Program-made: the position numbers and the translations under genes
Source of the DNA: Eledone cirrhosa
Taxonomy: Eukaryota
Reading direction: 5' to 3'
Length of the DNA: 64,000 nt
Assembly: GCA_964016885.1 (NCBI GenBank)
Contig: OZ024740.1
Location: 76,880,001-76,944,000 of the forward strand
Notes under the pieces: model-generated
The model's input: only the letters and a program-made list of their open reading frames with translations
The model's database searches: none
What the model was told of the DNA's origin: nothing
Shown here: positions 1-64,000 of the stretch, piece after piece
Layout: every line of letters starts with the position of its first letter
Numbering within the stretch: the first letter of the stretch is position 1

Positions 1-193
1 AAATGTTTCTGTCTCGTGTTACCGAGGTTTGATATCTACTGCGTCTCCCCAATCACTTTACACATAATCTTATATTAATTCAATTGTAGTGTTTCATTTT
101 ATGTTTGTGGACATGAATGTAAATATAGCTGTACACATATATATACACACACACACACAAACACACACTCACACACACACACATGTATGTGTG

Positions 194-226
<33 letters not shown>

Positions 227-1216
227 ATGCGTGTGGGTATGTAAATCAATGTACGTATGTGTATATATGTGTATATATACACACACACTCATATATATTT
301 TTACGTAATCATTCATTCATACACATATACAAACATGCCTGCATGTTTGTATACATACATACACATATACATACATGCATACATACATACATATATACAT
401 ACATACATGCATACTTTTCAGTCTATATGAATGCAAATATGAAAATATCAACCAACCACGGTCGCAACCGAATCATTGTCTGATATGCCCTCTCGTCCTC
501 CTATTTTTGGTGGTTTTGCGACACTGGGGGGGGGGGTCTTCTTTGAATAATGTCCCTCTTTAGACCCGTAGCATTTGACAAGTCCTGCGGAGAAGAAAAA
601 TAAAAATAAATAGATATGAGAGTCCCTACTATGACAAGATCTGGTTTTCAATTAATCAGACGACATTTTACTTCACAACCAAACCCAAATGACAGGGTTG
701 GAGACATTTCTTAAGATTAGTACTACGGTTAACAACCCCGTACATGACTACTACAACCAAAATGGCTCCAGGCGATTCGGGTTAATATTACTACATGAAA
801 GGATCAAAGTTATAGTTTCGCTCTCTGCAAAGGACTGTTTGTTAACGCCGCACTAATTTAATGGGATATGCAGATCAGTAGGATGTGTACACATTAGGTG
901 CAATTTTGTGATTTGAACACCGTGGCGCTGCTTTACATAACGATGCATAAAATTATATCCAGATACTTAATGATGAGATGTTTGTCGTAATATGTATGTA
1001 TATATATGTGTGTGTATGTATGCATCATGTATGTATATGTATGTGTGTTATGTGTGCGCGTATGTTCGTCTTCGGGTGAGTCTGCGTTTCTGTGCATGTA
1101 CAAACATGATATTCAAAAGTATACACATTTATATAAAAGCACATACAACGATATATAATATTTGTGTGGTGGATGTATTTGGATGTATTTATATATATAT
1201 TTATATATATATATAA

Positions 1217-1260
<44 letters not shown>

Positions 1261-1275
1261 TATATATATATATAT

Positions 1276-1340
<65 letters not shown>

Positions 1341-1355
1341 CTATATATATATGTA

Positions 1356-1428
<73 letters not shown>

Positions 1429-2424
1429 ATGTGTGTGTGTGTGTGTGTGTGTGACAAAGCAATCGGCACAATACATGGAAGAAATGGGTTAGTTTAATGC
1501 TAGGTTAGTTTAAGTGTGATACGAGGAAGTAACGGGGGTAAATGAGGAAAAAATGGAGTAGAAAAAACACACGTGCATATTAATTCGGCCATCATAGAGA
1601 GTAGGTGGTCAAGGGGTTTAGGAAGGGAGGTAATCGATGTATATGTGGGTCGGACATATGAGTATACGTTCGTATGTTGGTGTGCATGTGTGTGTGTGAG
1701 AGAGAGTAGGCGCGTGTGTGGGCACGTGTGTGTGTACGGGAATGTCTGTTCGTATGTTTGGTGAAGCCTTGAGACATGATGTGCTGGCTGCTATGAGTGT
1801 GTGGATATGTGAGTGAGCATGCGCGTGTCAACTGACCGACGTAAGGGGTTGTATAGGAATGTATGTGAATATCTACATATACGTCCTTAAACACATACAG
1901 GAGCAGCCAAGAGAGGCTGTGTAGAAGAGAGGAAGTAGTGAAATTGGTAGTAGCCTGTATATTTCATTACCTGGTATGGTCATAAGAGAAGCTGCTTAGT
2001 TTCGCATACGACGATACAGTGGTACAACCGTAAGCGGCTAAGCTGGAAGGTGTGAAGTCTTTACGTCCGTGCTAATGGATAGAGCGGAGAAACCTTTAAC
2101 ACCGACGACTCCACTGCCGCGGCACTGGGTTCCACGCGAACACAGAAACAAGCAAGAGAAACAAGTACCCATGGACGTGAGCAGAGGAATGTGTATCGGT
2201 GGTGTATGCGGGCAGGTGCACATATGCGTGCACGCATCCGAAAGTGTAGAGTTGATGGTTGTGTGTGCAGAAGTAGATACGTGTGGAGTGGCATACACGG
2301 ATGCTGTAAATGTTGGTGTGTATTGTGTGGTGATGGCTGGAGTTGTGTGTGTGTGTATGTGCGTGTGTTTCTCTGTGAAAGCAAAAGTAAAGGGAGGTTA
2401 TAGAAACGGGGGGGGGGGGATACG

Positions 2425-2529
<105 letters not shown>

Positions 2530-3551
2530 TTTATCATATGGATTTCTTAACATTATATATAAATGCAGCTGTGTGGTTAAAAATTTCGCTTCACTATCAA
2601 GTAGTTCCGAAATCAATGCGAATGCGCATAACGTTCACCAACGCTCTGTAAGTAGAATGTGGTAGGCGGAAACTCTGCCGAAACCCGTTAGATATGTTTC
2701 CTAGAATTTCATATAAATTACTGCTATATTTCCTTTAAAAAAATGAATTTTGTTAAACGCCCTGGTGTTTGAATAGGCTATCACGCAAATAACGAGCAAT
2801 GATATATATACAAACCTACAGACTATCAAATCACTAAGACGATACTAGAACTTCTGCCCCCAAACACCCCATTTGACGTAGGCATGGAAGCAAGTGACAC
2901 CGCCGACGTAAGTAAACCTGTAGGTCTTTTCTACTATACAATCTAAACGCAATTTCCCGTCTTAGAAAGCGGTCTATACATGAACTATAATCTACCACTC
3001 CAATCTACTCCAATTCAATGAACTATAGTCTACTACTATAACAAACCATATCTTCTACTCCACAAGTATAATAAGAAAAATCTACAGAATTTCTTTTAGG
3101 GAATATAATCTGTCTACACATCATATAGAGCCTTCTATAATATCTTCCAAATGTGCTAAGATACATAACGGAGAACAAGATCCAAACATTAATATCATAT
3201 TTAACTGCAAAACACTTCTCTCACCCCCATAAATCGGAATTCTCGAGTCATCATGTTGGACATGAAGACACCCTACATTGGCCTTACAGATAATGTGTTC
3301 AGGGCTCACTTCACCCAATATAAATCTTCGTTTAGACTTGAATCTAACAACAAGGCCACAATTTTAGCAAAACATTTATAGGTACTGATATATATGCGAC
3401 GTGTATGCCGAAGTCGTATATATATCCATAGAGATATCTGTAACGTGCGTGAATATATACACGTGGGTGTAGGTGTAAAACATAGAGTGGTTAGGAGACA
3501 TCCAAATTATACTTCTTTCATAAAAAAAAACCTTATTCATTCTTTTATAAT

Positions 3552-3720
3552 TGTTTCTACTTTAGGCACAAGGCCAGCAAATACCCAGTACATTACTGGT
3601 ACTTTATTTTATCGACTTCGTAAGGATCAAAGGCAAAGTTAACCTCGGCGGGATTTGAACTCAGACTGTGCTAGAAAGCATGGCGTCCAACCCTCTACCG
3701 ATACTGCCAATTCACCGCCC
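3552..3720 (-). mobile_element. tRNA-derived SINE with Deu/Nin-type central domain (Octopus-type)
   Basis: Minus strand reads GAGTTCAAATCCCGCCGAGGTTAACTTTGCCTTTGATCCTTACGAAGTCGATAAAATAAAGTACCAG (B-box plus Nin/Deu-like motif). Flanked by a 16-bp direct repeat TTCATTCTTTTATAAT (3536-3551, 3721-3736). More than 10 related copies in the window. Confidence 0.85.
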
Positions 3721-4609
3721 TTCATTCTTTTATAATCGTTTTGAATGAGATATGACCTCGAATTATTCTATGTGTTGCTAAAAACTGGTTTCATATAGTT
3801 ATGTCAATCTATAAATGTAGATATATGTCTATACGGTCATAATTCACTCTCCTCCGAGAGAAAACATTAGTTGGAATTTCTCACTGACATATTTGGATTA
3901 TCTTTAGCTTAGATTATGTATGGCAATCCTAAATCTTAAATACAGAGTTTATTTCAACGGAATCATTTTTTTCCGGGTTGTATATTTCCCATGCTTGAGG
4001 TATGTTGACATTTCAGTTTTAGAACGAGATAGAAGAAAACAAACGACAATTCATGTTTCTCATCTCATTACAAGGAATTAACAATTCGATCCATATCTAC
4101 TGATGTGGCTATTCTCACACTTCCTATAAATATGATTCCACCATCTAATTGTTAAGTCTAATATGTTCATATTTATATCTATTGTTACTACTCTCCCACC
4201 GACGTTGACGATACGAGATCGATAAAATAAAGTACCAATAATCTACTGGGGTCAATTTGATCCACGTTACCGTTACTTTCAAATTACTGGTCTTGTGCCA
4301 AAATTAGAAATAACTATTACAACACTCACAATTATTATTTTTATTTTATTCCTTAACTTTAGTAAACTAAATAACTTACATGCACAAATATATCTTTCAT
4401 TTGATAACATTGATTCAACATTCTAGTTTATCTTAAATACCTAGAATTCTACACAGACGTAATAAGATTACTACACACAACCCAACTGACCATATTAAAT
4501 TTCCACTAAGACGTTGATGACCAGATTCTAGCACCTACATCTATCTTCCTAATTTCAGCCCCTATAACATTCCCTCACAGTTTCTTACTCCTAGACATAT
4601 ATCCTCAAC

Positions 4610-4641
<32 letters not shown>

Positions 4642-4672
4642 CAAAAAGAAATGATGAACAAAAACAACTCAC

Positions 4673-4725
4673 TATTTTGCTGATGAGGGTTAGCGGAATC
4701 TCGCTTTCTTGAAACATCGTAAATA
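4673..4725 (+). ncRNA. Degenerate type I hammerhead ribozyme motif
   Basis: CTGATGA (4680-4686), stem II GGG..AGCG/CGCT..CTT, then GAAAC ATC GTA. Stem I pairing is weak. AATAAA at 4741. The module is bounded by (TA)n on both sides. Confidence 0.55.
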
Positions 4726-4812
4726 TTTTGTAAGATTAAGAATAAACTTTACAGAATAGTGAGCTTTTCCTTCAATGGGGACTACTAAAATAAATAATTA
4801 TTTCTGAATGCA

Positions 4813-4858
<46 letters not shown>

Positions 4859-4859
4859 C

Positions 4860-5364
4860 CTCCTCACTCCAACTTTCACACCTACCATCCTCGCCCCTTT
4901 ACCATTCCACCGACTGCTGCTATGCCCTCTGACCACCTCCCAGCACAAACAGACCACAGCACTCCCACTGCTGACCACTTCCTGTTGCGCGCGCACCCCA
5001 CATCTCTCCTCTTCCGACCATCGCTTCATGGAATACCCACACGCAGAAATTGACCAACAACCAATCCACTAAACATCTTCGGAATTTACCAACTTTTCAA
5101 CCATCCTCTTACGTAATCACCTATATAACTCACCCACACACACACCCCCCAAAAATTTGTTTATCCACACGCCACCTACACCCACAACACGCTTAAACCC
5201 CACACACACGTGCTTTCCACCACATATTTACACCCTCAGCCTCCTGATTCCTCTCCCCCCACCCATCTATCCACACACGCACAGACACTCCGACCCCCTC
5301 CCCCCACACACACACACACCTCTTCCTGAACATGCAACCCCATTCTTCCCCCAACCCTTACTTT

Positions 5365-5405
<41 letters not shown>

Positions 5406-5830
5406 CTACACACACACACCACCATCAGCCCTCCCCGCTCGGACACCCCGTCTCCCTCTCCCCACTCCACCCGCCACCCCCTACACACCCCACACCCTTC
5501 CACCACCTGTTTACCCCCCTTTTAATTTCAGTTTATTTTGATCATGCCTTTATTTTTAAATTTATCTCATTCCTTGTATTTTGATCATGCTTTATTTTTA
5601 TTTTTATCTTTATTTTTTATTTTTTCATTCGCACCGTTTCCTTTCGCTATATGTCTCTCCACCACTCCCCTACACACCCTTTAAACTCTGTTCCCACACA
5701 CTTCCCACCTGAGGAAGGGCTTATGCCCGAAACGTCGTCCCCCACCAACACCCCACTCTCCAGAGCGTGAAATTAATAAACATTCGTTGTACTGCCTCTC
5801 TGTTTTGTCCCTGTTCAAATTTTTCCATTA
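4860..5830 (+). mobile_element. Probable 3' remnant of a Penelope-like element (decayed endonuclease tail, C-rich UTR, HHR, AATAAA)
   Basis: Weak similarity of TPTADHF...TFQPS to Penelope GIY-YIG C-termini. HHR at 5706-5740, AATAAA at 5775, and the element ends in (TA)n. Confidence 0.5.
5706..5740 (+). ncRNA. Minimal hammerhead ribozyme (Penelope-type, extra A after core)
   Basis: AC CTGAGGA A GGGC TTAT GCCC GAAAC GTC GT. Perfect stem II, loop-less palindromic stem III (ACGT), GUC cleavage triplet, only 2-bp stem I. Confidence 0.75.
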
Positions 5831-5845
5831 TATATATATATATAC

Positions 5846-6158
5846 AATATATTAATAAATGGAAACTATATTTATAAAACCATAATTATTTTATTATATA
5901 TATTTCAAGGGCAAACAACGCAATTTTGGTGCGCTTCCATCAGATAAAATACAAAATATGTTTTATAAATGATGAAAGCGCACCAAATTGCCTTGGTTGA
6001 CCTTGAAATATATATAATACAATAATTATGGTTTTATAAATATAGTTTCCATTTATTAATATATTGAATATTTACTCCACAAATTGTTGAGTGCTTTATA
6101 TCAGTTATAAAACTTTTAAGCTTGTTGAATCCCAACAAATTAAATATAATTTCTGCAT
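5846..6158. mobile_element. Fold-back (inverted) Penelope-like 3'-end remnant
   Basis: 5846-5940 is the reverse complement of about 5972-6066. Same family at 29552-29800, 43581-43730 and 62550-62660. Flanked by (TA)n. Confidence 0.7.
5887..5951 (-). ncRNA. Hammerhead ribozyme motif (core CUGAUGG variant)
   Basis: Minus strand: TATTTTAT CTGATGG AAG...CTT GAAA TATATA TA ATAAAATA. 8-bp stem I and palindromic stem III. Confidence 0.65.
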
Positions 6159-6184
6159 ATATATATATATATATATTTATATAT

Positions 6185-7267
6185 AGTTTTAAGCAGACAG
6201 TATTATTGATTTAGGTGTCACAGCAACCCTGTATTGGATTTACCATCAATTACAAGGGTCCAGGTTTGTTATATATATATGTATATGTATATATATATAT
6301 ATGTATTATTATATCATTTATTTTGTCTGACCTGTTTAGCTTGACTTGTTTTTTGGCTTAGGTGGTTAATGCCTTCTTGACCGACTTCTCAGTTTGTATG
6401 GCCTTTAGAACCTATGTTTATAGCTCTGGTTTTTTAGCCATTGGAACGCTTGCCAGCATGACTCTGAATTTGCGTTACGTTTCGCTTTTTCTACCCGCCA
6501 AAATGCGATTCTCGCTGAATTTATATCTGTATTAATCTCCCGAGTCTTACAATTAACCTGTTAATAATTCTATTGACAGATTAATTGCATAAGTTTATTT
6601 TAAAAACTACCCGGTTGAGTGCTTATTCGATTTGTGCTATTTATGCAATTTTTTGCATGATTTGCACATACTGAATTCATTTGCCAAATTCTGGGGTTTT
6701 TCCTCTTGTGAGTTACAAATGTGCTTTTACAAAACACTATGTCATCCACAATACCGGAACAGAACAAAATACCTGTTGATAACGTGATATTCCTCGTTCG
6801 ATCATTATACCAAAAGCTTATGGTTTTAAGCAGACAGTATTATATCCCGCCAAGGTTAACTTTGCCTTTCATCCTTACGAGGTCGATAAAATAAAGTACC
6901 AGTAATGCACTGGGTAATTGCTGGCCTTGTGCCTAATGTAGAAACAATTATTGATTTAGGTGTCACAGAAACTCTGTATTGGATTTTACCATCAATTTCA
7001 AGTGTCCAGGTTTGTTATATATATGTATATATATATATGTATATATATATATGTATGATTGTCATTTATTTTGTCTGACCTGTTTAGCTTGACTTGTTTT
7101 TTGGCTTCGGTGGTTAATGCCTTCTTGACCGACTTCTCAGTTTGTATGACCTTTAGAACCTATGTTTATAGCTCTGATTTTTTTATCCATTGGAGCGCTT
7201 GCCAGTATGACTCTGAATTTGCGTTACGTTTCGCTTTTTCTACCCGCCGAAATGCGATTCTCGCTGA

Positions 7268-7272
<5 letters not shown>
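6185..7272. repeat. Direct (tandem) duplication of about 335 bp; the second copy is interrupted by a SINE
   Basis: 6185-6522 matches 6824-7272 (TTTTAAGCAGACAGTATTAT...GCGATTCTCGCTGAATTTATAT). The second copy carries the SINE at 6844-6952. Confidence 0.9.
6844..6952 (+). mobile_element. 5'-truncated Deu/Nin-type SINE
   Basis: TCCCGCCAAGGTTAACTTTGCCTTTCATCCTTACGAGGTCGATAAAATAAAGTACCAG...GTAGAAACAATTAT. The empty site is visible in the paralogous copy near 6200. Confidence 0.85.
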
Positions 7273-7322
<50 letters not shown>

Positions 7323-7325
<3 letters not shown>

Positions 7326-8062
7326 CGATAAATTAATGGAGACATAGACTCTCGCTATTCCCTGTCATTAATGTGCTCAAAGGAGAGGAATCCCGAGCCT
7401 TTTATAATAAAATATGTAGAAAAGATAACACGCCAGAGAGAGAGACAGTGCGCCATCAGTCAAACAGGGAAAAAACACCAGTGTATGGAATCTATAGCCC
7501 TAGGAAGGCAAAGTAGACACACAATAATTAAAAGTATAAATCTAAGTGCAAACACATACCTTGATCACTATCTAACACACACGTACAAATCCAAAAGGAT
7601 CTGTTTCACCAACTAATTTGTTGACAGACATGATTAGCCCATGGTTCATCAGCGTGTGTAAGGCTATACATTTCAGACAACACTAAAAGAATCTAAAGCC
7701 ACACGTGGGAGAGAGAATTCACGGCGTGCCTAGGGGAGTAACCAGTGAACTCTAAGGGACGAGCTGCTAGAAAGGGCAGCCCAAACCACCCAAAGAAGTG
7801 TGCTCAACCAAACAGAGAAAGAGGAGAGACTGTTATAAGGAGCGAAATATTACGATAAATTAACAGAGCCACAGACTCTCGCTATTCCCTGTCATTAATG
7901 TGCTCAAAGGAGAAGGAATCCCGAGTCCTGTTTGACTGATAGCGACTCTCTCTCTCTCTGGTGTGTTATCTTTTCTACATATTGTATTATAAAGGGCTCG
8001 GGATTCCTTCTCCTTTGAGCACATTAATGACAGGGAATAGCGAGCGTCTATGGCTCCGTTAA
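7323..8062 (-). mobile_element. HHR-containing tandem plus inverted module (retrozyme-like / mini-Penelope), unit about 528 bp
   Basis: 7323-7397 is repeated directly at 7851-7927 and followed by an inverted copy (7928-8062). Canonical HHR at 7577-7659. A further partial copy lies at 62330-62470. Confidence 0.7.
7577..7659 (-). ncRNA. Canonical type I hammerhead ribozyme
   Basis: Minus strand: ACACACG CTGATGA ACCA..CTAAT..ATTAG.TGGT GAAA CAGATCC TTTT GGATTTG TA CGTGTGT. 7-bp stem I, intact core, stable stem III, GUA cleavage triplet. Confidence 0.92.
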
Positions 8063-8439
8063 TTAGAAAAGTGAATGATGGAGCGCATCTACCTGAAATA
8101 GTAAAAAACCGTTTTGTATAATGAGCTATACTTGTGCACGCGCGCGCATGTGTGAGTGTGTGTGAGTGTGTGTGTATGTGTTATTATACGTACGAAGCTA
8201 AGAAGATATGTGTGTGTATATATAAGTAAAAGAGTATTGCTCTTTATACAAAACGGTTTCTTTTCTATTTCAGATCGACCCGTTCCATCATTCATTTTCT
8301 AAAAAAAATATATCATACACAAAACGCCAGCAGCAACAGTTTTCCAAGAGATGACAAAATGAATGGACCTGTTATTTTTATCTAAAAACATTTTTTTCAA
8401 ATTCCACCCACCCTTCAATCTTTTTAATTTCTCATTCTT

Positions 8440-8475
8440 TCTTCCGATGAAAGACTAGCGTCCGAAACGTTAAGA
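8440..8475 (+). ncRNA. Minimal hammerhead motif (mutated core CCGATGA)
   Basis: TCTT CCGATGA A AGAC TAGC GTCC GAAAC GTT AAGA. Paralog at 17245-17280, within dispersed repeat 8358-8580 / 17158-17345. Confidence 0.65.
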
Positions 8476-8879
8476 CCCACTTCCTGCTATTTCAAGGGTT
8501 AACCTAATATATTCCTTCCATATACTGTACTGATTGTGTTGTTATTTCAGTTTACCCATTACATTTCAGTTTATCCTTTACACACATATATATATATATA
8601 TATATATATCAACGCTTCCGTGGACCTCTCAAATTCGAATTTTCAAATTGGATTTTCACTCTGAAACTGGATATACACTCTGAGTTTACCTGAACCTCCA
8701 CCAGGAAATCTTTTCGTATCACTGATATTTTCTTTTCTTCTTGATATATATATATATATATGTAGTGAAATCAAATACATACCAACACATACATATATAT
8801 CCTAGAAACGATCGTAAAATGATGAATTTTTTAATATAAGGAACTGTTTCTTTGTTTTTATTCATTATTTTTATTAATT

Positions 8880-8904
<25 letters not shown>

Positions 8905-8911
<7 letters not shown>

Positions 8912-9437
8912 GAAGAGGAGTGGCTGTGTAGTTGCTAGATAAGGTATGCTTAAAAATAAGAAGAAACCAAGAATGGGAGAAGTTTTCCTCACCAGTTGTC
9001 TGCTGGGGGTCTCAGATATTTCTACGCATTAAAGACAATATATCTATCTCCAGTGCGTTCAATAACTAGGTTAAGTTATTTGGAAAACAAATATAGGATA
9101 ACAGAAAGGAAATGGGAAGAAAAGAGAAAAACAGCGAAAAAAAGCGAAAAAACGGGAAACAACAAATCGAAGAGTGTGAGCAACTCGAAGAGAGAAAGTT
9201 AAAGTCCACGACGATTACAGAACATAAGTTCTAGATTGTGCGGACGAGAAAAAAGACATGCGTGACCTCTCGGATATTTCTACGCATTAAAGACAAGACA
9301 CTCTCAGAGGTCACGCATGTCTTTTTTCTCGTCCGCACAATCTAGAACTTATGTTCTGTAATCGTCGTGGACTTTAATTTTCTCTCTTCGAGTTGCTCAC
9401 ACTCTTTGATTTGTTGTTTCCCGTTTTTTCGCTTTTA
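8905..9437. mobile_element. Direct plus inverted repeat module, Penelope-like remnant
   Basis: CTC(A/G)GATATTTCTACGCATTAAAGACAA occurs at 9011 and 9268. 9135-9270 is inverted at 9305-9437. The left end is related to 19925-20075 and 47850-48055. (TA)n flanks. Confidence 0.6.
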
Positions 9438-9590
9438 TATATATACATATATATATACATATATGTAGGAGGTGAGTTTTATTGTAGTACAATAAAGCAA
9501 TGCAGATATCGGATAAGAAGCACTCTACAGTTTGTGGGACTGGAGTATGCATAATATAAGATCAAAAGATGGTTAAAGGAGTTCCATATA

Positions 9591-9657
9591 TTTTATTATG
9601 CGCATTTCAAAAACAAACATCATCAAACAATAATATTTGTGTTTTCATCAGATAAAA
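9591..9657 (-). ncRNA. Hammerhead ribozyme (mirror copy)
   Basis: Reverse complement of 9770-9836. Confidence 0.75.
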
Positions 9658-9769
9658 CAGGAGAACATGATATGAAGGCTAAAAAACACTTGTTGATAGT
9701 GCAGTTTTATGTTGATTTGAAACTGCACTATCAACAAGTGTTTTTTAGCCTTCATATCATGTTCTCCTG

Positions 9770-9836
9770 TTTTATCTGATGAAAACACAAATATTATTGT
9801 TTGATGATGTTTGTTTTTGAAATGCGCATAATAAAA
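9770..9836 (+). ncRNA. Type I hammerhead ribozyme with palindromic stem III
   Basis: TTTTAT CTGATGA AAAC...GTTTTT GAAA TGCGCA TA ATAAAA. 6-bp stem I and AUA triplet. Confidence 0.75.
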
Positions 9837-9868
9837 TATATGGAACTCCTTTAACCATCTTTTGATCT

Positions 9869-9964
<96 letters not shown>

Positions 9965-10141
9965 TAGCGAGTCAGGGCTCGACGGTTGAGCTCTTTCACT
10001 TTTAACAACAAATTCCAACAGCAAACGCCCAGCCGTCGGTCCCTGACTCTCTATTATATTTACACATCAGTATCCTGGGTATGGTGAACTCTGTTGAATA
10101 ATGGTCTTACTAGTTTAAAATTGGTGTAATCTTGATCTATC

Positions 10142-10193
<52 letters not shown>

Positions 10194-10224
10194 CACATAC
10201 ACACACACACATATATATATATAT

Positions 10225-10266
<42 letters not shown>

Positions 10267-10290
10267 ATATATGTGTGTGTGTGTATGTGT

Positions 10291-10351
<61 letters not shown>

Positions 10352-11464
10352 CATATACTATTGAACTGATTTATCATGAATATACTGAAGTATTTCACTC
10401 ATTGAGCTATTGAATAGAAAAGTAATATTTAGTGATTTAATAATTCTGTAGAGTACCGATATTGTCATAATCAACTCCTAACATAGATCTTTTGAAAAGC
10501 AAAGATACATTTGATAATGTAATCCTACACATATTCTTTATAGACTGGATGGTCATATCTAGAATACCTTTGTTCAAAATTCTAATCAAGCAGGTCTTAA
10601 CTAAGGCTAAACAACCACAAGAATAACGGGCTATCCCATCTGGGTTTTTTATGTCCACGACTACATTGTCCTATCTGTACTTCCTTTATTGTAGACTGCA
10701 GCTGGGGTGGGGATTTGACTATTATTTCGGAAGACTATGTAGTGGATTTTCTCGTTTGCAGAACATGCTTGGAGTTTAATGATCGCGTGATGCCTGATAA
10801 TGGTTTAAATGTTTCAGGGTTATGGATGTCATATATTTCTCCTCTTTGAACATTTGACCTTTCTGGAAACTTATAAATCTTTAATGTTGAAGAAATTCCT
10901 ACAAATTCTAAAATGCTTTGGATGGTGCATCCTGTCAGCCACTTTGTGTATAACAACATCCAAAAGAGAGCAATTTGTTTTAGAAATGTAAAATATGGTT
11001 TGTCTCACAAAAGCCTTACCCAAACTTCCATTTCACCGTATAAATGTGACCTTATCTGGCCGTCTTATTTATTGCCTTAATTATTGTTTAAGATGTTCAG
11101 AGTTCACAAGTCTACTCATTCAAATTCTTATGTAACACTTGTCAATGTATATAACTCAAAATGGCGGGCGATGGATTGGCATAATTGGCAAAGCGTCGGA
11201 TAACGTGCTATTGCAATATTTGTTCTGGCTCTTTACATTCTATTATCAAATCCCGCCGAGTTAAACTTTACGTTTTATCATTCCTAAGTCAATACAATAA
11301 TCTACTATTCAAGTTTGCCCTAACCCAAAATTTCTTGCGCCTAAATCAATATTTAAAGCTCAATCTTTTTTGGCTTCTGCGATAACTCGATATTGCTAAA
11401 CGAGGGCGCTTGTAATATGGATTCTCTCTCTCTCTCACTCTCTCTCACTCTCTCTCTTTCTCTC

Positions 11465-11511
<47 letters not shown>

Positions 11512-11572
11512 ATATATATATATATACGCGCGCGCACACACACACACAGACACACACACATATATATATGTA

Positions 11573-11664
<92 letters not shown>

Positions 11665-11684
11665 TACATATGTATATATATATG

Positions 11685-11723
<39 letters not shown>

Positions 11724-11914
11724 GCTTAACTTCAATGACTGTGCTTGTAAATAAGATTATTTTTTCTTCCACATTGACTTTTTATGCTCGACATTATGCA
11801 CGTTTTTTTTTCCTTTTTCTTTTTTCTTTTCACTTCATAAACCTTGTTTGTAAATAACATTATTCTTTCTGCACCTTCTGTTTAACATGTGCGGCACCAC
11901 ACTGATACATTTCA

Positions 11915-11956
11915 CTATCATTTGATAATGCATACAAATGCTGAAACCGGTAATAG
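11915..11956 (+). ncRNA. Degenerate hammerhead motif, U3-A8 core
   Basis: TTGATAA T GCAT ACAA ATGC T GAAA CCGG TA ATAG. Palindromic ACCGGT stem III; stem I is weak. Confidence 0.45.
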
Positions 11957-12409
11957 ACAATAATTAAATATATAAATAGATAAATAAATGCCATTATTAA
12001 ATAATAAATAAATCAACTAATACCTTAACACTTCACACAAAGTCAAACATTTCGTTTTAATCATTTTCTAACCCAGAAAAAAGAGAGAGAGAAACAAAAA
12101 AATAAAAAAATATATTTTTCTTCCTAATAATCGTCTCTTCCTCCCTGTTTTCATATATATATATATTAGTTTTTATTACCCTATTACGCTAAAAGTATCG
12201 GTCCTCGCCAGATCATCGAAGCTACGCAACGTGTAGCTTAGAAATATATAAAGAGGCGACAGCTTGGGAAATCTGCGCAGTAATAACATCTTTCCTGTTT
12301 AAGGATACATTTCTTAACCCTTCCTTCTAACCGTCTCGGAGATACGAAAAAGGAGTTATTGACTCTGCTCTTCTCTTACTAAATAAATAGGAAAAATATG
12401 TAATATTCA

Positions 12410-12630
12410 TGGTGATGGACTGACAGAATTGGTAGAGTGTCGGACAAAATGTTACTGTGGCATTCGTACTGGCTCTTTACATTCTGAGTTCAAATGTCAC
12501 CAAGATCAACTTTGCCTCCCATCCTTCCATGATCAATAAACTATTGTACCAGTCAAGGAATGGGGTTGATTTAATCAATTTTGCCTTTCTCTCAAATTTC
12601 AGGCCTTGTGCCTGAATGAGAAATCAATAG
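12410..12630 (+). mobile_element. Old Deu/Nin-type SINE
   Basis: CTGAGTTCAAATGTCACCAAGATCAACTTTGCCTCCCATCCTTCCATGATCAATAAA...GGCCTTGTGCC; a diverged copy of the family. Confidence 0.7.
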
Positions 12631-13254
12631 TCCTTTCATATTTTTATAGTGACCTTAAAACATATCTGTTTACTCAACTTTTTGCGGGACCCAATTAAAA
12701 CGAGCAAAGCCATAAATGACAACATATAAAAATATCGCAATTTGATACACATCACCGAGTTCACAAATTGAATAAAATAAATGTAAATAATGAAAATCAC
12801 TCATTGACCTCAACAATTATTGAACGAAAAGGCTATTTTTTAAGGTTAAGTCAATAAGAGAAAGGCATTGCACATGGAATATTTTAAAGCTTCCGAGATT
12901 AGTGAGCTAGATAAAGTAAGGAAGGTATACTCAAACTGGATAGTCATGAAATAGCACAAGGCCCTATAATGATATTTAGCCAGACAGCAGATTACGTCTA
13001 GCAATAAGATGGTTCGAACTCACAAGAGAACGACCCTGGAAAAATACAGCAAGGCATCTCGTTTCACTCTCCCAATATTCCACCAATCCACTGGCCTGGA
13101 TCGGTACAATATTTCACTCATACCAAAGGATGAGAGGCGAAAGTGACCAAGGCGTTATTTGAATACTGATTACTAGAAGCCATAATTAGTACCCTCTAAC
13201 ACACACACTCATATATATAACAATATATATATATAACAATATATATATATATAT

Positions 13255-13470
13255 AACGAAGGAAATGTGGTAAGGAACCAGGTGGACCATAACGCACCAA
13301 AGTACTCAATACTTAGGGTAGTAGAGTGGGTAATAGGAACGAGTAGGACCCCGACGGCTGAGCTCAAGCCGTTTCGACGGCTAATTCTGGACTAATTCTG
13401 GACTAAAATATTTTAGTCCAGAATTAGCCGTCGAAACGGCTTGAGCTCAGCCGTCGGGGTCCTACTCGTT

Positions 13471-13473
<3 letters not shown>
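13255..13473 (-). mobile_element. Penelope-like 3' end with zero-spacer fold-back
   Basis: Palindrome of about 13335-13473 centred on GGACTAAAATATTTTAGTCC. Its tail (minus strand CTCTACTACCCTAAGTATTGAGTACTTTGGTGCGTTATGGTCCACCTGG...) is shared with the GIY-YIG-bearing copy at 46176-47828. Confidence 0.75.
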
Positions 13474-13521
<48 letters not shown>

Positions 13522-13825
13522 GGGGGTGGTGATATACGTATATAATTGGCGCTAACTCACTATCTTATTTGCCTTCTTATAGAGATGAGTGTTTACATAG
13601 ACAGGCATACTTACAGGCATTACAAACAGGATAGTACTCGATGCTCAATGAAATGTAGAATGGATATATTAAAGAATTAAAATCCCAACACCGAGCCCAA
13701 ATTGTTTCAACTTCGTCGTGCAAATATATATATATTCCCCTTAGCACTTAAATATCATAAGATTTTTAAAAGAAACACGGTTATAAAAAAATTATATAAG
13801 TTTATATATATACATATATGAGTGC

Positions 13826-13874
<49 letters not shown>

Positions 13875-14108
13875 TGTACCTACGTACGTGTGTGCGTGTG
13901 TGTGTGTGTGTCTGTCTAAAATAATATACATGTATATTCATTTTATTATAGAAATGACTTCTACAGGAGTAGAACTGTTTCATTTGTAAGAAATCATCAT
14001 GATTTTTCTAATGATTTCTTACAAATGAAACAATTCTATTCTTGTGGAAGTCATTTCTATAATATAGATATATATTATTTGCAACACAGTAATATATGAT
14101 TATGCATA

Positions 14109-14693
14109 CGAACGGTCTTCAAAAAATTCGTGGAAAAAGTACATAGTAAAAATCATATGCAGGGGTTTTGATCTCAATACACATATACGTTCTTGTACTA
14201 ACGTGTCATAACATGTTCTAACATGAATCCGTTAAAGCATATTGCAACGTGACGCAGCCAGTCGGAAGTCAGTACTCACTCCAGCAACATGGCCTTCATC
14301 AAAACATCAAATTCATGGTGAAGCTATGGCGGAAGAGCAGCCAAATCAGTGACGTTCTAGAGCAAGTTTATGGGGACAATGCTCGAAAGAACCTACAACT
14401 GGAACAGTCGTTTTAGAAGTGGAAGTGATGAGGTTTTAGAAATGGAACAGTCGTTTTAGAAGTGGAAGTGATTAGGTTCAAGATGATCCCCAGTTGAAAA
14501 TGTAAAAAGAAACTGCTTTGACATGGTTTAAATTCCATGGCCATCAGTTTTACACAAGATGAACATAAAGGCTGGTATCAACGCTTGTAGAAGTTTATTG
14601 ACCTAGATGGAGCATATTTTGAAAAATAAACATCATAACTTAAACCGCTTTTTCCAACTGTCCCTCTTCCACGAAATGTTTGAAGCCCTCTCG
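14109..14693 (+). mobile_element. Internally deleted mariner (Hsmar2-like) transposon
   Basis: Imperfect TIRs CGAACGGTCTTCAAAAAATTCGTGGAA / rc CGAGAGGGCTTCAAACATTTCGTGGAA with TA target duplication. Transposase remnants IKFMVKL..LEQVYGDNA and KGWYQRL*KFIDLDGAYFEK*. Confidence 0.85.
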
Positions 14694-14867
14694 TACACAG
14701 ACACATGACTACATTTATATATACATATATAGTAATATATAAATATACATTTATTGGTATACAAACACTCCCTTTAACATATATATATAGTTACATAATA
14801 TTGTACACAGAATTCTAAAAACTCGTACATAAGAAAAATAATTCATACTTCACACAATCGGGATACA

Positions 14868-14928
<61 letters not shown>

Positions 14929-15026
14929 CGAACACGTTGTGTGGAAAATATATGTGTTACTGTTATTTTAGCACTGAGCATGCGTAAAGTCTATGTTCGA
15001 ACGGAAAGTATTCCTATCATATTAAT

Positions 15027-15212
15027 TGTTTCTACTTTTGACACAAGGCCAGCAATTACCCCAGTGCATTACTGGTGCTTTATTTTATCGACCCCGTAAG
15101 GATGAAAGGCATAGTTAACCTCTGTGGGGGTTGAAATTAGACCGTGAAGGGCCGAAACTCTGTGTTGCAAAGCATGGCATCAGACTCTCTACCGATACCG
15201 CCAATCCACCGC
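15027..15212 (-). mobile_element. Deu/Nin-type SINE
   Basis: Family motifs are present. Approximate TSD CCTAT(C/A)ATATTAAT at 15013 and 15213. Confidence 0.85.
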
Positions 15213-15610
15213 CCTATAATATTAATACGCTATAAAACTTCTACATAACTTGTAGTGTGTGTGAATGCATGTTTTTATGTATATGTGTATGTTGTCAAAA
15301 GGTTCCGAAACGGTACGTCCAAGAGAAAAACGGATTTGATTTTTGAAATCTGCGTCCCAAGAAGAAAGTGTTGGTTATTAGTATTCAAAAAAATAATCTG
15401 CTAACAGAAATAACTCAATATTCAGATCGCCAAAAATTGAATGTCTTTAGAAGCCACCATCTTAAATTCATGATTACCTGAATGTGTGTATGTTCGAGAT
15501 TATGTGCGTGTTAGTGTAGGTGTGTGTGCGTATGTGTGTGTGTGTATGTGTGTGTGTGTATGTGTGTGTGTAAGTGTGTGCCAGTGGTAGTATATTAAAA
15601 TAACAGATTA

Positions 15611-15710
15611 AAGTTTAAGCAAAGAATTGCTGCTTCCACCCTTAACGGGATCTTCTGAAAAAGTTTAAGCAAAGAATTGCTGCTTCCACCCTTAACGGGA
15701 TCTTCTGAAA
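15611..15710. repeat. Perfect 50-bp tandem duplication
   Basis: AAGTTTAAGCAAAGAATTGCTGCTTCCACCCTTAACGGGATCTTCTGAAA occurs twice in tandem. Confidence 0.95.
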
Positions 15711-16140
15711 CTAAAAAAATCAATCAGCTCTATGGTTTTATATATTTTGATATATATATATTATCCCTATCAAGCCCTCTTCGGATATTATCTTCACATT
15801 TATTATTATTATTACTATATATTTTAATATATATATATATATATATATAAAAGCAAATAACGAAACGAAATTAAATTTCGTTTCGCTTCTAACTCACTTT
15901 TGTATGACTGACGCTTAAACAATTAAGTTAAAGTGTACATCTACATATGTATACGGAAGTACTAGTATGCATATAAATACACACATGTATACATATGTAC
16001 ATGTACTGAGTTTTTCACTAGGCACTTTACAGTGAGTGTCCAGCTAGTCTGTATGTAACCACACAGACGGACCGGGTTTTAGAGTCATACGAGTTTTCAA
16101 GGAAACACATTTCCTCTATTCTCCAGAGAGCCAGACAGGA

Positions 16141-16183
16141 ATATTGAACTAGTTTCGATGTTATTACATCTCATCAGCAATAT
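16141..16183 (-). ncRNA. Minimal type I hammerhead (GUU triplet)
   Basis: Minus strand: ATATTG CTGATGA GATGT AATA ACATC GAAAC TA GTT CAATAT. Confidence 0.88.
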
Positions 16184-16409
16184 ATAATATATTTAACTTA
16201 ATTGTTTAAGCGTCAGTCATACAAAAGTGAGTTAGAAGCGAAACGAAATTTAATTTCGTTTCGTTATTTGTTTTTATCGTTTCCGCTGAACCGGTGCGTA
16301 CAATGACTCACGTTCTATGCAAATTAGTCTACCCACTACTAATTTTCATAGAAAAAGCATATAACGATATGTGCTTTTACAATTCTCTAGAGAAGCCGGA
16401 AGATGGGTA

Positions 16410-16454
16410 AATATTGCTGATGAGATGTAATAACATCGAAACTAGTCCAATATT
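16410..16454 (+). ncRNA. Minimal type I hammerhead (GUC triplet)
   Basis: AATATTG CTGATGA GATGT AATA ACATC GAAAC TA GTC CAATATT. Perfect stems I and II; palindromic ACTAGT stem III (dimer type). Confidence 0.92.
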
Positions 16455-16891
16455 CCTGTCTGGCTCTCTGGAGAATAGAGGAAATGTGTTTCCTTGAAAA
16501 CTCGTATGACTCTAAAACCCGGTCCGTCTGTGTGGTTACATACAGACTAGCTGGACACTCACTGTAAAGTGCCTAGTGAAAAACTCAGTACATGTACATA
16601 TGTATACATGTGTGTATTTATATGCATACTAGTACTTCCGTATACATATGTAGATGTACACTTTAAATTAATTATATATATATATATATATATAAAACAC
16701 AAATTTAGATACTTTTGAAAACCAATCAATGCATTAGGAAGAGCAATTTAATGATTATTAAATTTGTTAAGGTAAGATTCTTTTGTTATCTTGGTGATTT
16801 AATGTTCTTCCTAATGCATTGTTTGGTTTTCAAAGTTATTTGAATTTGTGTTTCCTATTCAACAATGCTTCAAGCAAGCTACAAATCTCTG

Positions 16892-16929
<38 letters not shown>

Positions 16930-17091
16930 GTGTGTGTGTGTGTGCGTGTGTGTGTGTATGAACGTATTTGTGTATGCGTGTGTATATATGTATATGCATA
17001 TGTGTGTGTGTATATATGTATGTATATGTATATATATATGTGTGTGTGTGAGTGTGTGTATGTATGTATGTGTGTGTGTATATGTATGTAT

Positions 17092-17127
<36 letters not shown>

Positions 17128-17244
17128 GTGTGAATATGTATGTATAAGAGATGTCAACATGAATGGACCTGTTATTTTTATCTAAAGACATTTTTTCCAA
17201 TTCCATCCCGCCCGTCCCCTCAATCTATTTTATTTCTCATTCTT

Positions 17245-17280
17245 TCTTCTGGTGAAGGACTAGCATCCGAAACGTTAAGA
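17245..17280 (+). ncRNA. Minimal hammerhead motif (mutated core CTGGTGA)
   Basis: TCTT CTGGTGA A GGAC TAGC ATCC GAAAC GTT AAGA. Paralog of 8440-8475. Confidence 0.65.
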
Positions 17281-17347
17281 CCCTCTTCCTAATATATCCC
17301 TTCCATATACTGTACCGATTCTGTTGTTATTTATGTTTACCTTTTAC

Positions 17348-17380
<33 letters not shown>

Positions 17381-17769
17381 CGTGTGTGTGTGTGCATGCG
17401 TGTGTGTATATATATATATATGTGTATATGTGTGTATGTGTGTATGTAGTTGTATATGTGTATATATGAGTATATATGTATATGAGTGTGTGTTTGTGCG
17501 TGTGCGTGTGTGTGGGAGTGAAGGCATGTGTGTGTGTATGTGAGAGAGATTGTAGGCACCTGACCATTTCAGCAGAGCTACCAATGAATAGCCATTGTTA
17601 GCTTAAGTAAACCTTAAAAATTAGTGAACGCGTCTAACAGAATTTTTTCAGCCTTTGTTACTTTAAATATAGTTTTTAAAGAATTCTCTTTTCTTTAAAC
17701 CCATCAATCTCTACCCATTCCAATCACCACCCTCTCCTACCACCAGAAAAGGTATAAATACTTAGACAG

Positions 17770-17905
17770 TCGGCTTCCTGATGATTTCTCCCGAATGAAA
17801 CATTTCTAGTCCTGTAGAAGCCATTTCTATATTAAATATTTATACTCTGCTATGTATTGAGTACCTTACTTATTGTGGTTACCCCCGTTTGAACCCGGGA
17901 TAAAC
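17770..17905 (+). mobile_element. Penelope-like 3' end with degenerate HHR
   Basis: CTGATGA TTTC TCCC GAAT GAAAC ...GTATTGAGTACCTTACTTATTG. Related copies at 27655-27790 (minus strand) and in palindrome 13942-14065. Confidence 0.55.
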
Positions 17906-17970
17906 TTATATATATATAGTCCAGAAATAGCCGCCGAAACGGTGAGCTCTGCCGTCGGGGTCTTCAACTT

Positions 17971-18002
<32 letters not shown>

Positions 18003-18318
18003 TGAACAGATTGGCGTTATCGCATCTCATCATTTCTCAAATCATACCCCCACCCCCTATTATCACCACATTTAAACTCTCAACGCATCACACCATCTCC
18101 ATCTTTACCACCAGATATATCGCACCACACCAACATTCATTCAATTTCTCAATCTTTTTCTTCTTTCTACTTCTTATCTTCCCCTCTCCCACCTCTTCAT
18201 TTATTTTTTCTTCCCAAAACAACCAATAAAAACAAACAAAAACTGATAACCCCAAATGAATAAAAACAGATATTTTTTATAACGATGTACGCGAAACATT
18301 TCGTCATTAAGCAAACAG

Positions 18319-18405
18319 AAGTCTGATGAGCTTTTGATTCCAGATTCAGGTCTGATCGATAGAGTTCGAACCTTGAGCTGATCAGTCGCGAAACGCGCGT
18401 CCAAC
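18319..18405 (+). ncRNA. Hammerhead motif with long stem II insert
   Basis: CTGATGA GC...GC GAAA CGCGCG TC, then AATAAA at 18409. Palindromic stem III; stem I pairs poorly. Confidence 0.6.
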
Positions 18406-18555
18406 GTGAATAAATTTAATGAAAATTTGACACCTCGTCCATATTTATATAAATCTCTCTCTATATATGTATACTTATATAATATATATATATATACATA
18501 CACACACATATATATATATTTATATATATATGCACACATATACACACACACACAT

Positions 18556-18622
<67 letters not shown>

Positions 18623-18829
18623 AATTATTTTCATCAATATACAAGATATCGATCGCATTTTATGGTATATGCCCAGGTCAACAGGAATGCTAAAACTAGT
18701 TTATGATTAGGTTGTTATGCCAGCTCAATTAAATTAAATCTCTAAAGAACTTTTTCAGGAGCAGAAATACAATATGTCATAAATGACGTTGGGATTTACC
18801 CCCAAAACGTTCTTCGAGGCACAAGCCCG

Positions 18830-19090
18830 TGTAAGATGTTTTTGTGGTAGCGCACCAGTCGCCCAAACATGCCAGTCGCCCCTCTCCACATCACCGATGT
18901 TGTTTAAGTGAAAGACAAAGGCCGATACAGCTTAGCGCCAGTGATGTTGCACCTCATTTCTATAGCTGAGTAAACTAGAGCAACGTAAAATAAAGTGTCT
19001 TGCTCAAGGCAGAACATATCGCCCGGTCTGCGAATCGAACTCACAATCTCATAATTGTGAATCCAACTCTCAAAACACTAAGCTACATTG
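18830..19090 (-). mobile_element. Second tRNA-derived SINE family (CORE/V-like domain)
   Basis: Minus strand has B-box GAGTTCGATTCGC followed by CCTTGAGCAAGACACTTTATTTTACGTTGCTCTAGTTTACTCAGCT. Related copies at 60500-60780 and 62110-62200. Confidence 0.7.
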
Positions 19091-19855
19091 TTTCTCTTAT
19101 ATATACATATGTGTATATGTGTATATATATATGTGTGTGCGTGTGTGTGTTTGTGTGAGTGTGTGCGCACGTGTGTGTACGTATATGGGTATGTGCGTAT
19201 GTATATATGTGACTATGTCTGAATCTTTGTATGTATGTTTACATGTATGTATGGATGTATGTTTGTTTGTAAGTATGTATGCACGTATGTATGTATGTAT
19301 GTATCCCATTGTGTTTTCAAAATCACACCGACTTCAAGTTTACATAACCAGGGTCCATTTCAATTAAAAGTTCTTTCCCTCGAAATTGCTGGCGTTTTGC
19401 CTAAATTAGAAAGTATTATTGTCATTTTATTTTATTTATACTATCGTTTCTCTTAGATGTCTAACACCCCTCTATTCCTTTAGTAGTCTTTACCAAATTC
19501 ACGCCATTTTCTCCGCCCACCATCCGACTGATTGTTGGTCAGAATTCGGCAGACGCAGTAACCGGACGTAGCCAGAACCGAGTCCGTTCATCATAATATC
19601 TTTATCTAGAAGACTTAGAGGCATGTACTGAATGAACCCGATTTTGCGTGCATTGCGACATACATTTACATATATATATTCATACACATGGACATAGTTG
19701 CAATTATACACACAGGCACACGCAAGTGTACACACACACTCATGTATGCTAATTTATATGCATATGTAAGTGTGTTTGTGTGTATGCGAATCTCAGAATG
19801 AGTGTATATATATATATACACACCCACTTATATAAATAGATGAATAGATGGGCAG

Positions 19856-19931
<76 letters not shown>

Positions 19932-20092
19932 AGAATATGGTGGCTGTGTAGTTGCTAGTAAGTCAGGCTTAAAAATGGAATGAGAATAAGAAGAAAGCAA
20001 GAACGGGCGAGGGGAGGGGGGATTTTTCCTCGTCAGTTGTCTCCTGGGGGCCTCGGATATTTCAACGCTTTAAATATATATATATATATATA

Positions 20093-20156
<64 letters not shown>

Positions 20157-20548
20157 TGTGTATGTGTGTGTGAGTGTGTGTGTGAGTGTGTGTGTGCGTG
20201 TGCGTTTTTGTGTGGAGTATATATATATAGAGAGAGAGACATGTACGATCGAACTTTCGAAGCGCTAAGATCTGAAGTTCATAAAAAATGTAATAAACTC
20301 AGATGCACAAATATCAGTAAATACACTCATTTACTATAAAATATAGCTTTAAAATTCGAGTAAAATACCCCCATTGACGACAAAAGGTGGTGACATCCTT
20401 AGGGTTATTTTTCCCGTCCTTATGGCTATTTTTCTAAACTCAAGAAAGTGTTTAAATTTAAACAATATATTTGAGAAACGTTGCGGGATGGGAAGTTTTT
20501 GAATTTAAAAGTTAGAAGCATCAACGTCGTGTGACTATGACAAATAAT

Positions 20549-20609
20549 TGTTTCTACCTTTTGGCACAAGGCCAGTAATTACTCAGTACATTACTGGTAC
20601 TTTATTTTA
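20549..20609 (-). mobile_element. Severely 5'-truncated SINE with 22-bp TSD
   Basis: Exact direct repeat TCGTGTGACTATGACAAATAAT at 20527-20548 and 20610-20631. Confidence 0.88.
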
Positions 20610-20958
20610 TCGTGTGACTATGACAAATAATCTAAGTCGGACATATTAACCCGTGTAACGGCGATGTGCAGATGTTTTACCTTCTCCTAGGTTTATATGC
20701 CTAACGTATTAGTCAAACAACGTCGATGATTTTAAATTTCAAATTCAACAGATTAAATAGTTTGAAAGCAGATGTAACGGACTTCCAGCTAGTTATTGTC
20801 ATCAACATCTCCATACGGTTTAAATGAACAGATCTCTGATATCTCAGTAGAGTTATGACCTGGATGCGGCCCAGCTCCCATAGAATGTAAGAAGTGCCGA
20901 AACATTTGCATGAGCAGGATTTCTTCTCTAATGTCCTTCTACCGATAGTTTCTTACCA

Positions 20959-21028
<70 letters not shown>

Positions 21029-21070
21029 TTATATATATACATATATAATGTAATATAATAGAATGTATAT

Positions 21071-21188
21071 ATAATTGTCTCTACTTTTGGCACAAGGCCA
21101 GCAATTTTCCCAGTGCATTACTGGTACTTTATTTTATCGACGCCGTAAGGATGAAAGGCAAAGTTAACCTCGACGGGATTTGAACTCA
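21071..21188 (-). mobile_element. Deu/Nin-type SINE, truncated
   Basis: GGCACAAGGCCAGC...CTGGTACTTTATTTTATCGAC...GGATTTGAACTC. Confidence 0.85.
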
Positions 21189-22199
21189 TATATATATATA
21201 ATACAAATCTATTGCAGAAAAAAGAAGTAGCTACACTCGAATAAAAAGGACTCAATATAAGACATCTGTAGAACAAAAGCTTAATTTTTTTAAAGCTTGT
21301 AATAAGTAATAACGTTTTTACTGATTTAAACACGAGCTAATGTCCAGCCGGAAAGGACATAGATACAATGAGGTTACGTCTTTTGAAAGACACCGTGTTG
21401 CGCACATATGGTTTCTATAGACAACGGACATTGAATGGATGAATGGAGGGATGGATAGGTGAATAGCTGGATGGGTGGCTGGAAGGATGGATGGAAAGAC
21501 GTATGGATTGATGCAGAGATGGATGAATGGATGCAGGGAGAGAGAGATAGATGGATGCGTGGATGGAAGGATAAGGAATGGACTTTGCTATTAGTATTAT
21601 AATTTCGTCTAATATATTGTATATACTGTCATATGAGACTTTTATACTCTTATATTCGATGGTAAGCAATGTTTTTGAATGGTGTAATCCCCTTTAATTC
21701 TGCCAATCAAATCGTCACTGGTTACTAACAAATAGAAGCCACAAAAGTCAATTTTACTTAATCCTTCATTCAAGTTGAAGATCTAAAACCTTTTTTAGTG
21801 GATTTGAAAACTATACGGTTCTAAACTATATATGAGGAACTTAGCCAAAATATGAAGAACACAGTCGTGTTTTAATACATGTTTAAGAGGAAATGCGTTC
21901 TTCATATAAACATAAAAATATGCGAGCAAGAACACAGGCCTGAATATGTACACAGACACACACACACACACATAACAACAAGCACCTTAATCAGCATCAT
22001 CACATACACAAGCTCCAGTACAACCATATCCCACCACACAACACCATACAGCATCAAATACATAAACATACATATAGACTTGGTATCAGAAACAGGAGAA
22101 ATAGGATTCAATGCATAGAAAATAAACAAAATATTTCTTATTTATTAACAGGGAAGTTAGAGAGCTCGCTTAAGTGATACTAAATAAGAAATTTGTATA

Positions 22200-23160
<961 letters not shown>

Positions 23161-23959
23161 GGGGGGGGGTGTTATACAAACATATTTTTCATACAGAAAG
23201 GAAGGGCTCTAAATGCATATAAGTGTAACAAAACAAATATATAAGACAGATACATAAATATATGAATAAATATATGAATAAACATACATATATACATACA
23301 TATACTTGCATACACACACACACACACAATACATCCATGCATATATATATAGACATATACATACACATAACTGCATACATAAAACATAGAAATGCATAAC
23401 TGCTTTCATGCAAACAAATATTCTGCCAGAAGACGAAAAGAAGGTATCTTTTAACAGGCCTTTTAATATAACTCTACCCTTTGGTTACCTGAGTATGCTG
23501 TTGGTATCGCTAGTATTGGTGGGAGATTGTGGACAGAGACGGGGAAGGAAACAATGCAGAATTGAGGGTTTACTAACGAGAAAACTATGAATGCATAATA
23601 TCATAATACTGCGAACAATAAAGAAAATGGGGCAAGATAGTGAGAATGTGAGAAATCGAGAAAATAAGAGAGGGGACTAGAGAATGAAAGAAGGGGGTAA
23701 GAGAGAGAAAGAGAATGAGAGACAAACAGGTAGGTAAGCGGGTGAGTAACAAACTTTTCAAAACACGAAACCTTAATTCCTTTGAAGGATACAACGGCAG
23801 GATGTGAGGCCTCCATTTTGTTTCTATACATATACAATGGGAAGAGAATATCTGAGGAACAAAAGATTTCACCTCACCCTTAAATGGCGAGAACCCTTTT
23901 CCTTACATAACTAATGCACACACACAGATACTCATTATATATATATATATATATATATG

Positions 23960-25883
23960 TTTTCTCTTTCTCTTAATTTTGAGTATATTTTTTTGACCGG
24001 CCACCTTCCTGGTGGCAAGGTTGTAAAAGAAAAGAAATTGTCATCCCTTGAATCGCAAGAATGTTTTGCAAATTTTGAAGGTGCCAGCTATCGCAGCCAT
24101 TTGTAGACTATGAATTAGGGAGCTGCGCTTTTTGTCCACAAATCCAAGTTCAGTCATACTTTGGTCCAAGCGGGTTGGTAGCACCAATAATGATGGGTAT
24201 GAAGCTAAAGGTGTATCTTGGATACTGGATTTGTAAACTCCTCATCAATGGTCCGTAGATGTCCTCCTTCTCCTGTATTTTTCTGACAACGTTTACATCA
24301 AGTGGGCAGCTGATCTCCACAACAGAACACGTTTTCAATGTGTGGTCCCAAACTACAATATCAGGCCGGTTGTGCTTTAATTTGGTGGCAGTTTTTATTT
24401 TCAGGTTCCACCAGTATTCCTTAGTGCCATCTGTCTCAATATATTCTTCCTCGTTTGTTGTTAATTTTGTTTTCCGAAGTGCGTTCCAGATGGTTCTAGC
24501 TATCCCATCGTGTCTCATGGGGAGGTAGTAGCGAGATGACATTCTTTCGCAGCTGGCAACAATGTGGCTTACATCCTCGATCTTTGTTTTACATAGCCTA
24601 CATTTATTGTCAGCTGCACAAAATATCTTTTGTGCAGCAGATATTTGGTAGGGAGTTCTTGTTCCTGTATTGCATAGAGATATCCCTCAAGGTGTGATGT
24701 CATAAACTTGTCGGAACTCCATGCCAGGCTTTTTGAGTGGTTTATCCCCTCTATGGTCTGTGTTTTACGCCTCAAGTATCCATGCACAACTTTTTCTGTA
24801 AATTGGTCAATTTTTTTTATCTTGTTTGAACATTGAATAGGATCTTCCGATTTCTCTGGGTGAGAGATTTATATCAGGCTTTATTCCATATCTCTCCTCC
24901 AGATCAGTCGCTATTCTAATGATATTTCTTTTTTCATGGTCATAAACCTGGGCAAGATGGTTGCCAACCTTTTTCCTCTGTTGAAGGTGTTGCTTCAGTG
25001 TCACTATCCGGGTCTCATATGTTGTTAATATTGATTTTAGACCCCGGCCACCTTCCTTGCGTGAGAAGTATAGCCTATCCACATCACCATTGATGTTAAA
25101 GTTCCCAGTAATACTGAGAAGTTTTCGAGTTCTAACATCCATCTCACTTAGTTCTTGCAATGACCAGTTCAGTAGGCCAAATGTTGGCGTTAGAATTGGC
25201 ACAGCATAAGTATTGTGGGCAATGTATTTGTTGTATGCTGACAGTTCTGATGACCATATTTTCTTTACTCTTCTGAGGTATTCAGTTCTGGTTCTCTCCT
25301 TATATATGGGTCCATCATATCTGACATTCTCATCCTGTCCAAGATATCTGTAGTTGTCACCTGACTGCAGAGGTTGTATTGTCAGGCCGTTCATCTCTAG
25401 ATTTCTAGAGGAGGGCACAGCTCTTCCACGTTTTACTGCCAAATATGCACACTTGGACTCACCAAATTTCATTTTGATGTCGGTTGAAAATTGTGTAATG
25501 AGGTCCAATTGTTTCTTGATGTCATTGATATTTGGCCCATACAACTTCAGGTCATCAACAAAGAAAAGATGGGAGATACTTCTGGTCCCACTTCTTTGTC
25601 CACCTTGTTTCCTGAGTAGGTAAGATAGTGGATTCAGTGAGAAAACGAAGAGTAGCACTGACAAGCTATCACCCTGAAAGATGCCCTTCTGGTAATGTAT
25701 CTTATCAGTCTTAACCTGCTCCTTCTCACCCCTAAGGATCAAACTGGTGTACCAGTCCTTGGTCAGGCGTTCAACAGCAGCTACCAATGGTTGTGGGACT
25801 TTAGCTAACTGTAAAGCCTTAACAATCCACCCATGAGGTACACTATCAAATGCTTTTTGATAGTCCAGCCACACGACAGTCAT
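23960..25883 (-). pseudogene. 5'-truncated, frameshifted R4-clade (RLE) non-LTR retrotransposon
   Basis: RT motifs WLDYQKAFDSVPH, GIFQGDSLS and HLFFVDDLKLY. RLE motifs RHD, HNRPDIVV and VVEISCP. Split over ORFs 24807-25883, 24569-24787 and 24150-24542. Confidence 0.92.
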
Positions 25884-25930
25884 ATATACATGTATGTATG
25901 TATGTATGTATGTGTGTGTATATATGTATG

Positions 25931-25969
<39 letters not shown>

Positions 25970-26110
25970 TATTTTTATTTATTTTATTTCTTTTATTTAT
26001 TTATTTATTATTATTTTTTTTTTTTCTATCTCCTCGTGCAATGGCCATACTCGATAACGAGGGGGCAGCCATCATATGTCTATATACCTGTATATATATA
26101 TATATATATG

Positions 26111-26182
<72 letters not shown>

Positions 26183-26442
26183 TATATATATATATAATTA
26201 TATATATATTATAAATATACACATTCCATATGTGCATGTGTGTATTGACATCGTGGGAATGAGTAGAGTACTGAAAACCATAATAGAGAATATCATAATC
26301 TTTATTAATGGTAAGCTTGAGACTTAATACTCTGGATTTACTCCTATGTAATTACAAGGTGTGAGACGGCTCTGTATATATACGGTAGAAACTGCAAGAG
26401 AACCTGGCCTTAATAATTGATATATGCAAATACGCACACACA

Positions 26443-26584
<142 letters not shown>

Positions 26585-26724
26585 ATGTATATTCCCTCTG
26601 ATAGTTTGTAAACATTTTAAATAGATCTATATGATATACATACCAACACACACATATATATCCTAGAAACGATCGTAAAATGATGAATTTTTTAATATAA
26701 GGAACTGTTTCTTTGTTTTTATTC

Positions 26725-26802
<78 letters not shown>

Positions 26803-26869
26803 CAAGGTTTAGCAAATAAGAAAATGTTTTAAAATAACTTTTAAAAAATTCACTGTACCTGCTATGGTT

Positions 26870-26955
26870 ACCTTTACCGTACGGTTTCGAGTCTCAAAAA
26901 TAAATGGATAGTCCTTAAAGGCCTCAATTGAAAAGAAAAACTCTCGTCAGAAGGT
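26870..26955 (-). ncRNA. Type I hammerhead (mirror copy)
   Basis: Minus strand: ACCTT CTGACGA GAGT...ACTC GAAA CCGTACGG TA AAGGT. Confidence 0.85.
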
Positions 26956-27274
26956 TCTTTTCACTCGGAGAATATAAAATTCCCGAGTTCGAATTACGAA
27001 CTGGCGCTATTCAAAATTGTTCCCGAGATGAGAATGAATGAAGTAGAAGCAATTCTGTCCAGTGCCGTGTGCAAAGATAGAAGCAGAGAGGTCAATCTAC
27101 TACCACTATAAATAGCAGCAGTCAAAACGACCAAATGTTATCTCGACCAGGGCGAGATTAATAATAATAAAGTATATATCCCTATACGCAAAATACATAT
27201 AGGGACACATGTATTATCCAACCATATTTCCAATGTGTTTCTATGGCAGGTTAATAAATTAACGAGTGAAAAGA

Positions 27275-27360
27275 ACCTTCTGACGAGAGTCTTTCTTTTC
27301 AATGGAGGCCTGTAGGGACTATCCATTTATTTTTGAGACTCGAAACCGTACGGTAAAGGT
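27275..27360 (+). ncRNA. Type I hammerhead ribozyme
   Basis: ACCTT CTGACGA GAGTCT...AGACTC GAAA CCG TA CGG TA AAGGT. All three stems are intact; palindromic ACCGTACGGT; GUA triplet. Confidence 0.92.
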
Positions 27361-27535
27361 AACCATAGCAGGTACAGTGAATTTTTTAAAATTTATTTTA
27401 AAACTGTTTCTTATTTGCTAAACCTAGATTATATATATTCTGGCTCGTTAATTTATTAACCTGCCATAGAACCACATTGGCATATGGTTGGATAATACAT
27501 GTGTCCCTATATGTTTTTTGCATATAGGGATATAT

Positions 27536-27656
<121 letters not shown>

Positions 27657-27835
27657 AGGGTTCAATTGGGGGTAATAGTAAGTAAGGTACTCAATAAATA
27701 GTGAAGTATATACAATATTTAATATAGAAATGGCTTCTACAGGTCTGGAACTGTTTCATTCCAAGGAAATGATCAGGAGAGCCCTGTTGATTTACTTCCT
27801 GTAGAACCCATTTCCATATATATATATATATATAT

Positions 27836-28390
27836 CATCATCATCGTTTAACATCCATCTTCTACGTTAGCATGTGTTAGACGGTTTTGTTCCATTTGAT
27901 GCGGTATTGGACGAGAGACTGTCTCGCTTGTACAGAAGTGTCTCTTGAAGGTTTTCTACATCTGAATGCCCTTCCTAACACCAACCACTTTTACAGTGTG
28001 GACTGGGAGCCTTTTTACCGTGCCTCCTACACGACCACTTTAGAGTGCTTTTTGTTGTGTCACCGACACAGTAGACGGAAATGGGAGGATGGGGTAGGAT
28101 GTGTGGGTGGGGTGTATATTGGGTTAAGAGGTGCCTACGGACTGTAGGTTTTTATGCAAGGCGCCAAAGATCTCGATCCAGTGACATTGTCTTAGAGAGG
28201 TGTAAGTGAGCAAGGTCAGTTATTATCACCTCGTCCCAGGTTTTTCTTGGTCTACCCACTCCGTAGCTTCCATCAATTTTCATTGCTCTGCTCTTTTTTA
28301 TACAGCTGTCGTCCTTCATACGCATCACATGACCATACCAACACAATCTCCTCTCCAGAACACAACATGTGATACCTCTTATACTTACTC
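27836..28390 (-). mobile_element. 3' fragment of an RTE-clade LINE with (CAT)n end
   Basis: RRLCWYGHVMRMKDDSCIKK...GRPRKTW...DRDLWR is a typical RTE C-terminus. The plus strand begins CATCATCATCGTTTAAC. Confidence 0.8.
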
Positions 28391-28448
28391 TCTCTCTCTC
28401 TCTCAATTATATATATATATATTTAATATCGAAATGTGTTCTACACAC

Positions 28449-28554
<106 letters not shown>

Positions 28555-29277
28555 ATATGCAGGCAGACGACCAATAAGGGTATTGTATCCATCACACTAA
28601 GTTGCTAATCTGGAAGCATATATATAAATTGTAAGAAATTATTCATCATTCATACATCTCTACGAAAATAGTGAAGTAGGTCATATATTATATATATATA
28701 TTGTTATACTTGGGGAGGGTCATATTTGTGTAATATTGCCAGAATTAATAACAGAACACACTCACTGTTTGGTTGGTTTTCGCTTTTCGCTTCTGTGTCT
28801 TTTATATCGGTAATCTAATTTATTCGGTCCTCAATGTTGCCATTGACTGACCAACGGTCAAAACTAATACAGATACAATATAAACACAAACACAGATATA
28901 TAGTTTATCAAAGTTCTTTCGTTGCACATCTGCAACATCGTCAGTGGTGCTATAGATTCCTCCCGTTGCGTTGTATTTCTACGCCATCTTTATTTAGTCT
29001 GTTTATATATTTATTTATTTATTTGTTTGTTTGTTTATTTTATTTAGTCTTCTTTGTGCATGCGTTTGCGTGTGTGTATAGTGTTTTGTTTGATGTGTGT
29101 TCGTGATTGGGTGACTGTGTATTGGTTAATGTATTCTATGTTTACTAGTGTGTGTTTATATGTGTTTGTTGTTATTGTGCTTGTGTGTGTATTTATTTAT
29201 TTATTTATTTATCTATTTATTTATTTATTTATACTTCTATACTTTTATACTAGAATTCTGTAAGAATATAACATCAG

Positions 29278-29374
29278 TAATCTCAGTAGACAGGAGGGGT
29301 AGTTAGCCTTGATAAGCTTCAACAAAAGCGAAACAAGGCCCTTGTCGGCTTATCTCCCCTGTTTGCTGAGATTA
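29278..29374 (+). ncRNA. Extended type I hammerhead with compensatory U3-A8 core
   Basis: AGCC TTGATAA GCTT CAACAA AAGC GAAA CAAG GCC CTTG TC GGCT. Outer stem TAATCTCAGTAGACAGG / CCTGTTTGCTGAGATTA (17 bp, two G-U pairs). Confidence 0.85.
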
Positions 29375-29505
29375 AAGTAAGTGAATTCGTCACTACTCTA
29401 AAACAATAGCATACGGTCTTCAAAATGCTTTTAATTAAGCATAAAGTGTATTGCAAAATACATTATATATACATCCATATATATATTGCTATTTCAGAGC
29501 TCTAA

Positions 29506-29914
<409 letters not shown>

Positions 29915-29995
29915 ATATACATATATATATACATATATATATATATGTATGTATATATATATGTATATATATATATATGTATATATATGTGTGTG

Positions 29996-30059
<64 letters not shown>

Positions 30060-30063
<4 letters not shown>

Positions 30064-30202
30064 GAAGGAAGTGTGGTAGGGAACCAGGTAGACCATAACG
30101 CACCAGAGTACTCGATACTTTTGGTAGTAGAGTGGGTCATGGGAAAAAGGTCAGGATCCCGACGGCAGAGCTCAAGCCGTTTCGACGGCTATTTTTGGAC
30201 TC
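30060..30202 (-). mobile_element. Penelope-like 3' end (family of 46176-47828)
   Basis: AACGAAGGAAGTGTGGTAGGGAACCAGGTAGACCATAACGCACCAGAGTACTCGATAC...CCCGACGGCAGAGCTCAAGCCGTTTCGACGGCTA, embedded in (TA)n. Confidence 0.75.
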
Positions 30203-30387
30203 ATGTATATATATATATATAGTTAATACATTAACAGAGAAAGCTTTAAGCAATACTCCGACCGACTTCCGTCTCACTCAACAAACATTAGGATATACCT
30301 TAGTATAATCCCAATTATACGTTTGGGGTGCTAACTATACGTATTTTGCGGATAGCCAATTGTATTATTTTATGAGACATAATTAAA

Positions 30388-30482
<95 letters not shown>

Positions 30483-30494
30483 ATCATAATAATA

Positions 30495-30665
30495 ATGATT
30501 TCTACAATAGACAAGGCACAAGGCCAGCAATTTTGGGGGAGGGGAAAGTCGAATAAATTGACCCCAGTGTATTACCGGTGCTTTATTGTATCGACCCCGT
30601 AAGGATGAAAGGCAAAGCTAACCTCAGCGGGATTTGAACTCAGATCGTAAAGGGCCGTAACTCTA
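30495..30665 (-). mobile_element. Deu/Nin-type SINE
   Basis: Family motifs GGCACAAGGCCAGC, ATCGACCCCGTAAGGATGAAAGGCAAAG and GGATTTGAACTCAG. Confidence 0.85.
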
Positions 30666-31016
30666 TACCCACAGTATATTATCCGACATCAAAGTTGTAG
30701 TTGCAGTAATGCAAATACCAATTGAAAGTAAAGCAACACTAGCAGATATACCATCTCTAAGACCTATTCTAGAGTAGACTTTGTAACCTTAGGTTGCATG
30801 CAGCTTGTTGAGAAGTAGAAATGTACAGAAATGTATTTAAAGAATCTCTTTTCCTTTAATCCAGTAAAACAAATTTCATATTTTGTATATCAGTAAATTT
30901 AAATTTTATCAAACATTTTACTGGACATATCCAAAGCATCTGCCCTGAATTGTGAGCTTTGAAATCACATAATAGTTACATGAATTACTGCAATGTTAGC
31001 AATAGTAAAAAGAGGC

Positions 31017-31048
<32 letters not shown>

Positions 31049-31205
31049 AACGATGGTTATAATGATGATGACGATGATATGGGCAGAGATGACGATAACG
31101 ATGAGGTTGGTGATGATGATGATGACGATGATGATGACGATGACGAAAACGATAAGGTTTGTGATGATGATGATGATGACAATATTAATGAAAATAACAA
31201 TAATA
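31017..31205. repeat. Degenerate (GAT)n microsatellite
   Basis: Directly visible. Confidence 0.9.
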
Positions 31206-32692
31206 AGGCGGATTAGGAGTAAAGAAAAGGCGGCATCAGCGCACCAACACCAAACGTAACCTGGCTACCTGTATTACTGTTAATGGTATGAATGTCAAAT
31301 ATCTGTAAATATTTTTTTAATAAACACATGTGAGAAATACAAATGTGTTCGGTACCCCAATATACAGCAAATATATATACATACAAATGTGTTGTGTAGA
31401 AAGACGAATTTGAAACGATGATACGTATAATTTCTGATTAGATATAACTTGTTTAGGCAACTGTCGTTTTAGATATATAGCGGAAACAGAACTAAATACA
31501 ACCTACAAGTTAATGTAGTGTAATATATTTAGTAACAATGAAAGTCTAGTAGTTTTTGCGATGTAATATTTTGGGAGTTAAACTATTAAGATAGTATTTG
31601 AGAAATATCATCGAGAAGTATATAAAACTATGTTTACAACAGAAAGTAAGCCAAGAAAAAAATTACAAATGTAAGCTTTTATGTTTGTAGTCTTTTTTTA
31701 AAGAAATAGCAGAAAATAACAAGAGTTGAACGCAAATAGTTTTTGTGGAATGCGTATAAAGGAAAATAATTTTCAGGAGCGTAAGAAATTATAACAAAGA
31801 AGCTTTAGAGAAGGCATAAAATAAGCACTTATTGTTGCAGAAAATGTATAGTTAAAGTATTGGACATAATAGTACATTGCGTAAAAATTGAAGGAAAATA
31901 ATTCGATTTGCTCAAAACGTGAAATAGACATGAAAAATCCAACCTTTTAGTTTGAACTTTTTTTTCCATAGCAAGTGAATACATATTATCTAACTCACCA
32001 TAGGTTATATACATTATGGAATTATAATATACGTTATGGAATTCTATACAACTTGTTACAAATCCTAAAGACACCATACCGATTGAACTAAAGCATTGAG
32101 ATCCTAACCAAGTTGGGTGTTACTCAGTTTCGCTGTCATCAAAAGCACACATGCTCTCAGTTTTTCCTTTTATAGATATCAGTAGAATTTTTACATAAAT
32201 CATTAAATGATGTACCTTTGACAAAATATAATATACATATATTACGTAACCTAAAAATCATGACGCAACACTCCAGAGAACATATAAATGGACTAATTCA
32301 TTCGTTCTACATAAGAATTTTATATTTAGTCTTGTTGTGAAGTAATTTTGGGCGTTTTAACCAAATATTGATTTCTTGCCAGAACAACACTACGGAATTA
32401 TTTCATCTGGTATTTGACTAATGCATAAACAGTCTAACAGTGTACTTGTAATTCTAACAACAGTGAAGATCGAAATTGTGATCATTCAGGTGCTGGAAAG
32501 GTACTTACGGATGGAATCTTATCTGCCTAGGAGCATTTATCACATTTATTTTAGAGCAGAACTAAAAGTAGTTTCTTCATAACAATGTTTTACATAATTT
32601 TTGTTTTTTATCCTAGATACCGACATAAGAAGTGAATAAGCATGCCGTGGAAGACGTAACGAAATATTCTTGTATCAATATATATATATATC

Positions 32693-32804
<112 letters not shown>

Positions 32805-32891
32805 TTTTGCCTAGAATAAGTAAAGTCACTACTTTAAAACTCATAGCGAATGGTCTTCAAAATGTTTTTAATTAAACATACAGTATATTGC

Positions 32892-33019
<128 letters not shown>

Positions 33020-33020
33020 A

Positions 33021-33181
33021 ACTGCATTTATCTTGCTTTATGTTCATACGAGTTATCACCAAGTCACAACCAGTGACCTTAAGAGACAACAAGGTCCGCC
33101 ATGTTCAAGAAAGAACATACAGACACACACGTGCATCTTTAGTGTTTAGACTTGTGATGTACTTATATTGACAGAATCTTC

Positions 33182-33183
<2 letters not shown>
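33021..33183 (-). mobile_element. Extremely 5'-truncated Dong/R4 copy (last codons plus 3' UTR)
   Basis: Near-identical to 33229-33390, including RKILSI*. Bounded by (TAA)n on both sides. Confidence 0.88.
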
Positions 33184-33228
<45 letters not shown>

Positions 33229-33229
<1 letters not shown>

Positions 33230-35861
33230 TGCATTTATCTTGCTTTATGTTTATACGAGTTATCACCAAGTCACAACCAGTGACCTCAAGAGACAACAAG
33301 GTCCGCCATGTTCAAGAAAGGACACACATATTCACACATGCATCCTTAGTGTTTAGACTTGTGATGTACTTATATTGACAGGATCTTCCTTAGTATATGG
33401 GCAGTTCCCATTAGTACTATCTTTTGTATTTCTCCTATACGCGGGTTTCCTGGGATTTGCGATAAGTAGTCGTTAGACCCCTTAGGTATCATTCCCAGAG
33501 CGCCTACAACCACTGGTATTGTTTTAGTTCTCAATTTCCACATTTTTCCAATTTCTATCTCCAGGTCCTTATACTTGCTCAATTTTTCAAATGTTTTTAT
33601 AGATACATTCTTGTCTATTGGAATGGACATATCAATTAGCAGGCATACCCTCCTTTGAAAGTCCTTCAATATTATATCAGGTCTATTTGCATCTATTTTT
33701 CGGTCTGTTTGGATGCTAAAGTTCCACAAGATTGAGATGTGATCTTTTTCAAATATGGGAGGTGGTTGATGCTCCCACCAATTCTTTTGATGGGGCAGGT
33801 CAAAATGCTTACACATTATCCAATGTATGTATTGTGCAGCTCTGTCATGCCTGTTTAGGTATTCGGTTGGAGCTATAGGACTGCACATTGAAATTATATG
33901 GTCAATGGTCTCTGGTTGTTTTTTGCATACACGGCATAATGGGCTGCACCCATTTTTTATTATGTTGGCTTGGTAATTTTTTGTTGGCAGACACTGATCT
34001 TGTGCGGATATAATCAGTCCTTCAGTCTCCGATTTCAGTCCAGAGGATGCCAACCACTGATGGGTTAAAGTTTTGTCAACATCAGGATTGTTAGCTCGCT
34101 CTGGGTATTTTCCATACAGAGGCTTTTCTTGCCATTTCTTAGCCAGTTTCTGTAGCAGTTCTTTCTTTGCAGTTACTTTTACCTGCTTTGCTTTTTCTGT
34201 GTTTTCCATTTCAGCAGTAAATGGGACTTCTGAAATTTGTAGTCCATTACTGTATCTTTGTGCATCTCTTGTAATGGAATATGATCTTTTGGTGCTTTCG
34301 TATTTCAAAACGAGTTTGATCATCCAATCATGTGATTCCCTTAGATATGTGGATAATCCAATTGTTGCAGTTTTCAACGCAATGTCTAACTGGATTAACC
34401 CACGTCCTCCTTCTTTCCTAGGGAGATATATTCTATCTATGTCTGCCTTAGGGTGATGCATTCTGTGCATGGTTAAGAATTTTCGGATTTTTGTATCGAG
34501 CCTACGGATCTCTGTGCTTGACCAGTTGATGACATTGTAACTGTAGGTTACTACTGGTATGGCAAGCGTGTTTATGGCATCGATCCTATTCCTTGCATTC
34601 AATTCCGTTCTTAAGATTGCTCTGACTCTGCGGTAACATTCTTTCCTTATCCTTTCCCTCATTGTCGAGTGCTTGATTCCGTCTCCTTCACAAACACCTA
34701 GATATTTGTAAGTTTGTTCTTGATCAAGCTCTCTTATCACGTTCCCCCGATCAAGATTAATGTCTGAACTCTTCAGCAGCTTTCCTCTGGTGAACGTTGC
34801 TTTGGCGCATTTATCCAGTCCAAACTCCATTTTAATGTCATCACTGAACTGCTTCACAGTGGATAATAGCCCTTGCAATTGTTCATCATTTTTTGCAAAT
34901 AGTTTCAGGTCATCCATGTAGAACAGGTGATTAATGGTTTTGTCATAGACTCTATATCCATGTTTTGTTTCATTGAGCATTTTACTTAATGGTATAAGTG
35001 TGATGCAGAATAAAAGCGGTGATAAAGAGTCACCCTGAAAAATTCCACAATTAATGTTAACTTCTCCAGCTTCCAGTGATTTTGTTTCACTATTCAAAAG
35101 GAGTGTCGTTCTCCATGTCCTCATACTGAATGACAAAAACCTCCTGATAACGGGGGATATTTTGAAAATCTCTAAACATTTTTCAATCCAACTGTGTGGC
35201 AAACTATCAAATGCTTTTTTATAATCTATCCAAGCAATCGATAGATTTTTGTGTCTATTATGACAATCTTCCAGTATCATTTTGTTAACCAGAAGCTGAT
35301 CCTTACAGCCATATGAGCCTCGTTTACACCCTTTCTTCTCAATGGGAAATAGGTCATTTGTTATCAGGTGGTCATATGTGTATTCAGTTAGAACTGATGT
35401 TAAAATTTTATACATTGTGGTCAAGCAGGTTATCGGTCTGTAATTTTTGGGATTGTTTGTCTCATCATTCTTCGGTAGCAGGAATGTAATGCCGTTAACT
35501 AGCCATGATGGTATCTTTTCTGGCTCCTTAACTATTTCATTGTAAAGTTGGGCTAACAGCTCATGAGACTCTGTGAAGGCATTTATCCAAAAGTTTTGTA
35601 TTTTGTCTTTTCCTGGGGATTTCCATTTGCTGGTTTTTCTTAGAGCCAAGCGCAGCTGTTCAACTGTTATATTTTCCCATGTTTGTTCTTCAAGGTGAGC
35701 TGTTTCTTTCATTTGTCTGTCTATCCATGGGGCATGTATGTTATGAACTTTTTCTTCGGCCCAGATCTTTTCCCAGAATTCTTGCACTTCCTCCTTGGGT
35801 GGTATTGATTTAGCAGTTATTGTTGACTTACCAATTTTTCTGTAGAAGTTTCTTCTTCTTC

Positions 35862-35862
<1 letters not shown>
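33229..35862 (-). mobile_element. Dong-like (R4 clade) non-LTR retrotransposon, 5'-truncated, inserted in (TAA)n
   Basis: (TAT)n tracts at 33186-33229 and 35863-35938 flank an RT-CCHC-RLE ORF. TAA-repeat targeting is the known Dong behaviour. Confidence 0.92.
33370..35853 (-). CDS. Reverse transcriptase - CCHC - restriction-like endonuclease polyprotein (N-truncated, uninterrupted 828 codons)
   Basis: SPGKD, NYRPITCL, WIDYKKAFDS, GIFQGDSLSPLLF, HLFYMDD, CRVC..H..C, RHD, NRPDIILKD, IDMSIP, KLSKY. The listed Met/poly-Ile start is a microsatellite artefact. Confidence 0.93.
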   Translation of the reverse strand, partial: RNFYRKIGKSTITAKSIPPKEEVQEFWEKIWAEEKVHNIHAPWIDRQMKETAHLEEQTWENITVEQLRLALRKTSKWKSPGKDKIQNFWINAFTESHELLAQLYNEIVKEPEKIPSWLVNGITFLLPKNDETNNPKNYRPITCLTTMYKILTSVLTEYTYDHLITNDLFPIEKKGCKRGSYGCKDQLLVNKMILEDCHNRHKNLSIAWIDYKKAFDSLPHSWIEKCLEIFKISPVIRRFLSFSMRTWRTTLLLNSETKSLEAGEVNINCGIFQGDSLSPLLFCITLIPLSKMLNETKHGYRVYDKTINHLFYMDDLKLFAKNDEQLQGLLSTVKQFSDDIKMEFGLDKCAKATFTRGKLLKSSDINLDRGNVIRELDQEQTYKYLGVCEGDGIKHSTMRERIRKECYRRVRAILRTELNARNRIDAINTLAIPVVTYSYNVINWSSTEIRRLDTKIRKFLTMHRMHHPKADIDRIYLPRKEGGRGLIQLDIALKTATIGLSTYLRESHDWMIKLVLKYESTKRSYSITRDAQRYSNGLQISEVPFTAEMENTEKAKQVKVTAKKELLQKLAKKWQEKPLYGKYPERANNPDVDKTLTHQWLASSGLKSETEGLIISAQDQCLPTKNYQANIIKNGCSPLCRVCKKQPETIDHIISMCSPIAPTEYLNRHDRAAQYIHWIMCKHFDLPHQKNWWEHQPPPIFEKDHISILWNFSIQTDRKIDANRPDIILKDFQRRVCLLIDMSIPIDKNVSIKTFEKLSKYKDLEIEIGKMWKLRTKTIPVVVGALGMIPKGSNDYLSQIPGNPRIGEIQKIVLMGTAHILRKILSI

Positions 35863-35938
<76 letters not shown>

Positions 35939-36015
35939 GTTCTTTGAGTCTCAGTCATTAATGTTAGTTAACTGGAAAGTTTGTTGAAATCAATATCAAG
36001 CCACTAACTGCAGCC

Positions 36016-39000
36016 TCAGATATTTAGGACGTATCGGAGAGTTCTTGCTGTTCCCAGCAAGCATGCCTTTTGAAGCGTTCCAAAAAGCGTGAAGGGGCCA
36101 ATTTTCTTTAACCATCCCTGGAAACTTTTTGAGATAGTCCCTAGTGCGCCTATGACAATCGGGATCACTTTGACTTCATGGCAGTTCCAAATCCTTTTTA
36201 CCTCCCACTTTAAGTCCTGGTATCGGTTAATTTTCTCCCTCTCCTTCTCTTGCACTCTCGTGTCGAATGGGCAGGTCACAACCACAATCAGGCACGATCT
36301 TTTTTCTTTGTCCAAAACCACCAGGTGAGGTCTATTGTGTTCCAGTTTCTTGTCCGTCTGTATCCTAAAATCCCACAACACCTTCACCTGATCGTTTTCT
36401 ATCACCGACTCTAGCTTATGCTCATACCACTTCTCAGAATGTGGTAAATTGTTTACTTTGCATAGGCGCCAGTGGATCACTCTGCCCATCACATCATGTC
36501 TCCAGCACTTATAGTGAGTCTGGGCTAGGTGTTTACACTCGGATACAATGTGAGCCACAGTCTCCTCTCTCTCTCCACAGATCCTGCACAGTGGGCTAGC
36601 CTCCTCCTTGTAAATGTGGTGTTTCAACCACTTCGTTTTGAGGGCCTGCTCCTGCGCAGCCATTAACATTCCTTCTGTAGCCTTTTTAAGGTCTCCTCTT
36701 TTCAACCAGTTCCATGTCTGTGGATCTCTAAATTCAGTTCTCTCAAAGAAGGTACTATGAAGGGATTTTTCCTGAAGGCTGCTCTTTCTCCTTGATGTTA
36801 TTTCCTCCTTAGACATCCCCTGGCCTATTGTACCCTCCTTCAGTACAGTTCTGAGCATTGGCTCCTTACTATCAGTCACGTATTTGTGTAGGTTGTTTTT
36901 CTCCATCTGAACACAGTCCTCTATGCTGATAAGACCTCTTCCACCCTCAGATCTCCTTGAGTAGAGTCTATCGACATCACTCCTCTTGTGGAACATGTTG
37001 TAGATAGTCAATAGCTTCCTAGTCTTCCTATCCATTTCTTTTTGTTCAGTAACATTCCATCTCAGAATTCCCGCACTGTACCTAATAATAGACACAGCTC
37101 GGGAATTTACTGCACTTATGGCATTCCTACTGTTCAGATGTGACTTTAATACGCTCCTTACTCTCCGAATGTATTCAGATCTTATCAATTCCTTCATTTT
37201 TTTGTTCTTGATGTCATCAGCCTCCAGAACGCCCAAATACTTGTATCCTTCCTCAGAGTCAATTTCCTTTATCATCTCACCTGTTGGTATCTGGATTTCG
37301 TTACTTCTGCTCAACTTACCCCTCCTCATCACAATGACTCCACACTTACTAATACCAAATTGCATACATATATCATTGCTGAAAATACGGACAGTGTCAA
37401 CAAGCACATCCAACTCCTTCTCACTCTTCCCGAAGAGCTTAAGATCGTCCATGAAGAGGAGGTGATTGATGGTAAGCCCTCCCTTTCCCAACCTGTATCC
37501 TGCAAGGACAAACAACAGAGGGGACAGACTATCTCCCTGGAAGATACCTCTCTTGATCTTCACGCTTACCAAGGATTCTCCAGTTGATGTTAACTCTGTT
37601 TCCGAGGACTTCATACTTTTGCCCAACAACTGTCTGATGTTATCTGCCACCTTGAAGATCTCCAGGCTTTTGGTGATCCAAGAATGAGGCACCATGTCAA
37701 ATGCCTTTTTGTAGTCTATCCATCCTATGGCAAGACCAGTGTGTCTCCTCTTGCAATTCCTCATTACCATCTTATCAATAAGTAACTGGTCCTTTGTACC
37801 ACGTGATTTCTTTCGGCATCCTTTCTGTTCGTCCGGTAACAAGTTGTTTGTGTGGAGGTGATGGTAGATTTCCTCAGACATAATGCTTGTCAACAGTTTC
37901 CTCATTACGGACAGACATATGATAGGTCTATAGTTGGTAACATCATTACCCTTGATTCGGTCTTTCATTATCAGAACTGTAGTACCTTTTGTCAACCACT
38001 CTGGTACCTCACCTGACATCAAGCAGTCATTGAACATGGTTGTCAGTTTCGGGTGGAGGGATGTTATATTTTTAATCCAATACCCCTGCACACCATCTGG
38101 GCCTGGTGATTTCCAGTTAGTTAGTTTTTTGGCCTGCCCCTTAAGAGTTTCAACTGTGATACTCAAATCAGTTTGTTGGTGTGCCTGTTCACTGATCTCC
38201 TTCTGTACTGTCTCAATCCACACTGCCTGGTCATTATGTTTAACATCCTGCTCCCATATTCCTCTCCAGAATGTTTTAGTTTGTTCCGCCTCAGGGATCA
38301 AGTCGTTGCCTCTTTCTTTCCCTTCAAGCTGTCCAAACAACATCTTCTGATTGTTGTCGAACATGCGGTTCTGTCTATACTGACTGACTCTGTTCTCGTA
38401 TCGCCTGATTTTTGCACTCTTTGCTAGAATGCGTTGCTTCAGTTCCTCTATGATAATATTTAGCTTTTTCCTCCTAGTTTTGTACTTTATTTCCAGTCTA
38501 TTTTTAGTGTCTATGTTTTTTAGTGTCCCATTCAGTAGGGACTCAAGCTTTCCAATGTCATTTCTCATTTCCCTGATTTGACCACTCAGTCGTTTCTTCT
38601 ACCAAGGCTCTGCTCTTTCTTGTCTGTTTTTTCCTCTCGCTTTTATACCAAGTAGTTTCCTCACCGTATTTGCTGTTGCTTTGAGGATATTGTTGCACTG
38701 GTGAAGGCTCCTCGCATCAAGGTATGGGATGACTTTGTTTACGTTAGCTGTTGTTTCTTTTAACTTGTTCCTATCTACAAATCTTAGGTTCATAGGTCTC
38801 CCACTATCATTGTTCAATTCATCTACCACTAAGTTTAGGATATCAACCAAATCTTGTCCTAGCCCGTCAGCACTCATCTCCTCAGTGGCCGTATCTCTGT
38901 TCCAGGTACTATTTATCTCAGCATTCAGATCATTGTCTGCTTCGGGTGGTTCCTCCGTTCTCTCGACCTCTTCACCTTCATTTCCCACTGGCTCGTTTGC

Positions 39001-39402
39001 CTGGCATACTCCACTCTCCATCTCCAAGCTAATCTCTCTGCTCAGTTCCTCCAGTTCCAGCTCGCTTATCCACCCATTAGTTCTTATTACCCGAGCCTGC
39101 CCGGTCAAATTTTGTTCATCTAATTTAAATAGACCAATCGCGTTCCAGATGTTATGCATCCGTTTCCTATAGCCTTTCTCCTTGGGGTTACTCTTCAGGT
39201 AACATTGCATAACAGTTCTATTCAATTCTTTCGTCCAGTTAGTTCTGGTCCCTTTCCTTTTTCTTCTTCCTCCGACACCAGCAGTATTTGGTTGACAGCC
39301 AGGTCCCTGCTGCTGAGCCAGGGAGCACCTGTTGGGTGAGAGTCTGTCACATGACATTCTAGTCTCCATTTCACCGTTATTCGAACTGTTTGGGTTCGAC
39401 AT
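36016..39402 (-). pseudogene. Near-full-length R4-clade RT-RLE ORF (second family) with one nonsense codon
   Basis: ORFs 38599-39402 and 36016-38568 are in frame, separated only by TAG at 38599-38601 (EPW*KKRL). Motifs HLLFMDD, CRIC..H..C and RHD. Apparent in-frame deletion after SPLLFVLA; RLE PD motif changed to PH. The 3' UTR ends in (TAA)n. Confidence 0.92.
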
Positions 39403-39726
39403 TTAAACACTCTTATCGAGGATTGGCGAATGTATGGTTACATAACCACCGGTGAATTCATCGTCTCCGGTGGTTTCGTCACTCCACGTGACTTTTGTGT
39501 GGCATTATCACGCTGTAGACGAACACAAATAAACAAACAAACAAACAGGCAGAAAAAACCCCAAAAATGAATAAGCATAAGTTTCATCGTAATGTAGTGT
39601 TTGAATGTCTGACTTAGTTTTTCCCTTCCCTTCTCTGTCCGTCTGTTTGTTTTTCTATTCATTCTTATTTTCTTTACGTTTTTCGTTGTTGCTGTGCTGC
39701 TTTGATTTTGATTTTTGTTTTTTTGA

Positions 39727-40573
39727 TTTGACCGGGTCATCAATTCAGTCTATTTATATATTTTGATGCCTTCCTCTTTTAGTGAGAATTCTACAATGTA
39801 GCAGGGGCTAGCGGGAGAAAATAGCGGCGGTAGTGATAATGAGGCAGTGGTGGTGGTGGTGGTGGTGGTGCTGTGCTAGCAGCAACTAGCAGGAGGTAGT
39901 GGGAGAGAATAGCAGCGGTAGCGATAATGATGCAGTGGTGGTGGTGATGTGGTCGTATTACTGTAGTGATGGTGTTGAAGTTGGAGTAGAAATTTGAGTC
40001 GACTTGACCAGAGTTTTCATCGTGGTAGTGGCGGTGGTGTTGGTGGTGAAATTATCTTTAGTGAAATTATCGTTAGTCGCGTATATGTGTTGACATATTT
40101 TTCTTAATATTGGAATTAAACATTTTGTTAAAACTAAAACTTGATTTTTATTTTTTATTTTTTTTAATTTTGACCGGGTCATCAATTCAGTCTATTTATA
40201 TATTTTGATGCCTTTCTCTTTTAGTGGGAATTCTACAATGTAGCAGGGGACAGCGGGAGAGAATAGCGGCGGTAGTGATAATGAGGCAGTGGTGGTGGTG
40301 GCGGTGCTGTGCTAGCAGCAACTAGCAGGAGGTAGTGGAAGAGAATAGCAGCGGTAGCGTTAATGAGGCAGTGGTGGTGGTGATCTGGTCGTATTACTGT
40401 ATTAATGGTGTTGAAGTTGGAGTAGAAATTTGAGTCGACTTGACCAGAGTTTTCATCGTGGTAGGGCTGGTGGTGTTGGTGGTGAAATTATCTTTAGTGA
40501 AATTATCCTTAGTCGCGTATATGTGTTGACATATTTTTCTTAGAATTAAACATTTTGTTAAAACTAAAACTTG
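39727..40573. repeat. Tandem duplication, period about 443 bp
   Basis: TTGACCGGGTCATCAATTCAGTC...TTGTTAAAACTAAAACTTGA at 39727-40144 and 40170-40574. Confidence 0.9.
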
Positions 40574-41007
40574 AGGCAATAATAATAGTAATTATTATTA
40601 TTATGCTGAGATTGGTGGTGGTGGTGGTGAAATTGCCGTTATCTGGCTGTTGTGTTTGTGTTTTGTTTAGTGTACACAGGGGGGTGATGGGGTAGGTGGT
40701 GTATCTAGTTTCTGATGTTGGTGAAATTGCTGTTATTTGGCTGTTCTATATAGTGTAGACAGAGGGGGTTTTCTTCCATTTATAACCATTTTCTTTTTTT
40801 GAATATAAAATGTATAAAACAAAATTGAATATTAGAGCGATATAACAATATATTATGGATCCGAAATTTTTTGGGACTCAAGCCGGATATTTTATGTATC
40901 ATTTGTACTAAGAATTCTTATTTCACAATTGATTTAAATATGTTAAAAAATCAAAACTTACGGGAGCGATTTCACGACCTTCTATCCACCATGTGCGTCT
41001 TCTTCCC

Positions 41008-41068
<61 letters not shown>

Positions 41069-41069
<1 letters not shown>

Positions 41070-42670
41070 GAAACTTCCTTTGAATTCTGCTCTTTTTCCA
41101 AATCATGCCGCGTGTCAACCTAACACCTGAGGCAAAATTTGATAATACACACATTTTACAATTAATTGTCATACGAATGATGCTACAAGACCACAAACAC
41201 CAGTAAATGTCTTTGCAAGGTTTTTAAATTGATAATGCCCTTCTCAAAACATGAACAGCGCCAATCAGCACTTTTTTCTGTTTCTCTTGCAGAGATGGCT
41301 TTCACGGTATCCAAATCAAATATTTTTCAGTTCTCTTTTTTTTATCATTCCAAGTGCGCCAACTATTATTGGTATTGTACATGTCTTAAGATGCCACATT
41401 TTCTTAAATTCAATTGATAGATCATTATACTTACTGAGCTTTCCGAACTTTTTCGAGATGATACGAACTCTTTTGATCTGATGGCATGCTCATGTCAATT
41501 AAGAAACATGATTTCTCTTTATGGTCCTTCACAATTATATCAGATCTGTTAACTTTGATTGTTCAGTATTCACAGGAAAATCCCATAGAATTGTCACATT
41601 CTCGGCTCCTGTTAATGTTTCTGGGTGATGGTGGTATCATTTTCCTCCGTTTTCAGACCATAAAACATACACATTACTCAGTGTAAAAATTGCCCCACTC
41701 TGTCATGTTCTTAGCTCTTAGTCCGGATTTTTCAGTCGGGAACATAAGACAACCAATCGACTCCAACTCTCAAAGACGGCAGCAGCTCGTTGACATCCGT
41801 TCTAGATGATGTTGGCGGTTTGTAGTTCGCTTTGCAATGTCCGCCGCCAGGTCATCTTCAGTCGGCCACTTTTCCGCTTGCCTTAGAGAGGAGACCACAT
41901 CATCGCCGTTTTGGATGGGTGATGTGACTCACAAAACGGAACCGGTCTCCATGACGTTCTCCTCCAGTGTACACGACCCTGCTCTCCGCAGGATCTCTTC
42001 GTTCCTAACCCGATCTCGCCAGGTGATCATTAGAATCTTACGCAAGCTCCTTTGATGTAAAGTGTTTAGAAGCCTATCATGACACGTTCTATATTCCTGG
42101 GAAGCTAATAAATTGCAGTCTGAAACCAGGTGGTCAATGGTCCCAACATAATCATCACAGACTCGACATTTTGCGTCAATTCCATTTCTGATCACATTGG
42201 CTTGAAAGGTGAGCTTTGAAAGACAGGTCTTGTGCTGCCAAAATGAAGCCCTAACTCTTTGTCTTTAGTGTCGAAGTCTGCAGCCACTAACGGGTGAGGG
42301 TTTGATCTACATCAGGTTCTTTGCTACGGAGAACATACTGCCCATGCAGTGGGTTTTGGTCCCATTTAGTGCACACACTGTTGCCTTTCATGTTTTGCTA
42401 ACACTTTGATACACTTTGCGGGTTTAATTGCAGATTCGCCATTATTTTCAAAATGTATTCCCAATTCATCCTCAAACTTCCTACATTCCTTTGTGACTGA
42501 ATATAACCTCTTCTTCCTTTCATGATCAGCAACCTTTTTCATCATCCAGTCATCTGTGGTTTTAAGCTACTGATCGAGTCCAATTGTTGATACCATGTAT
42601 GAGATCTCTAGCTGGATCATTCTTCTACCTCAGTTTTATTTAGGGAAATAGAGGCGCTCCACATCTATTT
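41069..42670 (-). pseudogene. Decayed R4/Dong-like retrotransposon 3' part ending in (TAA)n
   Basis: CRVCDDYVGTIDHLVSDC..CHDR, NRSDIIVKD, KLSKYNDLSIE and IPIIVGALG across shifted frames. (TAT)n at 41010-41068. Confidence 0.85.
41712..42065 (-). mobile_element. RTE-clade LINE 3' fragment nested inside the decayed R4 copy
   Basis: HQRSLRKILMITWRDRVRNEEILRRAG is an RTE C-terminal motif; it interrupts the R4 frame immediately after CHDR. Confidence 0.75.
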
Positions 42671-42714
42671 TTTGGGTTAAGTATTTTATTACATACTCAA
42701 TCAACTGGAAAAGA

Positions 42715-42939
42715 TTGAAATTAGCCCATTCGTACAAACCAGGAAGAAAAGGATGTAACTTGTGTCTCACGGAATGTTTATATATTTTAAAATCAAAATT
42801 AATAATTCTCAACAGAAAAAGCGATTTTTTTTATACATGCCCACACAAAGACTTTCAATCTTTCTATTTTAGTAAATTTAAGAAAGCTTACTATCTAAAT
42901 ATTTATCAGTCTTTAACACATATACAAAACTACAATTAA
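42715..42939 (+). pseudogene. Penelope-like GIY-YIG endonuclease C-terminal fragment
   Basis: AHSYKPGRKGCNLCLTE..ILK...LNRKSDFFYTCPH matches the CxLCxxE...LN.R.E....C.H tail of PLE endonucleases. An HHR lies downstream at 43581. Confidence 0.8.
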
Positions 42940-43334
42940 TAATACTACAATTACCCTAAATTCTATTATGAATGAAAAATAACAAAAAAGAGATCTTAAT
43001 ACCCATTTATTTATAATTGAACTTAAGCATAGGTGTATGTGAATGTGTGTGTGTATGCGTGTATCTATATATGCATATTTACGGTGTATTTATACATATA
43101 GGTATATATGTATGTGTGTATGAATGAACCTCCTACAAACATTTTACACATTTACTCATCATTTCACATTCTTTATATAAGGACATATCCCTATTCATTA
43201 TTCTCCTTATTTTATCTGTATTTTTATCTATTTCTCTATTTTTCCTTTCTGTACATTTTTTGTTTTTTTAATATGCTTTTAATATATCTTTTAATACTGT
43301 TATATGTATTTATATGGTTTTTAATAATAATAAT

Positions 43335-43388
<54 letters not shown>

Positions 43389-43447
43389 TATATATAATAT
43401 ATATAAATATAATATATATATATATATAATATATATATATATAATAT

Positions 43448-43509
<62 letters not shown>

Positions 43510-43580
43510 TATATATATAAGTATGTATTATTCCATTCCAATAGTTTGGAATTGAATAATCGAAACCGTAGCGAAACCTC

Positions 43581-43649
43581 ATATATTTTATCTGATGGAA
43601 ACGTACTTAAACACCATTGTATCTTTGAAATATGTATAATAAAATATAT
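43581..43649 (+). ncRNA. Hammerhead motif in the PLE 3' UTR
   Basis: ATATATTTTAT CTGATGG AAA...TTT GAAA TATGTA TA ATAAAATATAT. 11-bp stem I. Confidence 0.65.
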
Positions 43650-43756
43650 ATTTTGGTTATGAGAATATTTTTTATTTATTAATATTTTGAATAATATTAA
43701 ATACTCCAGAAAATATTTGTCGAGTGCTTCTAATATATGTGTGTTTGTGTGTGTGT

Positions 43757-43828
<72 letters not shown>

Positions 43829-43990
43829 TTCTTGATGGTGTGAAATGACTTTTGTATTCTAATTTAATAATTTCTTATAGATTTTCATAAATATATTTCA
43901 CGTAGATATATGAATATATAGAGATATATGTTATGTATTTTTTTTTTAATAGATATATGGCGTATATGTATCTGTTTATAGGCATAGTTA

Positions 43991-44036
<46 letters not shown>

Positions 44037-44487
44037 AAAATGGAACGGGAACAAAACAGAGAGGCAGTACAAACAAAGGTTTATTAGTTTCACGGTCTTG
44101 AGTGTGTGTGTGTGTGGGGGGGGGTGATATATATATATATATCCTTTTTTTAATTCATATATGTGTGTGAGAGTATATATATATATGTACATGTATGAGA
44201 AAGGTTCTAATATATCTACAGGTTAATTGGGAAATTAATATAACCTTTTCCATAAAGATATGCAAGCTACCATTGGTTTTGTTTGTTTTAATTTTATCCA
44301 TAGACGCATTAATATAATTTTGTAAGAATAAAAATCGAAGTGGAAGTGAAAATAAAATTAAAATAAATACATAATTCCAGTCAAATAAGCAGATTCAACT
44401 AAATAAGTCTTTAATCGAAAATCACATACATATATATATTCACACATACATACAAACATACAAACATACAAACATACATACATACAC

Positions 44488-45020
44488 GATGGCTGGCCCC
44501 TCGTTATCGAGTATGGTCATTGCACGATATACTATTATTAATAATTATTAATTAATCCTATCGTGCAATGACTGTGCGTGAAGATATTTTTTAAGTGACG
44601 AAAGACTGTGCACTGAGCCAATTCCACTCTCTAAGCGACAGTAGCTATAACCCGAAAAGAAGAAAAGATCAACATCATCGGTAACTACTGAGCCGCAGGT
44701 TTTATATCGGAGTTATCCCAGTTTCCTGAGTTGCCTTCTCCTAGAAGAATGCTCTGACAAAGGTTAGGGGTCCTTCATTCCCAGTGGTTTAACCGGGCGG
44801 TACATATCAATATACATATTTACACAATTTCGGATGGCCGTTGACTCTTATGAGTTCTTCCGCCCTTTGTCAGGTTTTGTTTTTTGTCCTGCAGGATGTC
44901 GAAAATCACCCTCCTCACCAAGTAAACATGGTGGGGTTGCCGGTTTAGTCGCCGAAGATCCGACCATGCGACAGGTTGTACTGGGTTACATGTTACCAGT
45001 AGCACTCAAGAGTGACCCGA
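44488..45020 (-). mobile_element. Probable RTE-related non-autonomous element
   Basis: GC-rich segment resembling RTE 5' UTRs (GGGTTGCCGGTTTAGTCGCCG; GTTGCCTTCTCCTAG). The end motif GATGGCTGGCCCCTCGTTATCGAGTATGG also occurs inverted at 26033-26075 and, diverged, near 60245-60272. Flanked by (CATA)n. Confidence 0.45.
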
Positions 45021-46175
45021 CATACATACACACACACATACATACATACATTTATATATGCATACATTCATATATACATTCATGCTAACATGCATACTTA
45101 CTTCGTAAATGCTCATTTAAAAAAAAAAGAAAGTGAAAAACAATATATGAATTAATTATGAAAACATGAGACGAATAGTAAACAAGAACAGGTTTTACGA
45201 CATGGGACATAAAGAAAGAGACACTGGTGATAACGATATTATGAATAGAATACGAAAACCTATTTTATTTTAAATATCTCAGCATTATAAAACTGGTAAC
45301 GCTTCCACTACAAGTTTAATTTTAGAACCGGATTAGGAAAATTACTAGGTAATTGTATACATATATTATATATACTAGCAGAAAAGCCGGTGCGGGCGGT
45401 TTTCTGCTAGCATATGTAGTGTGCATATTAATATTAACTGAGAAAATCATACTAACCTTATAAAGAAAATCTTTAGCAAACCCTACGGTAGCCAGTTCCT
45501 TGTTTTAACATACTTTTTCCTGCAACAACAAAAAAAGCACTGATAAATTTATAAACTTGAGTATTTGAAAAAAAAACCCCTTATCCAAGCTTAACTGCCA
45601 GCCTAAAGGGCTCCATTCTTTGAATCATCTCAGCTTCTTTATATTGTCTTATGGTATTAATTATAATTTTAGTTCTGTATTAAAATAAGGCGATGAATAA
45701 GGCGATGAATTATCAGTATCCGTAGAGCGTCCAGCATTGCAGGAGCCCACAGAAGCATTGCGGGGCTCACTGTAGCCCACAGAAGCATTGCAGGGCTCAC
45801 TGTAGCATTTTAGGAGCTAATGCTTTGCTTTAAAAAAAAAACTGAAATCTAAGAAAAAGAATGAAATTAAAAACAAATAATAAAACAATTAATCAAAGCA
45901 TTTGGTCAACGATTTCCCCAGGGAATTACTAGAAACCAAAATATACGATAGTACAATTAGCTGGAATCAGTGGCTGTACGTTCTACTAAATCTAAAGCTT
46001 AGTGTATTCATTCATGCATGACAACATACATATATAGACACAGACACACAAGTATATATATATTTATAATTATATACTTACACACAAACTACTGACCAAA
46101 TAATTGGATCAAATAATATTTGGTATCAATAGGTTAAAGACATCTGTCAAATCAATTAGTTGTGAAGGGAAAGTA

Positions 46176-47828
46176 TGACCCCGACGGCAGAGCTCAAGCC
46201 GTTTCGACGGTTATTTCTGGACTAAATTAGAATTTTTAGCCTGGTGAATAAATAGCCGAACTTGTCAAGGGGGTACCTCCTTATATGGGAAGATTGTAGT
46301 TGTCAAGAGGATTGGTTAACAATTTGTTCTAAACACAAATAAGTCTATCATGGCATTTGGTGGAAGGTAGGGGTGGATGAACTTGCCTGTAGAACAATAG
46401 GGAGGTGAGTGGAGTCGGTCAAGCGTTGAAAGTGCTATGTATACAGCAGATTCTAAGGATAGTGTATGAAATGGAGGAGGGAGGTTATAGAATAGGTAAT
46501 TAAAATCAGAGTAGGAGACAATAAAAGATAATAGAAAAATATAAAAAAAATATATAAAATTAGATAGTGAGAAATGAATAAAAAAATCACAATGCTATCT
46601 TACAAATACAGGTTGATAAGTTGAGAATAGAAAAAAATTGTAGAAATGGAGTAGTAACAAAACTGATACAAAATTAAAGGGGTCTAACACATCTGCTATA
46701 AGTAGTTAGGAAAACGTATTCGGCCAAATCTATCTTAAAATTACAGGGGTGGGGGAACTGATGTTACAGAAGCCCGATGAGCTGCATCGGGGTAGGCGAA
46801 AGGAGAAAAGCAGACGAGGAAGAAAATAGGGGGTAGAAGTAAGTGATAGGATGAGACAGGGGGAAGAAGAAGACATAGAGGAAAAGAAAAGAGATATATA
46901 TACCTATGTAAGCTGGGGTTTCCTCTAACTTATTCGGAAAGGGGGGTATCAGCCCTTGTCTACCCACCTGGGTCATTATGGGGTTTGAGGACGAGGTAAG
47001 TCCTACGCAATCTGTGTTTGCATGCGGTTACCAGTTCGTCTTTCTTGTTTAGGAGTTGGTCCTTCGAAAACAACATTTGTAATATTTCCTCCGAGCATAA
47101 GTTACACGGACGGCGTCCTCCCGTGTAAGAGTTAGCTCTGGACAGTAAGCTCCAAGTGAGATTGTAGGTTATATTAGATAGATTTGGCCGAATACGTTTT
47201 ACCAACTACTTATAGCAGATGTGTTAGACCCCTTTAATTTTGTGTATCAGTTTTGTTACTACTCCATTTCTACAATTTTTTTCTATTTTTAACTCATTAA
47301 CCTGTAATTGTAAGATAGCATTGTTATTTTTTTTATTCATTTCTCACTATCTAATTATATATATTTTTTTAATTTCTTTCTATTATCTTTTATTGTCTCC
47401 CACTGTCATTCGAATTACCTATTCTATAACCTCCCTCCTCCATTTCATACACTATCCTTAGAATCTGCTGTATACATATCACTTTCAACGCTTGACCGCT
47501 CCACTCACTCCCCTATTGTTCTACAGGCAAGTTCAGCCACCCCTACCTCCCACCAAATGCCATGATAGACTTATTTGTGTTTACAACAAATTTTTAACCA
47601 ATCCTATTGACAACTACAATCTTCCCATATAAGGAAGTACCCGCTTGACAAGTTCGGCTATTTATTCACCAGGCTAAAAATGTTAATTTAGTCCAGAAAT
47701 AGCCGTCGAAACGGCTTGAGCTCTGCCGTCAGGGTCATAATTTTTTCTATTTCCCACTCTACTACCCTAAGTATTGAGTACTCTGGTACGTTATGGTCCA
47801 TCTGGTTTATTACCACAAATCCTTTGTT
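46176..47828. mobile_element. Penelope-like element: endonuclease tail plus 3' UTR (minus strand) joined to an inverted 3' UTR copy with tail (plus strand)
   Basis: 46176-46735 is the reverse complement of about 47176-47740. GIY-YIG C-terminus at 46960-47175. The tail ends in (TA)n. Confidence 0.88.
46960..47175 (-). pseudogene. Penelope-like GIY-YIG endonuclease C-terminal fragment
   Basis: YNLTWSLLSRANSYTGGRRPCNLCSEE...LLNKKDELVTACKHR. Confidence 0.85.
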
Positions 47829-48076
47829 ATATATATATATATATATATAGCTTGAAATGGAATGAGAATAAGAAGAAAGTTTTCTACTGGGGATCTCGGA
47901 TATTTCAACGTTGAAATATTCGAGAGCCTCAGTAGAAAACTGTTGGGAACCCCCCCCCCCCCCCCCCCCCCCAACCGTTCTTGCTTTCTTCTTATTCTCA
48001 ATCCATTTTAAGCTACCTTAATTACCAACTACACAGCTAATCCTATTCTCCGTATATTTTATATATATATATATGT

Positions 48077-48235
48077 ATAGTAATCCCCCGCTATATCGCG
48101 GTTCATTTTTGGGGGTCCTGCTACATCGCGGATTTTTTTCTTTGGAACGTATCTAATTTCCTATCGCGGTAATACTCGCTATATCGCGGATTTTTCGTTA
48201 GGACATATCTATTTTCTTATCGCGATACGTCTGAA
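48077..48235 (+). mobile_element. Tigger/pogo-like MITE left end
   Basis: TA-TAGTAATCCCCCGCTATATCGCGG with repeated CTATATCGCGGATTTTT subterminal motifs. No right end was found. Confidence 0.55.
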
Positions 48236-48532
48236 TAAAAACTGTTTCAATTTTAAACTTATTAAAGAAATTTCAATGTGATTGAAGTGTATAACGTAAG
48301 GAAGTGGCATCTTAAGGCTTTCTCTATAAAGAAATATTTATATTTTTCATTCCATTACTCTTTTACTGATTGTATTTTTCTCTAATCTACTAGAAACTCT
48401 TTTTAGATTGACGGGAGATGTGCAGGGTATAACTAAACGGCTGATGTGGCTGACGATGGTCGTCATTGGGAACTAGTGGTACGATGGTTGGTGGTAGTTT
48501 CTATACCATCGTTACTGGGTGTTTTGGGTATT

Positions 48533-51250
<2,718 letters not shown>

Positions 51251-51254
51251 TATT

Positions 51255-51418
51255 GGATCGGACGCCATGCTTTAACGCAAAGAGTTATAGCCCTTTCCAT
51301 TCTGAGTTCAAATCCCGCCGAGGTTAACTTTGACTTTTATTCTTACGGGGTCGATAAAATAAAGTACCAGTAATACACTGGGTATTTGCTGGCCTTGTGC
51401 CAAAAGTAGAAGCAATTA
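51255..51418 (+). mobile_element. Deu/Nin-type SINE
   Basis: CTGAGTTCAAATCCCGCCGAGGTTAACTTTG...GGGGTCGATAAAATAAAGTACCAG...GGCCTTGTGCC. Confidence 0.85.
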
Positions 51419-51435
51419 TATATACATATATATAC

Positions 51436-51522
<87 letters not shown>

Positions 51523-51555
51523 ACATATATATAAATAATTACAACAGTGACTTAA

Positions 51556-51605
51556 ACAGGTACTCAAGTTTCGTTGGGTTCTGGGCCCCAATTTCTTCAG
51601 CCTGT
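51556..51605 (-). ncRNA. Hammerhead (mirror copy)
   Basis: Reverse complement of 51661-51710. Confidence 0.75.
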
Positions 51606-51660
51606 CATGAGAAGAATGGAAAACAAAGATGGGCCATCTTTGTTTTCCATTTCTCTAATG

Positions 51661-51710
51661 ACAGGCTGAAGAAATTGGGGCCCAGAACCCAACGAAACTT
51701 GAGTACCTGT
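51661..51710 (+). ncRNA. Minimal type I hammerhead
   Basis: ACAGG CTGAAGA AA TTGGG GCCCAGAA CCCAA C GAAAC TTGA GTA CCTGT. Confidence 0.8.
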
Positions 51711-51799
51711 TTAAGTCACTGTTGTAATTATTTATACTAAACTCGTCGTATGGACTGAGTGCCCTTACTCTTGGATATTTCCATTTAACTTTCATTTCA

Positions 51800-51839
<40 letters not shown>

Positions 51840-51842
<3 letters not shown>

Positions 51843-54289
51843 GGTGTTCCAGAATCCCACATTTTACACAAAAGTGGTTTTTTCTTAGCTCCCTATACAT
51901 TTTCTCATGCCATTCTGTATATTATCAATTTATAATGTAATTTTGATTATTTCAGACTAATTTAAGCCTTGCCTAATAGTTGCAAATTGGCAGAATAATG
52001 GCGGAAACCAGTGGGCCTAGTTGTAGCTACTCACTCCGTTGTGATGATCGAGACATATGGCTCCTGGGGCAATATGTTACATCCTTTTCACCAAACAAAA
52101 TACCAACAAAGGGGGATGTTCTAAGATATTTCTTCTACCTGAAAGATGGTCCTATGAACACGAAAAGCATGTGAGCTTCAATGGTGCTATTGCGGATAGG
52201 CTTGTTATGGAAGTAGTTAGTCTGTGGGGAAAAAGCTGGTGTGGCGACTCAACGAAAAGCAAAGTGAAACTGAAAATTATGAACAGTGAATACAGAAATT
52301 TACAAAAAAACAAAAGTTCTAAGTCAAACAAAGAAAAGGAAGCACTATTTATTTCTAAATTGGATTCGTATTTCTACATTGCACATACTGATGCTGAAAA
52401 GAAAATGTTGAAAGATTGTCTTCGTAATAATGAACAGAAAATGGAAGATGCTACATTTCTCGAAGCCCTGCGTTGCCAGAAAAAAGTATCTCTGGGTGCT
52501 GAAGACAAGGGTTACCAGAAAAAGGTATCTTCAAAGTTTAAGCGTGGTCAGGTTTCTGTGGCTCGTCGCGAGTCAGAGAACCATAGAAAGCGTTTGTTAG
52601 GATCTGTAGCAGCACAACTTCTAATGAAGTGATTCAAGTTCAACCAATGATGAAACTGAAGAAGAACAGGATCCTGAATTTCAGGCCTCAAACCCACCCA
52701 GAGACAGCTCAAAGTCAGACAAGAAACGAAAAATCCAGCTGGAACTCCCAAAGAATCCATTTCAAAGTCCAAAAATTTCCCTAATGGCTGATCGTTTAAA
52801 CCTGACACTGGGCCAGAGAACAGCATTTATAGCATCGATTATTTCTGAGGGTGGGACTGACAAGATGCCACAACTCTCTCCAAGAATAGTAGCAGACGTG
52901 CAGCTAAGAAGATCAGAATTGTGGGGGCTGAACACATAAAGGAACAATTTGCTGTACCAGACTTTGTTACCTTGCATTGGGATGGCAAAATAATTCCTGG
53001 TGACCACGAGAGGCTAGGTGTGCTAGATACTGGAACTCCAGACTTCAGAGAAGGTAACTTCCTCGGCACTGGAACCACCCAAGCCAAAGCATCATTTGAT
53101 CTTGTTAAAGATTGGAATGTTTATTGGTCTGTGGTGGGCTTGGTCTTCGACACAATTGTTTCGAATTCTGGATGGAAAAATGGTCCCTGCGTGAAACTAG
53201 AAGAGATACTCAACAAAAAGGTGTTTTATTTTGATTGCCGGCAGCATGTCATGGAGCGTATCTTGTGTGCGGTGTGGCAACAACTATTCGGAGCAATGTC
53301 CAGTCCAGACACCCCAGAGTTCAAGGAGTTAAAAAAAAGATTGGGTGTCACTCGTGGACAAGACCAACTTTAAAACATTGAACATTGTCGACCGGAGACT
53401 CAAGCGTATGTGTTGTGAGAACATCAAGTTCCTCCAAGATTTGCTGACATCCGACGATGGGAAAATGATTTCTCTTCCACGGGACGGCTACCGAGAATGT
53501 ACCGAGTTGATGTTGATCTTTCTTGGTGTCACCCCTCCTCGTGGAATACATTGGATGCTGCCTGGTGCACATCATAACGCTCGGTGGATGTCCACAATCA
53601 TCTATAGTGCAAAGATGTATGCATTTGGTGAGCGACTCAATTACGATCAAGCTAAAATGGAAAAGTTGCGCCGGATCTGTATGTTCAATGTTCTGCTCTA
53701 CGTGCGATACTGGTTGACAGCAGTCAAGTGTGCTGATGCACCATCCAATGACCTTCAATTCTACGTGGAGTTGACACAGTACAGTAAGGTTGACATAGAT
53801 CTCCCGCAGGCAGCCACTACTGCTCTGAGCAGGCATCTTTGGTACCTAACGGAGGAAGCCATTCTGCTAGCGCTGTTTTCAAGTCGGGTCCAAGAGTCCA
53901 AGAAGAAACAAATAGCCCGACGTCTTGTCAAAACGAAAACGTCTGGGCCTCTCGACTGCCGTGCTCCAGTATTTCCCGAGTTGAAGTCGTCCACGAAGCT
54001 GCTTTATCTAGTTGGGAAGAAATCAAGGCTTCTGTTCGATCTCCTTGGTCTCGATGATACTTGGCTTGAACTGTCACCTGCAGCTTGGTCATCACAAGCG
54101 TCATATCAAAATGTCTCTGCTGTTGTTCACAATATCAAGGTAGTCAACGATCTGGCGGAGAGAGCAGTCAAGTTGATAACTGATTTTGTTGCCATCACCA
54201 AGAATGAGGAGGGGAAGCAGTGTGTTCTTCAAGTAGTCGAAGCTCATCGTCGCAAGGTCCCGGATTTCAAAAAAGAAACTGGACTATGA
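51840..54289 (+). mobile_element. hATm-like DNA transposon with frameshifted transposase; right end lost
   Basis: Left end TAGGGTGTTCC and ATG at 51998. Motifs LHWDGK, FDT..SNSG, CRQHVME, RDGYRE, PGAHHNARWM, RHLWYLTEE and VVNDLAERAVKL across at least four frames. Confidence 0.82.
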
Positions 54290-54319
54290 CATAGTCCAGA
54301 AATAGCCGTCGAAACGGCT

Positions 54320-54452
<133 letters not shown>

Positions 54453-54453
54453 A

Positions 54454-54544
<91 letters not shown>

Positions 54545-54571
54545 GTATATATGTATATGTATTTATATGTA

Positions 54572-54616
<45 letters not shown>

Positions 54617-54633
54617 GTATTTATATATATATA

Positions 54634-54785
54634 GGAATGAGTAGGACCCCGACGGCTGAGCTCAAGCCGTTTCGACAGCTAATTCTGGGGTCCTACTCAT
54701 TCCTCTTACCCACTCTACTACCCTAAGTATTGAGTACTTTGGTGCGTTATGGTCCACCTGGTTCCTTACCACATTTCCTCCGTTA
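54634..54785 (+). mobile_element. Penelope-like 3' end with short fold-back
   Basis: GGAATGAGTAGGACCCC...GGGGTCCTACTCATTCC hairpin followed by the family tail, embedded in (TA)n. Confidence 0.75.
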
Positions 54786-55292
54786 TATATATATATATAT
54801 ATAGTCTTTTACAATTAATTGTAAAAGACTATTTGAGTTTATAACTCTATATATAATATTCTCGGCTCCATACGTGAGCTAATTTTTAGTCCCATAAAAC
54901 CGGGTGCTATTTTTAGCGGCACGAGTATGGGACGTGCTAGGCGCTGCGACACATGTGCGTTTAACAACACATTTCTCTCAGTCTTGTTAAGTATTTTGAA
55001 GTGAAACTTACCAATTTCTGGATACCTGCAGAAGAGCACATGAATAGGAACTTTCATTTAATTGTTGCGAAACAAATTTAAAATTTAAAATTTAAAATTT
55101 GTCCAGGTATCACGGCTATTGCCAATGTAGGTTTGTTTTTATTGATTTATTATTTTAAATCGAGACAGGCAAACCGTATTATTTTGATTAGTATTTTTCA
55201 ATCTAGCTAACTTGGTAATTTGCAATGCGAACACATGTACACTTGTATCAGTGTTTATCCCTATCATATATTCATTTGTATATATATATATT

Positions 55293-55351
<59 letters not shown>

Positions 55352-55716
55352 GAAAAGTATAGAAATTATTGTAGCAAGAAGCCAACAGTATTCCATAATA
55401 TATAAGTGACTATAGCATCAAAATCGGAAAATAGTTAACGTAAGATGTGGGAAAAATAATTCAAACTCAATTCAAAGAGAATCAGGATATAGATTCATCC
55501 AACAGAATTTAGTGAAATCCAAGGAAAAATCAATAGAGCCTTAACTCATGATAAAATAAAGTTTAAAATACTCATCCTTCAATTTGGAAAAACTACAAAT
55601 GCTCTGTATAGTCTTGAAAAGACTATTTCACGAAAACTTTCAATGGGGATGGTCACGGTTTGAATTCGATCCTCAGCAGAGCTCAACACGATAGCCAATC
55701 AGTGTTGCATCATATA

Positions 55717-55847
<131 letters not shown>

Positions 55848-55938
55848 TATATATATATATATGTAAAGATTCAGGATCCCGACGGCTGAGCTCCGACCGT
55901 TTCGACAGCTAGATCCAAACGTTCGGATCTAGCTGTCA

Positions 55939-56002
<64 letters not shown>

Positions 56003-56221
56003 AATATGTATATATATATACATATATAAAAGTGTGTCTATGGCTGTGTGTCTATCAATTACAACATGATGCGTCCTGTTGCGTCAAAGGTAATCGATAA
56101 AATGAGTACCTATCGCTTATCGTACTAAATATTACTCTTAGCTCCAACGCTTTACGTCTAAAACTTTTCGAATACAGACGGATGATATTTTCTCACCTAT
56201 GTATATATATATATATTATAT

Positions 56222-56388
56222 ATTAATTATACTTAACTCGTTCTATGGACTGAGTGGTCTTATGTTAGGATATTTATACCAAATTTGTACTACACTACAA
56301 ATATATATTGTATATATAACAATAAAATAGAAGTCAGTGCTTTAGAATTTACCTACATATACTGATTACATAATTGCTGTCAATGTAC

Positions 56389-56457
<69 letters not shown>

Positions 56458-57112
56458 ATGTGTGTGTGTGTATACAGTGTACCCACGGTCCCAGTTATTC
56501 GCGGAATTTTTCTTAGAGCCTAACTAATAATTGTTCGTGGAAACCACCGCATATTCGCAGAATCGTAAATATCTTCCGCGATTTTTTTCCTGGCGTTTTT
56601 CCAGGCAAAATATAATTTTAACGCTAAATTATTAATAACAATATACCCTATTTGTCGGCGTATTGGACACCCCTTCGTATAAGATGATCCCTCTTTTTAT
56701 ATAATATTTTACGTTATATTTTGACATTTATAGGCATTTATGGACCACTTCCAATATTCGTGGTTTTTCACTCTTCGTGGGTACTCAATTAACGTCACCC
56801 CCGCGAATACCGGGGGACAACTGTATACATATACGGGTACGATTACATGACGGCCAGGCCTTGACAGAGATTATGTAATCAGTATATGTAGGTAAATTCT
56901 AAAGCACTGACTTCTATTTTATTGTTATATATACAATATATATATATACTGTAGTACAAATTTGGTATAAATATCCTAGCATAAGAGCACTCAGTCCATA
57001 GAACGAGTTAAGTATAATTAATTACAACAGCGACATATATTTAGCAACTTAAGTTTCGTTGAGATAAATAACCCAACGAAACTTAAGTACCTTTATATGG
57101 CACTGTTGTAAC

Positions 57113-57117
<5 letters not shown>
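56222..57117. repeat. Inverted repeat (about 165-bp arms) of the 51530-51800 family enclosing a MITE
   Basis: 56222-56382 is the reverse complement of about 56861-57020. CCCAACGAAACTTAAGTACC at 57072 is an HHR 3' half. Confidence 0.8.
56475..56823. mobile_element. Tigger-like (MER2-type) MITE
   Basis: TA-CAGTGTACCC..TATTCGCGG at the left end and rc TA-CAGTTGTCCCCCGGTATTCGCGGGG at the right end; TA target duplication. Confidence 0.65.
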
Positions 57118-57155
<38 letters not shown>

Positions 57156-57375
57156 ATTAGAGTTTAGATGAGTTGATAATACAACCATATAAAGGCAATG
57201 AACATTTCAAAGCTCAATGTGATTTTATAGTCCATCGCAAGATAGGTAAGAGGTAGGTTTACATTTTCGGGCTTCAGTGATTGTCTTATAGACAGGGGTT
57301 GATAAATGTTAATGTTATTTAAAAGCTTCTGAAGAATTTAATATATTCTTTATTCCGTTCTCTCGCCCCCCCCCC

Positions 57376-57524
<149 letters not shown>

Positions 57525-57602
57525 CTATATATATATATATATATTATAATAATATATAAGGGAACAAAGAATCAGTGTTGCATCATATACCTATATATAT
57601 AT

Positions 57603-57635
<33 letters not shown>

Positions 57636-57650
57636 CATACATATATATAC

Positions 57651-57751
<101 letters not shown>

Positions 57752-57764
57752 TATACATATATAT

Positions 57765-57830
<66 letters not shown>

Positions 57831-58036
57831 TATATATATATGGACAGATTCAGGATCCCGACGGCTGAGCTCCGACCGTTTCGACAGCTAGATCTAAACG
57901 TTCGGATCTAGCTGTCAATGTCCTGAATCTTTTCATATTGCCCACTCTACTACGCCAAGTATCGAGTTCTCTGGTGGGTTAGGGTCCACCTGGTATCTTA
58001 CCATACCATTCCTGATATATATATATACTATTTCTG

Positions 58037-58105
<69 letters not shown>

Positions 58106-58319
58106 CGGGTAACATGAATATTACAATGAAACTGAAAAACAAGCACAACACCTTTTCTATAGTAAATCCAGCCCCAAATATCTACCCCCCCCCCCCCCCA
58201 AATATTTAAGGGTTGAACAACCCAGCTAAGCGACCATCCGTTGCTCGAATTTTCTCCCTTCCATCAAGCTAACCACCCACGCTTGACAACATCAAGGCAG
58301 CTCCCCCATACTATCACTA

Positions 58320-58875
58320 GCGCATCCACCACCACCACCACCACCACCACCACCACCACAATCATAACCCATACCGCCACCTCTGCCAATGCCACTACTT
58401 CTACTACCACCACCACCACTACTACTACCACTACAACAAAAACAACAATAACAAACATTAACACTAGTCCCACACCCACATCCACCACTGCCACCACCAC
58501 TACCACCACCAACACTACCTTCACCACCATCACCACCACTATGACCACCACCACCACTGCCACCACCACCACCACCACCACCACTAACACTACCACCACC
58601 ACCAACACTACCTTCACCACCACCGCCACCAATATCACTACCACCACCACCATAACCACCACCACCACCACCACCGCCACCAACACCACCAACACTACCA
58701 CCACCAACACTACCTTCACCACCACCGCCACCAATATCACTATCACCACTAACACCACCATCACCACTACCACCACAATCACCACCACCACCACTACCAC
58801 CATCACCACCACCACCACCACCATCACCACCACCACCACCATCACCACTACCACTACAATCACCAACCTCATCAC
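58320..58875. repeat. Degenerate (ACC)n / higher-order minisatellite
   Basis: ACC triplets with a recurring AACACTACCTTCACC unit. Confidence 0.9.
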
Positions 58876-59212
58876 AGTCACCATTCATCAAAGGCTCTGG
58901 CATGTGGCCCTGGAATTATTCGTGCTAGTTGTTGCAGCATCCACTCTACTATGCAATATATATGCGCACTTTAGCTATTTCCGGTCGGAATTCTTTCATT
59001 TCTGCTATGAAGACAATGAGTACTGCCCCCCCCCCCTCCTCACATATACTTACACCCACACACACAGACACACTCACACACACACCAGTCAGCCTCGTAC
59101 CACCCCGACAATACTACTGCCACGTCCCGTCCCCAGCACGTCCTCCTCGTCTTCAAGACGTCTTCACCGCCCACGTAAACTATAAGTAGCTATGATACAT
59201 GGATGTAAGATG

Positions 59213-59246
<34 letters not shown>

Positions 59247-59297
59247 TGTATGTATGTATGTATGAATGTATATACATATGTATGCATGAACATATGT

Positions 59298-59782
59298 TGT
59301 CTCTTTCTCTTAATTTCGAGTATATTTTTGACCGGCCACCTTCCTGGTGGCAAGGTTCTAAAAGAAAAGAAATTGTCATCCCTTGAATCACAAGAATGTT
59401 TTGCAAATGTTGAAGGTGCCAGCTATCGCAGCCATTTGCAGACTATGAATTAGGGAGCTGCGCTCTTTGTCCGCAAATCCAAGTTCAGTCATACTTTGGT
59501 CCAAGCGGGTTGGTATATAACCCGTAGTTCCAATAATGATGGGTATGAAGCTAAAGGTGTATCCTGGATACTGTATTTGTAAACTCCTCATCAATGGTCC
59601 GGAGATGTCCTCCTTCTGCTGTATTTTTCTGACAACGTTTACACAAGTGGGCAACAGAACGCGTTTTCATTGTGTGGTGCCAAACAACAATATCAGGCCG
59701 GTTGTGCTTTAATTTGGTGGCAGTTTTTATTTTCAGGTTCCACCAGTATTCCTTGGTGCCATCTGTCTCAATATATTCTTCC
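59298..59782 (-). mobile_element. Short 3' copy of the 23960-25883 R4-clade family in (TATG)n
   Basis: Near-identical to 23960-24450. It retains TGYIPT, which is deleted in the other copy. (TATG)n on both sides. Confidence 0.9.
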
Positions 59783-60364
59783 TGTATATGTATGTACTTA
59801 TGTATGTATGTTGGTAGGTATGTATGTATGTATGAATGTATGAATATATATATACATATGTATGCATGAACGTATATATGTACTTACGTATGAATGTATG
59901 CATGAATATTTATATATACATATGTATGCATTAACATATGCATGTATATTTGTATGTACTTATGTATGTTGGTATGTATGTTTATATGTATGTACATATG
60001 GTTAAGAGAGTGGGACTAGCTTTGTGCAGTGCCTTTGCTCACTATAAAAGCTTCACGGCACAGGCATTGCTTTATATCTGGAGATCTCTCTGCACTTGTC
60101 ACATGGTACCATGGGCCCAGCACTATGTGTGAATAACCGTCACAAGTTTAGTGTTTGTACCAGAGTTTTCAAGTCACTGGCTGGACTAAGTCACACTCGT
60201 TCAGCGCATCGGTAGGGGTTCTCATACATGGATATAAAGTAGTGACCGTACTCGAAAACGAGTTGGCAGCCACCATGTACATATGTATATATGTATGTAC
60301 ATATGTATGCATGTTTGTATGTATATACAATGTGTGTATGTTTTCATGTACATATGTATTCATG

Positions 60365-60438
<74 letters not shown>

Positions 60439-60499
60439 CTTTCATGTATGTGCATAATTGTATGCCTGTATATATGTATGTACGTACATTTAAAATCTA

Positions 60500-60780
60500 A
60501 AGTCCGTCTCGAACCCGGACGCTCATGAGGCGGTGGCTTATCACGATTTCCGTGGCGTGACGCGACTGAAAGTACAAGAGACCTCCCTGGAGAGGACGCT
60601 AGTCCATCGCAGACTTAATCCCCTATATTTGACTGATACTCATTTTCAGCTGAGTATAATGGAGCAACGTGCACTGAAGTGTACTGTGTATCTACACAAC
60701 ACACAACCCAGCCCAGGAATCGTACCCACGGCATTATGATTGTAAGTCCAACACCTTTACCACTAGCCCACGCGCCTCCA
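60500..60780 (-). mobile_element. tRNA-derived SINE (second family)
   Basis: Minus strand begins TGGAGGCGCGTGGGCTAGTGGTAAAGGTGTTGGACTT..GGGTACGATTCCTGG (A/B-box-like). Confidence 0.7.
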
Positions 60781-60883
60781 CGTTTATATGCATACGTGTA
60801 TATATGTCTGTGTACACATGTATATGTATGTGCGTATGTATATATGTATGTATGTGTATATATTATGTGTATGCATGTGAGCT

Positions 60884-60942
<59 letters not shown>

Positions 60943-61194
60943 ATATTTGGGGAGGGTCATATTTGCGTAATATTGCCAGAATTAATATATATGTATTTAT
61001 ATATGCATATACTTCTGTAAATGTGTAGTATGTAAATGTTTATGCCTGTGTATGTGTATGCATGTGTATGTATGTATATATATGTTTATGTATATATACA
61101 TATATGTATGTGTATATATGTGTGTATGTGTGTATGTATGTATGTTTGTATGCATGTATGCATATATGCATGTATATATGTATATATGTATAAG

Positions 61195-61410
61195 TCTCCT
61201 TAAATTTCGTGTGTATTTTTGCCCGGCCACCATCCCGGTGGCAATCAATGTTCCTTTTGCACACGTTCATCTTTTGAATCTTAAATGTTTTTCTTCCAAT
61301 TATAAAGTTCCAGATGTCGTGGTCATTTGTCGCTCTCATTTTCCCCCAAGAATACAAATCCAGTAATGCTCGTATATATACTGGTATATATCCTGTAGCT
61401 CCTATAATAA
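61195..61410 (-). mobile_element. Diverged R4-clade 3' end next to (TATG)n
   Basis: IIIGATGYIPV..KTFKI. The 3' UTR TTGCCACCGGGATGGTGGCCGG resembles that at 23995-24020. Confidence 0.6.
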
Positions 61411-61411
61411 T

Positions 61412-61572
61412 TGTTTCTACTTTTGGCACAAGGCCAGCAATTATCCAGTGCATTACTGGTACTTTATTTTATCGACCTCGTAAGGATGAAAGGCAAAGTT
61501 AACCTCAGCGGGATTTGAACTCAGAATGGCAAGGGCCGTATCTCTATGCGTGGCGTCCGACCCTCTAACAAT
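61412..61572 (-). mobile_element. Deu/Nin-type SINE
   Basis: Family motifs are present. TSD CCTATAATAAT at 61401 and 61573. Confidence 0.85.
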
Positions 61573-61862
61573 CCTATAATAATAGTATAAAATAGATGCG
61601 TAATTGAAGTCCTCCTTCTCTTCTATCTATCTTATTAACATCGAATGGGCAGCTGAGTTCTACAACAGAGCATGTATTCAATGTGTGATATAAACACCAA
61701 TATCAAGCCGGTTGTGTCTTAATTAGTAATTTTATTTTTCGGTTCCACCAATATTGTACCTCCATCGTTTCCGACGATGCTTCAGCCGATTCAATCAACA
61801 AAGTTCTTTATTCGTGAAATTAACGTGTACGAAACTGAGCATTAAATGGACGTATATACATA

Positions 61863-62040
61863 TAATTGTTTCTACTTTTGGCACAAGGCCAGTAATTACC
61901 CAGTACATTACTGGTACTATATTTTATCGACCCCGTGAGGATGAAAAGCAAAGTTAACCTCGGCGGGATTTGAACTCAGACCGTAAAGGGACGTAACTAT
62001 GCTGGAAAGCATGTCCGACCCTCTACCGATACTGCCAATG
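61863..62040 (-). mobile_element. Deu/Nin-type SINE
   Basis: Highly similar to 3552-3720. Confidence 0.85.
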
Positions 62041-62550
62041 TAGTTATCAGAGGAATTGAACGAGACACAATGTATGATGAGGTCAGTTCTTTGAATTACA
62101 TGTACAACTCAATTTTACCAGCTGACTGTACTGAAGCAAAGTTAAATAAATTGTCTTGCTCAAGGACACAACACAGAGCCCAGTCCAGGAATCAAACTCA
62201 TCTGTTGTGGTTTAACTTGGTGGTGGTTTGTATTGTTAGGTTCTTCAGCCATTAGTTTCAACATATTCATAAGTAGTTGTCCATATATTTGTAGTGCTTT
62301 CCAAATTGTTCAGACTAACACATCACGATACATTAACGGAGCCATAGACTCTCGTTTATTGTGTGTCTACTTTGCCTTCCATGGGCTATAGATTCCATAC
62401 ACTGGTGGTTTGTCCCTGTTTGACTGATGGCGCACTATCTCTCTTTCTGGTGTGTTATCTTTTCTACATATCTACCAAATCAACTTTTTAAATGGAAGTT
62501 GAAGTTGTAAGGTATGTCAAATCTATCTATTTATATGACTGTTTATATTG

Positions 62551-62616
62551 TATTTTGTCTGATGAAGGCATACCATATTTTTAATATGATATCCCTGAAA
62601 TATATATAATGAAATA
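62551..62616 (+). ncRNA. Type I hammerhead motif
   Basis: TATTTTGT CTGATGA AGG...CCT GAAA TATATA TA ATGAAATA. 8-bp stem I with two G-U pairs. Confidence 0.72.
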
Positions 62617-62681
62617 AATATGGTTTTATAAATATAGTTTCCATTTATTTAATATCGTATATATATATATATATATATAAT

Positions 62682-62732
<51 letters not shown>

Positions 62733-62790
62733 CAAGTATATATATGATATATATATATATATATATACAAGTGGAAGCTTAGTAAAATCG

Positions 62791-62835
<45 letters not shown>

Positions 62836-63643
62836 TATAATGTATGTACGTATAATGTACGTGTCTATGTATTCAGCTATAGCTGTATATTATATAAGCA
62901 AGGTCTGTCTTGACATGTCTTAGCTGTATTATTGTTGTAGTTAATGAGGTGTAGACCATAGGAGTTTTTTTTATATACTTACTTGATATTAATGTTATAT
63001 AATTCCATAATTCTCATCATCTCTCATTGTAATCTTTATTTTATTCCCTTTGTTATGTTTGTTTGTTTCTTTTTGTTGTTGTTGTTGTTGTTTTGCAGTT
63101 GTTTATGATGCCAAAAATATAAATTGTGTTATTTACACCAAATAGTACATAAAAATAAAAATAAAAATACCACCACCACTACCACCTCCTTTCTCCATTT
63201 TCCACCGCCATTACAATTTCTATCGCTCTTTCTGTACCAAAGTTATAAATATTACTGTTTTATCAAAGATATTTTCTAAAATTGTCCCAAATGTACCGAA
63301 TGCCCACTTCACTGGCACCACTCTGACTATTCTGATTAGTTCTGTTTCCCCTATGCTACACCTTATACCCTCTCTCGCTCTCCCCCTCTTCCTCTCTTTC
63401 TCTCTTTCTCTCTCTCTCTATCTCTCCCTATTTTCCCTTCCCAACCTCTCTCTTTCTTTGTGTATATATCTTGATAATCTTGTCTCGACACTCATTAGTT
63501 CTTAATACAATTTCAACATCATTATCTTTTTCCTTCAACTAACTATCTCATGAGAACAGGTTAATTTTTAATAATTCCTCATCTCTTCCCACCCCTCTTT
63601 TACTCTCTTTCATTCTCTCTCACTCTCACTCTCTCTCACACGC

Positions 63644-63686
<43 letters not shown>

Positions 63687-63772
63687 ACACGCACACACAC
63701 GTGCACACACACACACACACTCACTGTCTGCCTAAATGCATCTTCTGTCTTCCTGCTTCTTGTCATATTTGA

Positions 63773-63842
63773 GAAGAAGAAGAAGAAGAAGAAGAAGAAG
63801 AAGAAGAAGAAGAAGAAGAAGAAGAAGAAGAAGAAGAAGAAA
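63773..63842. repeat. (AGA)n microsatellite
   Basis: Directly visible. Confidence 0.95.
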
Positions 63843-64000
63843 AGCACCAGCAACAATAACAAGAAAAAGCAAGAAAAAGAACAACAATAATAGCAACAAC
63901 AACGGTCGGTGCAGTTAAGTTAAACGTGAAGTATTAATAACTAAATGCAAAGTTTGCTGCATGGAAATATACTTTAAATAATAATTTCTAACAGGCTGAG

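Follow-up and report, generated by a model that had tools for sequence, protein, structure and literature searches.

Animal retrozymes have already been described as non-autonomous derivatives of PLEs (PMC7229834, Cervera and de la Pena 2020; bioRxiv 10.64898/2026.07.22.740005, Li, Clavereau and Pollet 2026). Both papers propose mobilisation by PLEs and a circular intermediate, and mobilisation by PLEs has so far been argued from co-occurrence and pLTR trees. Among the traits of PLEs are partial tandem repeats, an inverted copy with 5' truncation, a tail confined to one end and a bias towards microsatellites, and the role of the hammerhead in them is called unclear (PMC8557442, Craig et al. 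2021). Work in vitro has shown that RT starts at two internal sites of a PLE and that the tail corresponds to the sequence between them; the PLE also cleaves and extends both strands of the target (PMC11167929, Frangieh et al. 2024).

The locus analyzed here lies in a window of 64,000 nucleotides from Eledone cirrhosa (the window being the whole stretch of DNA that was analyzed). Like the animal non-LTR retrozymes, the repeat found in it is non-coding, has a GC content below 50%, carries a type I hammerhead with a stable stem III, occurs as monomers to multimers and coexists with PLEs. Its unit is about 540 bp long, as compared with 150-450 bp (PMC7229834) and 51-972 bp (bioRxiv 10.64898/2026.07.22.740005). 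In contrast to the animal non-LTR retrozymes described, most copies here are dispersed insertions of 0.4-1.6 units. In addition, no sister pLTR was found here, whereas such links were found in Xenopus (bioRxiv 10.64898/2026.07.22.740005), and RNA circles, which are predicted for the present family, were shown for those animal retrozymes. RNA-level features aside, the family belongs by its sequence characters to the animal non-LTR retrozymes (non-autonomous PLEs), as a new member. It appears to be an undescribed family of a kind already known: no description of it was found in the literature searched, and an earlier listing in Repbase, Dfam or the supplement of PMC7229834 is possible.

A description of the family alone would be routine; the added value is in the mechanistic footprint. 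The tail, inverted arm, TA target and reciprocal start sites are traces left directly by PLE enzymes on an element of the retrozyme type, and the family provides a small substrate, its start sites mapped, on which a circular template may be tested against a linear one. The reading that we favour, with a probability of about 0.6, is that this dispersed non-coding hammerhead repeat is mobilised by the RT/GIY-YIG protein of a PLE from a circular RNA monomer.

The hammerhead motif, the window copy and the repeat family

A type I hammerhead ribozyme motif, recognised by its core, three stems, fold and family conservation, is located on the minus strand at 7659-7577. Stem I is formed by pairing of 7659-7653 with 7583-7577 and has 7 bp (8 counting a U-G pair). 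The core CUGAUGA occupies 7652-7646, stem II consists of 4 bp plus an extension (a long loop) and is followed by GAAA, and stem III has 7 bp including one G-U pair, closed by a UUUU loop. The GUA lies at 7586-7584 and the predicted cut falls between 7584 and 7583, which is between q267 and q268 in a numbering that follows the ribozyme strand (q1 = 7850, q528 = 7323). The minimum-energy fold of the 96-nt region is the hammerhead three-way junction (-30.9 kcal/mol, z -3.5), and 0/200 shuffles were as good. A strict hammerhead descriptor gave one match in the window and none in each of 60 block-shuffled windows, and a loose descriptor gave 8 matches in the window and none in the 60 shuffles. Descriptor and fold thus bear out the earlier note on this DNA, which had described a minus-strand hammerhead with an intact core, a 7-bp stem I and a stable stem III with a UUUU loop. 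In an Rfam search the hammerhead family was matched neither at gathering thresholds nor up to E 10, the top match being a microRNA model on the fold-back, under its cut-off. Therefore, the motif call rests on descriptor, fold and conservation.

In the following, "direct arm" refers to ribozyme-sense sequence and "inverted arm" to an opposite-sense piece at the 5' side of the direct arm. Along the minus strand, the locus is composed of an inverted arm (q383-520), a partial copy (q454-528), the full unit (q1-528) and a (TA)26 run. The full unit, at 7323-7850 of the minus strand, is without 11 nt that most relatives have, and its closest full-length relative is 91% identical. A unit of about 528 bp with a repeated start at 7851 had been proposed; the repeat is present, but the start recurs at 7850 and the period is 527 (about 537-543 in relatives). 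The upstream partial copy (about q454-528, 7850-7925, minus strand) is arranged head-to-tail with the unit and is 93% identical to the unit end. The fold-back reported behind the repeated start is the inverted arm, which extends over 7927-8064 on the plus strand with 93% identity; its outer end is short of a natural end site and abuts another fold-back. The (TA)26 run at 7271-7323 forms the 3' flank and is the putative target. The further fragment that the earlier note had placed elsewhere in the window was also found, as a second small fold-back copy matching the family in sequence (62325-62471, plus strand), in which inverted q497-526 is joined to q324-439. The absence of protein homology was upheld as well, since a 106-aa stop-to-stop frame at 7860-8180 gave no Pfam match and nine PLE ORFs gave no tblastn match to the window locus. 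With one ribozyme in 1.14 units, the window copy is not itself a tandem array; it is an old one-ribozyme daughter which by itself could not release a monomer.

The assembly searched comprises 3.0 Gb in 1,796 contigs. A genome search with the unit yielded 3,015 candidates, of which 40 were scored, and the family is dispersed over many chromosomes. For the 3' ribozyme half, a 28-letter pattern had 587 exact matches, while its reversed control had 0. All but one of the near-full segments (107/108) fall into three subfamilies, of 53, 44 and 10 segments. Segments are about 5% away from the majority of their own subfamily, which suggests a moderately old family. The units are 527-543 bp long, have a GC content of 0.40-0.42 and are non-coding (no match to Pfam or to PLE ORFs). 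Two sets of loci were used. The enriched set contains 100 distinct loci chosen by similarity, so that long copies are over-represented, and its end tables cover 97 loci, the rearranged L054, L059 and L078 being left out. The unselected set contains 38 further loci, taken in list order from the search with the 28-letter pattern and mostly skipping loci that earlier searches had listed; two of the 38 look like duplicates of one another. Direct lengths in the unselected set range from 0.41 to 1.59 units. LTR architecture was seen in none of the mapped loci, and neither a tRNA gene nor a SINE head was seen in the 4 loci examined for them. Sequencing runs X1 and X2 (kind unrecorded, contigs) cover the unit densely and are uninformative on expression.

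Insertion ends and the PLEs of this genome

In the enriched set, direct arms end at q526 in 51/97 loci and at q448 in 40/97. These two sites lie 78 nt apart, both have AT microhomology to the TA target, and TA repeats follow the 3' end of the direct arm in 127/138 loci; the 5' ends are scattered over the whole unit. On the minus strand of the window, the distal site (q526-528) corresponds to 7323-7327 and the proximal site (q448), at which the window copy does not end, to 7400-7406. Both are putative starts of reverse transcription, and the stretch between them, the 78-nt tail, occupies 7325-7402. Inverted arms were found in 61/97 enriched and 22/38 unselected loci. Where both ends could be classified, the two arms ended at opposite sites in 56/56 enriched loci (30 as 526/448, 26 as 448/526, none alike) and in 14/17 unselected loci; one of the 3 that were alike runs past the site and was judged by eye. 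In the pooled sets, the tail is thus present at one end only in 70/73 loci, and this reciprocal use of the sites has a Fisher p of 1.5e-17 pooled and of 0.009 for the unselected set alone. The window copy is uninformative in this respect, because its inverted arm reaches only to q520, where it abuts another fold-back. Partial tandems with 5' truncation are also present in the family. Target-site duplications are masked by the (TA)n flanks; in one locus (L224) the copy is flanked on either side by a repeat of about 35 bp, which resembles a long target-site duplication.

One possibility is that the unit is a minisatellite spread by duplication at the DNA level, its arms being homogenised by gene conversion. 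Some copies were indeed duplicated with their flanks: at L211 (G000:C2:292567500-292577000) a whole insertion and its TA-rich flanks are present three times at a spacing of about 2 kb, and L249/L250 is another case. The longest array also has internal substructure. However, the dispersed copies lie on many chromosomes between unrelated flanks; their 3' ends fall at two fixed positions, their 5' ends are ragged and their tails reciprocal. This end pattern largely refutes a minisatellite, an explanation that we hold to be very improbable. Tail, inverted arm and TA target make up a very specific footprint, and it is from this footprint that we infer mobilisation by PLEs. The unit is very probably a non-autonomous PLE passenger mobilised in trans, and the same signature speaks for the earlier suggestion of a non-coding element moved by PLE proteins.

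The ends may be compared with those of two described systems. Chlamys/MRC1 of Chlamydomonas (PMC8557442) likewise forms partial tandems and head-to-tail multicopies, has an inverted copy with 5' truncation and a one-sided tail, and targets microsatellites. Unlike Chlamys, which is mostly without a hammerhead, the family described here has a full one, and its tail is 78 nt long as against 30-40 nt in non-autonomous PLEs such as Chlamys. As in the Poseidon PLE PAc of the green anole (PMC11167929), two internal sites, which would be RT start sites here, define the tail and lie downstream of the hammerhead. Both target strands are cleaved and extended at AT-rich DNA by PAc, and the ends suggest the same for the present family. 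PAc is autonomous, its ribozyme is protein-dependent and its priming proceeds without homology, whereas here AT microhomology to (TA)n and reciprocal use of the sites were observed. No analysis of tail, inverted arm and two start sites such as the present one was seen in the portions consulted of PMC7229834 and bioRxiv 10.64898/2026.07.22.740005.

The genome contains 10,597 GIY-YIG candidates, and RT and GIY-YIG domains were found together in three ORFs. The PLE families of L151, L154/L164 and L157 resemble the unit in their (TA)n flanks, inverted arms and, for L164, reciprocal tail; unlike the unit, they encode RT and GIY-YIG and have unrelated terminal sequences. They possess a CxxC linker as described for Neptune (PMC8557442). 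L164 (G000:C1:97885800-97892000) is a PLE fold-back with two ORF-bearing arms, a tail on one arm and TA at both flanks, and a reciprocal tail with TA flanks was also observed in 5/5 short fold-backs of the 3' end of the L154/L164 family. In 50 GIY-YIG loci, no sequence-related autonomous partner of the unit was detected by blastn, nhmmer profile or covariance model; one separate small unit insertion in L125 and one 19-nt motif match were all that this search returned. Similarity of the 3' end to an autonomous family, which is usual though not universal for non-autonomous PLEs, was likewise not detected in these 50 loci.

It might be argued that an autonomous PLE has the unit as its pseudo-LTR, the copies being 5'-truncated insertions of this PLE. 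The ends and targets are the same as those of PLEs, and 3/138 loci (L088, L223 and L225) are joined directly to PLE DNA at their 5' side. Of the several thousand copies and the 10,597 GIY-YIG candidates, the sample covers 138 and 50, respectively. However, where copies extend upstream of q1, they always enter the unit's own end and no other sequence, and no shared ORF was found upstream of the unit in the 138 loci. The three joins involve three different PLE families and different unit positions (q84, q346 and about q150), and in 41/138 loci the 5' side is joined to sequence other than TA, in several cases an unrelated repeat. In addition, the terminal regions inspected in the L151, L154/L164 and L157 families carry other, degenerate or short hammerhead-like cores. 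PLE ORF matches near copies are mostly set apart by TA runs or other sequence. We give a pseudo-LTR hardly any weight; in the 138 loci, no copy serves as the terminal repeat of an ORF, so that the copies do not show the arrangement (all pLTRs on RT/GIY-YIG ORFs) that the earlier note had set against its own proposal.

One of the three joins deserves a separate description. L225 (G000:C1:97044499-97045009) consists of TA, a 255-nt stretch that is the natural 3' end of L154/L164 PLEs in inverted orientation, the unit and TA again. The junction is direct, through 3-4 shared bases, and the PLE 3' end sits in the position of an inverted arm. This structure matches the product expected of priming on two different RNAs and is a possible pointer to the L154/L164 family as the partner enzyme. 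It is only a lead, because the ends of both arms are at distal sites and the L225 chimera, used as query, brought up no further unit-PLE chimera among the 40 candidates scored out of 2,198.

Tandem units, ribozyme conservation and the template of insertion

The earlier note had proposed a BLAST search of the unit against the genome for head-to-tail arrays. Arrays with at least two ribozymes do exist, but most copies are of the dispersed, short type. Two or more direct segments spanning the ribozyme were found in 25/97 enriched loci and in 1/38 unselected loci, and the latter figure indicates that sources capable of releasing a monomer are rare but present. Arrays of at least 3 units were not found with window-type queries and surfaced only with a query from a sister subfamily. 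The longest, L201 (G000:C4:220353396-220357248), has at least 6.2 units (up to about 7) and crosses an assembly gap; some of its variants alternate or are common to non-adjacent units, which suggests later local duplication. Arrays and short copies have the same ends and the same flanks, as expected of insertion as multimers. A longer parent element had been considered for the 2-kb spacing on C2 and was rejected in favour of local triplication with flanks.

The ribozyme core is intact in 89/108 segments, its sole variable base being N7 (U 84, G 18, A 4, C 2). Within core, stem I and stem III, 0/40 positions differ between subfamily majorities, as compared with 33/346 elsewhere (p 0.023), and stems I and III are paired at 95-97%. 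Covariation of the ribozyme base pairs was not above that of shuffles (2/19 pairs; 77/500 shuffles as high). At the base of stem II, 71/108 segments have an A-C mismatch and 30/108 have A-U, as does the window copy. This A-C mismatch makes the term "monomer-competent", used in the earlier note, uncertain; activity as a monomer is plausible. For frog retrozymes, cleavage was obtained in only 1/9 predicted dimers (bioRxiv 10.64898/2026.07.22.740005). Two cut-to-cut monomers, obtained from 6 loci tried, were folded as circles, and these predicted circles had z-scores of -3.1 and -3.2 against 25 shuffles each.

The arms of individual insertions were compared at subfamily-diagnostic sites. Upstream partials mismatched in 100/743 cases within loci against 49% between loci, and inverted arms in 64/594 cases against 45%. 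Rare alleles were common to sibling units in 88/470 cases where 6.4 were expected, and in 26/198 where 2.6 were expected. The sequence evidence thus points to one monomer as the origin of all arms of an insertion. The three distances between arms were equal (212/221/193 of 3,339 sites in 24 loci), and differences between upstream and downstream units had no strong direction, the largest skews being 4:0 and 6:1. Nearly all segments that cross the predicted cut site show no scar there, nor do 5' ends accumulate at this position: of 90 direct 5' ends, 3 fall within 3 nt, as against about 1.4 expected. Equal, star-like divergence of the arms, shared rare alleles and the absence of a 5' pile-up fit rolling-circle copying of one monomer. 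Counting against this, though with weak resolution, the nearest neighbour is the copy's own downstream unit in only 13/44 upstream partials, and gene conversion between neighbouring arms could be another source of the shared alleles. In a tree of units, the 448-ended units grouped together, probably as a length artefact, and the tree was not counted as evidence.

Two other templates have to be considered. If transcripts of the rare arrays were left uncut and the non-autonomous passenger were copied from such a linear multimer, the ribozyme would be a bystander or act later. Arrays of 3-7 units exist from which such RNA might come, uncut RNA would also account for read-through of the cut site, and the base of stem II is weakened in most copies. 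Moreover, with the anole PLE, ribozyme cleavage was dispensable in vitro and unprocessed RNA was the main substrate (PMC11167929). However, differences specific to a position in the array are not inherited, the three arms are equally distant, and the ribozyme is conserved across subfamilies. A linear template with internal priming and 5' truncation would also give daughters shorter than their source, so that arrays would not be regenerated; tandems need regeneration, and a circle is the simplest way to provide it. A linear multimer is an unlikely template, though not a negligible one. Less probable again is that the ribozyme cuts out linear monomers and that the PLE RT, on reaching the 5' end of one monomer, makes a precise jump to the 3' end of that monomer or of a second one, with no covalent circle involved. 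Such jumping would account for conservation of the ribozyme and for regeneration of tandems, and two copies (L042 and L104) start at the cut site, within one base of microhomology. Against it stand the unscarred junction, the lack of an excess of 5' ends at the cut and the rare alleles common to sibling units, which favour one molecule.

We return to the circular monomer, for which the following series of steps may be proposed. Transcription of the rare two-ribozyme loci, followed by cuts at both GUA sites, would free a monomer of about 540 nt, and a host ligase would close the circle. The PLE protein might then nick a (TA)n run and prime cDNA inside the RNA at one of the two AT-rich sites 78 nt apart. 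Strands primed at opposite sites would produce one direct and one inverted arm, only one of which carries the tail; the ends are those observed, and the enzymology is presumed. Reverse transcription would follow the circle, cross the ligated cut site and terminate at random, usually after 0.4-1.6 and sometimes after 2-7 units, and the multi-unit products would regenerate two-ribozyme sources. More tentatively, and with odds somewhat against it, the insertions may be genomic fossils of a Penelope intermediate in which a dimeric PLE protein uses two internal sites while rolling round one ribozyme-made RNA circle. If this were true, a single mechanism would account for four features of PLEs in general (tail, inverted arm, partial tandems and hammerhead), and L225 would identify L154/L164 as the family that supplies the enzyme, which would give a minimal 540-nt substrate together with its partner.

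Other features of the window

Besides the unit, the window contains RT sequences and further hammerhead motifs. A pair of neighbouring open frames (865 and 860 aa), both with a reverse transcriptase domain, lies on the minus strand at 33370-38598, and an RT remnant lies at 24807-26000; neither showed a GIY-YIG match or a link to the unit. A fold-back at 9546-9881, unrelated to the unit in sequence, has a hammerhead motif in each arm and adjoins (TA)n, and a near-identical copy of its motif is present in the flank of the PLE locus L163. At 26733-27540, a TA-flanked and ORF-less inverted structure carries two copies of another hammerhead with a long stem II and a palindromic stem III; it is possibly a second family of the same kind as the unit. 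Hammerhead motifs with a short stem III were also noted at 16147-16447 and 62559-62608. Fold-back insertions without an intact ribozyme core occur at 5837-6074, 8066-8300 and 9140-9436, and the second of these is the one that abuts the inverted arm of the unit.
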